From contig CAYGXJ010000120.1 in the NCBI GenBank assembly GCA_964353865.1, positions 10,112 through 74,111 on the forward strand: a DNA stretch of 64,000 nt, in the 5' to 3' direction. Shown in pieces: positions 1 through 64,000 of the stretch. The notes beneath the pieces are model-generated. The model did not search any database. It saw nothing but the letters and a program-made list of their open reading frames with translations, and was not told the origin of the DNA. The translations under genes and the position numbers were made by a program. Within the stretch, counting starts at the first letter, position 1; each line of letters begins with the position of its first letter. The stretch comes from an uncultured Anaerolineales bacterium (GTDB lineage: Bacteria; Chloroflexota; Anaerolineae; Anaerolineales; RBG-16-64-43).

Positions 1-863
1 GCCAAGACGTTGCCCAGCGTCATGGATGCAACCGACATGGCGACGACCACCCCCACCCAATAGGGTGCCACGGCCGGCGTGAACACGGTCAGCATAACGC
101 GCATGAGCACGGCGAACCCCGCGGCCTTGGAGGCTGTACTGATGAAGGCCGTAATGGGCGTTGGCGCTCCTTCGTAGACGTCCGGCGTCCAGAAGTGAAG
201 CGGGACTGCCGAAACCTTGAACCCAAAGCCGACTAGCACCAGCATGGCGGCCGCAACCCACAACACGCGCGGCATCGAACCCACGGCGATGGATTGAGCC
301 ACAGCCGCCAGGCGGGTTTCGCCGGTGAAACCGAACAGAAGGCTGAATCCGTAGAGCATGACGGTGGATGCGGCAGCACCGAAGAGGAAGTACTTGAGCC
401 CGGCCTCGGTTGAGCGTGTGTCGCGTTTGAGGTAGCCGGCGAGCAGATAGAGCGGAATCGATGTGGTTTCGATCGCCAGGTACAACATCACCAGGTCACC
501 GGCTGCGGCCATCAGGCACATGCCCAGGGTGGCGACCAGCATCAGAGCGTAGGCCTCACCGCGATCGGCCAGCCCTTCCACCCCCATCGCGAGGAGCGCC
601 GAAAGCATCGCCGCCGCCATGAGGATGACGCGGAAGGAGGCAGCCAGCGTGTCCACGCGCAGCATGCCGCCCAAGATTTCGCCGCCGGCCGGGCGCAGCG
701 CGGACCACACGGCCACGCCGAGCAGAATCGCGAGACCCGCGGCCGTGACCCACCCCAAAGATCGCCGCGCCACGCGGCGCAAAGTCATGTCCAGGCCAAT
801 GACGACTCCGGCCAGCGCCAGCAGCCCGATTTCGGGAAGAATGAATTGAAGCTCAAGAAACAC
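1..863 (-). CDS. nuoN: NADH-quinone oxidoreductase subunit N (5' part; runs off the window's left edge)
   Basis: Not in the ORF track; translated by hand. GTG at 863 follows GGAGG and gives MFLELQFILPEIGLL..., then the antiporter-like motifs GFGFKVSAVPLHFWTPDVYEGAP and STASKAAG. Lies downstream of nuoM. Confidence 0.92.
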   Translation of the reverse strand, partial: MFLELQFILPEIGLLALAGVVIGLDMTLRRVARRSLGWVTAAGLAILLGVAVWSALRPAGGEILGGMLRVDTLAASFRVILMAAAMLSALLAMGVEGLADRGEAYALMLVATLGMCLMAAAGDLVMLYLAIETTSIPLYLLAGYLKRDTRSTEAGLKYFLFGAAASTVMLYGFSLLFGFTGETRLAAVAQSIAVGSMPRVLWVAAAMLVLVGFGFKVSAVPLHFWTPDVYEGAPTPITAFISTASKAAGFAVLMRVMLTVFTPAVAPYWVGVVVAMSVASMTLGNVL

Positions 864-913
864 CCAGCACCTCCACGCCCGCCGGCCTTACCGCGCCGCG
901 CGCAGCACCTCGA

Positions 914-2386
914 TCAGGCGCCACCCAACAAGCGCATGACCGAGTTCACTCCCGAAGCCACCAGCGGCGCCATCCAGGCGGGGAACACACCCAGCGCGAT
1001 CAGAATGAAGGAGAGCACTCCCAGGGCCAGTTTGTCGAGCGGCGTCACGTCGCCGATGTGCCCCTCAAACTCCTCCGGCATCGGCCCGAAGAAGACGCGC
1101 CGCACGATGATCATGATGTAGGCCGCGGTCACAACAATGCCCAGCGCGGCGGCGATCGCCACGATCGGCTGCGCCGACCACACTCCCAGAAAGATCGGGA
1201 ACTCTGCAACGAATCCCGAAAGACCCGGCATGCCCATCGATACCAGCCCGCCCACGATAAACGCGATTGCCACCACGGGCATCTTGCGAGCGAAGCCGCC
1301 CAGCTTGGGGATGTCGCGCGTGTGCGCGCGGTCGTAGACCATGCCGACCACGGCAAAGAAGAGAGCCGTCATCACCCCGTGTGAGAACATCTGCAGGCCC
1401 GATCCGATGTAGCCCTCGCGCGAAAGCGAGGCGAAGCCGAGCATGACCAGGCCCATGTGCGAGACCGAGGAGAACCCAATGACGTACTTGAAGTCGGTCT
1501 GCACCATGGCAATCAGCGCGCCGTAAACCACATTGACCAGGGCCAGGAAGATGATCCACGGCAGATGCACCTTGGCACCTTCGGGCAGCAGCATGATGGC
1601 CACGCGCAGCGCGGCAAATGCCCCCAGCTTCATCAACACCCCGGCGTGGAACATCGAGACTGCGGTGGGCGCCGCGACGTGGCCGTCGGGGCTCCAGTTG
1701 TGGAAGGGGAACAGGCCGCCCAGCACGCCGAACCCGAAGAAGACCACGGGGAACCAGATGCGCTGGAAGGCACCCGAGAACCCTGCCCGCTCCAGTTCAA
1801 GCATGTCGAATGTGTGCAGGCCCGAAGCGAAGAACATCGCCAGCGCGCCGACTAGCGCGACCACCGAGCCGATGAACAAGTACAAGGTCAGCTTCATCGC
1901 CGCGTACTCGCGCGTCTTCTGCCAGCCCCAAATCGCGATGAGCAGGTACATTGGGAAGACCGCGATCTCGTAGAAGAAGAACAGCTGGAAGAGGTCGAGC
2001 GAGACGAAGACCCCGAACACTCCGGTGGCCAGGATGAATAAGAAGCCGAAGAATTCGCGCGGCCGGTCATCTACGCCCCACGAAATGAGCACCCCGGTGA
2101 ACATCACCACTCCGGTGAGCAGCACCAGCGGCAGGCTCAGACCGTCCACCCCGATGTGATAGGAGATGCCCCAGGCGGGCAGCCAAGGGATCTTCTGCAC
2201 CATCTGGTAGCCGCCCTGCGGGATGTCGTAGGAAAAGTAGGCGACCACTGACAGCAGCAGGGCCACGGCCGAGGCCAGCAGGGCCACACCGCGAATCCAC
2301 CCTTTGCGTTCGGCCGGCAGGAGCAGGATGATCACCCCTGCCACGATCGGCGTGAATACGATAATGCTCAAGATCGGAAAGGTCAT
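914..2386 (-). CDS. nuoM: NADH-quinone oxidoreductase subunit M, second copy (M2)
   Basis: 490-aa polytopic protein with YEIAVFPMY, HNWSPDGHVAAP, GVLMKLG, SSVSHMG and GMPGLSGFVAEF. The TM7 Lys is absent (see findings). Confidence 0.93.
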   Translation of the reverse strand: MTFPILSIIVFTPIVAGVIILLLPAERKGWIRGVALLASAVALLLSVVAYFSYDIPQGGYQMVQKIPWLPAWGISYHIGVDGLSLPLVLLTGVVMFTGVLISWGVDDRPREFFGFLFILATGVFGVFVSLDLFQLFFFYEIAVFPMYLLIAIWGWQKTREYAAMKLTLYLFIGSVVALVGALAMFFASGLHTFDMLELERAGFSGAFQRIWFPVVFFGFGVLGGLFPFHNWSPDGHVAAPTAVSMFHAGVLMKLGAFAALRVAIMLLPEGAKVHLPWIIFLALVNVVYGALIAMVQTDFKYVIGFSSVSHMGLVMLGFASLSREGYIGSGLQMFSHGVMTALFFAVVGMVYDRAHTRDIPKLGGFARKMPVVAIAFIVGGLVSMGMPGLSGFVAEFPIFLGVWSAQPIVAIAAALGIVVTAAYIMIIVRRVFFGPMPEEFEGHIGDVTPLDKLALGVLSFILIALGVFPAWMAPLVASGVNSVMRLLGGA

Positions 2387-2446
2387 GCACCCACCTCACT
2401 GCCCGCCAGGCCATCGAACGGAGGCATAGACTGGGCCTTTGCGCCT

Positions 2447-3967
2447 CTATCCAAAGAGCCGCGACACGGCGGCATTGATGACGTTCAGTAGCCACGCCGG
2501 CCAGATGCCGATGACGAGCATAAGCACCATGAGCGGCGCAATGACCACCACTTCGCGCGGGGCGATTTCGAGCGCCGTTTCCTTCCAGCGCGCATTGACC
2601 GGCCCATGCAGCACCTTCTGGATCGCCTTGAGCACATAGGCCCCAGTAAGCAGCAGGCCGAGCATCGCCACCGCGGTGAACACGGGGAAGATGGGCCAAC
2701 TGCCCCGCACCACCAGGAATTCCGAGACGAACCCGCCCAGCCCCGGCAGGCCGAGCGAGCTCATCGAAGTGAAGATCAAGATGCCGCCGTAGATCGGCGC
2801 CAGAGGGAAGAGGCCGCCATAATCGTTGAGCTCGCGCGTGTGGGTTCGCTCGTAGAGCACCCCCACCAGGAAGAACATGCCGGCTGCGCTCAGGCCGTGA
2901 TTGAACATCTGCAACACCGCGCCGTTCATCGCGATGACCGCATCGGCTGCGGAGGCCGTCCCGCGCGCCCAGGCTGCGGCCGCAATGCCCAGCACCACAA
3001 AGCCCATATGATTGACCGAGGAGTAGGCGACCAGGCGCTTGAAATCAGTCTGACCCCAGGAGGCGAAGGCGCCGAAAACAATGGCCGCAACGGCAAGCAC
3101 GGCCAGCACCCAGGCGAAGGCTTGCGCCTGCGCCGGGTAGAGCGGCAGTACCAGGCGCAGGAAACCATAGGCGCCAAGTTTGAGCAGCACCCCAGCCAGA
3201 ATCATCGAACCGGCGGTGGGCGCCTCAGTGTGCGCGTCCGGCAGCCAGGTGTGGAACGGCCACACGGGCACCTTGATGGCAAAGGCGATCGTGAAGGCCC
3301 AGAAGGCGATGGTCTTGACCGTGCCGATGGGCAGCCCGAAAAGCGATTGGTCAAGCGTCGGCCACCGTTCGTAGAGCACGGGCAGGTCGAATGTGCCCAC
3401 GACCATCCGCAGCATCTGAATGGCCAGCAGCAGGCCCAGGGAGCCGCCCATGGTGTAGATGAGGAACTTAAGCGAGGCGTAATCGCGGTTCTTGCTGCCC
3501 CATTGGTTGATCAGAAAGTACATCGGCACCAGCCCGACTTCCCAGAATACGAAGAACAGCAGGAGGTCGAGCGAGAGGAAGACGCCCAGCATGCCCGTTT
3601 CGAGAAGCAGGAACAGCGCCAGGAACACTCGCACTCGTTCCTGAATGCTGAAGGCGGCCAAGATGCACAGCGGCGTGAGCAGCGTCGTCAGGAGCACCAT
3701 CGGCAGCGAAAGCCCATCCAAGCCGAGGTGGTAATTGGAGCCGATAGAGGTGTACCAGCCGGCCAACTCTTCGAACTGGAACCCACCCGCGAACATGTCG
3801 AAGCGCATCCACGCCACGAGCGAGAGGGCCAGCGGGACCAGGCTGGCGAGGAGCGCCAGGGAGCGCAGCAGTTTCGGTTGCGCGTTAGGCAGCAGCAGGA
3901 CGAGCGCTGCCGCGACCGTTGGGGTGAAGAGGATGAGCGAGAGAAGATGCGTATTGATGAAATCCAT
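2447..3967 (-). CDS. nuoM: NADH-quinone oxidoreductase subunit M, first copy (M1)
   Basis: 506 aa with canonical WEVGLVPMY, AIKVPVWPFHTWLPDAHTEAP, LLKLGAYG and GLPGLGGFVSEF. Confidence 0.95.
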   Translation of the reverse strand: MDFINTHLLSLILFTPTVAAALVLLLPNAQPKLLRSLALLASLVPLALSLVAWMRFDMFAGGFQFEELAGWYTSIGSNYHLGLDGLSLPMVLLTTLLTPLCILAAFSIQERVRVFLALFLLLETGMLGVFLSLDLLLFFVFWEVGLVPMYFLINQWGSKNRDYASLKFLIYTMGGSLGLLLAIQMLRMVVGTFDLPVLYERWPTLDQSLFGLPIGTVKTIAFWAFTIAFAIKVPVWPFHTWLPDAHTEAPTAGSMILAGVLLKLGAYGFLRLVLPLYPAQAQAFAWVLAVLAVAAIVFGAFASWGQTDFKRLVAYSSVNHMGFVVLGIAAAAWARGTASAADAVIAMNGAVLQMFNHGLSAAGMFFLVGVLYERTHTRELNDYGGLFPLAPIYGGILIFTSMSSLGLPGLGGFVSEFLVVRGSWPIFPVFTAVAMLGLLLTGAYVLKAIQKVLHGPVNARWKETALEIAPREVVVIAPLMVLMLVIGIWPAWLLNVINAAVSRLFG

Positions 3968-3997
3968 GACACCCGCTCCAGGTCGGGTCGGGCCGGC

Positions 3998-6175
3998 CTA
4001 CGGCCGGAGCGCGCTCAGGTAGAAGAGCAGTGCGCCCACAACCACCACATTGACCAGGCCAATGAGCAAGTATTGCTGGACTCGGCCGGTCTGTAGCACG
4101 CGCAGAGAACGGCCGGCGCGCTTGGTGCTTTCGCCCACCAAATCGCCGAAGCCATTGATGATGGGCAGGTCGATTGCCCGCCGGAAGAAGGAGCCGAGCG
4201 CGCCGGCCAGGCGGCCGATGCCGTGCAAGACGCCGTCGATCAGCCCGCGATCCATCCACTGGTAAACGAACGTCTCACCAAACCAGCGCAATGGGCGAAC
4301 CAGAATCACATCGTAGAGCTCATCAAAGTAGTACTTGTTCTTCAAGAGGGTATGCACCGGGCCCAGCGCGCGCGCCAGCGGATCCGGCGCACCCGCCGGC
4401 ACGCGGCGGTACACCAGCCAGCCCAGCCCCAGACCGGTGAGTGCGACGCCGATCGAGGTGAGCAGCGGCACGGCCGAGAAGGCAACCGCCTCCGGCGCCT
4501 CGCCCAGCGTGCTGCCGACGAATTCGTGGAACCAGTTGGGCACGACACCGCCCAGCCCGGGGAAGTGCTCGGGGATGCCTACCCACCCGGCGGCGATGGC
4601 AAAGACCGACAAGAGCACGAGCGGCGCGGTCATCGTCCATACCGATTCATGAGCGTGGCGCGCAGCCTCGGTGCGGGGCTCGCCCAGGAAGGTGAGCGTA
4701 ATCTGGCGCCCGGTGTAGAAGGCGGTGAGCAGTGCCGAGAGCGCCAGGGTAATGAACATGACCAGCTGTCCATGGCCGAAGGCGTCTGCCAGGATTTCGT
4801 CTTTCGACCAGAAGCCCGCGGTGATCAAGGGGAAGCCCGAAAGCGCGAGGCCGCCAATGAGGAACGTGGCGAAGGTAATGGGCATTCGCCGCCGCAACCC
4901 GCCCATGTTGAACATGTCTTGCGCATCGACGTGGTGGTCGCCCGTGTGGAAGACGCCATGCTCGACGCCGTGAATGACCGATCCTGAGCCCAGGAACAGC
5001 AGCGCCTTGAAGAATGCGTGGGTCAACAAGTGGAAGGCAGCGGCGACGTAAGCGCCGATGCCCACCGCCGCCACCATGTAGCCCAGCTGGGAGATGGTGG
5101 AATAGGCTAGCACGCGCTTGATATCGTTTTGTGCCAGGGCGATTGTGGCGGCGAACATTGCGCTGAACGCGCCGATAAACGCGATGAGGCTGAGGGTGAT
5201 CGAGCTGCCGTGCTCCAGCCCGGCCGTGAGCAGCGGAAAGCAGCGCAGGATGAGATACACACCAGCCGAGACCATGGTGGCCGCATGGATGAGCGCCGAG
5301 ACCGGCGTCGGCCCCTCCATCGCATCCGGCAGCCAAACATGCAAAGGCCACTGGGCCGATTTGCCGACCGTGCCCATGAAGAGCAGCAGCCCGGCCAGCG
5401 CAGCCATCGACAGGCCCGGGATGTAGGACCGGGTCTCGACGAGGCGGGCAAGCACTTCGTGCGAGAACAGTGTGCGATATGAGAGCGTTCCGGTCTGCGC
5501 GTAGAGCGTCGCCAGGCCCAGCAGCATGAAGACATCGCCGACGCGCGTCGTGAGGAAGGCCTTCACCGCGGCCCGCTTGGCGCTGTCCTTTCCATACCAG
5601 AACCCGATCAGCAGGTACGAACACAAGCCCATGATCTCCCACCCGACGAACAGGGTGAGCAGATTATCGGAAACCACCAGGAGCAGCATACCGAAGGCAA
5701 AAAGCGAGATAAAGGCGAAGAAGCGCGAATACAGCGGCTCCACGGAAGCCACGCTGTGCTCGTGACCGCTGGTGTCCACCGAGCGCGCCCCGTGCGGCGG
5801 CAACCCGGGCGTATCGTGCTCGCCGCGCGGCTGCCCGAAGTTGTGATAGCCCACACTGTAGACGAAGATCGCCAGAAGGGTCCAGGCGACAAAGAAGAGC
5901 GTCACCGCGCCCAGTGGGTCAATCAGCGTGCCGACGGAGAAGACCGTGCTGCCGGATGGGAACCACGGGATGGAGGACTGGATGGGGTGCTCGGCCAGAC
6001 CCTCGGTGCGCAGCGCACCTGCAAAGACGATCATCGCCAAGAGCCAAGAAACCGCCAAGAGGCCGATGGCCAGCGTGTGACTCAACCTGCGATGGGAACG
6101 GGTGAAGATCAGGATGACCAAGAAGGCCACCAGCGGGGGCAGCGGGATCAGCCAGAGCAATGGTTCAAGCGGCAT
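3998..6175 (-). CDS. nuoL: NADH-quinone oxidoreductase subunit L, with lengthened C-terminal amphipathic helix
   Basis: 725 aa with WEIMGLCSYLLIGF, GKSAQWPLHVWLPDAMEGPTPVSALIHAATMV, THAFFKALLFL and NKYYFDELY...QTGRVQQY. Confidence 0.96.
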   Translation of the reverse strand: MPLEPLLWLIPLPPLVAFLVILIFTRSHRRLSHTLAIGLLAVSWLLAMIVFAGALRTEGLAEHPIQSSIPWFPSGSTVFSVGTLIDPLGAVTLFFVAWTLLAIFVYSVGYHNFGQPRGEHDTPGLPPHGARSVDTSGHEHSVASVEPLYSRFFAFISLFAFGMLLLVVSDNLLTLFVGWEIMGLCSYLLIGFWYGKDSAKRAAVKAFLTTRVGDVFMLLGLATLYAQTGTLSYRTLFSHEVLARLVETRSYIPGLSMAALAGLLLFMGTVGKSAQWPLHVWLPDAMEGPTPVSALIHAATMVSAGVYLILRCFPLLTAGLEHGSSITLSLIAFIGAFSAMFAATIALAQNDIKRVLAYSTISQLGYMVAAVGIGAYVAAAFHLLTHAFFKALLFLGSGSVIHGVEHGVFHTGDHHVDAQDMFNMGGLRRRMPITFATFLIGGLALSGFPLITAGFWSKDEILADAFGHGQLVMFITLALSALLTAFYTGRQITLTFLGEPRTEAARHAHESVWTMTAPLVLLSVFAIAAGWVGIPEHFPGLGGVVPNWFHEFVGSTLGEAPEAVAFSAVPLLTSIGVALTGLGLGWLVYRRVPAGAPDPLARALGPVHTLLKNKYYFDELYDVILVRPLRWFGETFVYQWMDRGLIDGVLHGIGRLAGALGSFFRRAIDLPIINGFGDLVGESTKRAGRSLRVLQTGRVQQYLLIGLVNVVVVGALLFYLSALRP

Positions 6176-6238
6176 AGCGTCCTCGGCAAGAAGTGTTCAC
6201 CCACAACTGCGTGGCACGTTCCATCTCGGCGGGCAGCC

Positions 6239-6547
6239 TCAGCCGCGCAAAAGATCGGCTTCGTCGGCCACCACCGTGCGCTTAAGCCGATACAGCGAGA
6301 TGATGAGCGCGAGCCCCACTGCCGCCTCGGCGGCGGCGACCGCGAAAACCATCACCGCAAATACCTGGCCGCTCATGCGAGCCGGCTCCAGATAGCGCCA
6401 GAAGGCGACCAAGTTAAGATTGACCGCATTGAGCATGAGCTCGATGCCCATCAGAATCGCCACCGAGTTGCGGCGCGCCAGGACCCCGTACAGCCCGAGG
6501 CAAAACAGCGCCGCCGCGACAATCAGATACCAGGAAAGTGGCACCAT
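6239..6547 (-). CDS. nuoK: NADH-quinone oxidoreductase subunit K
   Basis: Start re-called to the ATG at 6547 (GGAGG upstream). RRN...MGIELMLNAVNLN and VAAAEAAVGLAL motifs. Confidence 0.95.
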   Translation of the reverse strand: MVPLSWYLIVAAALFCLGLYGVLARRNSVAILMGIELMLNAVNLNLVAFWRYLEPARMSGQVFAVMVFAVAAAEAAVGLALIISLYRLKRTVVADEADLLRG

Positions 6548-6594
6548 GTGTTCCTCACCTCCGGCGAACGGGCCAACAAGTCTCCCGCACAGCA

Positions 6595-7101
6595 CTAGCG
6601 AGAGTCACCGGCGATGACAATCGCCCCAACCAGCGCCGCCAGCAGCAACACCGACGCAACCTCGAATGGCAGCATGTATTGCTCGGGCGAGAGCAGCGCC
6701 TGGCCAAGCAGCAACACCGGATCCTCGCCAGCCAGCGCCGGTGGCGTGGCGCTCGTGCCGGGCAGCGAACCCAGCAGCCAGGCCAGCCCGGCGAAGAGCG
6801 ACATCGCCAACAGCGCAGGCAGCGGCCACCAGCGATGGGTGTGCTGCCCCCGCTCACGCATCTCGCGCCGGGTGAGCATGATGGCAAAGATGATCAGCGT
6901 GGCAATCGCGCCCACGTAGATCACCACCTGCACCACCGCCATGAAGCCGGCCTCCAGCACCGCAAACAGCGCCGCCACGCCGAACAAAGAGAGGATGAGC
7001 CACAGGGCAGCATGCACGATGTTGCGGCTGACGACAACCAGGGCGGCCGACACCAGCACGACGGCGGAAATCACCACGAAGATGACTCGGGCAATCGTCA
7101 T
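6595..7101 (-). CDS. nuoJ: NADH-quinone oxidoreductase subunit J
   Basis: Start re-called to the ATG at 7101 (AGGAG upstream). NIVHAALWL, QVVIYVGAIATL and YMLPFEVASVLLLAALVGAI motifs. Confidence 0.94.
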   Translation of the reverse strand: MTIARVIFVVISAVVLVSAALVVVSRNIVHAALWLILSLFGVAALFAVLEAGFMAVVQVVIYVGAIATLIIFAIMLTRREMRERGQHTHRWWPLPALLAMSLFAGLAWLLGSLPGTSATPPALAGEDPVLLLGQALLSPEQYMLPFEVASVLLLAALVGAIVIAGDSR

Positions 7102-7109
7102 CGTCACTC

Positions 7110-8309
7110 CTAACGCCTCAAGGCCGCCGGCGCCGGCGTAGCGGTGGAAGCCGCGCGCATCCGCGCTGACCGTCCGCGCATCCCGAGAATGGTGAGCACC
7201 AGGGCGGCCAGGAACACGTTCGCGCCCAGAAGCGCCGCGTTGCGCAGCCACAGGGAACTCTCGCTGAGCCCGCGGTTAACCACCGCCAGCAGCGGGATAA
7301 GGAACAGGCCGAGCGGCGTGAGCAGCTTCCAATTGAAGTCCAGCATCTGGTCGATGCGGATGCGCGGGAAGGTGGCCCGTGCCCAGACGAAGATGAAGTA
7401 GACGAAAGTCCCCTTGAGGATGAGGTACACGGCACCCAGCGCGGGGTAGGTCTCCGCGCCCGGGCCCGTCCATCCGCCCAGAAAGAGCGTGGCTCCCAAA
7501 AGGCCCATCGTGAACGAGTGCAGGAATTCGCCGACAAAGAAGAAGCCGAACTTCATCCCCGAGTATTCGATGTTGAAGCCGGCCACGATTTCCGACTCGG
7601 CTTCCAGCAGGTCGAAGGGCGCACGGCTAACTTCCGCCTGGGAGGCGATGAGGAAGAGCAGCGCAGCCAGCGGTGCCGAGAAGACAAACCACACCTCGCG
7701 CTGTGCGGCGACGATGCCGTTCAATCCCAATGAGCCCGAAAGCAGGACCGGCACCAGCAACGAGAGCACCAGCGGCACTTCGTAGGAGATCATTTGCGCC
7801 ACCGTGCGGAATGCACCCAGCAGCGCGTACTTGTTGTTGGCCGACCACCCGGCCAGCATAATGGCCAGAGTCGAGAGAGTGCCCACGGCCACCAGATACA
7901 GGACTCCGACATTCAAGTCCACGCCGAACGCGTTCGTGGCGAAGGGGATGACCGCCCACAAGCCCAGCACACCGGCGACGGCGAGCACCGGGGCCAGGGC
8001 GAAGACGACGCGATCTGCGCCCAGCGGGGTGATATCCTCTTTGGTGAAGATCTTAACCATGTCCGCGAAGACCTGGAGCAGACCGAACGGCCCGACGCGG
8101 TTCGGTCCCATCCGGTCCTGCAAACGCGCGATCCACTTGCGCTCGAGCCAGATGAGCGGGACGGCGGTGAGCAAGGCGAGCAGCGGAAGCAGGGCCGCAA
8201 CCAGCGCCGAGAACGCCCCGCGCGCGGCGCTCTGGCTTAGCCCGGCGCGCATGAGCAGGCCCTGCAGCCACATCCCTAGCGTATAGAAGAAGTCACCCAG
8301 GTTGACCAT
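7110..8309 (-). CDS. nuoH: NADH-quinone oxidoreductase subunit H
   Basis: WLERKWIARLQDRMGPNRVGPFG, KEDITP, NNKYALLGAFR...QMISYE, RAPFDLLEAESE and RIRIDQ motifs. Confidence 0.96.
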   Translation of the reverse strand: MVNLGDFFYTLGMWLQGLLMRAGLSQSAARGAFSALVAALLPLLALLTAVPLIWLERKWIARLQDRMGPNRVGPFGLLQVFADMVKIFTKEDITPLGADRVVFALAPVLAVAGVLGLWAVIPFATNAFGVDLNVGVLYLVAVGTLSTLAIMLAGWSANNKYALLGAFRTVAQMISYEVPLVLSLLVPVLLSGSLGLNGIVAAQREVWFVFSAPLAALLFLIASQAEVSRAPFDLLEAESEIVAGFNIEYSGMKFGFFFVGEFLHSFTMGLLGATLFLGGWTGPGAETYPALGAVYLILKGTFVYFIFVWARATFPRIRIDQMLDFNWKLLTPLGLFLIPLLAVVNRGLSESSLWLRNAALLGANVFLAALVLTILGMRGRSARMRAASTATPAPAALRR

Positions 8310-8335
8310 GCGTGCTTCACCTACTAACAGAAAAT

Positions 8336-8362
8336 CGCCTATCGTGCTCTTGACGATAGGCG
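8336..8362 (-). terminator. Intrinsic-terminator-like hairpin between nuoA and nuoH
   Basis: Perfect 10-bp inverted repeat CGCCTATCGT-N7-ACGATAGGCG, followed on the minus strand by ATTTTCTGTT. Confidence 0.55.
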
Positions 8363-8384
8363 CGGGACGACGGACGGATTGCGT

Positions 8385-8741
8385 CTACTGCCACTCCAGG
8401 GCACCTTTACGCCATGCGTAGAGCAGGCCGACCGCTAGGATAAGGATGAAGAGCGCACCCTCGAGGGTGGCAAAGAGGGGCAGCTGGCCGTAGGCCCGCG
8501 CCCACGGGTAAAGGAATACGACTTCCACGTCGAAGACGACAAAGGCAAGGGCATAGACGTAGTATTGGGCCTTGAATTGCACCCAGCTCTCGCCCACCGT
8601 CTCGACACCGCATTCGTACGTTTGTTGCTTGATCGGGCTGGGTTTCTTCGGACCGAGCAGCCGCGCCATGATCAAAGCCGCCCCCGGCAGTACGATGGCT
8701 ACGATCATGAAGATGCCGACCACCGACCACGCGTTATCCAT
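8385..8741 (-). CDS. nuoA: NADH-quinone oxidoreductase subunit A
   Basis: Start re-called to the ATG at 8741. TYECGVE and [22 protein letters not shown] motifs; ends KGALEWQ. Confidence 0.95.
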
Positions 8742-8849
8742 CACCGACTGCCTCGCCAACGAAGAGATGCGTTCGATCCGCCAGGCGACCATTGCAGTGC
8801 GTCATCAAGGGTCAAAGAGGAGGCGCGCCCCAGGGGGACAGCGCGCCAG

Positions 8850-8878
8850 ATAGTATCATGCAGGCAGAGAGTTGTCAA
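8850..8878 (-). promoter_or_regulatory. Sigma70/SigA-type promoter of the nuo operon
   Basis: Minus strand reads TTGACA-17 nt-TACTAT with an extended -10 TG (TGATACTAT), about 110 nt upstream of the nuoA start. Confidence 0.8.
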
Positions 8879-9235
8879 AGCCCGTCGGAATCATTTGCGC
8901 CATTAGTTGGTGCAAAGATTCTGCGGACTAATGAGATACGAAGGGTCTGCTTTTTGCCTGACATTGGCTGAGGCGTGGTCAGGCGAGCGAGTCGGCATCG
9001 ATGGAAGCGATCAAGGACGGCAGACGGGCATCGCCGTTGCGTAGTACCTGATGGTCGGCGTCACGAAGGCACATGCGAGGGAGCCGCGCGCGAGGCGGGC
9101 TTCCGCAGTACGTACGCAGCGGTCGCAGTCGCTCGCCGCTGGCCGCGTGCCCGGCGCCGTGTGGCGCTACAATTGATGAACCGGCTCGTTGCAGGCGCAC
9201 TCTAGGCCGGCTCATATGCCTCCGGGCTCACCACC

Positions 9236-9454
9236 ATGAGTCGACCCCATTTCGCCATCAGGGTCACATCGGGGCTCGGGTTGCTCTTCCTCCTTGCGCT
9301 GGGAGCCAGCCATCTGGCTCTCACAGATATCGCGCACGGCGGGTCCGACCTGCGTCTCGAGTGGAATGTGCTGCGAATCTCGGGGACGGTGATTGCGGTT
9401 TTCATTGTGACCGCAAAGGCCGCCCTGAGGCGGACGGCCAAGCCTCACCGCTGA
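9236..9454 (+). CDS. Small hypothetical membrane protein (72 aa, two predicted hydrophobic segments)
   Basis: Two hydrophobic stretches flank LTDIAHGGSDLRLEW, followed by a basic tail. A TACAAT lies at 9168-9173. Composition is unlike the Arg/Pro-rich shadow ORFs. Confidence 0.5.
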   Translation: MSRPHFAIRVTSGLGLLFLLALGASHLALTDIAHGGSDLRLEWNVLRISGTVIAVFIVTAKAALRRTAKPHR

Positions 9455-9513
9455 CGCGCACACCAGCGCATCCCACTCCTCGCGAGGGGTCGCCTGCAGG
9501 CAGGGAGGCATCT

Positions 9514-10420
9514 ATGCATTCGCGGCAAGCCGGAATGATGAAAGCTTACCTGCGATTGCAGCGCGTGGTTTCACCACCCCGCCGCGATCTTGTTGAGGAG
9601 AAGGACCGAGCGGACCTGGAGGCAATGGCGCGCCTCTTCCGACCGCTGGGCAAGGTCGAATGCCGGCCGGTCAAGGCCGCGGCGATTCCTGCCGAATGGA
9701 TTGTGCCCGCCGACCTGATTGCCGGGAGGACCGTGCTCTACCTTCACAGCGGCTCCTTCAACGCCTGCTCAATTGGGACTCACCGCGCGCTGGCCGCCAA
9801 CCTTGCGCTGGCTTTGAGAGCTCGCACACTCATCATCGATTACCGCCTCGCGCCGGAGCATCCCTTCCCCGCCGGGCTGCAGGATGCAGCCGCCGCATAC
9901 GAATGGCTGCTCGGGCAGCCCACGCCGCCCAGTGATTCGATCCTCGCCGGCGATTCCGCCGGCGGCGGGTTGGTGCTGTCGCTGCTGATCGACTTGCGCG
10001 ATCGCCGGCATCCATTGCCCAGGATGGGCGTATGCCTTTCCCCGGCCACCGACCTCACGATGAGCGGCGCCTCGATCCGCACGCACGCCGCCGCCGACCT
10101 CGTTCTGGAGACGCGCAACATGCATCAATCGGTCGACATCTACCTGCGCGAGACCGACCCGCGCAATCCGCTCGCCTCGCCGATGTTCGCGGATCTTCAT
10201 GGCTTGCCGCCGCTGCTGCTGCAAGTCGGATCCGAAGAAATGTTGCTCTCCGATTCAACCGAGTTCGCGGCACGGGCCGAGGCGGCCGGAGTGAAGGTCA
10301 CCCTGGAGGTCTGGCCGTGGATGCAGCACGTTTGGCATTTCGCCGCGAGCTTCGTCCCCCAAAGGGCGCGAGGCGATTCTTCGCGTTGCGCAATTTGTCG
10401 AGCGCACTTTCGGCGAATGA
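9514..10420 (+). CDS. Alpha/beta hydrolase (HSL-family esterase) with an apparent +1 frameshift near its 3' end
   Basis: ATG at 9514 after GGGAGG. LYLHSGSF, IDYRLAPEHPFPA, GDSAGG nucleophile and MQHVWH. The expected last helix (REAILRVAQFVERTFGE-stop, TGA 10418-10420) lies in another frame after the C5 run at 10356-10360. Confidence 0.85.
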
Positions 10421-10535
10421 TCCGAATCCTGCGCAGGAGACGGGCTGCATTACAATTTGTGGGCGCCCCATTGCACATCTCGGCTCAGGCCGCTGCGGGC
10501 CGTGGCCGAGTGGCACGCCGAGAGGAGAGAACACC

Positions 10536-11555
10536 TTGGAAGGACCCAATCTAGCTCACAATCTGGCGAAGCCGACAAGCGCCGCGGCACGCTCGGGCTT
10601 ATGGGCTCTGGCCGGCGTCGTCGTCGGCTTCGCCCTGCCGGTGCTCGCCTGCGCCGGTATGGCTGCATTCTTCTCTCTCTCAACGGCTTCGCTGGCCGCG
10701 CAGTCGCCGGTCTCGTCTTCGAGCCTCGAACACATCTCCGGACCGTTCAGCGGGCCGGCGGTCGCGATTCTTGACGTGAGCGGCACCATCGTCAGCGGCG
10801 AGAGCGGCCCATTCGACACCTCGGTGGTCGCGGCCTCAGGGGAGTTGCTTCCCCTCATTCACCAGGCCGCGGCCGACGCGGACGTGCGCGCCATCCTGCT
10901 GCGGGTCAACAGCCCCGGCGGCTCTGTGGTGCCCTCGGATGAGATCTACCACGCGCTCAAGGAGAGCGGCAAGCCGGTCGTGGTGCTCATGGGCGACTTG
11001 GCCGCCTCGGGCGCCTACTACATTTCCATGGCGGCCGAATACATCGTCGCCAATCCGCACACGCTCACCGGTTCGATCGGCGTGATCAGCGAGTTCCCCG
11101 ACGCACATGGATTACTCGAGAAACTCGGTGTGCAGTTCACGATCATCAAGTCCGGCGCCGCCAAGGACATCGGCAGCCCCTACCGGCAGATGACGGAGGA
11201 CGAGCAGGCGCTCTGGCAGGCAATCGTCAACGAAACGTACGAAGGCTTCCTGAAGATCGTGGCGGAGGGTCGCGGGCTGCCGGTGGAGGAGGTGCGCGCG
11301 TTGGCCGACGGCCGCGTGTTCACCGGGTCACAGGCGCTTGAGCTCAAGCTGGTTGACGCGCTGGGCTACGAGCAGGAGGCGCTGGCCAAGGCGGCCGACC
11401 TGGCCAAGATCGAGGGCGAGCCGCGCGTGATTCGTCTTCACACACGTCAGTCGCTATGGGGGCTGCTTGGCTCCCGGATGAGCGGGGTTACCTTGCCGGC
11501 TGATCTGATTCGCCAGGCGCTCGGGCCGAGCCTTGAGTACCGCTGGATGCCGTAA
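10536..11555 (+). CDS. sppA: Signal peptide peptidase SppA (36K type, S49)
   Basis: TTG at 10536 after AGGAG. N-terminal TM segment, RVNSPGG, AASGAYY, TLTGSIGV, IKSGAAKD and DGRVFTGSQA. Confidence 0.92.
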   Translation: MEGPNLAHNLAKPTSAAARSGLWALAGVVVGFALPVLACAGMAAFFSLSTASLAAQSPVSSSSLEHISGPFSGPAVAILDVSGTIVSGESGPFDTSVVAASGELLPLIHQAAADADVRAILLRVNSPGGSVVPSDEIYHALKESGKPVVVLMGDLAASGAYYISMAAEYIVANPHTLTGSIGVISEFPDAHGLLEKLGVQFTIIKSGAAKDIGSPYRQMTEDEQALWQAIVNETYEGFLKIVAEGRGLPVEEVRALADGRVFTGSQALELKLVDALGYEQEALAKAADLAKIEGEPRVIRLHTRQSLWGLLGSRMSGVTLPADLIRQALGPSLEYRWMP

Positions 11556-11709
11556 GGCGACCCAAACGAGCGTGCGGTGATGATTCCTGGCGGGCGCCGA
11601 TCCCTCTGAAGACCACCCGAGAGGGCCGTCAATGCGGACCCCGATCTGCGGGGGGTGGCAAGCCTGGAGCCGCGCGGCCATTGTGGCCGGCGCTGCATCT
11701 GCTTCTCCA

Positions 11710-11788
11710 AGATTGCCACGTCGTGCCGCCTCGCTCCGCGGGGCTTTGCTCCTCGCAATGACAAGGACTCTCTACCGTCTTTGCGAGG
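11710..11788. repeat. REP-like palindromic element between convergent sppA and ltaE
   Basis: AGATTGCCACG...CTCCTCGCAATGAC followed by the inverted partner GTCTTTGCGAGG (11777-11788, one mismatch). Resembles the GTCATTGCGAG...GCAATC repeat type. Copy number elsewhere in the genome is unknown. Confidence 0.55.
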
Positions 11789-11813
11789 CCCGCAGCTCGT
11801 CCGATCGCAGGAT

Positions 11814-12857
11814 CTACGCCGTGGCGAGCACCTGGCGAAAGGATTCAATGGCCCTGTCGACGCTTTGAGCATCCACCCAATAGTGGAGCGCGGCGCGGAA
11901 GCGCCGGGGAGCGATGACCTGCACGCGCACGCCACGTTGCGCCAGGCGTTCCGCCGTTTCACGGCCATCCATGGGGACGGATGGCGCCAACCCGAAGATC
12001 ACCATGTTGGTATACGGCGTACCTGCGTCGAGCTGGATGCCCGGGATGCCCCCCAATCCCCGCGCGAGGCGCTGCGCATTAGCGTGATCCTCCGGCAGGC
12101 GGTCGACCATTGTCTCGAGCGCGACAATCCCCGCGGCCGCGAGTATCCCCGCTTGGCGCATCCCACCCCCGACTTGCTTGCGGATGCGCCGGGCTTGAGC
12201 GATGAACGCTTGGTTCCCGCAAAGCACCGAACCCACCGGCGCGCATAGCGCCTTTGAGAGGCAGAAGCAAATCGAATCGGCGGCCTGCACTAGGCGCTGC
12301 GTCGGCACACCCAGCGCGGCCGCGGCGTTGAAGATGCGTGCCCCGTCAATGTGCAGGGCCAGGCCTCGCGCGCGAGCCAGGCGGCCCATATCATCGGTGT
12401 ACTCCGCCGTCAGCACCACACCGCCGCAGCGGTTGTGCGTGTTCTCTAGACAGATCAAGCGCGAGTGAGGGAAATGCACATCCTCGGCGCGGATGGCTTC
12501 GCGCACGTCCTCGGCACGCAGTGTGCCGTCGGTCTGATTGAGCACCGGGTACGGGTGGACCCCGCCCAACGCAGCTACACCGCCTGCTTCATATAAGAAG
12601 GTGTGCGCGCGGTCGCCGAGGATGACCTCTTCGCCGCGGCCGCAATGGCTGAGCACCGCCACCAAGTTGCCCATGGTCCCGGAGGCCACAAACAGGCCGG
12701 CCTCCTTGCCCATGCGCTCGGCCGCGATCGCTTGCAAACGGTTCACCGTCGGGTCCTCACCAAAAACGTCGTCGCCCACCTGCGCCTCGGCCATGGCGCG
12801 GCGCATTTCGGGTGTGGGATGGGTCACCGTATCGGAGCGAAGATCGATGTAATCCAT
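11814..12857 (-). CDS. ltaE: Low-specificity L-threonine aldolase
   Basis: [55 protein letters not shown] (PLP Lys) and GGGMRQAG. Confidence 0.95.
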
Positions 12858-12876
12858 GGCGTTTCCTTGGCGGGAA

Positions 12877-13797
12877 TCAGCCGCGGCGAAGCGCGGCTAG
12901 AGTTCCAGCGAAATCCTCGGGCAGTGGAGCCTCAAACTCCCGCGCGCCAGCCTCGCCGGGCAAGGTGAGGCGCAGGCGCGCCGCGTGCAGCATCTGGCGC
13001 GAAGCACCAAGCGTCGGCGACCGCCGGCCATAGACGCGATCGCCAACAATCGGACATCCTATGTAGCTCAGATGCACGCGGATCTGGTGGGTGCGCCCCG
13101 TTTGCGGATGGATCTCGAGCAGAGCATGCTCGTCAAATTGCTCGCGGGTGTGGAACAAGGTGAGCGCCGGGCGCCCGCGCGAGGCCGGCACAACGCCCAT
13201 GCGCTGACGGTGTACCGGATCGCGCCCGACGTGGGTCTCGATCCGACCGGAGGCGGTGGGTGGGCGTCCGTCGACCAGGCCCAGGTATGTTTTCTCCACC
13301 AGCCGCTCCGCGAAGGCCCGCTGCAGTGTGCGCTGTGCCGATTCGTTCCGCGCAATGAGAATCAGGCCCGAGGTGTCCTTGTCGAGGCGGTGGATGATCC
13401 CCGGTCGCTCGGTCTCGCCCACCTGCTCCACTTCCGGCGCGCGCGCCAGGACTGCGCTCACCAGCGTGCCGTGCGCGTGACCCACAGCCGGGTGGACAAC
13501 CATGCCGGCCGGCTTGTTGATCACCAGCACATCGTCGTTCTCGAACACCACCTCCAACGGGATGGCCTCGGCCTCGACATCCATCGGCGCAGGCGGCGGG
13601 ATGCGCACCAGCACCTCATCGCCCGCCTCCACCTTGAGTGCGCTGCGCACCTGAACCTGCGCATTGACGGAAACGAAACCTTCGGCGATCAAGCGCTGCA
13701 GGGTAGTGCGCGAATGCAGCGGGAGGGCCAAGCTCAGGAAGCGATCGAGGCGATCGCCCGCGCACTCAACGTGCAGGAGATGCCGGGTTTCGCTCAC
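12877..13797 (-). CDS. rluD: RluA-family pseudouridine synthase (RluD-like)
   Basis: S4-like N-terminus RLDRFL, NKPAGMVVHP, HRLDKDTSG (catalytic Asp), TGRTHQIRVH and QMLHA. GTG start overlaps the lspA stop by 4 nt. Confidence 0.93.
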   Translation of the reverse strand: MSETRHLLHVECAGDRLDRFLSLALPLHSRTTLQRLIAEGFVSVNAQVQVRSALKVEAGDEVLVRIPPPAPMDVEAEAIPLEVVFENDDVLVINKPAGMVVHPAVGHAHGTLVSAVLARAPEVEQVGETERPGIIHRLDKDTSGLILIARNESAQRTLQRAFAERLVEKTYLGLVDGRPPTASGRIETHVGRDPVHRQRMGVVPASRGRPALTLFHTREQFDEHALLEIHPQTGRTHQIRVHLSYIGCPIVGDRVYGRRSPTLGASRQMLHAARLRLTLPGEAGAREFEAPLPEDFAGTLAALRRG

Positions 13798-14321
13798 GGC
13801 GAGTGAGGTACGGGGTTTTCTTCGCTCGTCGCGGGATGGCGGCGCTGCTCGATGAGCATGTCCACGAGCAGCAAGGCCACGCCCACCGAGATGCTGCTGT
13901 CGGCCACGTTAAAGACCGGGAATGTGCCGACGGACACGAAATCGGTAACCGTCCCGCGAGTCAGGCGATCGATTAGGTTGCCCAGCGCACCGCCGAGCTG
14001 GAGCCCCAGCGCGAAGCGGATGAGCCACGAGGCACGCTCGACGTTGCGATAGTAGTAGATGATGGCGCCCGAAACGATGATGGCCAGGACGGTGAAGACC
14101 ATGCCTCCGTTCTGAAAGAGGCCGAAGGCCGCGCCGGTATTCGTCCAGTGCACGATGCGTGCGTAGGGCGCCAGCCACTCGAGCGGCATCCATACCTCAC
14201 CCAGCGCGAGAAGTGTTCGCACCAGGTGTTTGGTGTATTGGTCGAGCAGCACGATCGCACCGGCGATCGCCGCCAGAACGGCGTAGGTGCGCACCAGCAT
14301 GGCACGAGGGGAAGTGGGCAT
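13794..14321 (-). CDS. lspA: Lipoprotein signal peptidase (signal peptidase II)
   Basis: LDQYTK, NTGAAFG, GGALGNLIDR, VTDF and FNVADS motifs. Confidence 0.96.
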   Translation of the reverse strand: MPTSPRAMLVRTYAVLAAIAGAIVLLDQYTKHLVRTLLALGEVWMPLEWLAPYARIVHWTNTGAAFGLFQNGGMVFTVLAIIVSGAIIYYYRNVERASWLIRFALGLQLGGALGNLIDRLTRGTVTDFVSVGTFPVFNVADSSISVGVALLLVDMLIEQRRHPATSEENPVPHSP

Positions 14322-14328
14322 GAGCCGA

Positions 14329-14334
14329 ATTGTA
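14329..14334 (-). promoter_or_regulatory. Candidate -10 element (TACAAT) 7 nt upstream of the lspA ATG; possible leaderless promoter
   Basis: Minus strand reads TACAAT-TCGGCTC-ATG with no Shine-Dalgarno sequence. Confidence 0.45.
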
Positions 14335-14356
14335 ATCCAAGCATGGCGCCATGCCA

Positions 14357-14384
14357 GGCCCGGCTCGCGCGTGCGAGCCGGGCC
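14357..14384. terminator. GC-rich hairpin downstream of ileS
   Basis: Perfect 12-bp inverted repeat GGCCCGGCTCGC-GCGT-GCGAGCCGGGCC about 30 nt after the ileS stop. No clear U-tract. Confidence 0.4.
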
Positions 14385-14413
14385 GTAGCGCCATGTCGAA
14401 GAGCGCGGCGCGC

Positions 14414-17400
14414 TTAGCGCGATTTGAGCAAGCCCACCGTCACGTGTTCACCGTCGAACTCGTCATTGACCCAGGGCGCGCCTTCCGGCGCGGCACCCGC
14501 GGTGAGCTCGACCGCCAGGGTCTCGCCCATCACGTAGTCGCGGAACTGTTCAATGGCTTGGGCTAGCGTCGCCGAGGCCGAGTAGAACAACCGGATGCGG
14601 TCCGAGATCTCCAGGTCCGATGTTTTGCGCAGGTCCTGCACGCGGCGGACGAATTCGCGCGCCATGCCCTCGCGCAGCAAGGAGGGCGTGACGTCGGTCC
14701 GCAGCGCGGCCAGCAGGCCCCTCTCCTCCGCAACGGCGAACCCTTCACGCGCGGTCAGGCGGACTTCCACTTCTTCGGGCGTGACCTGGAATTCCTCGCC
14801 TTCCACGGACACGGCGAGCGGCGAACCCGAGAGCAGAGCGCGGGCTGCCTGCTCGGGGTCAAGAGCCAGCAGCGCACTGCGCAGCTTCGGGAAGCGTGCT
14901 CCGAATTTGGGGCCCAGCGACTTGGGCAACGGGTTGAGCGTGTAGGAAACGACCTCTCCCGCCGCATCGAGCGGGCGCACCTTCTTCACATTGAGTTCGT
15001 CGCCCAAAAGATCCGCATGGCGCGCGAGTATCTCCATCTCCTGGGGCGAGGTCACGCTGAAAGCGATTTCCGGCAGCGGCTGGCGCACCTTGCGATTGGC
15101 CTTGTTGCGCGCCGCGTGACCGAGCGAGGCCCAGCGCAGCACCTGCCGCATCTCCCCGTTCAGACCCTCGTCGATCAGCGTGCGGTCGTACTCGGGCCAG
15201 TCGGCCAGATGAACGGACTCGGGGGCCTCCTTATCGAGCGAAACCACCAGGTTGCGGTACAACGCATCCGCCAGGAAGGGCATGGCCGGTGCGATGAGAC
15301 GCGCGACCGTCACCAGACATTCGTAGAGCGTGGCGTAAGCGGCCCGCTTGTCGCCGCTCTCGCCCGCCCGCCAGAAACGCCGCCGCGATCGGCGCAGGTA
15401 CCAGTTCGAAAGTCGGTCGACGAACGTCTCCACCGGACGGGTGGCCCCGAGCACATCGTAGTTCTCCATGGCCTCGCTCACCTGGCGGGTGAGCACGTGC
15501 AACTCGGAGAGGATCCAGCGGTCGAGATCGTTGTCGCTGCGGCCGGTGCGTCCTCCCGCCGGGTGGCCCAAGCTGGCCATACGCAGCAACGCCTCATCCG
15601 GCTGCCATCCGTCCAGCGTTGCGTAAGTCACGAAGAACGAGTAAGTGTTCCATAGGGTCAGCGTGAAATTGCGGATGACCTCGCCCACCAGATCGGTGGA
15701 GAAGCGGCGTTCCTGCCCGGGGGGCGAGGCCGTGTAGAGGTACCAGCGGAAGGCATCCGCCCCGTGGGCGTTTAGAACATCCCACGGGTCGACCACATTC
15801 CCCCGGGATTTCGACATCTTCTGCCCGTCACCATCCAGGATCAGGCCGAGGCACAGTACGTTGCGGAAGGCGACGTTGTCGAAGAGAAGTGTCGCAATGG
15901 CGTGCAGTGAATAGAACCAGCCTCGCGTTTGGTCTACCGCTTCGCAGATATAGTCGGCCGGGAATTGTGCACGGAAGAGCTCCTCGTTTTCGAAGGGATA
16001 GTGCCACTGCGCCACCGGCATCGAGCCCGAATCGAACCACACATCGATCAGTTCGGGCACGCGCTTCATCTCCGCTTCGCCACATGTGGGGCACGGCCAC
16101 TCGACGCGATCCACATACGGCCGGTGCAGGTCGAGGGCGGCCTGAGATTTCCCGCTGAGCGATTCGAGTTCGGCCAGCGAGCCCACGCACATTTGGTGGT
16201 GGCAGCCCGGGCATTCCCACACCGGCAGCGGCGTCCCCCAGTAGCGCTCTCGGCCGAGAGCCCAATCCACATTGTTGGCCAGCCAGTTGCCGAAGCGCCC
16301 GCGTTTGATGTGCTCCGGGTACCAGTTGACGGTGTCATTGAGTGCCACCAGCCGCTCTTTGATCTGGGTGGTGCGGATGTACCAGGTGCTGCGCGCGTAG
16401 TAGAGCAGCGGCGTGTGGCATCGCCAGCAGAACGGGTAAGTGTGGCGGATGGTGCCGCTGCGCAGTAGCAGGCCGCGCGAGGCCAGGTCCTTCTCGATCA
16501 GCGGATCGGCTTGCTTCACGAACATCCCTTGCCAGGGTGTAACCTCCGGAACGAAGTTGCCGCGCGGGTCGACCGTCATCGAAATGGGCAAGTCGTTTTC
16601 GAGCGCGGCTTGCATGTCGTCGGCGCCAAAAGCCGGTGCCATGTGGACGATCCCCGTGCCTTCCGCAGTGCTGACGAAATCTCCAAGGATCACGCGGTGG
16701 GCCGGCTTCTCCAGCGGCATGAAGGTGAACAGTGGCTGGTAGCGCCGATCGCGCAGTTCCTCGCCCAGGTAATCGCCAACCACTTTGAACTCCTCGCCCT
16801 GCAGGACCTGGTCGACCAGATCCTTGGCCAGGATGAGGTACTCGTGTCCACCGCCGGCCGTGGTGCGTTCCACACGCGCGTACATCACCTTGGGATGGAC
16901 GGCCAGCGCCACGTTCGCCGGCAGTGTCCAGGGCGTGGTGGTCCACACCAGGAAGGAGGTTTGCGGGTCGTCGCGCAACGGGAAGCGCACAAAGACGGAC
17001 GGATCGGGCGTGTCCTGCTCGTACCCCTGGGCTACCTCGTGGTCGGAAAGCGGCGTGCCACACCGCGGGCAATAGGGGACGACCTTGAAGCCCTGATACA
17101 GCAGCCCGCGCTCCCAGAGTTGTTTGAGGATCCACCACACCGATTCGATATAGTCGTTGGTGTAGGTGACGTAGGCGTCGCTGAGATCAACCCAGAAGGC
17201 GATCCTTTCGGTGAGTTTCTCCCAATCCTGGATGTAGCGAAAGACCGAGGTGCGACAGCGCTCGTTGAATTTGTCGATGCCGTAGGCCTCGATCTGGTCT
17301 TTGCCCGTGAAGCCGAGCTCCTTTTCCACCTCGATCTCAACCGGCAGGCCATGGGTGTCCCATCCGCCGCGCCGCCGCACATGGAATCCGCGCATGGTAC

Positions 17401-17614
17401 GGTAGCGCGGGAAGAGATCTTTGAACGCGCGCGCCAAGACGTGGTGGGTCCCCGGGCGGCCGTTGGCGGTGGGCGGGCCCTCGAAGAATACCCACTCCGG
17501 GTTGCCACGGCGGTTGTCGAGCGAGCGATGGAAGATGTCACGCTCCTTCCAGAAGCGCAGCACCTCCTGCTCCAGCCGCTTGGCGTCGAAATGCGATGTG
17601 ACGGCTTCGAACAT
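14414..17614 (-). CDS. ileS: Isoleucine--tRNA ligase (type 2-like)
   Basis: 1066 aa. GPPTANGRPGTHH (HIGH), GWDTHGLPVE, WTTTPWT, DWALGRERYWGTPLP, EAVDQTRGWF and KMSKS. Upstream T-box has an AUC specifier. Confidence 0.97.
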   Translation of the reverse strand: MFEAVTSHFDAKRLEQEVLRFWKERDIFHRSLDNRRGNPEWVFFEGPPTANGRPGTHHVLARAFKDLFPRYRTMRGFHVRRRGGWDTHGLPVEIEVEKELGFTGKDQIEAYGIDKFNERCRTSVFRYIQDWEKLTERIAFWVDLSDAYVTYTNDYIESVWWILKQLWERGLLYQGFKVVPYCPRCGTPLSDHEVAQGYEQDTPDPSVFVRFPLRDDPQTSFLVWTTTPWTLPANVALAVHPKVMYARVERTTAGGGHEYLILAKDLVDQVLQGEEFKVVGDYLGEELRDRRYQPLFTFMPLEKPAHRVILGDFVSTAEGTGIVHMAPAFGADDMQAALENDLPISMTVDPRGNFVPEVTPWQGMFVKQADPLIEKDLASRGLLLRSGTIRHTYPFCWRCHTPLLYYARSTWYIRTTQIKERLVALNDTVNWYPEHIKRGRFGNWLANNVDWALGRERYWGTPLPVWECPGCHHQMCVGSLAELESLSGKSQAALDLHRPYVDRVEWPCPTCGEAEMKRVPELIDVWFDSGSMPVAQWHYPFENEELFRAQFPADYICEAVDQTRGWFYSLHAIATLLFDNVAFRNVLCLGLILDGDGQKMSKSRGNVVDPWDVLNAHGADAFRWYLYTASPPGQERRFSTDLVGEVIRNFTLTLWNTYSFFVTYATLDGWQPDEALLRMASLGHPAGGRTGRSDNDLDRWILSELHVLTRQVSEAMENYDVLGATRPVETFVDRLSNWYLRRSRRRFWRAGESGDKRAAYATLYECLVTVARLIAPAMPFLADALYRNLVVSLDKEAPESVHLADWPEYDRTLIDEGLNGEMRQVLRWASLGHAARNKANRKVRQPLPEIAFSVTSPQEMEILARHADLLGDELNVKKVRPLDAAGEVVSYTLNPLPKSLGPKFGARFPKLRSALLALDPEQAARALLSGSPLAVSVEGEEFQVTPEEVEVRLTAREGFAVAEERGLLAALRTDVTPSLLREGMAREFVRRVQDLRKTSDLEISDRIRLFYSASATLAQAIEQFRDYVMGETLAVELTAGAAPEGAPWVNDEFDGEHVTVGLLKSR

Positions 17615-17664
17615 GCGTGCCTCCCACTCTCATCGCGGCACTCGCGCGCGGCGGGCCGCGCCGA

Positions 17665-18372
17665 TCACGCGAGGGCGATTTCCAGACGTTTGTTGATGCG
17701 CCCCTTGCTCTTGTAGTCCGCGATGCGGATCGTCCCCACCTCGCGCGTGTTGGCCAGGTGCGTGCCGCCGTCGGCCTGCAGATCCAGCCCCACGATTTCC
17801 ACCACGCGGATTTCGTGCAGGCCTTCCGGCAGCAGGTTGATTCTGGTGCGGATCAGGTCCGGAATCGCCAGCGCCTCATCCCGCGGAAGCAGACGCACCC
17901 TCACCTCGCGCGCCATTTCCACTTCCCGATTCGCCCGACCTTCGATTTCGCGGACCAGGTCCTGATGCATGTTCTCAAACTCGAAATCCATTCGGGCGCG
18001 CAGCACGTCCATGTTGCCGCCCGTGACGTGCGCCCCGTAATCGCGCCAGATGACGCCGCACAAAACGTGCAGCGCCGTGTGGACGCGCATCAGTGCGTAA
18101 CGCCGATCCCAATCCAGCCGGCCGCGGATGCGCTCGCCAGCGGCAGGAGGAATACCTCCGCACGAGTGCATCACAACCGCGTTCTCTTTGCGCACGCCGC
18201 CAACGGACCAGGTGCGGCTCCCCGCTTCCAGGATACCCTGGTCGCATGGCTGCCCGCCGCCGCCAGGATAGAAAGCGGTGCGGTCGAGCACCACTCCCGC
18301 CGGGCCGGCCTCCAGCACCTGGGCTTCAAAATCGCGCATGTACGAATCGGTGTGGTAGATGAGCTCGGTCAT
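17665..18372 (-). CDS. AlaX-type freestanding aminoacyl-tRNA editing protein
   Basis: LDRTAFYPGGGGQPCDQG, MRVHTALH (HxxxH) and DLQADGGTH (DxxxH in place of CxxxH). 235 aa, AlaRS editing-domain-like. Confidence 0.88.
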   Translation of the reverse strand: MTELIYHTDSYMRDFEAQVLEAGPAGVVLDRTAFYPGGGGQPCDQGILEAGSRTWSVGGVRKENAVVMHSCGGIPPAAGERIRGRLDWDRRYALMRVHTALHVLCGVIWRDYGAHVTGGNMDVLRARMDFEFENMHQDLVREIEGRANREVEMAREVRVRLLPRDEALAIPDLIRTRINLLPEGLHEIRVVEIVGLDLQADGGTHLANTREVGTIRIADYKSKGRINKRLEIALA

Positions 18373-18398
18373 TCGCCCTTCCGATGCGCCGCCGCATT

Positions 18399-18665
18399 AA
18401 ACAGAAATCCCCGCCCACCACAGGGACGGGAGATCCGCGGTACCACCCTGATTCCTCCCTCGCGGGAGGCGCTCAACCGGGCACGTGTGCATGCCCGCGC
18501 TCGAATAACGGTGAGCGGTCCGGCTGAGTCTACAAGCGCAGGGCGCCTTCGGTCAGCAGCTCCGGAAGGATTTTCGGCACCCGATCCGCGCCCGGCTCTC
18601 ACCACTCCCGGGCTCGCTGCGCAGATTGTAGGGCGCCTACTCGTTTCCATCAACGCCGATTTCGG
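18399..18665 (-). ncRNA. T-box riboswitch leader, Ile specifier
   Basis: Minus strand has GATGGAAACGAGTAG, AGCGAG...GTGGTGAGA (stem I), specifier loop GAAA-ATC (AUC = Ile at 18569-18571), T-box AATCAGGGTGGTACCGCG (18436-18453), antiterminator partner CGTCCCT, and terminator TCCCGTCCC/GGGCGGGGA followed by TTTCTGTTT. Confidence 0.93.
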
Positions 18666-18673
18666 TTTCGCCC

Positions 18674-18703
18674 ATTATGCCACACTCGCGCGATGCCGGT
18701 CAA
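18674..18703 (-). promoter_or_regulatory. Promoter of the T-box/alaX/ileS unit
   Basis: TTGACC-18 nt-CATAAT with extended TG (TGGCATAAT) immediately 5' of the T-box. Confidence 0.65.
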
Positions 18704-18969
18704 GGCGCGCTGGATTCCACGCTTCAGCCGGTCCGCGGCCGCCTAGCATGGCGTGTGTCGCTTGGATGATCACGAGCCAGGCAGATGCACACAGGGCGGA
18801 GCGGCCTGCGGGGCCGCTGCGCTTGGGGAAAACCAAGTCCCCTCTCCTTGGTGTATGGAGTGGGGACTCCTGTCGCCAATCGTTGGATTCTTAGGCCCGA
18901 TTGCGAGCCTGTTGCGCACGCGCCGAGGATCGGCCCTCGGGCGGAGGCGCGCCTGCCACGTCGGGGGGG

Positions 18970-19659
18970 TCAGGGGCTAGCTTGCCGCTGGCGCACCTGA
19001 CGCGCAATGAGTGCGACTGCGATCAGCGCTAGGCCGATGACGACCAAACCCGGCAGGCCTGCATCTTCGGCAAACCCGGTCTTGGGCAATGCCGCCGGCG
19101 TGATGCTGGCCGCGGCCTGCGGCGCGATCGCGGTGACCGTTGCGGGTGTCAGCGAGGCCAGCGCGGCGCGCGTTGCGGCGGCCTTGTTCGCGGCAATATC
19201 CGCGGTGGGGGCCGCGACGGTTCCGGCCGGCGTCATCTCGGTCGCCGTCGTCGCCCACGCGGTCGTCACGGGGGCCGCGGTGGTTCCAGCGGCGCTTGTC
19301 ACGGCAACTGTGGTTACCAGTGTCGGCGTGCCCGGGGCCGCGGTCACAGCGATCACTTTGGTGGCCGTCGGCTTGAGCGGGGTGACCGTCGCGGTGGCGG
19401 TCGAGGGCGGCAGCGTGGGCTGGACTTGAGCGCCGGCCGTCTGTGTGACACTCATGGCCACAGCCGTGTTCTGAGCACTGATCGTTGCGACCTGGTCGGT
19501 TCGTCCGGCGCGCAAACGCGGCGCCAGCACGAAAGCGTAGACCAACAGCGCCACAACCGCGATGATCAGCACCCCTCCCATGATGGCGGCGACGATAATG
19601 AACAGTCGGTTGCCGCCCTCTGCGGGCGGCGGTGCGCTCACGTCAAAGTTATCGGTCAT
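18970..19659 (-). CDS. Thr/Ala-rich surface protein with N-terminal TM segment and C-terminal LPXTG-like sorting signal
   Basis: TM segment at about aa 19-45, a long Thr/Ala/Pro-rich tract, then LPKTG, a hydrophobic segment and a basic tail (ARQVRQR). RBS AGGAAGGAG. Confidence 0.75.
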   Translation of the reverse strand: MTDNFDVSAPPPAEGGNRLFIIVAAIMGGVLIIAVVALLVYAFVLAPRLRAGRTDQVATISAQNTAVAMSVTQTAGAQVQPTLPPSTATATVTPLKPTATKVIAVTAAPGTPTLVTTVAVTSAAGTTAAPVTTAWATTATEMTPAGTVAAPTADIAANKAAATRAALASLTPATVTAIAPQAAASITPAALPKTGFAEDAGLPGLVVIGLALIAVALIARQVRQRQASP

Positions 19660-19732
19660 CGCTCGGTTCTCCTTCCTCTATCATCGCCTGCAACCACGCC
19701 CTGGGGTGTGCGGCTGCGCGGCCAGGAGTGCT

Positions 19733-20791
19733 TCATTCGAGAATATCCACGTTGGCCAGCGGGACGAGCACCATGCCTTCCTCGGTCAGTTCGACCTCGA
19801 GGCAGGCAGCCAACAGCCCGCTGGGCAAGGCGACCATACCGTGCGGCATCGAGGCAATCGTGCCTACCTTGCCCGCGTACGGCGCGCGGATGATGCGCAC
19901 CCTGCGACCGACCACCGGCGCCACGCCCTCCGCCGGCACATCCGCCGTCCCGACGGCCGGGAGCGGGATGACCAACTCCGGCCGGCTGCCCAACCAAGCG
20001 TTTAGCGGTTGGGCGTTCAGGCTCGCGTCGCGGCCGACGTTGGTGGCCAGGAGTTCAAAGGCGGCGCTGTTCATCGGCCGCATGCCAAATCCGTCGGTGA
20101 GTGCCAGGGCGAAATGCGCCTCGCGCGCCGCCGGAACGAGAGCCGCCGGCATGCTGCCCACCATCAACCCGCGCACCGGCAAATTGGCCAGGGCCTGCAG
20201 CACGTCCGGCCGCGTCACCCGGCCCGCCACGACAATTGTGCTGCGCAGGCCAATGTCAATCGCCTCCGGCGTCAATTCGGTATCCGCCGAGGGAGTGGCC
20301 ATGCGCAGGACTCCGACCTCTTCGCGGCCGTTGCCCCATACCGCTTCGACCAGCGCACCGATGGTCTCGATCGTCACCGAGCGCTCGGCCTCCATTCCCA
20401 CCACAACACCCGGAAGCCCAGCGCGCAATTCAAACGGCTCGCCGACCGCCTCGAACACCAGCCGCCCTTCTCCCTGCACGATCACCCGGCCGCCCATCGG
20501 CGCGCGCACCACCCTGCGCATCCAGCCCACCGGGCCGGCCAGGATATCGCCATGGCTGACCGCGTCCCCCGCCTTGTAGCGGAAATACTGGTCCGCCTTC
20601 TTGGGCGGCACCCCCAGGTGGTGGGCGACGTCGATCAGAAAATGCTTGGGATACAGGGTGGTTCGACCGATCAAGTCGCCGGCCTGCACCTTCTGATTCA
20701 AGCGTGCAGTGATCGTGCCAGGCAGCGGCAAAGCACGCCGCCGGCGCACTATCACCAGGGGGGCAACGTGAGTCTGGGTTGGCAGGTCCAT
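19733..20791 (-). CDS. Uncharacterised soluble protein with barrel-sandwich-hybrid-like repeats and a C-terminal KOW-like motif
   Basis: Start re-called to the ATG at 20791, 8 nt after the upstream stop. LPLPGTITARLNQKVQAGDLI and KAGDAVSHGDILA...VRAPMGGRV resemble BSH folds; VGRRVRIIRAPYAGKVGTI is KOW-like. The CDS is solid but the domain calls are by eye. Confidence 0.75.
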   Translation of the reverse strand: MDLPTQTHVAPLVIVRRRRALPLPGTITARLNQKVQAGDLIGRTTLYPKHFLIDVAHHLGVPPKKADQYFRYKAGDAVSHGDILAGPVGWMRRVVRAPMGGRVIVQGEGRLVFEAVGEPFELRAGLPGVVVGMEAERSVTIETIGALVEAVWGNGREEVGVLRMATPSADTELTPEAIDIGLRSTIVVAGRVTRPDVLQALANLPVRGLMVGSMPAALVPAAREAHFALALTDGFGMRPMNSAAFELLATNVGRDASLNAQPLNAWLGSRPELVIPLPAVGTADVPAEGVAPVVGRRVRIIRAPYAGKVGTIASMPHGMVALPSGLLAACLEVELTEEGMVLVPLANVDILE

Positions 20792-20799
20792 CGTCTCTC

Positions 20800-22572
20800 T
20801 CAGGCCCCGATCTGCATCAACCACTCTTCCTGGGCGCGGCGCTGCTTCTCGCGCTCTACTGGCAGCACCAGCGGACGGCCGCGCGCATCCAGGATCACGC
20901 CCACCAGCCCGCCGCTGACGGTGATCGTCCCTCCATGGCCGGCGCCGCCCAAGCCCAGGTCGAAGCGGCGGCTGGGCTGAACGGCCAGGCGGGCCTTCTC
21001 GCCCATCGGCAAGGGCAGCACTTCGATCGAACCGGCCAGGACCTGGCCGCGCACCTGGCGGCCGGATTCATAAGCCAGCGTATAGCGCATGGCCGTCTCG
21101 CCCTGCCGCCCTCGGCCCGCCGGCGCGACGACGGTTCCCAGGCTCGGGAAGCTGGACGAGCTAAGCACCTGCACGACGGCCAACGGGTTCACCCGCGCCG
21201 CTGCGCCGAGCAGCGGGAGCAAGCCGTGCGCGTCGAGGACCAGCGTGGTGATGCCAGCCGGTTCGAGCCCGTCCAGAAGTATCAGCGCTGCCTGGCCCGC
21301 ACGAGGCGCACGAGCCAACACCGAGCCCGCGCCCAGGATCGGTTCGAGCAACGGTAGAAGCGCCGGCCACGGGCGGGCGCGCCGCAAATGCCAGGAGGGC
21401 GCCGCCGCTTGCACGGCCACCCGCAGCAGTTGGCGCGCCACGGCCTGCTCAATCCACAGATCCTCGACCGTAGCGGGGACCGAGCGCGGGTAGAGCGATT
21501 TGTTGTAGAGGTAATCGCGCACGTGGCCGTCGGAGAGATCCACCGGCAGCCAGCGCACGATCTCCTCCAGCGCGCAATGCTCGAGCAGGCCCACCGTCTC
21601 GCGCCCGAGGTTGAGGTCCGGGCGCACCGAGAGATCCACCGTCGGCCCGAAGCTCGCGGCCAAGATGGTCGAGCCGGCGCCAATTGAAGCCGCCAAGACG
21701 CCTTTGCTGCCCTCGTAGGCCTGACCCAAGAAGCGCACGATGGTGCCGATGCCCAGGGCGCCGGGCGTGAGCGCGCCGGCCGTCCATGAGAGCGGCTCGT
21801 CGAGGCCACTGATTTTGGTGCGCAGCAACTCGACCACCCGGTGATTGAGTTCGGTGCGCGAGCCATCTATCGATTCGATTTCCAGGCTGGGTCGGACATT
21901 CGGGCCAACGTAGACCGCGCCCACATCCTTCAGCAATACACGCACTCGATCGGCCACCTCGCCGTTACCCACAAAAAGAATCTGCGGGCGGGTATCGACC
22001 GAAAACAGGTGCACGCTCAGCCCCACCACTTCGAGTGTTTGCAGCAGCGCCTGCGAGGCGCCGCCTTCCGTGCCGCCGGCGATCACGATCAGGTCGGGGC
22101 GGGCCCGGATGAGCACATCCAGAAGCGATTCTTCACTCTGGCCGTCGCCCAGGCTCACCTCAGCCGCGACCCGCACCGGCGCCGAGCGGGCCAAGTTGCG
22201 CACGCTGCGCAGCGAGTATTCGGGCAGCAGGCCGACCAGGGCAGTGCGCACGTCGGCGGTGAGCGAGAACGAGAGCACCGCCACATCCACACCGTTGCCG
22301 TCCGGGCGCGAGGGCAGAATGAGCGATCCCTTGTCGTCGAGCAGGCTGCGCGCAACGATGGTGCCGAGAGTCTCCACCGCGTGGTGGATCCCCTCGCTCA
22401 CATCGAGAAACGGAAACTCGGCTGTGGTCGGCGCAGTCGTGACACCCAGCAAGCGGTACTGGCTCTCGACTACATCGAACAGAGCCACCCGCGTCGAAAC
22501 GGTGCCGACATCGACCGCCAGCAGCGACTCGGGTTCTTGCTTGATGGGCGCGGTGGCAGTGCGTTCGCTCAT
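20800..22572 (-). CDS. GlmL/MutL-family (glutamate-mutase-L-like) actin-like ATPase
   Basis: 590 aa. LLAVDVGTVSTR (ASKHA phosphate-1), PDLIVIAGGTEGG, NVRPSLE, SIGAGST, ILGAGSVL and GGLVGVILDARGRPL. ATGA overlap with the upstream gene. Confidence 0.78.
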   Translation of the reverse strand: MSERTATAPIKQEPESLLAVDVGTVSTRVALFDVVESQYRLLGVTTAPTTAEFPFLDVSEGIHHAVETLGTIVARSLLDDKGSLILPSRPDGNGVDVAVLSFSLTADVRTALVGLLPEYSLRSVRNLARSAPVRVAAEVSLGDGQSEESLLDVLIRARPDLIVIAGGTEGGASQALLQTLEVVGLSVHLFSVDTRPQILFVGNGEVADRVRVLLKDVGAVYVGPNVRPSLEIESIDGSRTELNHRVVELLRTKISGLDEPLSWTAGALTPGALGIGTIVRFLGQAYEGSKGVLAASIGAGSTILAASFGPTVDLSVRPDLNLGRETVGLLEHCALEEIVRWLPVDLSDGHVRDYLYNKSLYPRSVPATVEDLWIEQAVARQLLRVAVQAAAPSWHLRRARPWPALLPLLEPILGAGSVLARAPRAGQAALILLDGLEPAGITTLVLDAHGLLPLLGAAARVNPLAVVQVLSSSSFPSLGTVVAPAGRGRQGETAMRYTLAYESGRQVRGQVLAGSIEVLPLPMGEKARLAVQPSRRFDLGLGGAGHGGTITVSGGLVGVILDARGRPLVLPVEREKQRRAQEEWLMQIGA

Positions 22573-23249
22573 GGGAGGAGGCGCCCAAGGATCTGCTGCA
22601 CAAACACCACGCGGTCGATGAGCGCTGTGAGGCTGGCAGTCAGGGCCCCGGCGTAAAGCGCGCCGAAGGCCACCGCCAGGAATATCTCACCCACCCGCGC
22701 GAACGGCACCACCCACAGTGGGCGGGCCGGCGCCTCCCCGGCGCGCGGCCGCGCGCCGAAATGGAAGTAGGCCAGGGTCGTCACGGTGCCCACCAGAATG
22801 ATCAGGTTGCTTAGCGTGCCCTCCAGATCGAGGAACACCCCGCCGGACGACTGGCGCACCGGTGAAAGCGAAACGGCCGTGGCTGCAACTTGCGGGATGA
22901 GCGTCCCGGTGAGTGCACCGCCGATGGCCACCGCGGCCGCAAGCCCCACCAGGAACGCCATCGGCACGGAGCTGAGGACAGACAGGCGCGGGGTTGAACG
23001 CCCGATCATGAGCAGGACCATGATGAGCGGGATCCACAAGGCCGGATCGAGCCATGCCATCAGGTTGAGCATGCGACCGAAAAGCTGCGGCCACAAAACG
23101 CTCTGCCAGGCGACCGCGGCCAGATAGCCGGCCGTGACGCCGATGAGCAAGTGCGCGGCGATGCGGAACAGGACGTTGTCGCCCAGGACATAGGAAAGAA
23201 TGGCCACGCTGAGGAAGAAGCCGAGAGCGGCCGCCGCAACATCACTCAT
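22569..23249 (-). CDS. Uncharacterised polytopic membrane protein
   Basis: 226 aa with several hydrophobic segments and SYVLGDNVLFRIAAHLLIGVTAGY. Overlaps both neighbours (8 nt and 4 nt). Confidence 0.8.
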   Translation of the reverse strand: MSDVAAAALGFFLSVAILSYVLGDNVLFRIAAHLLIGVTAGYLAAVAWQSVLWPQLFGRMLNLMAWLDPALWIPLIMVLLMIGRSTPRLSVLSSVPMAFLVGLAAAVAIGGALTGTLIPQVAATAVSLSPVRQSSGGVFLDLEGTLSNLIILVGTVTTLAYFHFGARPRAGEAPARPLWVVPFARVGEIFLAVAFGALYAGALTASLTALIDRVVFVQQILGRLLP

Positions 23250-25398
23250 GGCTGGTCCTGCGCATCGAGATCACGCCGCGGCGAATGACGGAGGCCAGCC
23301 CGCCGATGAGCAGGATCAGCACCGCCGCCAGAACCGCCATACCGAATGCGTCCCACATCGAGTCCGCCACGCCCAGCCGCCCGCAGCGGCCGCTGGCCGG
23401 GTCGAGGGCATTCAGGCACTCATAGGCCTCGGCCCCTGCTAAGCCCACCACCATTCCCTGGACCGACGGAAATGCGCTCTCATAATAGGGCCGCGCCAGC
23501 GGCTCGGCCGCGGCGCTGACGATCGCCACCAACGGCACGGAGGGGACGGCCGTATGCACCTGTTCAATCCAGCTCTGCAGCGCCGCCGGGTCGGAGGCCA
23601 CAACCAAGATGGCCGAGAAATTCGACGAGGCGTGCAGCGCAGCGACCATCCCCGCATCCCAGCCTTCAGGTGCCGACTGGCCGTAGACTGCCTGCCACGG
23701 ATTGGCGGCGAAGGCACGCAAGCCAATCGGGCCCGCGGGAAGGTAACCCAGCGGCAGGTAGTTGAACCCGCTTTGGTACTGCGGGTGGGCGGCGCGCGTA
23801 CGCTTCATAAGGCGCTCGGCGAGCGCGACGCCCACCGGCCGCGTGGACACCGAGGCAATTGGGGCGCCGACGGTCATGACGTGGTCCAAGACGGCCAGCG
23901 CCGCCGCCTCGAGCTCGGCCGAGGCTGCCGCGTCGTAGTCCACGGCGAGCAGGAGCGGACGATCGCGAGGCAGGGAGTTGATGAGGTTGGCGGTCTGCAG
24001 AGTCTCGACCGCGATGACCGACGGACGGGCGAAGACCGATGTCCCGGTGGCGCCGGGGACAATCATGGCCGCGACAAGGATCACCAAGACAGCCAGCCCG
24101 CCCCAGGGCCGGGCCTGGGGGCGCCGGCGGGCGCGCGGTACCGCGCGCGATTCGGGTGTGGAGACAATGCGTTGCAGCAGTTCGGCGTGTGCGGCGTGGG
24201 CCGGTTGGATGTCGAGCAAGCTGGGCAGCACCGGAGGATGGCGTCCGACTTCGGCTTCGACTTTGGGTGGCAAGACGCCGCGCAGTCCCGCGAGCGGCCC
24301 TGCCGACTCGACACGCTCTTCAGCCTCACCCGGCTCTCCTTTAGGCGCCAACGGTCCTTCCACAGGTCGCATGGCGCGCAACCACGGGGGCAAGACGGCC
24401 TGCTCCAAACTCTCCCCGGGCGCTTCTATCGGCGGCGGTGTGGGCGAGGAGCCTGCGGTCAGCCATTCGGGCAGAACGCCGGGCGCCAGCAATTCCTCGA
24501 GCGGAGGTGTCTCGATGGGCGCGGCGGGAACACCCGCGAGGCCAGGCACGTCCACGGGCGCGGCAGCCTCTTCGCGAGCGGAAACCAGCCAATCAGGAAT
24601 CTCTTTCTCGGAGTATGCGCCGCGCAATTCATCATCTTCGCTCGCGAACGCGGCCGGGGTTGCCGGTGCGGCGGGAGGTACGGCCTCTGCAGGAGCAGGA
24701 GCTGGCGCGGGCGCAGGCGGCTGCACATCGCTCAGCCAGGTCGGCACATTGCCCTCGCCGCCCGCCGGCTGCGGACCTGGGGCTGCGGTTGGACCCGTGG
24801 CGAGGTCTTCATGCGGAGCGTGCATCCAGTCCGGAGGCAAACCCTCGCCCGTGGCTTGGGGCGCGGGGAAGGAAGGCGCGGGGGCAGCGCCCGGCGTGCC
24901 TTCTACTGCGCGCCGTGCGCGCAGGCGCTTAAGCCACTCGGGTTCGTCTTCTTCAGAGGCAGGTTCCGCAGGGGTCGTCGCAGCCGAGGCCGGCGGCCTT
25001 GCCTCGCCAGATGAGGCGAATGCGGGCACAGGACCGTAGGGCTCAGCCGGTTTTCCAAGGCCGAATACACCCTCGGCCGGTGAGGTGGCGCCGGATGGCG
25101 CGGGGCTCTCGTCGTCGGTGCGCGTACGGATGCGTGAGAGCCAATCGCTGGCCTCCTGATCGGAGGGAGCCTCGGGCTCGCCGGAAAGCTCGCGCGTCCC
25201 GCCTGGCGTTGGGCTTCCCTGGTCTCTCAAACGCGAAAGCCAATCGGGCACCGTCTCGCCGCCGGAGGCCGAGGGCTCAGCAGCCCCCAGAGGCGCGGCG
25301 CCCGGGCCCACCGGCTTGAGGCGTGCCTGGCAATAGAGACAGGTCTCTGCCTCTTCCGCATTGGGCTTGCCACACATCGGGCAACGAACGTCAGCCAT
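23242..25398 (-). CDS. Zinc-ribbon / low-complexity / TM / C-terminal alpha-beta domain protein
   Basis: 718 aa. CPMC-x10-CLYC at the N-terminus, a Pro/Ala/Glu-rich region with repeated P-x-W-L motifs, a TM segment (LAVLVILVAAMIV), a globular domain (LLAVDYD...AELE) and a C-terminal TM segment. RBS GGAGAGG. Confidence 0.8.
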   Translation of the reverse strand: MADVRCPMCGKPNAEEAETCLYCQARLKPVGPGAAPLGAAEPSASGGETVPDWLSRLRDQGSPTPGGTRELSGEPEAPSDQEASDWLSRIRTRTDDESPAPSGATSPAEGVFGLGKPAEPYGPVPAFASSGEARPPASAATTPAEPASEEDEPEWLKRLRARRAVEGTPGAAPAPSFPAPQATGEGLPPDWMHAPHEDLATGPTAAPGPQPAGGEGNVPTWLSDVQPPAPAPAPAPAEAVPPAAPATPAAFASEDDELRGAYSEKEIPDWLVSAREEAAAPVDVPGLAGVPAAPIETPPLEELLAPGVLPEWLTAGSSPTPPPIEAPGESLEQAVLPPWLRAMRPVEGPLAPKGEPGEAEERVESAGPLAGLRGVLPPKVEAEVGRHPPVLPSLLDIQPAHAAHAELLQRIVSTPESRAVPRARRRPQARPWGGLAVLVILVAAMIVPGATGTSVFARPSVIAVETLQTANLINSLPRDRPLLLAVDYDAAASAELEAAALAVLDHVMTVGAPIASVSTRPVGVALAERLMKRTRAAHPQYQSGFNYLPLGYLPAGPIGLRAFAANPWQAVYGQSAPEGWDAGMVAALHASSNFSAILVVASDPAALQSWIEQVHTAVPSVPLVAIVSAAAEPLARPYYESAFPSVQGMVVGLAGAEAYECLNALDPASGRCGRLGVADSMWDAFGMAVLAAVLILLIGGLASVIRRGVISMRRTSHE

Positions 25399-25436
25399 GC
25401 CTCTCCAGATCCGGTCTCACGCCTCGGCGGCGGCCA

Positions 25437-26051
25437 TCACCGCTCGTAGGGTTGGTCGAACCCAAGCAGGACTCTCAGGCCCGTGGCCGTTGCGCCAAGA
25501 GCGACGCCCAGGATGATGCCGCGCGCGCCAGCCACCGCCGGCACTTGAGCGATCCAGTTGCGCAACCCCTCCAAGAAGGGCAGCGAGATGAACGGCAGAG
25601 GCGCCGTTCCAAGCAAAACCAGAAAGGCGGTGAGAAAAAACACGAGCGTCCCGAGCGCCTGCCGCCGGAAGAGGAGCCGCACGCCGGCCAGCAACAACAC
25701 CACGGCCAGCAGTCCCATCAGGCCAATCTCCAGCGGCCGTTGGATCTCTGAGACGACCCACACCGAGTACGGGTGGGCCGGCCCGAACAAGACCACCACC
25801 GCGAAGACGCTGAAGAGCGAGATGACCATGAAGATGCTGTACAGATGCCCGGGCCGTTGCTCGCGGATCTTGCGCAGGTGAACCTGGAGCAGGTTGCCCA
25901 CACCCAGCAGCAACGCGACCGTGCCGATGATCATGCCGCTGCGCAGCATGACATCCCGCACAGAGGCAAAGAAGGCACCCGGGAGGAAATACCCGAGCAG
26001 CATGATGGCGCCGGTGAGTATGGCGACGATGACCGAAGCCTTGATCCTCAC
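25437..26051 (-). CDS. Uncharacterised polytopic membrane protein
   Basis: 204 aa, mostly hydrophobic, with LGVGNLLQVHLRKI and GARGIILGVALG. GTGA overlap with the upstream gene. Confidence 0.8.
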   Translation of the reverse strand: MRIKASVIVAILTGAIMLLGYFLPGAFFASVRDVMLRSGMIIGTVALLLGVGNLLQVHLRKIREQRPGHLYSIFMVISLFSVFAVVVLFGPAHPYSVWVVSEIQRPLEIGLMGLLAVVLLLAGVRLLFRRQALGTLVFFLTAFLVLLGTAPLPFISLPFLEGLRNWIAQVPAVAGARGIILGVALGATATGLRVLLGFDQPYER

Positions 26052-26794
26052 AGCAACCCCAATGAGCGCACGACGGCCAGGCCCACGATGGCGGCGATGA
26101 CCAGCCAGCGCAGGATATCTTGCGCCTGCAGGCTGGCGGCATGTGCGCGATTCACATGCAGGTAGGCTCCGGAGGCAAAGAGCTCTTCGCCGATAAGCGG
26201 ATGATCGGCCGTGACGTAGAGGGCGGTCTGGCCCTGAACATCGAGCGTGCCGCCGATGACGGTGCCGCGCCGCGCTCCAGATTCGGCGATCAGGGCGGCT
26301 TCCGGGCCGACGGCTCCCAACACAATGGTGGCGGTGACGTCTTCATCGGGCGCTGTGTGCATGGCACCGGCGGCGTAGCCTTGAGCTCCCACGCCGGTCA
26401 CCCGCCCCAGCAAGGGATCGTAGCGGTCTTCTGCGCGCTGCTGGCGGAAGGCGACCCGCAGCACATCTTGGGCGAGCAGCGCCACCGCGCCATCGCCCGA
26501 GGTGGCCAGGGGCGGTTTGTCGGAGACCGACCCGGCCGTGGCTATTTGCGAGAGGGTCGAAAGGCCAATGAGCGATGCAGCGGAATCGTTGGAGGTGAGC
26601 GACCCTGAGCCAAGCGCCACATGCAAGCGCGTGCCCGCCTCAACCGAGCGGCCCAGGTCGACCGCCAATGCATCGAAGGGCGGCAAATGGCGAAAGGTCG
26701 GCCACGTCGCACGGCGCGTGAGGCTGAAGGCTAAGATCAGCGCGGCCATCAGAACGGCCACGGCAAATGCGACCCACCCGATCAGCGCATCCAC
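26048..26794 (-). CDS. Membrane-anchored protein resembling DUF6754
   Basis: 248 aa with TM segments at both ends and FRHLPPFDALAVDLGRSVEAGTRLHVALGSG and LIGEELFASGAYL. The DUF6754 resemblance is from memory and was not HMM-tested. RBS GGGAGG. Confidence 0.72.
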   Translation of the reverse strand: MDALIGWVAFAVAVLMAALILAFSLTRRATWPTFRHLPPFDALAVDLGRSVEAGTRLHVALGSGSLTSNDSAASLIGLSTLSQIATAGSVSDKPPLATSGDGAVALLAQDVLRVAFRQQRAEDRYDPLLGRVTGVGAQGYAAGAMHTAPDEDVTATIVLGAVGPEAALIAESGARRGTVIGGTLDVQGQTALYVTADHPLIGEELFASGAYLHVNRAHAASLQAQDILRWLVIAAIVGLAVVRSLGLL

Positions 26795-26817
26795 CTGGCG
26801 AAGCCTCCCTGCCTACC

Positions 26818-27105
26818 TCAGGAAGTGGGTCCGACCGATTGGCCGGGGGAGGGCATCTCGCCCGCTGGGCCTCGCTCTTCATCAAGCCAGGCCAGCCAGC
26901 GGGTCAGGGTGCCATCACTTACCCATGCTGAAAGCAGCGGTTCGGAGAGATGCAAGAGTTGCGCCGCGAAGAAGCGCAAGCCCGGTTCGTCGTTCAGGAG
27001 TTGGACCAGGAATGGGGGACCGGTCGAGCCTGCCGGCGCATCCTTCGGCGTCGTGCCCATGCGCGGTTCAGTCGGTCGTGCTCCTGGCAGATGCGTGAGC
27101 CGCAT
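26818..27105 (-). CDS. Small hypothetical protein (about 95 aa), probable first gene of the operon
   Basis: ATG at 27105 lies just downstream of an extended -10. Amphipathic core FLVQLLNDEPGLRFFAAQLLHLSEPLL. Stop is 23 nt before the next start. Confidence 0.45.
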   Translation of the reverse strand: MRLTHLPGARPTEPRMGTTPKDAPAGSTGPPFLVQLLNDEPGLRFFAAQLLHLSEPLLSAWVSDGTLTRWLAWLDEERGPAGEMPSPGQSVGPTS

Positions 27106-27133
27106 TTTCCCCCGTCCTTGTCGGACGCGGTCG

Positions 27134-27142
27134 AGTATAGCA
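27134..27142 (-). promoter_or_regulatory. Extended -10 element (TGCTATACT) upstream of the 19-27 kb operon
   Basis: TGn-TATACT on the minus strand, between the GNAT stop and the first operon ORF. Confidence 0.55.
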
Positions 27143-27194
27143 CAGGATTTTGGGCCATGTGCCCCCGCCGGAGCCGCATCGCTGCGGGCTCGGC

Positions 27195-28157
27195 TCACAA
27201 GCGCAGGCCCCACACCTCGCGCACCTCGTCCCCCCAGCGCGCATGCGCCGGAGCGTCGGCGCGCCGCTCATCATCTGCCCAGGTATGTATCTGGCTGCGG
27301 TCGAGGCGCGCCGCACAGTCTCCGAGCGCGGCCCACATTCGCGGCGAGAGGCGGCCGTCGGGAGTCCAAACGTGGGCCGTGACCGCGCCCGCCGCGAACG
27401 GCATGTCTTCCAAAACCACCCGCGCCCGCTCGCGGCCCGATCGCAGCGCGAGATCGGCGGCCACGAGGGTCCCCGGGGAGCGAGCGTCGTGCGGCGGGCG
27501 CTCGTCCGGGTCGAGGCGATCCCACATCTGTGCGGCCGAGCCGATGCCCCCAAGCGCCATTCCCCACCCGGCGGGAAGGGGCGCCGGCGCGAGCTCACAT
27601 GGATCGCGGTCATACAGAATGTTGCGCAGGTTGGCGTGGACGGTCAGCGCGCGGCAGCGCCGCCAACAGGCCACACCGAAGCGTGAGTAGAAGCCCGGCG
27701 CGGAAGCGTTGCTGACGCTCAACGTCTCGCAGCCACGTTCGCGCGCCCTTTTCATGAGTGACAGCATCAGCGCACTGCCGAGGCCGCGCCCGGTAAGCCC
27801 GCGGCGAGTGTAGAGCACGCTCACGTTGAGGTGCTTACCGAAGGGAGGCGGCTCATCGCCAAAGTAAGCCTCGGCCTCAGCGCACACGGCGCCCTCCAGT
27901 TCGGCCACCAGGGCCACGCGCCAGGGACTTTGCATGTGCGCGAGGTGCCGCCGGCACAGCGCCTCATCCATCCACGGGCCGCCGTTCATCCATCGCTCGA
28001 AGGCAGTCAGCGTCTCGTACTCGGACCAGATGGGCTGGCCGTGTGCATCCCAGCCCTTCCAGGCGATCACATCCGAACGATGGACGAGGCCGATCGCGGC
28101 GGCGTCGTCAGGGCGCGCCGGGCGAACGAAACATTCGCCGGGATGAGTCGCCCTCAT
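27195..28157 (-). CDS. GNAT-family N-acetyltransferase with C-terminal extension
   Basis: Start re-called to the ATG at 28157. VRPARPDDAAAI, VLYTRRGLTGRGLGSALM (motif A) and APGFYSRFG (motif B). Confidence 0.8.
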   Translation of the reverse strand: MRATHPGECFVRPARPDDAAAIGLVHRSDVIAWKGWDAHGQPIWSEYETLTAFERWMNGGPWMDEALCRRHLAHMQSPWRVALVAELEGAVCAEAEAYFGDEPPPFGKHLNVSVLYTRRGLTGRGLGSALMLSLMKRARERGCETLSVSNASAPGFYSRFGVACWRRCRALTVHANLRNILYDRDPCELAPAPLPAGWGMALGGIGSAAQMWDRLDPDERPPHDARSPGTLVAADLALRSGRERARVVLEDMPFAAGAVTAHVWTPDGRLSPRMWAALGDCAARLDRSQIHTWADDERRADAPAHARWGDEVREVWGLRL

Positions 28158-28559
28158 CGGACGCACGCCAGGCGGCCCGCCTGTGTGCTGCCAACCGGCG
28201 GTGTCACCCCTGGCCGCGCAAGATACAAGTCGGGTAATGCCTGCGCGTGTGCAACGCGCGAGCCAGGACGAGGCAGAAATGCGGGCCAACATGCATGCGC
28301 GCCGGGAATTCCCATATTTCAGATACAAATAGAATGACAGCCTTCTCGCATTTTCGTGCCTATCGTCACTCGCCGCATCGCGCGCCCGGCAATACAAATA
28401 CTAGGATGTAGAAGAGGCTGTGCGCGCCATCGCCGCACTCCACGTTGTGCACCTCCGACAGCTTTGCGCCTCCTCAGCCAACAACAGACGGCACAACGCG
28501 GCACGCGCGAGAGGTTGCGGGCACAGCCCTGCGCGCCGCGACACCTGGGAGAAAGGTCC

Positions 28560-32135
<3,576 letters not shown>

Positions 32136-32148
32136 GTCAGCCTTTCAG

Positions 32149-32180
32149 GCGGGGCGCCCCGGCGATCGCGGGCGCCCCGC
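32149..32180. repeat. Perfect GC-rich inverted repeat between nifJ and the DHOD-like gene
   Basis: GCGGGGCGCCC-N10-GGGCGCCCCGC with no U-tract; possibly an mRNA-stabilising hairpin. Confidence 0.5.
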
Positions 32181-32215
32181 TGCACGACCTGCCCATGGTT
32201 CTTAGGAGACCGCCC

Positions 32216-33220
32216 ATGCCCGACCTGACCACCTCATACCTCGGACTGCCGCTCAGGAACCCGTTGGTGGCATCCGCCTCGCCTCTTTCAAAGAAGTTGG
32301 ACCGCGTGCGGCGGCTGGAAGACGCAGGCATTGCCGCCATCGTGCTCTACTCGCTGTTCGAGGAGCAGATCACGCATCAACAACTCGAACTCGATCACTA
32401 TCTGACGCGCGGCACCGAGACGTATGCCGAGGCGCTGACCTACTTCCCCGACCTGGGCCAGTACAACCTTGGGCCGGAAGCCTATCTCGAGTATATCCAG
32501 AAGGTGAAGCAGGCCACGCGCATTCCCATCATCGCCAGCCTGAACGGCATTTCTGCAGGCGGCTGGGTGGATTATGCACGCCGCATTCAGGAGGCGGGGG
32601 CCGATGCGCTCGAACTAAACCTGTACTACCTGCCGACGAGCGTGGATCTCACCGGCGCCGTGCTCGAAGATGATTATGTCAACCTGGTCCGGCGCATTCG
32701 ATCGATCGTTCGCATCCCGCTGGCCGTCAAACTCAGCCCGTTCTTCACTTCAATCCCCAACATGGCGCAGCGCCTGACGGAGTCTGGCGCCAACGGCCTG
32801 GTCCTCTTCAATCGCTTCTACCAGCCCGATCTCGATCTGGAGACGCTGGAGGTGGTGCCCACCCTGGAACTCAGCCGCTCGGCCGAGTTGCGCCTTCCGT
32901 TGCGCTGGGTAGCCATTCTCTACGGGCGAGTCGCGGCGGACCTGGCGATTACTGGCGGCGTGCACTCAGTGCAGGATGTGATCAAGTCTGCGATGGCCGG
33001 CGCGAGCGCCGTGATGATGGCCTCCGAATTCATCGAACACGGCGTGGGGCGCGTCACGCAGATTCTGGGCGACCTGCAGGCCTGGATAGATCAGCGCGAT
33101 TACGCCTCCATCGGCCAGATGAAGGGCAGCATGAGCCAGCGCGCCGTGCGCGAGCCAGCCGCCTTCGAGCGCGCCAACTATATGAAGGCGCTCAGCTCGT
33201 TCGACAATCGCCTGCCGTAG
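32216..33220 (+). CDS. Dihydroorotate dehydrogenase-like flavoprotein (PFOR-associated, catalytic Cys absent)
   Basis: ATG at 32216 after [40 protein letters not shown] (versus ELNxSCP in DHOD), [23 protein letters not shown] and ERANY. Confidence 0.85.
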
Positions 33221-33263
33221 CGCATCGCGCCGGGCTTCGCTGGCGCGGGAACGACGCCCTTCG

Positions 33264-33550
33264 CCCTACCCCCTGCCCCCTCCCCTCAATGGTCATGGAG
33301 GGGGAGTTCTATTCTCTGGGGAGTGGGGAGTAATGCTCCCCATCCCGCTTCGCGGGACAGGCTTTCAGATGCCCACACTCCTCACGAGTCTGCTGGGGAA
33401 CGGCACAACGCGCATGAGGTGCATTGGCCCGTGTGCAGTAATTGTCGGCGTCCCGGCGTATTCGAAGTGGGGACCCAGGGTCCGTGCTCCGGGGATCTTC
33501 TGGCAGGAATGGGCCGAGTGGATTCCCGCCAGGCTCACGCGGGAATGAGG
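33264..33550. repeat. Mosaic of short palindromes / REP-like units between convergent genes
   Basis: CCCTACCCCCTGCCCCCTCCCCTC...GAGGGGGAG (33264-33306), GGGGAG-N5-CTCCCC, TCCCGC-TTC-GCGGGA, and GGATTCCCGCC-N7-CGCGGGAATGA (about 33520-33548). Confidence 0.5.
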
Positions 33551-33647
33551 ACCTTGTCACACGCGCGCCTACTTCCAAGACACGCGTCGAGCCATGCCGT
33601 GCACTACCTAGCTGAGTTGGGTGAAATGATGTTGCAGGTGCGCCGAA

Positions 33648-34811
33648 TCAGGGAGTGGGGCTCGGCGTTATCGTGGCCGAGAGTTCCGCCGCCAGCCAGC
33701 CCTCGTGTCCCTGCGCGTCTCGCACGAGCACCCACATCCGGCCACTAGCCTCGATCGGCTCTCCTAGGATCTCGATCAGCGCTCCCTCCTCAAGCGAACC
33801 GGTGATATCTCCAGCGGGAGCACCGCGCAGCAAGGCCCCCTGCCCGTCGGTGTGCCACACGATGGCCATGACCGGAACCGAGGTCGGCGTCGGCGTCGAG
33901 GTTGGCACGGGAGTGAGGCTGGGCGCCACCGTTGCCGAGGCAGGCGGCGGTGAGGTCGACGATGGCGTGGGGCTCGGAGTTGCGCTCGCCGTCGCCGTGG
34001 GCGTGAGCGTGGGGACGAAGACAAAACCGGACGGCCCCTGACGCGATAGCAGCACAAATGCGAGCAGTACCATGCCGGCCGCCGCGAGCCCGGCCACAGC
34101 CGGCCCCCAGGCGCCGAGAACCGCCCCGAGCGCGGGCCGGATGCCGAGTACCAGGTAGACAAGCATGCCGGCGACAAATGCAATCGAGGCATAGACCAAC
34201 ACCACCTCGAGTGCGGCCGCGGCTTCTCGCAATTCGCCGCTACCCAGACTCCACCCGGCTGTAGCCGTCGGCACGAGAAGCAGAAACGAAAGAGCGGCAC
34301 TGGGCAGGCGCGCCTCGCTTGGGGCGCGTGCCAGGCGCAATGCCAGCCAGGCCGAAGCAGCCGCGGCCAACACTACTTCCACCCAACCGGCCACCACACT
34401 CGAGGCAAGCGGCGCAGCAGGCACGACACGCACAAGGTTGGCCAGCCAGCCGCCGAGGGCGGTCACCGCCAGCACAAGCACCCAGCCGATGAGCAAGCCC
34501 GCCAGATTGCGCAGCGCGTGACGCACGGAGCCCGCGGCGGCGCCCAGTGAAAGACCGGGCAACGGCGAGAGCAGAGGAGCAGCCAGTGCCGCCGTGACTT
34601 GCAGCGCCGGCGAGCGGAGCCCATACGCCAGCACCATCAGCCCCGCGGCAGCCAACATGAAGAGGAAGAAATCGAACGTCGGAATGGCGCGCCCGGCCAG
34701 GCCACCGAACAGGCGGGCCTTCTCTTCGTCGTGCAGAGCTTCCCACCAGGCGTGGGTACGTCGGCGAACGGGGGTCTCGTCCTCGGAGGATATCGGCATG
34801 AGCGGAGCCAT
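33648..34811 (-). CDS. DUF389-like membrane protein fused to a Pro/Thr linker and a bacterial SH3-like domain
   Basis: Multi-TM region with ALAAPLLSPLPGLSLG, a PT-rich linker, then LLRGAPAG...LEEGALIEIL...WVLVRDAQGHEGWLA. Confidence 0.72.
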   Translation of the reverse strand: MAPLMPISSEDETPVRRRTHAWWEALHDEEKARLFGGLAGRAIPTFDFFLFMLAAAGLMVLAYGLRSPALQVTAALAAPLLSPLPGLSLGAAAGSVRHALRNLAGLLIGWVLVLAVTALGGWLANLVRVVPAAPLASSVVAGWVEVVLAAAASAWLALRLARAPSEARLPSAALSFLLLVPTATAGWSLGSGELREAAAALEVVLVYASIAFVAGMLVYLVLGIRPALGAVLGAWGPAVAGLAAAGMVLLAFVLLSRQGPSGFVFVPTLTPTATASATPSPTPSSTSPPPASATVAPSLTPVPTSTPTPTSVPVMAIVWHTDGQGALLRGAPAGDITGSLEEGALIEILGEPIEASGRMWVLVRDAQGHEGWLAAELSATITPSPTP

Positions 34812-34817
34812 GATCGG

Positions 34818-35291
34818 TCACTCCCTGAGCGTGGCAACCAGACGCATCGGGTGGAGCAGCAGATCGAGGGCGGCCGAGATGCTGGGTGCCACCACATCCG
34901 CCGCCGCGAGGCTGGCTGCGGCCAACCCCTCCGGCGACACGACGGCAATGCCCAACCCTGCGGCGCGCAACATGGCGGCGTCGTTCGCCCCCTGGCCGAT
35001 CGACACGACGCGCTGCGCGCCGAGGGCAGTCACGAAATCTGCCTTCTGTTGAGCTTCACCGCCTGGCTGTAGGCGCACGGCGGTCAGGCTCAGCACCTGA
35101 TCGATCTCAGCCTGGCGTCCAAACGTGTCGGCCGTCAGTAAGTGGATGGTCAGCCGGCCGCGCAATTCAGCGAGTTGCCGAGGCACCCCGTGGATGAGCT
35201 GGCCATCCACCGCCAGCGTACCGTTGACGTCGAGCACCAGGTGCTCGAAGCGCAGTGGGCCGCGACCAGGAATGTTGACTTCGACTGCCAT
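34818..35291 (-). CDS. HAD-superfamily soluble P-type ATPase-like protein
   Basis: Start re-called to the ATG at 35291 (GGAG). LVLDVNGTLAVDG, LTADTFG, KADFV and IGQGANDAAML. Confidence 0.85.
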   Translation of the reverse strand: MAVEVNIPGRGPLRFEHLVLDVNGTLAVDGQLIHGVPRQLAELRGRLTIHLLTADTFGRQAEIDQVLSLTAVRLQPGGEAQQKADFVTALGAQRVVSIGQGANDAAMLRAAGLGIAVVSPEGLAAASLAAADVVAPSISAALDLLLHPMRLVATLRE

Positions 35292-35309
35292 CGCACTCTC
35301 CGCTCGGCG

Positions 35310-35346
35310 ATTATAGCCCAGAGACCAATGCCCAGGGGTGTATAAT
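35310..35346. promoter_or_regulatory. Back-to-back divergent -10 hexamers
   Basis: TATAAT on the minus strand at 35310-35315 and TATAAT on the plus strand at 35341-35346, 25 nt apart. Confidence 0.55.
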
Positions 35347-35352
35347 GACCGC

Positions 35353-35772
35353 ATGACGGAGTCGATGGATCGCCTCGATACAACCCAGGCCAAGCGCGTG
35401 CAGCGCGGGTTGATCCTTGTCGGCGCGCTGGCCGTACTGATCGTGGCCGGTTTGGCAGTGGGCCTGTTCTTCCTTTCGCAGAACGAAGCCGCCACGCGGA
35501 CCGTGCGCGATCTCTTCATTATCGTCTTGGCGCTTGAATTCATGGTGCTGGGCATTGCGCTGGTGGTGCTGCTGGTACAACTTTCGCGGTTGATCCTCTT
35601 GCTGCAAATGGAAATCCGCCCGATGCTCGAAAGTGCGAGTGAGGCTCTCAACACCGTGCGCGGAACCACCGATTTTCTGAGCGAGAACCTCATCCAGCCG
35701 GTGATTCAGCTCAACAGCTCGCTGGCCGGCATGCGCAAGCTGTTGGAGATGTTCAGACTGTTGCGCCCATAG
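35353..35772 (+). CDS. Hypothetical membrane protein (two TM segments plus a coiled/amphipathic C-terminus)
   Basis: ATG 6 nt after TATAAT. Two hydrophobic segments and VRGTTDFLSENLIQPVI. Directly precedes a YtxH-like gene. Confidence 0.7.
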   Translation: MTESMDRLDTTQAKRVQRGLILVGALAVLIVAGLAVGLFFLSQNEAATRTVRDLFIIVLALEFMVLGIALVVLLVQLSRLILLLQMEIRPMLESASEALNTVRGTTDFLSENLIQPVIQLNSSLAGMRKLLEMFRLLRP

Positions 35773-35836
35773 TCCCGGTCGGCCCGGGGGGCCGTCCACC
35801 GTACGCACTTCCCCACGTGAGTGAAAGGAGTCGAGC

Positions 35837-36136
35837 ATGTCGGAACGCGATAGCGATCTGGGGGCCTTCCTAGCAGGCATATTGGTTGGCGGCCTGGTCG
35901 GCGCCACCGCGGCGTTGCTCATGGCACCACAGAGCGGGGAGGAAACACGCACGATGATTCGCGAGCGCGGCATCGAGCTCAAGTCGCGGCTCGAACAAGC
36001 GGCCGCCGACGCGAAGGATCGCGCCGAAGATGTGATTGAAGAAGGCAAGCAGCGTGTCGACAGCGCGGTCGATGCGGCTCGCCGCGCGACGCGCCGCCGA
36101 CGCCCGGATGCAGAAAGCGGGACGGTGGTGGAATAG
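35837..36136 (+). CDS. YtxH-domain protein
   Basis: FLAGILVGGLVGATAALLMAPQSGEETR signature; RBS AAGGAG. Confidence 0.88.
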   Translation: MSERDSDLGAFLAGILVGGLVGATAALLMAPQSGEETRTMIRERGIELKSRLEQAAADAKDRAEDVIEEGKQRVDSAVDAARRATRRRRPDAESGTVVE

Positions 36137-36470
36137 GTCCCCCTGCGAAGCAAACAAGCGAACATTGGCAAATGACGGCGGGCACCCGGTCGTTTGGGTG
36201 CCCGCAAACATTTGTCTGAGATATGGCTTTGCCCTTCAAGGGAGCTGCCGGACCATAACGAGTGGACGATGTGACCGCGGTTGGGTTCCGCAGTTCACGC
36301 AGCGGCTCCGATTTGCCGCGAGCTCACCGCGATTGTAGACCTTCGATGAGGCCGGGTGCCATCTGCCCACACGCACAGTCTGAGCACAGGCGGATGTTCA
36401 CCACAGGGCTCTCGGCACGGAGGAGGCTCACAGCAGGCGCTGCATCAGGTGAGTGAGTTGGCGGCAGAGG

Positions 36471-37727
36471 ATGACTCCCAAACGCATTGTTCTGATCACA
36501 TATGGTTCGCGGGGCGACGTTGAACCGTTCGTAGCCCTGGGGGCAGGGCTCACTCGCGCCGGGTACGCCGTGCGCCTCGCGGCGCCGCAAGTCTTCGCCG
36601 GATTGGCCCAGCCTCACGGGGTCCAATTGGATGGGCTGCCAGGCGACCCGGGGCAATTGGCCCTCAGCCTGACCGATCGAGCGGGCACCAGCTTCCCGCG
36701 CCAGGTCGCGCGCATGGTGGAGCACGTCTTTCCGCTCGCCGAGGCAGTCTTCACCGCGCTGGAGGCCGCGACAACCGATGCGAGCCTAGTGATCCACTCG
36801 TTTCTCATGGTCGATGCCGGGCACACCCTGGCGCGCCGCCGCGGGATTCCGGACATCTCCGCCCAGTTCTTCCCCGTATTCGCTGCGACGTCCGCCTTCC
36901 CCGGAGTCGGTCATCCGGATCTTCCGCTTGGTCCCTTGTACCGGCGCGCAACGCACGGCCTGAACAACATCGTCTTTCGGTTCGGCGCCCGGCTGCTGTA
37001 CTCACGCTTGCGTGCGGCCCATCCCCATTTGCCACCGCTCGAAGCATGGCCCTTCTCCGGGCCGGTCGCAGCGCGCAGCCCTTTGCTCTTCGCCTTCAGC
37101 GAGCTCGTTCTCCCGCGCCCGTCCGATTGGCCGGCCAATGTCCACCCCACCGGCTACTGGCCCCTCCCCGCTCCAGCTGGATGGGCGCCGCCCCCCGCCT
37201 TGGCTCGATTCCTGGAGGCCTCTCCCGCCCCGGTCTACCTCGGTTTCGGCAGCATGCGCAGCCGGAAGATGCCTGTCTTCCTGCAAGCCGCGGTGGAGGC
37301 ATTGACCTCGGCTGGCTTGCGCGGCGTGATTGATGCCTCGCCGACGTCTCTGGCCGGGATCCCATTGCCCGACAGCATCCGCGCCGTCCAAGGTGTGCCG
37401 CATGCCTGGCTCTTCCCCCGTATGCGGCTCATTCTGCACCATGGCGGGGCAGGCACAACCGGGGCCGCACTGCGAGCCGGCGTCCCTTCGGCGGTGCTTC
37501 CCTTCTGGGCCGATCACTTCTTGTGGGCTCGGCAAACGCATGCCCTGGGCGTGGGCCCCGCCCCTCTGCCCGCCTCACGCATTACCCCACGCCGGCTGCG
37601 AGCGGTGCTGGATCACGCCGAAAGCGACCCTGCAATTCGCACTCGCGCCTCGGAATTCGGCAACCGCCTGCGGCGCGAAGACGGGGTGGAAGCCGCCGTC
37701 GATATCATCCGCGCAATCCTTCGCTGA
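36471..37727 (+). CDS. GT1-family glycosyltransferase (sterol glucosyltransferase-like)
   Basis: [41 protein letters not shown] and FWADHFLW. Start taken at the ATG at 36471. Confidence 0.88.
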
Positions 37728-37854
37728 AATCATGAAATGCTGCGCCTGCACAAGGCGCAGTTTGTGGCCCGATGGCCTCGGCAACCATGGTGCGCCCCGC
37801 GACTCCATCACCTCCCGCTACGACAAATCGAATCGCTCACCTGCGGGTCTACGG

Positions 37855-37860
37855 TATAAT
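37855..37860 (+). promoter_or_regulatory. Candidate -10 (TATAAT) for the pgm-tatD-polyprenyl synthase unit
   Basis: Exact TATAAT about 57 nt before the GTG start; no clear -35. Confidence 0.4.
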
Positions 37861-37917
37861 CTTTGCGAGCAACAGCCAGGTGCGCGTAGGCCTGGCTGCG
37901 CGCTAAGGATGCGAAGC

Positions 37918-39351
37918 GTGGGCGGCGACCCGATCCATTTTGGCACCGACGGCTGGCGCGGCAGAATCGCCGAAGACTTCACCTTCGCCAACGTACGCCG
38001 CTGCACCCAGGGCTTCGCAGAATTCCTTCTGCAGCACAGCCCTGCCGGTCGGGCAGTGGTGGTCGGCTACGATCGACGCTTTGCTTCCGAGCACTTTGCC
38101 GCCGCGGCGGCCGAAGTCCTGGCCGGCAACGGACTGCGGGTCCAACTGACAGACCGCGAGACGCCCACCCCGGTCATCGCCTACGCGGTCAAGCAGTTGT
38201 CGGCCGCTGGCGCCATCAACATCACCGCCTCGCACAACCCGGCCAGCGACAATGGATTCAAGGTACGCGACGAGCACGCGGGCGCGGTCGCGCCGGAGGG
38301 CCTCAAGCGCATTGAGGCCGCCATCCCGGCAGATGAAAGCAGCGTGCGCCGCATGCCGCTCGAGCGCGCCGTGCGCGAGGGGCTGGTGGAACGCTTCGAC
38401 GCGCGCCCGGCCTACTTGGAGCAGGTGCGACGCATGGTGGATCTGGAACCCATCCGCCGTGCAGGGCTCAAGGTGGTCTTTGATCCGATGTGGGGCAACG
38501 GCGCCGGCTGGATTCCGGAACTGCTGGCTGGCGGCAAAACGGAGGTGGTCGAGATCCACTCGGCGCGCAACCCGCTGTTCCCCGAGATGCTGCGTCCCGA
38601 ACCGATCCGGCCCAACGTGGACGTGGGTCTGCAGACGGTCGTGCGCGAACGCGCTGATGCGCTGTTAATCACCGACGGCGACGCCGACCGGGTGGGCTTC
38701 GGCGACGAGCACGGCAACTTCATCAACCAGCTCCAGGTTTACGGGCTGCTGGCGCTCTATTTGCTCGAGGTGCGCGGCCAACGCGGCCCGATCGTCAAGA
38801 CACTTTCCACGACCTCGATGCTCGAGAGGCTGGGCGAACGCTATCACGTGCCCGTTTTTCAAACCGGGGTCGGGTTCAAGTACGTCGCACCCAAGATGAT
38901 CGAGACCGATGCGATGATCGGCGGCGAGGAATCGGGGGGCTTCGCCTTCCGCGGACATGTCCCCGAACGGGATGGGATTCTGGCCGGGTTGTTCCTGCTG
39001 GACATGATGGTACAGCTCCAGCGCCGGCCGTCGGAGCTCCTGGCCTTTCTTTTCGAGCAGGTGGGCGCCGAGTACTTCTACGACCGCATAGACCGGCCGA
39101 TGTCACTCGCCGATCGCGATACGGCGCGTGCACGTGTGGCACAGGCCGCGCCTGACATCCTGGGCGGCCTGCTCGTGACCGGCCGCGACGCGAGCGACGG
39201 GTTCAAGTATTCACTCGACGACGGCGGCTGGCTGTTGGTACGCTTCTCGGGGACCGAGCCGATCGTGCGTGTGTATTGCGAAACGCGCCGCAAGGACCGC
39301 GTGGCGGCGCTGCTCGAGGACGGATTGCGGCTTGTCGGCCTGCCCGCCTGA
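37918..39351 (+). CDS. Phosphoglucomutase/phosphomannomutase family protein
   Basis: [15 protein letters not shown] (phosphoserine), [12 protein letters not shown] and GGEESG. GTG start after AAGGA; the ATG at 37909 is an alternative. Confidence 0.93.
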
Positions 39352-39373
39352 CGCGCGGCGAGAGAGGCGTGCC

Positions 39374-40189
39374 GTGGCCCCGCCCGAGCCAGGCCATGCG
39401 GGGCTGACCGACACCCACTGCCACCTGCAGGCTGCCGCTTTCGATGGCGATCGGAAGGCGGTCATCGAGCGGGCCCGCGCCGCGGGCATTACGCGCATGC
39501 TTGTGCCGGGGACCGACCTCGAGTCGAGCGCGCAAGCGGTGAGGCTTGCGGGCGAGGTCGAGGAGGTGAGGGCCGCGGTGGGTGTGCATCCACATGCGGC
39601 CAAGACGTGGAATTCGCACGCCGAACGCATGCTGCGCGAGCTGGCCGGGCAGGCGGGAGTGGTGGCCATCGGCGAGATCGGCCTCGACTACTATCGCATG
39701 CACTCACCACGCGACGCCCAACGCGAAGCTTTTAGGGCCCAGCTCGAATTGGCCGGCGAGCTGCAGCTCCCAGTGATCGTGCACATTCGCGAGGCGCTCG
39801 AGGATGCGCTGGAGACACTCAGCGATTGGAGCGCAGCGGTGCGCGGCGAACCGCAGCGAGGTGTCCTGCACGCGTTTGGGGGTGAGGCTGCAACGGCAGC
39901 CTGGGCCACGGCGCGCGGATGGTGCCTCGGCATCGGCGGGGTAATTACCTACGCCGCCTCCGCCCCATTGCGCGAGATGGTGCCGGACGAGGCGCTGATG
40001 GGCAGCATCGTGCTCGAAACCGACGCGCCCTATTTGCCGCCTGAGGGATGGCGCGGTCGGCGCAATGAGCCGGCGCTCGTCGCGCGGGTGGCCAACCGCC
40101 TGGCGGCAGCGAGTGGAATGGATATCGAGCGGGTGATCGAGCTCACTCGAAGCACCGCGCAGTCATTGTTGAGGTGGGAACCGGCGTGA
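39374..40189 (+). CDS. tatD: TatD-family hydrolase
   Basis: DTHCHL, VGVHPH, IGEIGLDY, VHIREA, VLHAF and LETDAPYL...RNEP. Confidence 0.92.
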   Translation: MAPPEPGHAGLTDTHCHLQAAAFDGDRKAVIERARAAGITRMLVPGTDLESSAQAVRLAGEVEEVRAAVGVHPHAAKTWNSHAERMLRELAGQAGVVAIGEIGLDYYRMHSPRDAQREAFRAQLELAGELQLPVIVHIREALEDALETLSDWSAAVRGEPQRGVLHAFGGEAATAAWATARGWCLGIGGVITYAASAPLREMVPDEALMGSIVLETDAPYLPPEGWRGRRNEPALVARVANRLAAASGMDIERVIELTRSTAQSLLRWEPA

Positions 40190-41151
40190 GCCAGCCTTCG
40201 TTCTTTGAGATCGTCCGCCGCGAGCTACAGGCGACCGAGACGCGCATGCGCGCGGTGCGCCACCCGGCCGACGCCAACCTGCAGTCCGCGCTGGACCATC
40301 TGCTGAGCGCGGGCGGCAAACGCATCCGCCCTACCGTGGCCTTGCTCGCGGGTCACCTGGTCGAGGCTCCGCCCGAGCCGTTGGTCAATTTCGCCGCGGC
40401 CGTCGAGATGCTGCACACCGCAACCTTGGTGCATGACGACCTGATCGACGGCGCACTCCTGCGGCGCGGCATTCCCACCCTCAACTCACAATGGACGCCC
40501 GGCGCCACAGTGCTTACTGGAGATTTCATCTTCGCCTGGGCGGCGCATTTGGGGGCGCAGACCGACTCGGTGCGAGTGATGGTCTCCTTTGCCCGCACGC
40601 TGATGATCATCATCAACGGCGAGCTGGCGCAGATGTTTGGGCGCACGCAGCGCGCCAGCCGCGAAGAGTACGATCAGCGCATCTACGCCAAAACCGCAGC
40701 CCTCTTCGAACTGGCCGGTTCGGGTGCGGCGCTTGTCGCGGTGCACGAGTCGCCCCTGGCGCCTCGCCTGGGTGATTTCGGACGCCAGGTGGGCATGGCC
40801 TTCCAGATCGTGGACGACGTCCTCGATTTCACCGCCGACAGCACGCGCCTGGGCAAACCGGTGGGCAACGACCTGCGCCAGGGGTTGATCACCCTGCCCG
40901 TCCTGTGCTATGGTGACCAGCACCCCGAGGACCAGGATGTGCAGGCGGTGCTCGATCCGGAGCACCGGCACCAGGCGGATGTCGACCGCCTGGTGGGAGC
41001 GATCGCGCGCTCGGAGGCTATTCCGGCCGCGATGTCGGAAGCGCGCCGCTTCGCATCCGCTGCGCGCGATGCGCTGCACGGCGTGACGGCCGGCCGCTAC
41101 CGCGATGGATTGCTGGAACTGGCCGACTTCGTTGTGTCGCGAGACATCTAA
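40186..41151 (+). CDS. trans-Polyprenyl diphosphate synthase
   Basis: GGKRIRP, HDDLID (FARM), RRG, KTAALF, FQIVDDVLD (SARM) and GKPVGNDL. GTGA overlap with tatD. Confidence 0.93.
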   Translation: MSQPSFFEIVRRELQATETRMRAVRHPADANLQSALDHLLSAGGKRIRPTVALLAGHLVEAPPEPLVNFAAAVEMLHTATLVHDDLIDGALLRRGIPTLNSQWTPGATVLTGDFIFAWAAHLGAQTDSVRVMVSFARTLMIIINGELAQMFGRTQRASREEYDQRIYAKTAALFELAGSGAALVAVHESPLAPRLGDFGRQVGMAFQIVDDVLDFTADSTRLGKPVGNDLRQGLITLPVLCYGDQHPEDQDVQAVLDPEHRHQADVDRLVGAIARSEAIPAAMSEARRFASAARDALHGVTAGRYRDGLLELADFVVSRDI

Positions 41152-41210
41152 GAGGCCAGCCGAGGTTCAACCCTCACCCCCGGGCGACGGATCGAGAAGA
41201 GGAGGATTGA

Positions 41211-41543
41211 ATGGACGTCAAGATTACCGAGTACAAGCGGGTCGCCGTGGTTCAGCCAGTCGGCCGGGTGGATTCCAACACCTCGGCGGAGTTCGAAACC
41301 GAGTTGCGGCGACTGGTGGATTCCGGGCACATCAACCTGGTGCTCGATCTTTCGAAGATCGACTTCCTTTCCTCGGCCGGGCTGCGGGTCATTGTCTTGA
41401 TCATGAAGAGCACCCGCAAGAACGGCGGCAACATATGTGTGGCTGAGGCCAACGCGCGTGCCGCCGAAGTGATGAAACTAGCGGGGCTCGACTCGGTCAT
41501 TGACATGCATCCCACGCGCGAGGCAGCCATCGCTAGCTTCTAA
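41211..41543 (+). CDS. STAS-domain anti-anti-sigma factor (RsbV/SpoIIAA-like)
   Basis: VGRVD and LVLDLSKIDFLSSAGLR (phosphorylatable Ser); RBS GAGGAGG. Confidence 0.92.
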   Translation: MDVKITEYKRVAVVQPVGRVDSNTSAEFETELRRLVDSGHINLVLDLSKIDFLSSAGLRVIVLIMKSTRKNGGNICVAEANARAAEVMKLAGLDSVIDMHPTREAAIASF

Positions 41544-41572
41544 GCGGCGATCCGCCTTCCCGGCCGTGCAGC

Positions 41573-42010
41573 ATGCCCGCCACCACACAGCGCCTGCGCG
41601 TTCCTGCGCGCCTCACCCAGCTTGACCGCGTGCGCGAGTTCGTGCACGGATGTGCACGTCGCGAAGGTCTCCCCGAGCGGGAGACCTTTGCATGCGAACT
41701 GGCGGCCGATGAGGCTTTCGTCAACATCGTGGTGCACGCCTACGGCGGCGAATCGGATGGGCCGGTGTTCGTCCGCTGTCGCGGCCTGGCGAACGGCCTC
41801 GTGATTTCCTTTGTCGACGAAGGCATGGCCTGGGACCCGAGCCCGCCCGGCGCGCCGCCCTGGGAATCAACGCAGGCGGAAGCCACCGTGGGTGGGCTGG
41901 GGTGGCTGATCATTCACCGCGCAATGGATGAGGTGCACTTCACGCGCCGCGGCGGCCGGAACATTCTTACGCTGTGCAAGTTCCGTCCGGGTTTCTCCCC
42001 GGCGGAGTAA
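41573..42010 (+). CDS. RsbW/SpoIIAB-like anti-sigma factor serine kinase (HATPase_c_2)
   Basis: ELAADEAFVNIVVHAY (N box), FVDEGMAWDP (G1) and GGLGWLII (G2). Confidence 0.88.
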   Translation: MPATTQRLRVPARLTQLDRVREFVHGCARREGLPERETFACELAADEAFVNIVVHAYGGESDGPVFVRCRGLANGLVISFVDEGMAWDPSPPGAPPWESTQAEATVGGLGWLIIHRAMDEVHFTRRGGRNILTLCKFRPGFSPAE

Positions 42011-42017
42011 CGCCCTG

Positions 42018-44968
42018 ATGGACAATATTCTGCTGGCGGAACTCGTTCTCTTCCTGGGTGCGGGCGTCACCCTCATGGGCCTGCGGATCCGCTCGCTCCG
42101 CAGCCTGGAGGCGCGCGTGCACGAGCTGGCCCAGTTGGCCGAGGCCGGGCGGGTGGTGTTGACCACGCCCCTCGACGTGCAGCGCCTGGCCGAAAAGGCA
42201 TTCGAAGAGGCCGGGCGCGTCGTTGATGCGCGCCTGTTCCAATTGGCCCTCTTCGAGGGCAACGACTAAGCGGTCATCTTCTGGACGCGCGACGGTGAGC
42301 GTTTGCCGCCCTCGCGCTTCAGGCTCTCGCCCGGTCAGGAGGGCATCGTGGGCTGGCTGCGCCGCATCCGCCAGCCGCTGCTGGTGGGCGACTTTGCCAA
42401 GGACACGGACCGCCTGCCGGCGCGCCCGCGCTATGTGGACGATGACCCGCCGCGTTCGGCCATCTTCGTGCCATTGATGACGCGCGACGCCGTCATCGGG
42501 GCCATCTCGATCCAGAGCCGTACACCCAACGCTTTCACCGAGAGCCACTTGCGCATTGTCGGCATCCTCGCCAACTACGTCGCAGCGGCCATGGCCGATG
42601 CACGCATGCTCGAAGAGGCCTTGCGCCGCGCGCGCGATTAGGCGCTGCTGGGCGATGTCTCTCGACAGTTGCGCGGGCTGCAGGCGCTGCCGGATCTTTA
42701 CCGCCAGGTCGTCCATCAGGTTGCCGGAACGTTCGAGTTCGAGGTCGTGCGCATATACGAGTGGCAGAGCGCCCTCGGCTGGCTTCGCGGGGCAATTGAG
42801 AGCAGCGCCGACCCGACCGACGAGCGCGAGACCGCTTGGCGCACCGACCATCTTGTCCTGCAGTCTGAAACGGCGCATGCCGGCGAGACGCCGCGCGAGC
42901 TGGCGATCGGTGCGGGCCTTTCGGGCCTGGCGGCTGCACGACGCCAGCCGGCCCTTGTCCAGCAGGAGACCGATCGCGGCGGATGGCTGGCTCCGGGCGC
43001 CGTGGCTGCCCTCGCCGTGCCGATGATCATTGAGGACCGGGTGGTGGGATCGCTGTAGATACACACCGCCGACGCGCTGATGCTCGACCCGGATTCTCGG
43101 GCCGCCGCGGAGCTCTTGGCCGGTCACTTGGCGATCGCCGTCCTCGAGAATCAGACCTGCCAGATCGAGAGCGGCGCGCCGAGCAGCTAGAGGCGATTGG
43201 CGACGTCACGCGCGCCGTGTCGCCGATCCTCGATCCAGAGAAGCTGCTGGATGAAATCCTCCGCCTCACCTCGGCCCGGCTGGGCATCGAGCGGGTGCAG
43301 ATCTTCCTGCGCCAAGGCAGCCAGATCTCGCTGCGCGCCGGCGGTGCGCCGCAGCATGTCCGCCAGGATGCCCTCGACGGACCCGGCCGGATTGCCTTCG
43401 TAGCCCGCACAGGCGAACCGGTACTCATCCCGGATGTACGCGACGACCCGCGTTACATCGCCGCCATCGGCCGGGATGATACGCGCACCGAGATGGCCGT
43501 GTCGTTGGTGTTCGGAGAACACACTCTGGGGGTATTCGATTTTCAATCGCTGCAACGCGGCGCCTACTCGCCCGACGACCTGTAGCTCGCGATAGCCTTC
43601 GCGGCGATGGTGGCCATCGCGTTGCGAAATGCCCAGCTTTTCACGCGCGAACGGGATGCGGCCTGGCCTTCGGCCTCGCTCCTGCGAGTGGCCGAGACGG
43701 CAGCCGCACCCACCTCGCCCGACGAAACGCTGACCGTCCTGATCCAGCTCCTTCCGACCATGGTCGATCGGCCGTGGGCCCTGGTGTGGCGGGCCACCGA
43801 AGAGCCGGGCTGGTTTTACCCCGATAGCGCGGTCGGCCTGGGCCCGGCGCAGGTGCGCGCATTCCAATGCACACGCCCGAGTCTTTCGGCCTTCATCCCC
43901 CCCGCGCCTGGCTGGTCCTCGACCGAACGATCGCTGGGCGAATGGGTCATTCGCCCGGCGCCGGCGCTCGAATTCGTCCAGGGCCAGGATACGGTCCATG
44001 TCTACGCACTCAAGTATGGCGGGCGGCTGATTGGCCTACTCGCGCTGCCTCAGCCCGGCCAAACGGGGCTGGACCCCGCCGTTTCGCATCAGACACACGA
44101 GGACGACCTGTTGCTAGGCATTGTCCGCCAGCTGGCGGCCGCGCTCGAGTCGAAGCGTATTGCCGCGGAGCTCGAAGTGGGACGGCGCCTTGAGAGTGAA
44201 CTCGAATTGGCGCGGGAGATACAAACGTCCTTCATGCCCCGCAGTCTGCCGCAAGCCGAGGGGTGGCAGCTCAGCGCATTCTGGAAGCCGGCCCGCGAAG
44301 TGGGCGGCGATTTCTACGACCTCTTCCCCTTGCCGGCGCCGACCCTTTCGGATCCGCGCCAGGCATCGTCTGGCCCCCGCTGGGGCGTGGTCATGGCCGA
44401 CGTGGCCGAAAAGGGTGTACCGGCCGCGCTCTATATGGCCCTCTGCCGGACCCTCATGCGCGCGGTGGCGATCAGCCGGATCGACCCAGCCGAGACGCTG
44501 ACCCGCGTGAACACGCTGCTCTTCTCTGATTCGCAGGCCGAACTCTTCGTCGCGCTGGTCTACGCCGTTTGGGAGCCGGCCTCGGGACGGTTGCAGTACA
44601 GCAATGCCGGGCACAACCCGCCCCTATTCCTGCCGGCCGTGGGTGAGCCACGCTGGTTGACGGATCACGGCGTGGCCCTGGGCCTCATCGAGGATGCGAC
44701 CTACACCACGAGGGAGCTGCAGGTCGAGCCGGGAGGCACACTGGCGGTGTACACCGACGGGGTGATCGATGCTCACAAGCCCACGCTCGAGGAGTTGGGG
44801 GTGCCCCGTTTCATGCGCACAGTGACCGGTGCCGCCTCGGCAGGTGCGGAAGCTATCGCCCGCGCGGTGGAGGCGGCGCTCGAAGAGCATGTGGGGGCAC
44901 GCAAGCCGTTCGAGGATGTAACCTTGCTCGTCCTGCCCCACGCCGGGCCGCGGGCAGACGGCGGCTGA
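42018..44968 (+). pseudogene. Disrupted multi-GAF + PP2C (SpoIIE/RsbU-like) phosphatase gene
   Basis: A continuous GAF-like reading is interrupted by TAA 42267, TAG 42639 and TAG 43056, a frame change at about 43150-43171, and TAG 43583. The last segment, 43607-44968, is open and carries GGDFYD, MADVAEKG, NAGHNPP and YTDG. Confidence 0.85.
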
Positions 44969-45039
44969 GACTGCAGCGCGACGCGCAGCCTCAGCCCGCC
45001 CTCGGTCTACATCCGTCGGCAGCCACAGACCGGATTGGG

Positions 45040-46569
45040 TCAGAGGAGCTTCGGCAATTCACGCGCTGCCTCGGCGCCGGTGCGACCGGCCAAAGTGGTG
45101 AGTTCGCCCAGCCGCTCCGCGAGGGCCGAGGTCAAATCACCTTCGGCGAAACGCCAATCCCAATTCCCCGCCGCACGACCCGGGAAGTTCATGCGCGCTT
45201 CGCTACCCATTGCCAAGACATCTTGCAGCGGGGCCAGGGCCATGCAGGCCACAGAGGTCCACGCCAGCCGCATGAGGTCCCAGCAAATGTCGCTCCCGTC
45301 GCGCCCCAGATAGCGCCGAGCGCAATCACGGACCCGCTCATCGGCACTCTCGTACCATCCGCAGGTGGTGTCGTTGTCGTGCGTGCCGGTGAAAACGACG
45401 GTTGCGGTTTCGTAGTTGTGGGGCAGAAACGGATTGCGGCTGTCGCCGTCGAAGGCAAACTGCAGTACGCGCATGCCCGGCAGGCCAAAGCGCGTGCGTA
45501 GTTCCACCACATCCTCCGTCAAGACCCCGAGGTCTTCCGCAATCAACGGCAGGCGAGGCGTTTGATGGGCAAGCGCCGTCAGCAGCGCCGCGCCGGGCGC
45601 CCGCACCCAACGGCCGTTCTCGGCGGTGGGGCTGCTTGCCGGAACTTCCCAATACGCGGCCAGCCCGCGAAAGTGATCAATGCGCACCCACTCGCTGAGG
45701 CCCAATGCGCTCCGCATCCGGCGCTGCCACCAGGCGAATCCGTCGGCGCGGTGCCGTGCCCAGCGATAGAGCGGGTTGCCCCAGCGCTGCCCGGTCGGGC
45801 TGAAGTAGTCCGGCGGGACTCCGGCAACGTGAGTCGGCACTCCATGCGCATCCAGCCGGAAGAGTTCGGGGTTGGCCCACACCTCGGCGCTGTCGTAAGC
45901 CAGGTACAGCGGGACGTCGCCGATGATCTGTATCCCCTGTTCGCGCGCCCTCGCTCGCAGCTGCTCCCATTGGGTACGGAAGAGCATTTGCTCGAAGATG
46001 ACCCTGTCGATCTCATCCGCCAGGCGCTGGCGCGCGCCGGCCAGCGATTTGGCCGCGCGGAGTGCCAGATCGCGCGGCCAAGCACACCACGGCTGGCCGG
46101 CGAAGTCGTCCTTGAGCGCGGTGAACACGGCGAAGTCGTCCAGCCAGTCGCGCTCGGCCTCGCGGAAGGCCTCCACGGGTGCCCTCCACGTCGAACGGCC
46201 GAGGCCGCGGTATCGTTCAAAGGCACGCACCAGCACGCGCCGCTTATAGTCGATGACTTCTGCGAACTGGACGCGCCGCGAAGAGGCTGCGGGCATGGGG
46301 TCGAGCTCGGCGCGCGTCAGCAGGCCGGCCTCGACCAGACGTTCGGGGCTGATGAGCAGAGGATTCCCGGCAAAGGCAGAAAGCGACTGGTAGGGCGAAT
46401 CGCCAAACCCGGTGGGGCCGAGAGGCAGGGTTTGCCAGAGAGTCTGCCGCGCCTGGGCCAGCCAGGTTAACCATCTGGCTGCCGCCGGACCCAGATCGCC
46501 AATGCCGAACGGTCCGGGTAGCGAGCTGGGATGCAGCAGTACACCCGCGCGGCGGGTCAGATCGATCAC
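45040..46569 (-). CDS. malQ: 4-alpha-glucanotransferase (amylomaltase, GH77)
   Basis: RAGVLLHPSSLP, GDSPYQ, GDVPLY, GVPPDYFS, WGNPLY, RIDHFRG, IAEDLG and FTGTHDNDT. GTG start at 46569. Confidence 0.95.
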   Translation of the reverse strand: MIDLTRRAGVLLHPSSLPGPFGIGDLGPAAARWLTWLAQARQTLWQTLPLGPTGFGDSPYQSLSAFAGNPLLISPERLVEAGLLTRAELDPMPAASSRRVQFAEVIDYKRRVLVRAFERYRGLGRSTWRAPVEAFREAERDWLDDFAVFTALKDDFAGQPWCAWPRDLALRAAKSLAGARQRLADEIDRVIFEQMLFRTQWEQLRARAREQGIQIIGDVPLYLAYDSAEVWANPELFRLDAHGVPTHVAGVPPDYFSPTGQRWGNPLYRWARHRADGFAWWQRRMRSALGLSEWVRIDHFRGLAAYWEVPASSPTAENGRWVRAPGAALLTALAHQTPRLPLIAEDLGVLTEDVVELRTRFGLPGMRVLQFAFDGDSRNPFLPHNYETATVVFTGTHDNDTTCGWYESADERVRDCARRYLGRDGSDICWDLMRLAWTSVACMALAPLQDVLAMGSEARMNFPGRAAGNWDWRFAEGDLTSALAERLGELTTLAGRTGAEAARELPKLL

Positions 46570-46573
46570 CGCG

Positions 46574-47821
46574 CTAGGTCTCCGCAATCCAGACTTCCTG
46601 TTGGCGATCGACTCTCGCGGGCACGCGGTCTGCCGGCACCTCGGTGCCGATGACTGCGCCGGCGCCGATCACCGCGCCCAGAGGAATGGCGCTGCCTTTG
46701 CCAATGGTCACGATGCTCCCGAGCGGGTCGTCCAGCCGCTCGCCAACCCGCGAGCGCACCCCAATTTGAGCTCGCTTGTCGATCACCGCCCGCTCGACGA
46801 CGGCTCCCTGACCGACCTGCGTATCGGTCATGATCACCGAATCGCGGACCACCGCACCTTCGCCCACGCGCACGCCGGGTGAGAGCACCGAGCGTTCGAT
46901 CACCGCGTCTTTGCCGATCACCGTCCCATCTGCCAGCAGGCTATCCACGATATGCGCGCTGTCGCGCACCAGCACCGGCGGGCGTTCTTCCGAACGGGTG
47001 TGAATGACCCACGAACGGTTGCGCATGTCGATCGAGGGCGGCACCGCCAACAGGTCCATGTGGGCCTTCCAATAGGAATCAAGGGTGCCCACATCCACCC
47101 AATAGCCGGTGTACGGGAAGGCGAACAAACGCGCCCCGTCGGTCACGATGCCGGGCAGGATGTCTCTCCCGAAATCGTGCTGCGATTCTTCGCGCAGGCT
47201 GTCGGAACGAAGCACCCGGTCGAGGAAATCTACATTGAACAGATACACGCCCATGTTAGCCAGCGTGCCCTTCGGCCGCGCGGGTTTTTCTTCGTACGAC
47301 ACCACGCGGAAGTGGTCGTCAGTGGCCAGAATGCCGAAGCGCGAAGCCTCCTCTGCCGGCACGCGTATCGTTGCCAGGGTAGCATCCGCCTCGTGGTCCA
47401 TGTGGAAGGCAATCAGCGGGTCGTAATCCATGGCGTAGATGTGGTCGCCGGAAAGCACGAGCACCAGATCGGGTCGCGTGCTCGCGACGAACGACAGGTT
47501 CTGCCATACCGCGTCTGCCGTGCCGCGGTACCACTCGGTGGAGCGTCGCCCGGTGTAAGGCGGGTAGAGTTTGATCCCTCCCGTGAAGCTGCGATCGAGA
47601 TCCCACGGGCCGCCGTCGCCAATGTGCTCGATGAGCGAGTGCGGACGGTACTGGGCCAGCATCATGACGTCGAAGATCTCCGAGTTGACGCAATTGGAGA
47701 GGGCAAAGTCGATGATCCTGTACTTGCCGCCGAAGGGCACAGCTGGTTTGGTGCGCTTGACCGTAAGTACGCCCAGCCGCGAGCCTTCACCACCCGCCAG
47801 GACGACCGCACGCACCCTCAT
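46574..47821 (-). CDS. glgC: Glucose-1-phosphate adenylyltransferase
   Basis: LAGGEGSRL, KPAVPFGGKYRIIDF, WYRGTADAV, LSGDHIY, EEKP, YWVDVGT and a C-terminal left-handed beta-helix. ATG at 47821 after GGAGG. Confidence 0.95.
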   Translation of the reverse strand: MRVRAVVLAGGEGSRLGVLTVKRTKPAVPFGGKYRIIDFALSNCVNSEIFDVMMLAQYRPHSLIEHIGDGGPWDLDRSFTGGIKLYPPYTGRRSTEWYRGTADAVWQNLSFVASTRPDLVLVLSGDHIYAMDYDPLIAFHMDHEADATLATIRVPAEEASRFGILATDDHFRVVSYEEKPARPKGTLANMGVYLFNVDFLDRVLRSDSLREESQHDFGRDILPGIVTDGARLFAFPYTGYWVDVGTLDSYWKAHMDLLAVPPSIDMRNRSWVIHTRSEERPPVLVRDSAHIVDSLLADGTVIGKDAVIERSVLSPGVRVGEGAVVRDSVIMTDTQVGQGAVVERAVIDKRAQIGVRSRVGERLDDPLGSIVTIGKGSAIPLGAVIGAGAVIGTEVPADRVPARVDRQQEVWIAET

Positions 47822-49389
47822 CGTGCCTCCTGTGTCATCCGCGCCGAGCGCGCGCGGGCGCGCACGGCGCGCTGGTAGACCTGCTTGTAGCGTCGGGCCG
47901 AATTCGCCCAACCGAATTCCATCTTCATCGCCCGCAGCTGAAGCGCCCGCCACCGTCGCGGGAGGGCAAAAAGGCTCAAGGCGCGCGCCAAAGCCTGTGC
48001 CAACGCTTCGGGCGTGGCCGCCTCGAATACAAATCCCGTGCCCCCCGGCCATTCTGCGTCGCGCACCGTGTCTTTCAACCCGCCCGCCGAGCGAACGAGA
48101 GGCAGGCAGCCGTAACGCATGGCGATCATCTGACTCAGCCCGCACGGTTCGTATCGCGAAGGCATCACAAAGAGATGCGCGCCTCCGTAGATGCCTGCGG
48201 CCAACTCCGGGTCGTAGCCGATGCGCACCCCCACCCGGCCAGGATGCCGTTCGCCTAGCTCAACGTAGGCCCGCTGCAGTTCGAGATCCCCGGCTGCCAG
48301 AACGACCAGCTGCCCGCCCGCGGCCAGCCACCCTTCAAGTGCGGGCAACGCGTAGTCCAACCCCTTCTGGCGGTCAAGGCGCGAGACGATGCCCGCCAGG
48401 GGACGTTCGCCGTGGCCCTCCAGCCCAAAGCTCACACACAATGCGGCCGTGTTTCTCGCGCGCCGATCGATCCGGCTTGCATCGAATCGCGCCGCGAGCC
48501 GCGAATCGCGGGCCGGGTCCCAGAGGCGCACGTCCAGTCCGTTGAGGATTCCATCCAGGGCTTCAGCCCGCGACTGGAGCAAACCGTGCAGGCCGCTGCC
48601 GTATTCGGGCGTGAGGATTTCATGGGCATACGACGGGCTGACAGCCACGATCCTCTCTGCCGACGCGATGCCCAAGGCGAGCAACGAGTCACGAGCCCAC
48701 TCCGGCACATGCGCGTACGGCGTTCCGGGGCCGATGGCCGGCCCGTCGGGTTCGCCGGGCGGCGGCAGGCCGTACTCTCGCAGCGCCGCCCCGGCATTCT
48801 GCCCGAGATACGGGAGGTTGTGGATGGTCAGAACTCCGGCGCTGGCCGAAAGGGGGTTCCCAGCGGAGGCATTCAACCGCATCCAATGCAGCGCGGCCGC
48901 CGTGTGCCAATCGTGGGCATGGACAACCTGAGGCAGCCAGCCAGAGTGCATGGCGTAACGGAGAGCCGCAATCGAGGCGAAGACCAGCTTGCCGGCGTCC
49001 TCCTCCGGCCGCGAGTGGTAGATACGATCGGCCTCGCGCAACGGCGGACCATCGATGAGCCACAGCGGGACGCGGCCCAGGCGGCGGGAGTAAATGCTCG
49101 CAGTTTGGGGCCCACGGGCCCCGGGGATGGTGAGCGCCGCAGACACGCGCTCGCCTTTGATGAGCGACCGCAGTGTAGGATGCAGGGGCAGGGCGAGGCG
49201 AACATCCAGGCCCATCTCGCGCAGCGCAGCCGGCAGGCTGCCACCCACATCCGCCAGCCCGCCGACTTTGACCAGGGGCTCGGCCTCGTTGATGAGAAAA
49301 AGGACGCGCAGGCGCGCCGGCGCGCTCCCGCCGGGGCTGCGGCGCGTCGCGGGCGTGCTCGAGCTTTGCGTGCGGCGACGCTGGCTCAC
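47818..49389 (-). CDS. glgA: Glycogen synthase (GT5)
   Basis: KVGGLADV (KxGGL), HAHDWH, TIHNL, VSPSYA, ILNGLD, SRLDRQKG and PSRYEPCGLSQM. GTG start at 49389 overlaps the upstream stop. Confidence 0.94.
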   Translation of the reverse strand: MSQRRRTQSSSTPATRRSPGGSAPARLRVLFLINEAEPLVKVGGLADVGGSLPAALREMGLDVRLALPLHPTLRSLIKGERVSAALTIPGARGPQTASIYSRRLGRVPLWLIDGPPLREADRIYHSRPEEDAGKLVFASIAALRYAMHSGWLPQVVHAHDWHTAAALHWMRLNASAGNPLSASAGVLTIHNLPYLGQNAGAALREYGLPPPGEPDGPAIGPGTPYAHVPEWARDSLLALGIASAERIVAVSPSYAHEILTPEYGSGLHGLLQSRAEALDGILNGLDVRLWDPARDSRLAARFDASRIDRRARNTAALCVSFGLEGHGERPLAGIVSRLDRQKGLDYALPALEGWLAAGGQLVVLAAGDLELQRAYVELGERHPGRVGVRIGYDPELAAGIYGGAHLFVMPSRYEPCGLSQMIAMRYGCLPLVRSAGGLKDTVRDAEWPGGTGFVFEAATPEALAQALARALSLFALPRRWRALQLRAMKMEFGWANSARRYKQVYQRAVRARARSARMTQEAR

Positions 49390-51041
49390 GGCCCGAACCA
49401 CGCGTAGTCGATGTTCTCGAAGACCTTGTCTTTCTGCCACAATTCCTCGGCCAGCGTCGCATCCGGCGCCCGGCTCTCGAGTGATGCGGCCAATCCATTG
49501 AAACGATCGAGGTGACTGCGGAAGCGCTGGATGGCATACTCGCCCGCCTGGCCCGTGGTCACCAAAAAGGGCCAATCGGAGGATTGCAGCAGCAGCAACT
49601 CGCGCGCGGCTTGGTTGAGAAGCATGCGCTCGAGCGCGCCGGGATGCGCAAAGCGTGCAGTCAGGCCGGCCATCCGATTCTCAGCCTGATGGATCGGCGC
49701 CCACATCCAATGCGTATCAGGGTTGTCCCAGACAAAGTGCTGTCCGCCCGCGCCCCACGAACTCTCGGGCAGGTGGAGCGCCTCGCGCGGCGGGTGGGTC
49801 TCGAGGAAGTCGCTGGCCGTGGTGAGATCCACGTGCGGGTTGCGCGCCACGCGGGCGATCACCTCCCGCAGCCAATCCACGCCTTCAAACCACCAGTGAC
49901 CGAAGAGCTCGGTATCGTAGTTGGCGGCCAGCAGCCCATAGCGGCCGCTGGATGCCGCGTAGGCAGCCAACTCGCGCTCGATCAGCGCTGCAAAATGATC
50001 CGCATGCGATCGCACCCGATCCTGGGCAGTGTCCGGATCGTACAAGTCCTTGGACCCAAGTTCCACACGCGGGCCGGTGGCGCGCCAATACTGCAGACCC
50101 GACGTGCCATCCTTCTTGTGAAACTCGCGATAGGCCGCCTCGCCCGGGTAACCCCATTCAGCACTCCAAACCTGCAGCCCGGTTTGCCTATTGCGCGCAA
50201 TGACCGCCACGGTGGAGGAACCCACGTAGTACGGCTGGAAGGTGGAGGCCGGCTGTGACGGATCGCCCGCGCGCATCGGGACGGTGTAGCGCCGGACCAC
50301 CTGCCCGTACGGGCCGATGGCCTGCCCGGCGGCGGGGCCGGAAAGCTCGCCCCCCTCCACGGCGTGGGTGTCGCTGAAGAAGGCGCGCAGCCCGCTGCGC
50401 ATGAGGAATTCTTCCAAACCGGGCCGAGACAAGCCGCTTTCGGCAGTGTAGCCTGGTCGGTAAGCGCATTCGGGCAGCCAGATGGCGCGCGGGTCGCGCC
50501 CAAACAGGCGACGGTAGGAGGCCACCGCCGTCTTCACTTGCAGGGAGATGGATTCATCGCGGCCGAGCAGCGGCAAGTAGCCATGTGTTGCGCCGCAGGT
50601 GATGATTTCGATCAGGCCTTCATCTTGGAGGCGGCGGAATGCTGCGATCACATCCCCCGAAAACCGTTCCTCGTAACTCCTGCGGATGCGCGCATACCAC
50701 TCGTGGTAGAAACGCGCGAGGCGCTGCAGGTGCGCCTCCCCGGAGGCCTCGTGGCGACGTTCGTCTGCCTGCGCGACGTCAATCTTTTCGCGCAAATACT
50801 CTACGAAATTGGCGCGAATATCTGCGTCGTTGAGTTGTTCCGCCAGGACCGGAGACAGGCTGATCGTCAGGCGAAGCCGCAGCCCTTGTTCGCGCAGGTC
50901 GTACAGCGCGTTCAGCAGTGGGACGTAGGTTTCGGCGGCCGCCTCGTGGATCCACTCCTCCCCGTGAGGCCAGCGCCCTGCCAGGCGGCAATAGGGGAAG
51001 TGGGAGTGCAAGACGAATGTGAACGCACCTTGTGCCGACAT
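49386..51041 (-). CDS. GH57 1,4-alpha-glucan branching enzyme (DUF1957-containing)
   Basis: LHSHFPY, GEEW, THGYLPL, IWLPECAY (nucleophile), YDTELFGHWWFEG (acid/base) and LLQSSDWPF. Confidence 0.92.
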   Translation of the reverse strand: MSAQGAFTFVLHSHFPYCRLAGRWPHGEEWIHEAAAETYVPLLNALYDLREQGLRLRLTISLSPVLAEQLNDADIRANFVEYLREKIDVAQADERRHEASGEAHLQRLARFYHEWYARIRRSYEERFSGDVIAAFRRLQDEGLIEIITCGATHGYLPLLGRDESISLQVKTAVASYRRLFGRDPRAIWLPECAYRPGYTAESGLSRPGLEEFLMRSGLRAFFSDTHAVEGGELSGPAAGQAIGPYGQVVRRYTVPMRAGDPSQPASTFQPYYVGSSTVAVIARNRQTGLQVWSAEWGYPGEAAYREFHKKDGTSGLQYWRATGPRVELGSKDLYDPDTAQDRVRSHADHFAALIERELAAYAASSGRYGLLAANYDTELFGHWWFEGVDWLREVIARVARNPHVDLTTASDFLETHPPREALHLPESSWGAGGQHFVWDNPDTHWMWAPIHQAENRMAGLTARFAHPGALERMLLNQAARELLLLQSSDWPFLVTTGQAGEYAIQRFRSHLDRFNGLAASLESRAPDATLAEELWQKDKVFENIDYAWFGP

Positions 51042-51354
51042 GCAGCACCCTCACGAGGTGGGATGGAGGCCCGTACGATTGACTCGGTGAGTATACTACG
51101 CGGTCTGCCCCTCTCCTCTCGTGGCAGACGACCCTTAGAGCAAGATTCCAGTCAGCCGTTGCGCAAGGAGGATCTTCGCAATTGCCCACAGAGGGTAAAC
51201 TTGCCGCACACCCGATGGTGGCAAGGTCGCTGCCGATCTGCTCAACGGCAAACCCGAGCACCACCCGTCAGACCGAGGGGCCCGCTAGCACGGGCGCTTG
51301 CGGGCCGCACAGATTCGCGCAGGCAACAAATCCTAGAGCGGCCTCGGGCCGATC

Positions 51355-52206
51355 TCACTTGCTCGCCACCACATCATGCTGCGAGAGCAGGAGTCCCTTG
51401 CGCATCATCCATTCAGGCAGACGCCCATCAGAGCGTTGATTGAGTTTACGAATTGCGGTCCCGCCAGGTAGCACAACACCGAACACCTGGCGAGGCAACA
51501 CCGTCGCCCCATGCTCGATAATCTGCACCTCGCGCCATCCCTCGAAGAGCCGCCGTACCTGGTTTCGCGTATAGGCCCGCACCGGCCCGTTGCGCGACGA
51601 ATCTTGCAACAGATGTTCATAGAGCCAGCTCTGCATACCTTCGAGGTTTGCCACATTGGGGAAGCAGGAGGCCAGAACGATCCGGCCACCAGGACGCAAC
51701 ACCCTGTGAAGCTCGCCAAGGACTCGCCGCGTTTCGTCGCGCGGCAAGTGCAGGAGAACCGCCGTGCTGATCACGCAGTCAAATGAAGCGTCATGCATTG
51801 GCAGGGACCCCAACCCACCGCAGTACAACACAACCCGGTCCCCCACCTTATGATCACGGGCGAGTCGGAGGTATTCCCGTAGCATCACATAGGAGATGTC
51901 GACGCCGGCGAGCGCCAGGTTGGCACACCTTTCCAGGAGCGGGATGCTCACCCGTCCGTAGCCGCAGCCGGCATCGAGCGCCAGCTCAAACCGCGAGTCG
52001 ATGTAGGGGGCGATCCAGGTGGGATATTTGACGAAAGGTTCTGAGGAGGGCGAGCCAGCCGCCGCGGAGATGGGGTTGGCGCGGGCCATGCCCGACCACA
52101 TGTTCGAGGCCTGAGAGGCTTCGCCAGCCCGCAAGGCGAGAATCCCCTCTTCGTCCTCGCGCACACCCTCGAAGGTAGCCAGCAGCCTGGCTCGCGAATC
52201 ACCCAT
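51355..52206 (-). CDS. Class I SAM-dependent methyltransferase
   Basis: LDAGCGYG, GVDIS, FDCVISTAVLLHL and LRPGG. A TATACT lies at 52248-52253 upstream. Confidence 0.82.
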   Translation of the reverse strand: MGDSRARLLATFEGVREDEEGILALRAGEASQASNMWSGMARANPISAAAGSPSSEPFVKYPTWIAPYIDSRFELALDAGCGYGRVSIPLLERCANLALAGVDISYVMLREYLRLARDHKVGDRVVLYCGGLGSLPMHDASFDCVISTAVLLHLPRDETRRVLGELHRVLRPGGRIVLASCFPNVANLEGMQSWLYEHLLQDSSRNGPVRAYTRNQVRRLFEGWREVQIIEHGATVLPRQVFGVVLPGGTAIRKLNQRSDGRLPEWMMRKGLLLSQHDVVASK

Positions 52207-52309
52207 CCAGCCCTCTTATCGGAGGCCCCGCTTGCGCAACCGAGACGAGTATATGCGCGCTGTCGCCGTGCGGCAAGAGAGCACCTTCGACCGGCCGGGC
52301 GGCCTCTTC

Positions 52310-53293
52310 TCAATGGTCAATGCCTAGCGCGGGTCCGAGACGTTGCTCAAGGGCGAGGCGCGCCGCGGGGTCGGCCGATCGAAGCGCGAGACGGGACGGA
52401 TCAATGACGAAGGCATAGGCCTGTACCGCATGGGCGCCGTCGCTTCCCAGCGTGAGGCCCAATGCCACGACGCGGCGGGTATCGGGCGGCCCGGCCTGAT
52501 CGAAGAGCACATTGCCCAAGCTGTAAGCAACCAGGGTTGGGTACGGCAGCGCCCCGCCCTGCACCCATCCCACCGATTGGACGACATGCGGGTGATGACC
52601 CCAGATCACACTCGCGCCCGCGTCGGAAAGCACCCGCGCCAGTGCCTCCTGGCGACCATCCGGCACGCTGAGATACTCGCTGCCCCAATGGATCGAGACC
52701 ACGACCAGCCCGCCCTGCTCGCGCGCGCGGCTTACTGCACCTGCGGCGTCATCGACATCCAGCGGTCGAGAGACATCGTCAAACGCCAGGAAGGCCAGGG
52801 GCACGCCGCCCACCTGGCGCACCAACACCTCGCCGGCCGGACCGATGGCACCGATGCGCGCTTCCCGCAAGACGTCCAGGGTCTGCGCCAGGCCTGGCTG
52901 TCCGCCATCCAATATGTGATTGTTGGCTAGCGAGACGAGCGTGACCCCACTGCGGATCAGGGCGCGCACCGATTCAGGTGGCGCACGCAGATCGAATCCG
53001 GCCGGTGCCGCGCGCGGATGGGAGGTCAGCGGGGATTCGAGGTTGGCGGCGGTGAGGTCGGCCCGAGCGGTGAAGGGAACGAGCGCCTCGAGCGCGTACC
53101 CCCAGGTGTCGCCCTCGTATGCCCGGGCGACCCCTCGCCCAAGCATGATGTCGCCAAGCAATACAAGCCGGGCGCCTTTGGGGCGTGGGGCACACGCCGC
53201 GAGCATCCAGAGAGCTGCAGCCGCCAACAGAACGCGCAGCGCGTGATGCGCCCGGCTCGGCGCGCGGCCATGAGGCCTCTGCCGTGCGTTCAC
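52310..53293 (-). CDS. CapA-family (PGA_cap) metallophosphoesterase-fold lipoprotein
   Basis: GTG at 53293 overlaps the upstream stop. Lipobox LAAC, LGDIML, NLESP, LANNH, IHWGSEY, GHHPHVVQ and YSLGN. Confidence 0.88.
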   Translation of the reverse strand: MNARQRPHGRAPSRAHHALRVLLAAAALWMLAACAPRPKGARLVLLGDIMLGRGVARAYEGDTWGYALEALVPFTARADLTAANLESPLTSHPRAAPAGFDLRAPPESVRALIRSGVTLVSLANNHILDGGQPGLAQTLDVLREARIGAIGPAGEVLVRQVGGVPLAFLAFDDVSRPLDVDDAAGAVSRAREQGGLVVVSIHWGSEYLSVPDGRQEALARVLSDAGASVIWGHHPHVVQSVGWVQGGALPYPTLVAYSLGNVLFDQAGPPDTRRVVALGLTLGSDGAHAVQAYAFVIDPSRLALRSADPAARLALEQRLGPALGIDH

Positions 53294-55497
53294 GGAATCG
53301 AGAATGCCGACGTCCAGTCCGGCAGCGCAGGTGCCTGGCCGCTCTCTTCCTGGGCCTGCCAGGTTTCGTCGGTCATGCGGTCTTCCGGCGCTACGGTGAA
53401 TTCGTAGTAGGTGAAGACCGCACCCGCGGCGACGCGCCACGGCGTGTCGGGCACGACCACGTAAATCACAGCCGGTTGCCCGATGGCCTCCTCCAGCACC
53501 GCCAGCAGGCCGTCGCGGCCGATGCCGGTGGCAACATCCGCCACAAGGGCCGCCTTCTGATCGTGCAGGTCGCGTTGCGAAGGATCGTTTGGATCGCGGT
53601 CGGCGGCTGCCAGCGTCAACGCCTCGATCTCGCCGCCGAAGTAGCGCATGCGGGTGTAGTCGTCCTCCGATATGGGCGCGCCCGCCAGCTCCTTCTCAGC
53701 GGTCCCTTTCAGGAAGGTCAGCAGGTCCTCCAGATTCTCCAGATTGCTGCGCGTCAGGTCGGTCAGGAGTCGGCGCTGATCGAGGCCGGTGCGCGTCATC
53801 TGCGAGAGCGCGAGCAGCCGCGCATAGACCTCCGGGTTCGGCTCGACGTAGGAGCGCGGAGGATTCTCCGGGCCCATGCCGCCCATCTCCGCCATGACTT
53901 GCTTGGCGTAGAGAATCGTGTCGTGTTTGAGTTCGGTCCACGAGCCAAGCGCGGTGTTCAAGTCCTTGCGCAACCACGCCGCGCTACGCATGAAGGCCGG
54001 GTAGCGCGCATCCTTGGGCGTGAGCAACGGCTGGAAGGAATACAGCCACGCCCAGTACAGGTTTTGCGTCCACGAATCCTTGCCCAAGGCGGCGATTTCG
54101 GTCTGCACCTTCTGCATTTGCGACGGGAAGCTGGCATAGGCCGTCTCACCCTGTGCTTCGAGAATGGCCAGGGCTTCCGCCGATCCCATCGCGGCGAAGA
54201 AATCTAGCCCCTTCGGCAAGCCGCGCGGGTTGTCGCCGGTGCCCACATTGCGCCAGATGAGCTGGCCAAAAACGTAGGCATCCAGTGTGAAGCGCTGGCC
54301 CATGACGCGGAACCCGCTGGTGGCTTCCTGCTTGTCCTCCCAGATCCAGACCCACATCGAATTGACTTGCGGAGGGGGCAGCTTGGCCGCCGCCTCGCGG
54401 AACTGATCGAGCTTCGCGCCGTCGGCGAAGGCGGCCGGCGGCGCGCTTGCACCGAAGATCTCGTCCGACAGCGCGCCGTACTCCTGCACCGACAGGTCGT
54501 CGGCCTTGCCCACGATGAAGACGGTCGGCTCGTAGACCGAGCGCCACAAGCTCTCGGCACTGCCCGCCTCAGACGATGACGCGCCACGCAGTGCCTGCAC
54601 CACCAGCAGAGCCCGCTGAGTCTCGAAGGCGTCGCGCAAGCGGAAGGTTAGCCGCCCGTACCACATCATCGCGCGGAAGTAGCGCTCGAGTTCCTCGCTG
54701 CGCGTGTAGTGCCCGCGCGGCACGTACTGGCTGTAATCCTCGACCAGCTTTTTGTCGGGCTCCAGGTCGGCCCGGTCCCAGATGGGCGAGACCTGCGGCC
54801 CCTGGTGAGCCTGAATGAGCACCAGCTCGGAATCGACCAGGGACTTGACCTCGGCCGGGAAGGGATCCGTCAGCCCCAAGAGCTGCGCCGCCACGGCAAA
54901 GAACGCTACATTGCGCAGCGCCGGCTCGGCGAGGGCTGTGCCGGCCACGGCCGAGTGCTGATCGATCGATGCCGCCAGCATCGTCTGAGTGAAGGCGCCA
55001 ATGGCCGCGATGAACTTCTCGCGTTCGAGATCGCGCAGCATCTTGTCGAAAATCAAATGGTAGACGTGGAGGACCGCGTCGGTCGTGATGAACACCGGCT
55101 GGTCTTGCTCATAGCGCAGCGACTCGTAGACCTGGTAGAACTCCTGGTACGTTCCCGGCGCGGGCCGCATCACCACGAACCCGTATTCGCTCAGGCGTTG
55201 ACGCGCCTCCGCCGAGAGGTCGAAAGCACTCAGGTTATTCACCTGAGCCGTATCCACCGGCAATGAGTATCCGCCACCAAACTGCACCGGCAGGCTGACA
55301 TCTACTTCGGGATACTCTGCGAATGCCGGCGAGTAGACACCTGCGGGTCGGGTGACCTGGCCGGCGGGCGTTGCAGAGCCCGGGGTGAGCGGAGCGGCGG
55401 GCGTGCCGGTGACAAGGCCGAGCACATTGCAGGCGAGCCCCGCCAGCACCGGGACGACGATGACCGTCTGCCACGGACGAAGTGAGCGAGCGCGCAT
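53290..55497 (-). CDS. DUF3160-like lipoprotein
   Basis: ATG at 55497 after GAGGTG. Lipobox LAGLAC, FITTDAVLHVYH, DYSQYVPRGHYT, YFRAMMWYG, LGSWTELKHDTILYAKQ and YVEPNP. The family was recalled, not searched. Confidence 0.8.
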   Translation of the reverse strand: MRARSLRPWQTVIVVPVLAGLACNVLGLVTGTPAAPLTPGSATPAGQVTRPAGVYSPAFAEYPEVDVSLPVQFGGGYSLPVDTAQVNNLSAFDLSAEARQRLSEYGFVVMRPAPGTYQEFYQVYESLRYEQDQPVFITTDAVLHVYHLIFDKMLRDLEREKFIAAIGAFTQTMLAASIDQHSAVAGTALAEPALRNVAFFAVAAQLLGLTDPFPAEVKSLVDSELVLIQAHQGPQVSPIWDRADLEPDKKLVEDYSQYVPRGHYTRSEELERYFRAMMWYGRLTFRLRDAFETQRALLVVQALRGASSSEAGSAESLWRSVYEPTVFIVGKADDLSVQEYGALSDEIFGASAPPAAFADGAKLDQFREAAAKLPPPQVNSMWVWIWEDKQEATSGFRVMGQRFTLDAYVFGQLIWRNVGTGDNPRGLPKGLDFFAAMGSAEALAILEAQGETAYASFPSQMQKVQTEIAALGKDSWTQNLYWAWLYSFQPLLTPKDARYPAFMRSAAWLRKDLNTALGSWTELKHDTILYAKQVMAEMGGMGPENPPRSYVEPNPEVYARLLALSQMTRTGLDQRRLLTDLTRSNLENLEDLLTFLKGTAEKELAGAPISEDDYTRMRYFGGEIEALTLAAADRDPNDPSQRDLHDQKAALVADVATGIGRDGLLAVLEEAIGQPAVIYVVVPDTPWRVAAGAVFTYYEFTVAPEDRMTDETWQAQEESGQAPALPDWTSAFSIP

Positions 55498-55499
55498 GT

Positions 55500-56258
55500 T
55501 CACCTCCTTGATCCCTGAACGAGAACCAGCGGATACCCATTGGCCGAGCGCACAATCTGGAATCGGGAGAAACGTCCGCTCCAACGGGCATCCAAGTTGA
55601 ACCCGAATCCATTCCATCGCCAGAGCGTGAGATTGCCTGCGTGGGTGGAGCGCCTGGCACCGTAGCGCCCCTCCAGCGCCATGAGTTCTTCGATCCCGTC
55701 GCCGTCGATATCCGTCGCGGCGAGGTGGAACAGTGGGTCGACCAAGGCCGAGCCCGCCCACACTTCGCGCCAGCCGCCGTCCCTCCAGCCAATCAGGATG
55801 AGATGGCAGCTCGCGCCGGCCTCATCCTGGAAGCCGCGCAGGCGACCGCCATGGGGCACATAGCGGTCGATCGGCCAGGGCGCAAACGGTCGCCACACGA
55901 GCAGCGCGAGGTCGGGTTTGCCGTCGTGGTTCAGGTCTGTCACCAGCCCCTCGGCCACATTCCACGCCGCGGGGCTTTGCCAAACGATGCGATCGCCTGA
56001 AGTGACCCGGGCCAGACCGCCCGTGAGAGACAGCCTATCGAGAGAACCATCGCCATTGAAATCAGCGGCCGTTGGCTGGGGCAGCGGGGCGGCGGAAGCG
56101 AGAGCGTGACCCCACGCGAAGCTTTCGCCGCGCATCTCCAACGCGGAGAGGTTGGCCGGGGAGAGAAGGCTGACGGCGAGCAGGCATAGGAGCCCGGCCG
56201 GCACACGCCCGGCGCGAGGCGGAGATTGGGGCGCCCTGGGAGTAGTCGGGGCTGGCAT
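55500..56258 (-). CDS. Secreted protein with FG-GAP/VCBS-like D-x-D-G-D-G motifs
   Basis: Signal-like hydrophobic segment; DFNGDGSLD, DLNHDGKPDL and DIDGDGIEEL. TATAAT at 56274-56279. Stop is 2 nt before the next ATG. Confidence 0.72.
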   Translation of the reverse strand: MPAPTTPRAPQSPPRAGRVPAGLLCLLAVSLLSPANLSALEMRGESFAWGHALASAAPLPQPTAADFNGDGSLDRLSLTGGLARVTSGDRIVWQSPAAWNVAEGLVTDLNHDGKPDLALLVWRPFAPWPIDRYVPHGGRLRGFQDEAGASCHLILIGWRDGGWREVWAGSALVDPLFHLAATDIDGDGIEELMALEGRYGARRSTHAGNLTLWRWNGFGFNLDARWSGRFSRFQIVRSANGYPLVLVQGSRR

Positions 56259-56614
56259 TTGAGCGTTAAGGCGATTATACGTCCGGCGAGCAAGCGGGTT
56301 TCGCACGAGCGCACAGCACCGGCGTGCGCTCGCGTCGCCGGGTGATTTCACCCTCCAGCATGACGGATAGCCGAATCCGCCTGGTCGAGGCCGGTTGACT
56401 GCCCGAAGCGGCGAATGATGGGTGTCTTTCTAAGGAGAGGTCGGGCCGCGCGGGCGTTTTGCCACAGTTGCGGTGGGCGGCGTGCAACCCTGAGGAGACA
56501 CACATTTTAGGTCGCGCGTGCGCATGCTGCCCGCACGCGGTTATTCGTATGGCGTGTTGTGCCCCCTTCCAGATCGGCTCTCGATTGGAACTGACAAGTT
56601 GAGGTGGGGCGGGG

Positions 56615-57604
56615 CTACTGCGGGCACAGGGCCAGTTGCTCTTCTTCGATGACCATTACTGGAACGCCGCCCAGGTTCTCGATCGTGCCCTCGATCATCA
56701 CGCAATCCCCGGGGTTCACTCCGCCGAATTCATAGTTCCAATCGTAGCCCATGATGAAGAAAGCCGTGGGCTCGCTGGTGAACTTGATGTAGTAGTTGCC
56801 GCGCCGGCCGTAGCCCACCCGCACCCTGCCCCTCACGCACAGCGACCGGCCAATCTCTGCCTCGCCGATGGTGAGCGCATCGCGGCATCCCAGCTGCATG
56901 GTGGCCACCGCCTGGGCCGTGGGCCAAACACCCGTGGGCAGCGGCTGCATGAGGGACCAGCCTTCATAGGGCCAGTTGATGAAGTTGGCGATTGCATCAC
57001 CGCCGCCGGTCACCGGGATCAACCCCACCGCCAGCGCAAAATCCGCCGCGAGCAGCAGGCCAGCCAGCCCGGGGAAGAGGACCCGCGCCGCAGGCGCCAG
57101 GGCTACTCGATTGGCCGCCTTCGCCGCAACGAACCACGAGGCCACTGGCACCAGGGACAGCAGGACCAGGCCCAGGATGCTGAAGGCGGAGGGCCGCTTG
57201 GGGGCGGCGCGCGCTTCAGCTGCCCGCCGGGCGATCATCACTTTGAATAGCAGATAGAGCAGCAGCGTCACTCCGGCGACAAGCCAATGTCCGGGGAAGG
57301 GGTTGAGGGTGTAGAGGAAGAGCAGCGGAAGGGACAGATCCAGGAGCAGCAATGCCCCGAAGACGAGCAAGACCGCACCATGTGGTGCGCTATTCGCGCG
57401 CTGCGGCGCCGGCCGCGAAAGGTCGTGCTGGCACAATGGGCAGTAGAGCGAATCCGCCTTGATCGTGCCGCCGCAGGTCGGGCAGACGGAGGTCTTGACC
57501 TCTTCCTCGACCGGCTCAGGTTCAAACAGATCGCGAAAGGCCTCGATTGCCCGTCGGTTTTGCGAGGGATGACTCAAGATGGCCTCGAAAAGACAATGTC
57601 CCAC
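56615..57604 (-). CDS. Hypothetical membrane protein with zinc ribbon and C-terminal OB-fold-like domain (start uncertain)
   Basis: CPTC-x10-CPLC, about four TM segments, and a C-terminal beta-rich domain (LCVRGRV...YYIKF...DCVMIEGTI). Confidence 0.6.
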   Translation of the reverse strand: MGHCLFEAILSHPSQNRRAIEAFRDLFEPEPVEEEVKTSVCPTCGGTIKADSLYCPLCQHDLSRPAPQRANSAPHGAVLLVFGALLLLDLSLPLLFLYTLNPFPGHWLVAGVTLLLYLLFKVMIARRAAEARAAPKRPSAFSILGLVLLSLVPVASWFVAAKAANRVALAPAARVLFPGLAGLLLAADFALAVGLIPVTGGGDAIANFINWPYEGWSLMQPLPTGVWPTAQAVATMQLGCRDALTIGEAEIGRSLCVRGRVRVGYGRRGNYYIKFTSEPTAFFIMGYDWNYEFGGVNPGDCVMIEGTIENLGGVPVMVIEEEQLALCPQ

Positions 57605-57980
57605 GTGCCCGGGACGATACCTTCATTGTACACGTCCCGCCGCCGGCGGCAACTGGCGGTTCCCTTGCCGCCCAAACGAGTGATGGTCTTCACGCCGGAC
57701 CTGAGGGGGGCAGGCCAGGCAGAAGACCATCGTTGGGCATATTACAGCGCGACTCCCTGCAAGTCAAGCACTCGAAAGACCACTTTCGGCAGGCCCTGTA
57801 ACGGGTTGATAATGACGAATGTCCCGTGCGTACCCGGCTTGTGCGTGACGGTGCAATTTTCTTGCCGACATGCCGCAAGCGCGATTCTCGAGAGGGTGGT
57901 CTGCCCAGCCGTCCGCGGGCCGGAAAGTCTCCCGCCGGCCGTAGACCCCGCTCGTGAACGTGTATGAAAGGAAGGCATAA

Positions 57981-58862
57981 TTGAGGATCGGACTCGTGTT
58001 CCCTCAGACCGAATACGGGAACGATCCGGCCGCCGTGCGCGATTACGCACAGATGGCCGAGGCGCTTGGTTTCTCCCACCTGCTGGCCTACGATCACGTC
58101 CTGGGCGCCAACCCAGACAGGCCGGGTGGCTTTTCCGGCCCCTACACCTATCGCACCCCTTTCCTCGAACCGTTCGTCCTGTTCGCCTACATGGCGGCTC
58201 TCACTCGGAGCCTCGAGTTTTGCACGGCCATCCTGATTCTGCCCCAGCGCCAAACGGCGCTGGTGGCCAAACAGGCAGCGACCCTCGACCGCTTGTGCCA
58301 AGGACGGCTTCGGCTGGGCGTGGGGCTGGGCTGGAATCCGGTTGAATATCACGCGCTGGGGAAGGACTTTCACACGCGCGGTCGCCGGTTCGAAGAGCAG
58401 GTAGAGTTGTTGCGCCGCCTGTGGAGCGAGCCGCTCGTGACGTTCGATGGACGATGGGAGCGGGTGGACGGTGCTGGACTCAATCCCCTTCCCGTTCAGC
58501 AGCCGATCCCGCTTTGGTTCGGAGGCAGCGCCCAGGCGGTGATCAACCGGACGGCCCGCCTGGCTGACGGATGGATTGCCCCGGGCCGCGAGCCGGCGAA
58601 CGCAAGACCTCTCATTGACATGCTGCACAAGGCGCTTGAGGCCTCGGGCCGCGCAAGGAGCGCCTTGGGCATCGAAGCGCGGATGCAATACGCCGAGCCC
58701 GATCCTTCACGCTGGAAATCAACCATCGACGCCTGGCACAATCTGGGGGCCACTCACCTCTCGCTCAACACGATGGGCTGCGGGCTGGAAAAGCCCAGCG
58801 ACCATCTGGCCGCGCTGCGCCACTTCGCTGAGGCGCTCGGGCTGAGCACGGCAGGTGGTTGA
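57981..58862 (+). CDS. LLM-class (luciferase-like), probably F420-dependent, oxidoreductase
   Basis: TTG after AAGGAAGG. AEALGFSHLLAYDHV, LEPFV, AKQAATLD, GRLRLGVGLGW and PIPLWFGG. The cofactor assignment is inferred from family resemblance. Confidence 0.85.
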   Translation: MRIGLVFPQTEYGNDPAAVRDYAQMAEALGFSHLLAYDHVLGANPDRPGGFSGPYTYRTPFLEPFVLFAYMAALTRSLEFCTAILILPQRQTALVAKQAATLDRLCQGRLRLGVGLGWNPVEYHALGKDFHTRGRRFEEQVELLRRLWSEPLVTFDGRWERVDGAGLNPLPVQQPIPLWFGGSAQAVINRTARLADGWIAPGREPANARPLIDMLHKALEASGRARSALGIEARMQYAEPDPSRWKSTIDAWHNLGATHLSLNTMGCGLEKPSDHLAALRHFAEALGLSTAGG

Positions 58863-58891
58863 CCACCGCCTGACAGCCGGGTGAATTAGCC

Positions 58892-60295
58892 CTAAATCGG
58901 AGCAAGCAGAACCGCGGATCGAGGCGGAAGAGCAAACTCGGCAACCGGCTCACTCAGGGGGAAGATCCTACCGCTCATTTCGTCGAGGCATGCGCGAGAT
59001 GAGAGCCATCCAATATCCGAACGCGCCAGGTGCAGCGTGCGTTGGGCGTCGCCAAGATTGACCAGTAGGACCAGGGCTTCCTCGCCCAGCTCGCGCACCA
59101 GCGCCAGGCACGACTCGGCCAGCTCCACAGTCAGCACGCGCAAGCTCCCCTCACGCAGCGCGCGATGCTTCTTGCGCAGCGCAATCAGCCGCTGCACGTG
59201 GCGCCGCAAATCACCATCCCAGCGCGCCGTATCCCACGGGAAGGCACGCCGATTGTCGGGATCCTTATCCCCCTCGAGCCCAATCTCATCGCCGTAATAC
59301 AGGCCCGGTGCACCGGGGTAGAAGAACTGCAGGGTGAAGGCCAACAGTTCGAGCGGACGATCGCCGCGCAATACCGTGCGTAGGCGCGGCACATCATGCG
59401 TGCCAAGCGTGACGTAATGCGCCAGGTTGGCTTGGCCAGGGTAGGCGGCCAGGATCTCCATCAGCCGCGCCCCGAAAGCGGCCACGCCTCCCGTCTTCCT
59501 AGCGAGCAGGTTGAGGCAGGCTTCGCGAAACGGATAGTGGATCAGCCCGTCAAAGACCGCCGGTCCGACCCACTGCGCGGCGACCTCCCAGATTTCCCCG
59601 ACCAGGTACGCATCGGGATTGGCACGCTTCACCCGTTCGCGGAATTCCCCCCAGAAAGTCATATCATCGATCTCGTTGGGCACATCCAGGCGCCACCCGT
59701 CGATGCCCTGCTCGATCCAGTACGCCGCCACGTCGAGCAAGTAACTGCGGGTGGCCGGGTTGCGCACATTGAATTTGGGCAGGCTCTTGAAGCGCCACCA
59801 CGCCTGATAATTGTGAGCTTCGCCCGGGCCGTAGGCATCCAGCGGGAAGCGCTGGATGTGGAACCATTCGCGGTAGGGTGAGTCGGCCTCGTGCTCGAGC
59901 ACGTCACTGAAGGCGAAGAACCCGCGCCCACAATGGTTGAACACGCCATCCAGAATAAGCCGCATACCGCGCCCGTGGGCCCCTTCCAGCAATTGACGGA
60001 AGTCGCCCGCCGAACCCAGCTTCGGGTCGAAACGGTAGTAATCGGTTGTGTTGTAGCGATGGTTCGAGGGTGAAAGAAAGACCGGATTCAAATATAGCGC
60101 GTTGATACCCAGATCGGTCAGGTAGTCCAAATGCGCGAGCACGCCGGCGAAATCGCCGCCCTGGAACCCGCGCAGCGTGGGTGCCGCCCCCCAGGGTTGC
60201 ACGTTCGGAGGATCGAGGGCCGGATTGCCATTGGCGAACCGGTCGGGGAAGATCTGATAAAAGACCGCCTCGCTGATCCAGGAAGGGGAGGTCAT
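58892..60295 (-). CDS. GH13 alpha-amylase family (neopullulanase/cyclomaltodextrinase-like) without N-terminal domain
   Basis: FYQIFPDRF, YLNPVF, DGVFNH (region I), GWRLDVP (II), GEIW (III) and LGTHD (IV). ATGA overlap with the upstream gene. Confidence 0.92.
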   Translation of the reverse strand: MTSPSWISEAVFYQIFPDRFANGNPALDPPNVQPWGAAPTLRGFQGGDFAGVLAHLDYLTDLGINALYLNPVFLSPSNHRYNTTDYYRFDPKLGSAGDFRQLLEGAHGRGMRLILDGVFNHCGRGFFAFSDVLEHEADSPYREWFHIQRFPLDAYGPGEAHNYQAWWRFKSLPKFNVRNPATRSYLLDVAAYWIEQGIDGWRLDVPNEIDDMTFWGEFRERVKRANPDAYLVGEIWEVAAQWVGPAVFDGLIHYPFREACLNLLARKTGGVAAFGARLMEILAAYPGQANLAHYVTLGTHDVPRLRTVLRGDRPLELLAFTLQFFYPGAPGLYYGDEIGLEGDKDPDNRRAFPWDTARWDGDLRRHVQRLIALRKKHRALREGSLRVLTVELAESCLALVRELGEEALVLLVNLGDAQRTLHLARSDIGWLSSRACLDEMSGRIFPLSEPVAEFALPPRSAVLLAPI

Positions 60296-62433
60296 GCGCC
60301 TGCGGCCTCGTGCGCGGCCGGCGGCCAGCCGCTGATCCGCTTCAGCCCTCCGCGCAATAACCCCTGCTCGTGTTCCGAAAGGACCTGCAGGCGCAGGGTC
60401 AGCGTTTCCGCCTTGCCGGGCCCGAGGTTGAATTCGAAACGTTGAGCCACCTCGACCGCCAGAAGGCCGGGCGTGAAGGCGGGCGGCTCAGACGAGGCGC
60501 GCGAGGCGCGTGATAGGATTGCCGTTCCGCTCAGTATGTTGTGTACGCCAGGCTGTGGGCCGCCGGCCACGACCGGCGCGAGCGTATCGGGCGAGGCAGC
60601 CAGCAAGCGTTGCCCGTCGGGCGCAATCTCCGATACGATCTCCAGCCGCACGCGGCGCGGCTCATGGTGCGCGTTGTGAAAGCGGTAGTTGACGCGCAAC
60701 CCGTCGGGGGTCAGGCGCACGTTTTTGGTCATCGCCAACCGGTAGCCGAAGAACCGCAAGAAGGTTACCCCCCCCTCTTCCAATCGGAAATCGAGTTCTG
60801 GATCGGCGGGCAGCACCGGTTCATCCTCGAGTCGCACAAAGTCGTTCAGCGCGCGGCGGCGAACCGGGCGCCCAACCTGCAGCGGCGCTCCGGTAGCCAA
60901 CGGCCAGTAAGGAAGAACCGAGCCGAGTTCCGCGGTGAGCCCGTCGGGCAAGAATGTCCCGCGCCGGCCGAGGGCGGCCTCCTCCTGAGGCGGGGGTTGG
61001 TCCCACGGAGGCAGCGCGCTCCAGGCAGGCAGGGAAGCAACCCCCTGCATGAGCGTCACGTCGGTGCGATAGCGGCCCTCGGGCACCGCCCACGGGTTGC
61101 CCACGTGCTGCGCCCCGTTCACCAGATCGAACCAGTACACGACCCGCCCGCCGAAATGGCTGAGCACGATCAGGTGGCGGTGATCCTCAAGCAAGATCTC
61201 ATCCTCACCGTCGCCCGTGACGTCTTCAATCGAGGCGCGCGCCGGCGCGCCCGGCTGGCGCTGCCCCTCCGCAATCTCCGCCGCGCGAGCCAGAGCGAAG
61301 GTCGCGGCCACGCCTTCCCACTCCGGACGCCCCCGCCCACCCTGCCCCGGTTGCCCGAAGCGATACTGATGCAGGCAGAACGTGCGAATGGCCGAACGGT
61401 ACAAGGCGGCGCAGGCCTCCGGAAGCGACTCGGGGGGTGGCGCCGCCCAGCCGGGATCGGCCCAGGCCGACCCGATTGCGGTCAGCCGGTTGCGAACGGC
61501 GTTGTGCAAGCGGCGAAAATGGATGACCGTCGGCGAGCGGCGCATGTAGTCGGGCCAGTCGGCGAACGGCTGCGCTTCGCCCGCCGGTTCGAGGGCCGCC
61601 GCGCGATCGAGTGTCGCGCCCCATCCCTCCGGCAACCCCTCGATGAAGAGCGCCGGCTCGGCGAGGTTCTCGAGCCCGACCAGCTCGACCTCGGCGCGCC
61701 GCTCGAGCTGCGCCAGGACCTGGTCCATGCCTTCCCAATCGGCGCGCGGATCAAGTCCCTTCTCATGCGCCCATACTCCGAACGCGTCGGCGTCCAGCGC
61801 GAGCAGTGGCAGCAGCTCGCTGGTGCGCGGCAAGGCGGCAAGTTCATCGAGCCCGCGCTCGAGCAGCTCCGGGCGGCGGTACCATGCCGCCGCACACAGG
61901 CGCGCAGCCATCGACTCCTCGGCCCACAGCAGGCCGAGCGCGTGGTCGCCCTGCCGCAGGCCATAGACAAGGGGCAGCGCGACGCCGGCCTGGCGCAGCA
62001 GGCGGCCCTCCACAATCATCGCTGCGTACCCGCCCGTCGCGAGAAGCGGCGCCATCTGGGGCGAGAAGGCGCCTCCGGGGTTGGCAAAGACCGTGGGCGC
62101 CGCGCCAAACTCCTCCAGCATCAGCGCCCGGTGCAGCGCGAGCTGCTGAGCGTTGTCCCATCCGTCGCAGGCAGACAGCAGGGTGCCGGCGTACGTGCTT
62201 CCCAGCACTGTGAATTGCCCGGCCCGGACCCCTGCCCGCAGGCTCTCCAGGGTTTCCGGGTCGAGCCAGTGCAGCGCGTGGAGAAGTGCCCCACCCAGGC
62301 TGAGGTTGAATTTGAGTTTGGGGTGGCGTTGCAACACCTCAACCAGGCCGCGGTAGCTCAGCCGGCTGGCTGTGCCCGCGCGCTCGGCCAAGGGTTGACT
62401 GAAGTGGAAGCACACCGCCAGGTGAAGTGTCAT
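60292..62433 (-). CDS. GH57/DUF1926-type 4-alpha-glucanotransferase homologue with degenerate catalytic motifs
   Basis: HFSQP, KFNLSLGG, DADAFGVW and EDVTGDGEDEILL...GGRV follow the GH57 AmyA/4-alpha-GTase layout, but the WLxE nucleophile motif reads FANPGG. Start is ATG 62433 or TTG 62478. TATAAT at 62498-62503. Confidence 0.68.
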   Translation of the reverse strand: MTLHLAVCFHFSQPLAERAGTASRLSYRGLVEVLQRHPKLKFNLSLGGALLHALHWLDPETLESLRAGVRAGQFTVLGSTYAGTLLSACDGWDNAQQLALHRALMLEEFGAAPTVFANPGGAFSPQMAPLLATGGYAAMIVEGRLLRQAGVALPLVYGLRQGDHALGLLWAEESMAARLCAAAWYRRPELLERGLDELAALPRTSELLPLLALDADAFGVWAHEKGLDPRADWEGMDQVLAQLERRAEVELVGLENLAEPALFIEGLPEGWGATLDRAAALEPAGEAQPFADWPDYMRRSPTVIHFRRLHNAVRNRLTAIGSAWADPGWAAPPPESLPEACAALYRSAIRTFCLHQYRFGQPGQGGRGRPEWEGVAATFALARAAEIAEGQRQPGAPARASIEDVTGDGEDEILLEDHRHLIVLSHFGGRVVYWFDLVNGAQHVGNPWAVPEGRYRTDVTLMQGVASLPAWSALPPWDQPPPQEEAALGRRGTFLPDGLTAELGSVLPYWPLATGAPLQVGRPVRRRALNDFVRLEDEPVLPADPELDFRLEEGGVTFLRFFGYRLAMTKNVRLTPDGLRVNYRFHNAHHEPRRVRLEIVSEIAPDGQRLLAASPDTLAPVVAGGPQPGVHNILSGTAILSRASRASSEPPAFTPGLLAVEVAQRFEFNLGPGKAETLTLRLQVLSEHEQGLLRGGLKRISGWPPAAHEAAGA

Positions 62434-62666
62434 TGCACGTGGAAAGCGGGAGACCGGAACAAAGTGGGGATCATGCAATCGCGGCCCGAGCGACGAGATT
62501 ATACCCGAGGGCTCAGGCGGGGCTCAGACCATGAGCCTCCGGCAACATTCTCAGTTGACTTGACACGGACCGAACGTCCTCTGCCTCGCTTCTGCGATCA
62601 TCCCCCCCAGTGGCCGGTGCGCCTCGCGGAAGGGTAGAATGGCCTCAGGTGGGACCGGGGCCCTCT

Positions 62667-63485
62667 ATGCAGACTCCAGCCGATACCTGGCACTTGATTA
62701 TGACCCAGCCTCTGCCGGGCGCATTGAACATGGCCATTGATGAGGCGCTGGTCGAGGCGGTTGAGGCAGGCACACACCCGCCGACATTGCGCCTGTACGC
62801 GTGGGCACCGGCTTGCCTATCGCTCGGCCATGCGCAGCCGGCGGCGGATGCAAACCCGGATGCGCTGCACCACCTGGGTTGGGATCTTGTGCGGCGAGCC
62901 ACCGGCGGCCGGGCGATTCTTCACACCGACGAATTGACCTACGCCGTCGTGGCTCCCGAAACCCATCCACTCATGGTGGGCGGCGTGCTGCCCAGTTACC
63001 GAAGCCTCAGCCGCGGGTTGGCGGCCGGGCTGCGCGCGCTCGGCGCACAGGTGGAGGTGGATACCGAATACCCCGCCGAACCCGCGCTCGGGCCGGTGTG
63101 TTTTGAGGTGCCCTCCAACTACGAGATCACCAGCGGAGGGCGGAAGCTGATGGGTAGCGCCCAATGGCGCCGGCGCGGGGTCGTCTTGCAGCATGGTTCG
63201 CTGCCGCTCACGGGCGATATCGCCCGCATCGCGCACGCCCTGCGGGTCACCCACGGCACGCCATCCGAGACCGAGGCCCGCGTCCGGGCCCGGGCCGTGA
63301 CGCTGAGCGAAGCCCTCGGCCGAGAGGTGGACTGGAGCGAGGCGGCGCGCGCGCTGGCCGATGGGTTCGCCGCGGCGCTCCCCATGCGTTTCGTCGAGGC
63401 CGGCCTGGGCGAGGCAGAACGCCGCCGGGCGGAGGCCCTGGCCGTGGAGAAGTACGCACACTCGGCTTGGACCTACCGGCTGTAG
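62667..63485 (+). CDS. Lipoate-protein ligase A / LipM-type octanoyltransferase family protein
   Basis: NMAIDEAL, LRLYAW, VRRATGGRAILH, YEITSGGRKLMGSAQ and LQHGS. Confidence 0.88.
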   Translation: MQTPADTWHLIMTQPLPGALNMAIDEALVEAVEAGTHPPTLRLYAWAPACLSLGHAQPAADANPDALHHLGWDLVRRATGGRAILHTDELTYAVVAPETHPLMVGGVLPSYRSLSRGLAAGLRALGAQVEVDTEYPAEPALGPVCFEVPSNYEITSGGRKLMGSAQWRRRGVVLQHGSLPLTGDIARIAHALRVTHGTPSETEARVRARAVTLSEALGREVDWSEAARALADGFAAALPMRFVEAGLGEAERRRAEALAVEKYAHSAWTYRL

Positions 63486-63707
63486 TTCATCAGCACGCGG
63501 CGCGTCTTCCGCCCAGCCGCGTTTGCCTCGCGCCGGAATCCAATCGCGCGTAACCAAAGTACACGCCCGCGAGTGGTCCCACGGCAGTGCGGACAGCACG
63601 CCTCAAGGGTTGATCGCATGCAGGCAGCATGAGCACGCCTGCGGTTATGGCCGAGTGAGATCAATCAGAGAGTTGACGAGCGTACGGGGCCGGTGCAGGC
63701 GCGCCGC

Positions 63708-64000
63708 TTACACTTCCTCGAACAGCACGGCCGCCGTGTCTTCCGCATCTCCGTCCTCGCCGGGCTCGACCGGGGGCAGCGCTTCGGCGGCACGCGCCGA
63801 CGCGCCGTGCGTGGAGGGAGCGAAATCATCGCCGCCTCCTGAGAGGACGAGCAGCACGCTGGCCACGGTCTTACCGGCGTTCCGCCAGCGGTGGGAAAGA
63901 TGCGCGGCGAAGAGCAGGCTGTCACCCGGGTCGAGCAAGAAGATCTCTTGCTCAACGATGTATTCGACTTGGCCGCGCAAGCAGAAGATGAACTCGTGAC
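63708..64000 (-). CDS. Cupin-domain protein, 3' part (probably XRE-family HTH-cupin regulator); runs off the window's right edge
   Basis: HEFIFCLRGQVEY...LDPGDSLLFAAHLSHRWRN cupin signature with an acidic tail. The N-terminus is not visible. Confidence 0.7.
   Translation of the reverse strand, partial: HEFIFCLRGQVEYIVEQEIFLLDPGDSLLFAAHLSHRWRNAGKTVASVLLVLSGGGDDFAPSTHGASARAAEALPPVEPGEDGDAEDTAAVLFEEV

What the first reader, a model, noticed from the sequence alone, without database searches (positions are those of the whole stretch)
1625..1760. Second NuoM lacks the conserved TM7 lysine and gains a TM8 histidine
M1 has the canonical [10 protein letters not shown], whereas M2 reads G-V-L-G-G-L-F-P-F-H, with Leu (codon 1721-1723) at the position of the lysine equivalent to E. 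coli NuoM K234. M2's TM8 reads MFHAGVLMK against MILAGVLLK in M1. The TM5 Glu, TM8 Lys and TM12 Glu are retained. Established: the TM7 Lys is part of the central charged axis needed for proton pumping. Inference: M2 may have a rewired or His-substituted channel, altered ion specificity, or only a structural role. This bears directly on the extra-proton hypothesis for 2M complexes.
Basis: partly seen in the sequence, partly recalled or inferred. Interest (0 to 1): 0.62.

Follow-up and report, generated by a model that had tools for sequence, protein, structure and literature searches.

The report
NuoM lineage without the TM7 lysine
The second NuoM of this Chloroflexota two-NuoM complex I really lacks a lysine that textbooks call invariant, and it belongs to a large, conserved NuoM lineage that puts a histidine (here) or a relocated lysine (in sister groups) at positions that line the same pocket in NuoL, which gives a natural test of how complex I pumps protons.

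Summary
M2 (window 914-2386, minus strand) has Leu222 where E. coli NuoM has K234, and His247 where it has L259. E140, K253 and E395 are kept.

This is not decay. All 119 close homologues keep Leu and His. M2 falls in one deep NuoM clade (SH-aLRT 100) in which the TM7 lysine was lost once.

That clade supplies two things. It is the NuoN-adjacent M of L-M1-M2-N clusters in Chloroflexota, Verrucomicrobiota and Acidobacteriota. It is also the only NuoM of 11-subunit nuoABCDHIJKLMN operons in Bacteroidota, Neomoorella and others. NuoL, NuoN and M1 remain fully canonical, so a purely structural role is unlikely. M1, not M2, looks like the added module.

His247 aligns with the NuoL/MrpA "histidine switch": the H-x5-K spacing matches MrpA, and hhalign pairs it with NuoL H254. 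Lysine-less NuoMs without this histidine mostly carry a lysine on TM5 at Glu+6. In NuoL that position hydrogen-bonds the histidine. The two states never co-occur.

The 2M architecture is already published. I did not find the residue rewiring in the searchable literature. No coordinates or distances could be obtained.

The parts
914..2386 (-). nuoM2: NuoM of the lysine-less lineage, 490 aa, with signature E140 / L222 / H247 / K253 / E395
   Evidence: TIGR01972 score 461 bits against a cut-off of 263.8; TM-score 0.96 to 8qby_M.
1721..1723 (-). Leu222 codon (CTG) at the position of E. coli NuoM K234, the TM7 lysine
   Evidence: Invariant in 119/119 close homologues.
1646..1648 (-). His247 codon (CAC), six residues before LysTM8, equivalent to NuoL H254 and MrpA H273
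   Evidence: Invariant in 119/119 close homologues.
1628..1630 (-). Lys253 codon (AAG), the central TM8 lysine (E. coli K265)
1949..1972 (-). TM5 motif Y139-E140-IAVFP-M146. It holds GluTM5 (E140), the clade-specific Tyr139 (Trp in canonical NuoM) and Met146 at Glu+6. Sister lysine-less lineages carry Lys at Glu+6, and NuoL has S150 there.
1202..1204 (-). Glu395 codon, the NuoM-specific TM12 glutamate (E. coli E407)
2447..3967 (-). nuoM1: 506 aa, fully canonical (E143 / K232 / L257 / K263 / E416, plus H320 and H357). It belongs to a clade found here only in 2M clusters.
3998..6175 (-). nuoL, 725 aa, with canonical key residues (E, D, K, H, K, H, H, K, K, D)
4148..4228 (-). 27-residue insertion in the NuoL lateral-helix region (NuoL residues 650-676). 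It is present in 96% of the Chloroflexota and 95% of the Verrucomicrobiota/Acidobacteriota 2M NuoL, and absent from the NuoL of the single-M lysine-less operons and from E. coli NuoL.
   Evidence: The published 26-aa insertion is described in PMC9040806.
1..863 (-). nuoN. The window holds the 5' part; the full gene is 478 aa on the contig. Residues corresponding to E. coli E133, K217, K247 and K395 are all present.
6239..8792 (-). nuoA (8385-8792), nuoH (7110-8309), nuoJ (6595-7251) and nuoK (6239-6595), given as ORF limits. These are the upstream genes of the membrane-arm operon.

Best explanation
M2 is a functional antiporter-like subunit of a deep, monophyletic NuoM lineage in which the TM7 lysine was lost once and replaced by Leu, Phe or Ile. 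In this lineage a protonatable side chain is usually supplied at one of two other positions. One is a histidine on TM8, six residues before the central lysine. This window has that state, and the position equals that of the NuoL/MrpA histidine switch. The other is a lysine on TM5 at Glu+6. In NuoL these two positions are hydrogen-bonded, so I infer that in M2 they line one pocket.

In M2 the inferred relay runs from NuoN K390 (TM12) to M2 E140 (TM5), then H247 and K253 (TM8), then H310 and H336, then E395 (TM12), and on to M1. H247 would do the job that K234 does in E. coli, which is to link the TM5 glutamate to the central lysine and the N-side uptake route.

M2 is the resident NuoM next to NuoN. 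The canonical M1 is the module added between it and a lengthened NuoL.

Shown here: the substitutions, their conservation, the clade, the gene contexts, the positional equivalence of the histidine, and the mutually exclusive His and Lys states. Inferred: that these residues compensate functionally, and the physical order of the subunits.
For: - Conservation. L222 and H247 are invariant in 119/119 homologues of at least 75% identity.
- Single loss. The lysine-less proteins form one clade, with SH-aLRT 84 in the first tree and 100 in the second, and one change of state.
- Context. The clade is the sole NuoM in nuoABCDHIJKLMN operons with short NuoL (616-679 aa) in Bacteroidota, Neomoorella, Planctomycetota, Armatimonadota and Rokuibacteriota. 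It is the second M in L-M1-M2-N clusters of Chloroflexota, Verrucomicrobiota and Acidobacteriota, where NuoL has a median of 699-728 aa.
- Partners. NuoN keeps EKKK and NuoL keeps EDKHKHHKK(D/E) in all four groups. M1 is EKLKE in 134 of 135 cases.
- Histidine position. The H-x5-K spacing equals MrpA H273/K279 (PMC7419157). hhalign pairs M2 H247 with NuoL H254 and L222 with NuoL K229.
- Published role of that histidine. NuoL H254 connects to the Lys-Glu pair, and in conformation B it hydrogen-bonds S150, which is E144+6 (PMC13358369).
- Exclusivity. Among lysine-less proteins from the loci, 76 have TM8 His with Met/Val/Ile at Glu+6, 159 have Lys at Glu+6 with Leu on TM8, and none has both. None of about 238 lysine-bearing NuoM sequences has Lys at Glu+6.
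- Fold. The model has pLDDT 92.8, and its TM-score to the solved Paracoccus NuoM is 0.96.
Against: - No coordinates were available from the model. The H247-E140 distance and the proximity of Glu+6 to H247 therefore rest on homology with NuoL as described in a paper, not on a measurement.
- The His and Lys exclusivity rests on only about four independent phylogenetic contrasts. The sign test gives p of 0.125-0.25, which is not significant.
- Six of the 75 lysine-less rows in the second tree have neither residue. Two of these have a His at LysTM8-2, two have an extra Glu at Glu+2, and one has Glu at the TM7 site.
- No biochemical data exist for any member of the clade.
- The backbone of the tree does not settle whether the single-M or the 2M state is ancestral.
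- The other NuoL/MrpA-specific TM8 residues (T257, M258, V259) and K342 are not present in M2.
Confidence: 0.6

Rival explanations
1. M2 is a non-pumping relay or spacer. It transmits the electrostatic or lateral proton signal between NuoN and M1, but its N-side half-channel is dead because the Glu-Lys pair is broken. The 2M complex would then not gain a proton from M2, and single-M complexes of this type would pump one proton fewer.
For: - The TM7 lysine is described as absolutely conserved and essential, and as the regulator of the proton pathways (PMC7419157).
- It is replaced by Leu, Phe or Ile in the whole clade.
- The models in which only NuoL/Nqo12 releases protons (PMC7419157) already treat NuoM mainly as part of a lateral axis.
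Against: - E140, K253, H310, H336 and E395 are all kept under strong purifying selection.
- A protonatable residue is usually placed at the TM8 or the TM5 position.
- The type is the only NuoM in hundreds of species with otherwise canonical NuoL and NuoN.
- A Leu at the axis without any substitute would break lateral transfer as well.
Confidence: 0.22
2. The rewired pocket changes ion specificity or the direction of coupling. Examples would be Na+ or K+ handling as in Mrp, or optimisation for reverse electron flow. This would suit complexes that lack NuoEFG and may work with ferredoxin-like partners.
For: - The clade is tied to operons or split loci without nuoEFG.
- The TM8 H-x5-K motif is otherwise that of MrpA.
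- Reverse electron transport has been proposed for 2M complexes (PMC6606698; PMC9040806).
Against: - In Mrp the Na+ path is placed in the MrpA C-terminal, MrpF and MrpC region, not in the antiporter-like TM5/7/8 pocket.
- No acidic or Na+-ligand cluster is gained in M2.
- NuoL-specific T257, M258 and V259 are absent.
Confidence: 0.1
3. The finding is an artefact. Either the alignment is mis-registered so that another lysine occupies the TM7 site, or there is a sequencing error, or M2 is a decaying duplicate.
For: None was found.
Against: - Three independent alignments agree.
- TM7 has no other lysine.
- CTG against AAG or AAA needs at least two base changes.
- The residues are invariant in 119 homologues and in 235 clade members from 240 loci.
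- M2 and M1 are 36% identical and belong to different deep clades, so M2 is not a recent duplicate.
Confidence: 0.02

Closest known systems
2M complex I of Chloroflexota (Anaerolinea thermophila type), Chadwick, Hemp, Fischer & Orphan 2018, ISME J 12:2668, as summarised in PMC7117926 and PMC6606698
   Same: - The gene order is nuoA-H-J-K-L-M1-M2-N.
- nuoB, a fused nuoCD and nuoI sit at a separate locus (contig C72 here).
- NuoL is lengthened by an insertion of about 26 residues in the lateral helix (27 here).
- Closest relatives are Anaerolineales MAGs, at 97% identity to the protein of RBG_16_64_43.
   Different: Nothing differs in architecture. This window is an ordinary member of that type. 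The residue-level point is what is added here: M2 lacks LysTM7 and carries the TM8 His. I did not find this in any searchable paper. The 2018 paper itself is not held, so I could not check its text.
Canonical NuoM / Nqo13 / ND4 (E. coli NuoM; Paracoccus 8qby_M)
   Same: - The fold is the same (TM-score 0.96, rmsd 1.6 A).
- TIGR01972 is matched.
- GluTM5, LysTM8, the two TM10/11 histidines and the NuoM-specific GluTM12 are present.
- The gene lies between nuoL and nuoN.
   Different: - LysTM7 (K234) is replaced by Leu.
- L259 is replaced by His.
- Other clade-specific changes are W143Y, F174L, T178L and A247G, loss of the usual acidic residue at position 250, and loss of the basic residue at position 313, which becomes Tyr.
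NuoL / ND5 and MrpA TM8 'histidine switch' (E. coli NuoL H254; A. flavithermus MrpA H273 with K279; B. subtilis MrpA H221)
   Same: - The histidine is six residues before the LysTM8 position, in the same register as in MrpA.
- hhalign aligns M2 H247 with NuoL H254.
- Some Thermoflexales M2 proteins have also lost LysTM8 and keep only the histidine, as NuoL does.
   Different: - M2 is phylogenetically a NuoM.
- It lacks the lateral helix, the T-M-V motif after the histidine, K342 and LysTM12.
- It lacks the TM7 lysine to which the histidine connects in NuoL.
11-subunit complex I without NuoEFG (nuoABCDHIJKLMN) of Bacteroidota and others
   Same: The NuoM of the Chitinophagaceae-type operons fetched here, and of the fetched Neomoorella, Planctomycetota and similar operons, belongs to the same lysine-less clade as M2.
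   Different: - Those complexes have one M and a short NuoL.
- Bacteroidota members have Phe at the TM7 site, Lys at GluTM5+6 and no TM8 histidine.

Membership tests
NuoM / ND4 (TIGR01972, PF00361) | Profile score above the curated cut-off | tested here: met
   The TIGR01972 score is 461.3 bits against a cut-off of 263.8.
NuoM / ND4 (TIGR01972, PF00361) | 14-TM antiporter-like fold with broken TM7 and TM12 | tested here: met
   The AF2 model has pLDDT 92.8 and a TM7 break at residues 221-227. Foldseek gives TM 0.96 to 8qby_M.
NuoM / ND4 (TIGR01972, PF00361) | GluTM5, LysTM8 and the NuoM-specific GluTM12 | tested here: met
   E140, K253 and E395 are present.
NuoM / ND4 (TIGR01972, PF00361) | LysTM7 paired with GluTM5, described as absolutely conserved and essential | tested here: not met
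   The position holds Leu222. The statement of invariance comes from PMC7419157.
2M complex I (Chadwick et al. 2018) | Two nuoM genes between nuoL and nuoN | tested here: met
2M complex I (Chadwick et al. 2018) | NuoL lateral helix lengthened by about 26 residues | tested here: met
   There is a 27-residue insertion at NuoL 650-676. It is shared by the 2M NuoL proteins and absent from the NuoL of single-M lysine-less operons and from E. coli.
2M complex I (Chadwick et al. 2018) | Chloroflexota layout, with nuoB, fused nuoCD and nuoI at a separate locus | tested here: met
   These genes lie at contig C72:9718-12765. The layout is described in PMC7117926.
2M complex I (Chadwick et al. 2018) | Both M subunits assembled, with five protons pumped per 2e- | not testable with these tools
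   No structure or stoichiometry exists for this clade. The best PDB identity is 35%.
NuoL / MrpA-type TM8 histidine switch | Histidine on TM8 six residues before the LysTM8 position | tested here: met
   H247 and K253 match MrpA H273 and K279. hhalign pairs H247 with NuoL H254.
NuoL / MrpA-type TM8 histidine switch | Accompanying residues conserved in NuoL and MrpA (T257, M258, V259, K342) and a TM7 lysine partner | tested here: not met
   M2 reads H-A-G-V-L-M-K. Position 342 is not Lys in M2, and TM7 has Leu.
NuoL / MrpA-type TM8 histidine switch | Two conformations of the histidine that gate proton transfer | not testable with these tools
   This needs a structure or molecular dynamics.

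The most novel reading that the evidence does not exclude
The Glu-Lys pair of TM5 and TM7 is not an obligatory element of antiporter-like subunits. A large natural NuoM lineage works without the TM7 lysine. It places a protonatable group into the same pocket from TM8 (a NuoL/MrpA-type histidine switch) or from TM5 (a lysine at Glu+6). Any titratable group in that cavity would then suffice for coupling. This would favour charge-state models over models that need opening and closing of a specific ion pair. It would also give ready-made natural variants to test those models in culturable organisms.
Probability: 0.45. Interest if true: 0.8.

Novelty: new variant of a known kind. Interest (0 to 1): 0.66.

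Why it matters
Current models of complex I and Mrp treat the TM7 lysine and its TM5 glutamate partner as invariant coupling elements. Mutating the lysine in E. coli is reported to cripple the enzyme.

This work shows a lineage that lacks it. Each of three motif scans hit its 600-stretch limit, and 235 full-length members were checked in the 240 loci kept. Several come from cultured strains (Pinibacter, Puia, Longitalea, Leptolinea, Granulicella, Paracidobacterium, Neomoorella). All the other key residues of NuoL, NuoM and NuoN stay canonical.

The two alternative, mutually exclusive substitutes are a TM8 histidine and a TM5 lysine. Together they give a concrete hypothesis that can be tested by mutagenesis about what the pocket must contain.

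The result also changes how the extra-proton idea for 2M complexes should be read. The added module (M1) is canonical. The unusual one (M2) is the resident NuoM.

Tried and rejected
- **Chadwick et al. 2018.** The paper is not held under its DOI or PMC id. I could not check whether it mentions the lysine. Full-text searches for NuoM1/NuoM2 plus lysine, and for 2M complex I plus lysine, found no paper that does.
- **Locus search with all 29 lysine-less representatives.** I used three narrower alignments instead.
- **The listing of cluster members.** It gave almost no organism names.
- **Model coordinates.** The AlphaFold2 model's coordinates are not exposed to scripts. No His-Glu or His-Lys distances could be measured, and the second structure job was not used.
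- **A compensating charge.** I looked for one gained elsewhere in the whole clade. None is shared by the whole clade. The clade lost two basic residues (positions 234 and 313) and two acidic ones (positions 124 and 250). The TM5 lysine appeared only when the clade was split by the presence of the histidine.
- **An MrpA in this genome as a reference.** The hit on contig C115 turned out to be a charge-poor antiporter-like protein, not MrpA.
- **Rejected readings.** Alignment artefact, sequencing error, pseudogene and recent duplicate are all rejected.

Full report
**1. The observation**

On the minus strand the window encodes nuoA (8385-8792), nuoH (7110-8309), nuoJ, nuoK, nuoL (3998-6175, 725 aa), M1 (2447-3967, 506 aa), M2 (914-2386, 490 aa) and the start of nuoN.

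E. coli NuoM was taken from NC_000913 and aligned to M2. The correspondences are E140 = E144, L222 = K234, H247 = L259, K253 = K265, E395 = E407, H310 = H322 and H336 = H348. M1 is canonical, with E143, K232, L257, K263 and E416.

Positions 1721-1723 read CTG (Leu), 1646-1648 read CAC (His) and 1628-1630 read AAG (Lys).

A phmmer alignment to the solved Paracoccus NuoM gives the same pairing. So does a profile-profile alignment to NuoL. TM7 has no other lysine.

The AlphaFold2 model (pLDDT 92.8, pTM 0.93) puts L222 in the TM7 break at residues 221-227. Its best structural match is 8qby_M, with TM 0.96, rmsd 1.6 A and 35% identity. No member of this subtype has therefore been solved.

**2. The residues are conserved and M2 is not a duplicate of M1**

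The genome is a 2.8-Mb, 65% G+C Anaerolineales-type MAG. All 119 homologues of at least 75% identity keep Leu222 and His247.

I then examined 129 full-length representatives of 50%-identity clusters. Of these, 29 lack the TM7 lysine and form one clade, sister to or nested beside the canonical NuoM sequences (SH-aLRT 84).

A second tree added proteins from 240 genome loci. It gives SH-aLRT 100 for the lysine-less clade and a single change of state.

M1 and M2 are only 36% identical. They lie in different deep clades.

**3. Gene context**

Three scans of one-genome-per-species contigs each hit the 600-stretch limit. I kept 80 loci from each scan. The table gives what the loci show.

| Group | Gene order | NuoL length | M signatures (TM5, TM7, TM8-6, TM8, TM12) |
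|---|---|---|---|
| Chloroflexota (Anaerolineae, Thermoflexales, Chloroflexus) | A-H-J-K-L-M1-M2-N | median 728 aa | M1 EKLKE; M2 ELHKE |
| Verrucomicrobiota and Acidobacteriota | (B)CD-I-H-J-K-L-M1-M2-N | median 699 aa | M1 EKLKE; M2 ELLKE |
| Bacteroidota (Chitinophagaceae and relatives) | A-B-C-D-H-I-J-K-L-M-N | median 644 aa | sole M EFLKE |
| Nine loci of Neomoorella, Planctomycetota, Armatimonadota, Goldiibacteriota, Rokuibacteriota and others | single M | 616-648 aa | sole M ELHKE |

In every group NuoN keeps the residues corresponding to E133, K217, K247 and K395. NuoL keeps E144, D178, K229, H254, K305, H334, H338, K342, K399 and D/E400.

All M1 proteins of the 2M clusters form one clade (SH-aLRT 99).

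The window's NuoL carries a 27-residue lateral-helix insertion at residues 650-676. It is shared by the 2M NuoL proteins and absent from the NuoL of the single-M lysine-less operons. This corresponds to the published insertion of about 26 residues (PMC9040806).

In this genome nuoB, a fused nuoCD and nuoI lie on contig C72. A complete canonical 14-subunit operon lies on C13. This is the layout already described for Chloroflexota 2M complexes (PMC7117926).

**4. What the histidine is**

Steiner and Sazanov state that LysTMH8 is the only protonatable TM8 residue in the MrpD-like subunits NuoM and NuoN. They say MrpA has H273 in addition to K279. They also say that only this histidine is kept in NuoL (PMC7419157).

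M2 has H247 and K253, which is the same H-x5-K spacing. hhalign of the M2-type profile against a NuoL profile pairs M2 H247 with NuoL H254 and M2 L222 with NuoL K229.

NuoL H254 is the "histidine switch". It links the Lys-Glu pair (through K229), an N-side uptake route and a P-side route. In conformation B it hydrogen-bonds S150, which is E144+6 (PMC13358369).

The other residues conserved in NuoL and MrpA (T257, M258, V259; PMC4938563) are not present in M2.

Five Thermoflexales M2 proteins have also lost LysTM8 and keep the histidine, as NuoL does.

**5. Two alternative substitutes**

I split the lysine-less clade by whether the histidine is present. The split pointed to the TM5 position Glu+6, which is M146 in M2 and M150 in E. 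coli.

Counts from the loci:
- 76 lysine-less proteins have TM8 His with Met, Val or Ile at Glu+6.
- 159 have Lys at Glu+6 (the motif VPKY in place of VPMY) with Leu on TM8.
- None has both.
- None of about 238 lysine-bearing NuoM sequences has Lys at Glu+6.

Glu+6 is the position of NuoL S150, which contacts the histidine. The two substitutes should therefore occupy one pocket next to GluTM5. This step is an inference from homology. No distance was measured.

On the tree the TM5 lysine changes state four times and the histidine five times. In the four independent contrasts the histidine never goes the same way as the lysine. Four contrasts cannot reach significance (p 0.125-0.25).

Six of the 75 lysine-less rows in that tree have neither residue. 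Two of them have His at LysTM8-2, two have an extra Glu at Glu+2, and one has Glu at the TM7 site.

Other changes typical of the whole clade surround the same region. These are W143Y, F174L, T178L and A247G, loss of the usual acidic residue at position 250, and loss of the basic residue at position 313, which becomes Tyr.

**6. Interpretation**

The most likely reading is that M2 is a working NuoM of a rewired lineage. H247 would take over the role of the TM7 lysine, linking E140 to K253 and the N-side entry along TM8.

A purely structural role is unlikely, because the same type serves as the only NuoM in many phyla. A relay-only role and an altered ion or direction preference remain possible.

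By gene order and phylogeny M2 is the resident M next to NuoN, and M1 is the added module. The module that would supply the proposed extra proton is therefore canonical. The tree's backbone does not decide whether the single-M or the 2M state is ancestral.

**7. Novelty**

The 2M architecture, including this Chloroflexota layout, is published.

The lysine loss and its substitutes did not turn up in my full-text searches. Reviews call the lysine invariant. The 2018 paper itself could not be read.

Earlier unchecked notes from this scan saw the lysine loss independently in other genomes. They are leads, not evidence. The notes I saw do not mention the TM5 lysine alternative, its exclusivity with the histidine, or the hhalign equivalence to the NuoL switch.

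**8. Limits**

- No coordinates were available, so no distances were measured.
- There is no biochemistry for any member of the clade.
- Trees were built with a quick search under LG+G4 and have weak backbones.

Noticed in passing
genome contig C13:3761-5839 (outside the window): The NuoL of the same genome's canonical single-M, 14-subunit operon also carries the insertion of about 27 residues in the lateral-helix region, which is held to be the mark of 2M complexes. It also shares the His-rich loop found at NuoL 405-416 of the window's protein.
   Followed up: partly
L065, L067, L071, L075, L076 (Thermoflexales loci, M2 genes at about 8001-9509): These M2 proteins have lost the central TM8 lysine as well (signatures ELHAE and ELHNE) and keep only the TM8 histidine, which is the NuoL arrangement.
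   Followed up: partly
window 5747-5842 (minus strand; NuoL residues 112-143): There is a 32-residue Gly/His/Pro-rich insertion in an N-terminal loop of NuoL. It is present in only about half of the Chloroflexota 2M NuoL proteins and absent everywhere else.
   Followed up: no
genome contig C115:16904-20584 (outside the window): Two antiporter-like membrane proteins (472 and 538 aa) lack nearly all the charged relay residues. They lie next to an 817-aa protein that I did not search against any family library. They are not MrpA.
   Followed up: no
representative proteins P0136, P0143, P0180, P0137, P0220: These are lysine-less NuoM sequences with neither the TM8 His at K-6 nor the TM5 Lys. P0136 (Armatimonadota) has Glu at the TM7 lysine site. 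P0143 and P0180 have His at LysTM8-2. P0137 and P0220 have an extra Glu at GluTM5+2.
   Followed up: no
L163-L242 (Verrucomicrobiota and Acidobacteriota 2M loci): In all 73 cases M1 has Ala at GluTM5+6, where canonical NuoM has Met. The M1 of the Chloroflexus locus L073 groups with these proteins rather than with other Chloroflexota M1.
   Followed up: no
genome contig C31:89834-93216 (outside the window): A second NuoE/F/G-like set lies away from both nuo membrane-arm loci. It could be the electron-input module of the 2M complex, or it could belong to a hydrogenase or formate dehydrogenase.
   Followed up: no
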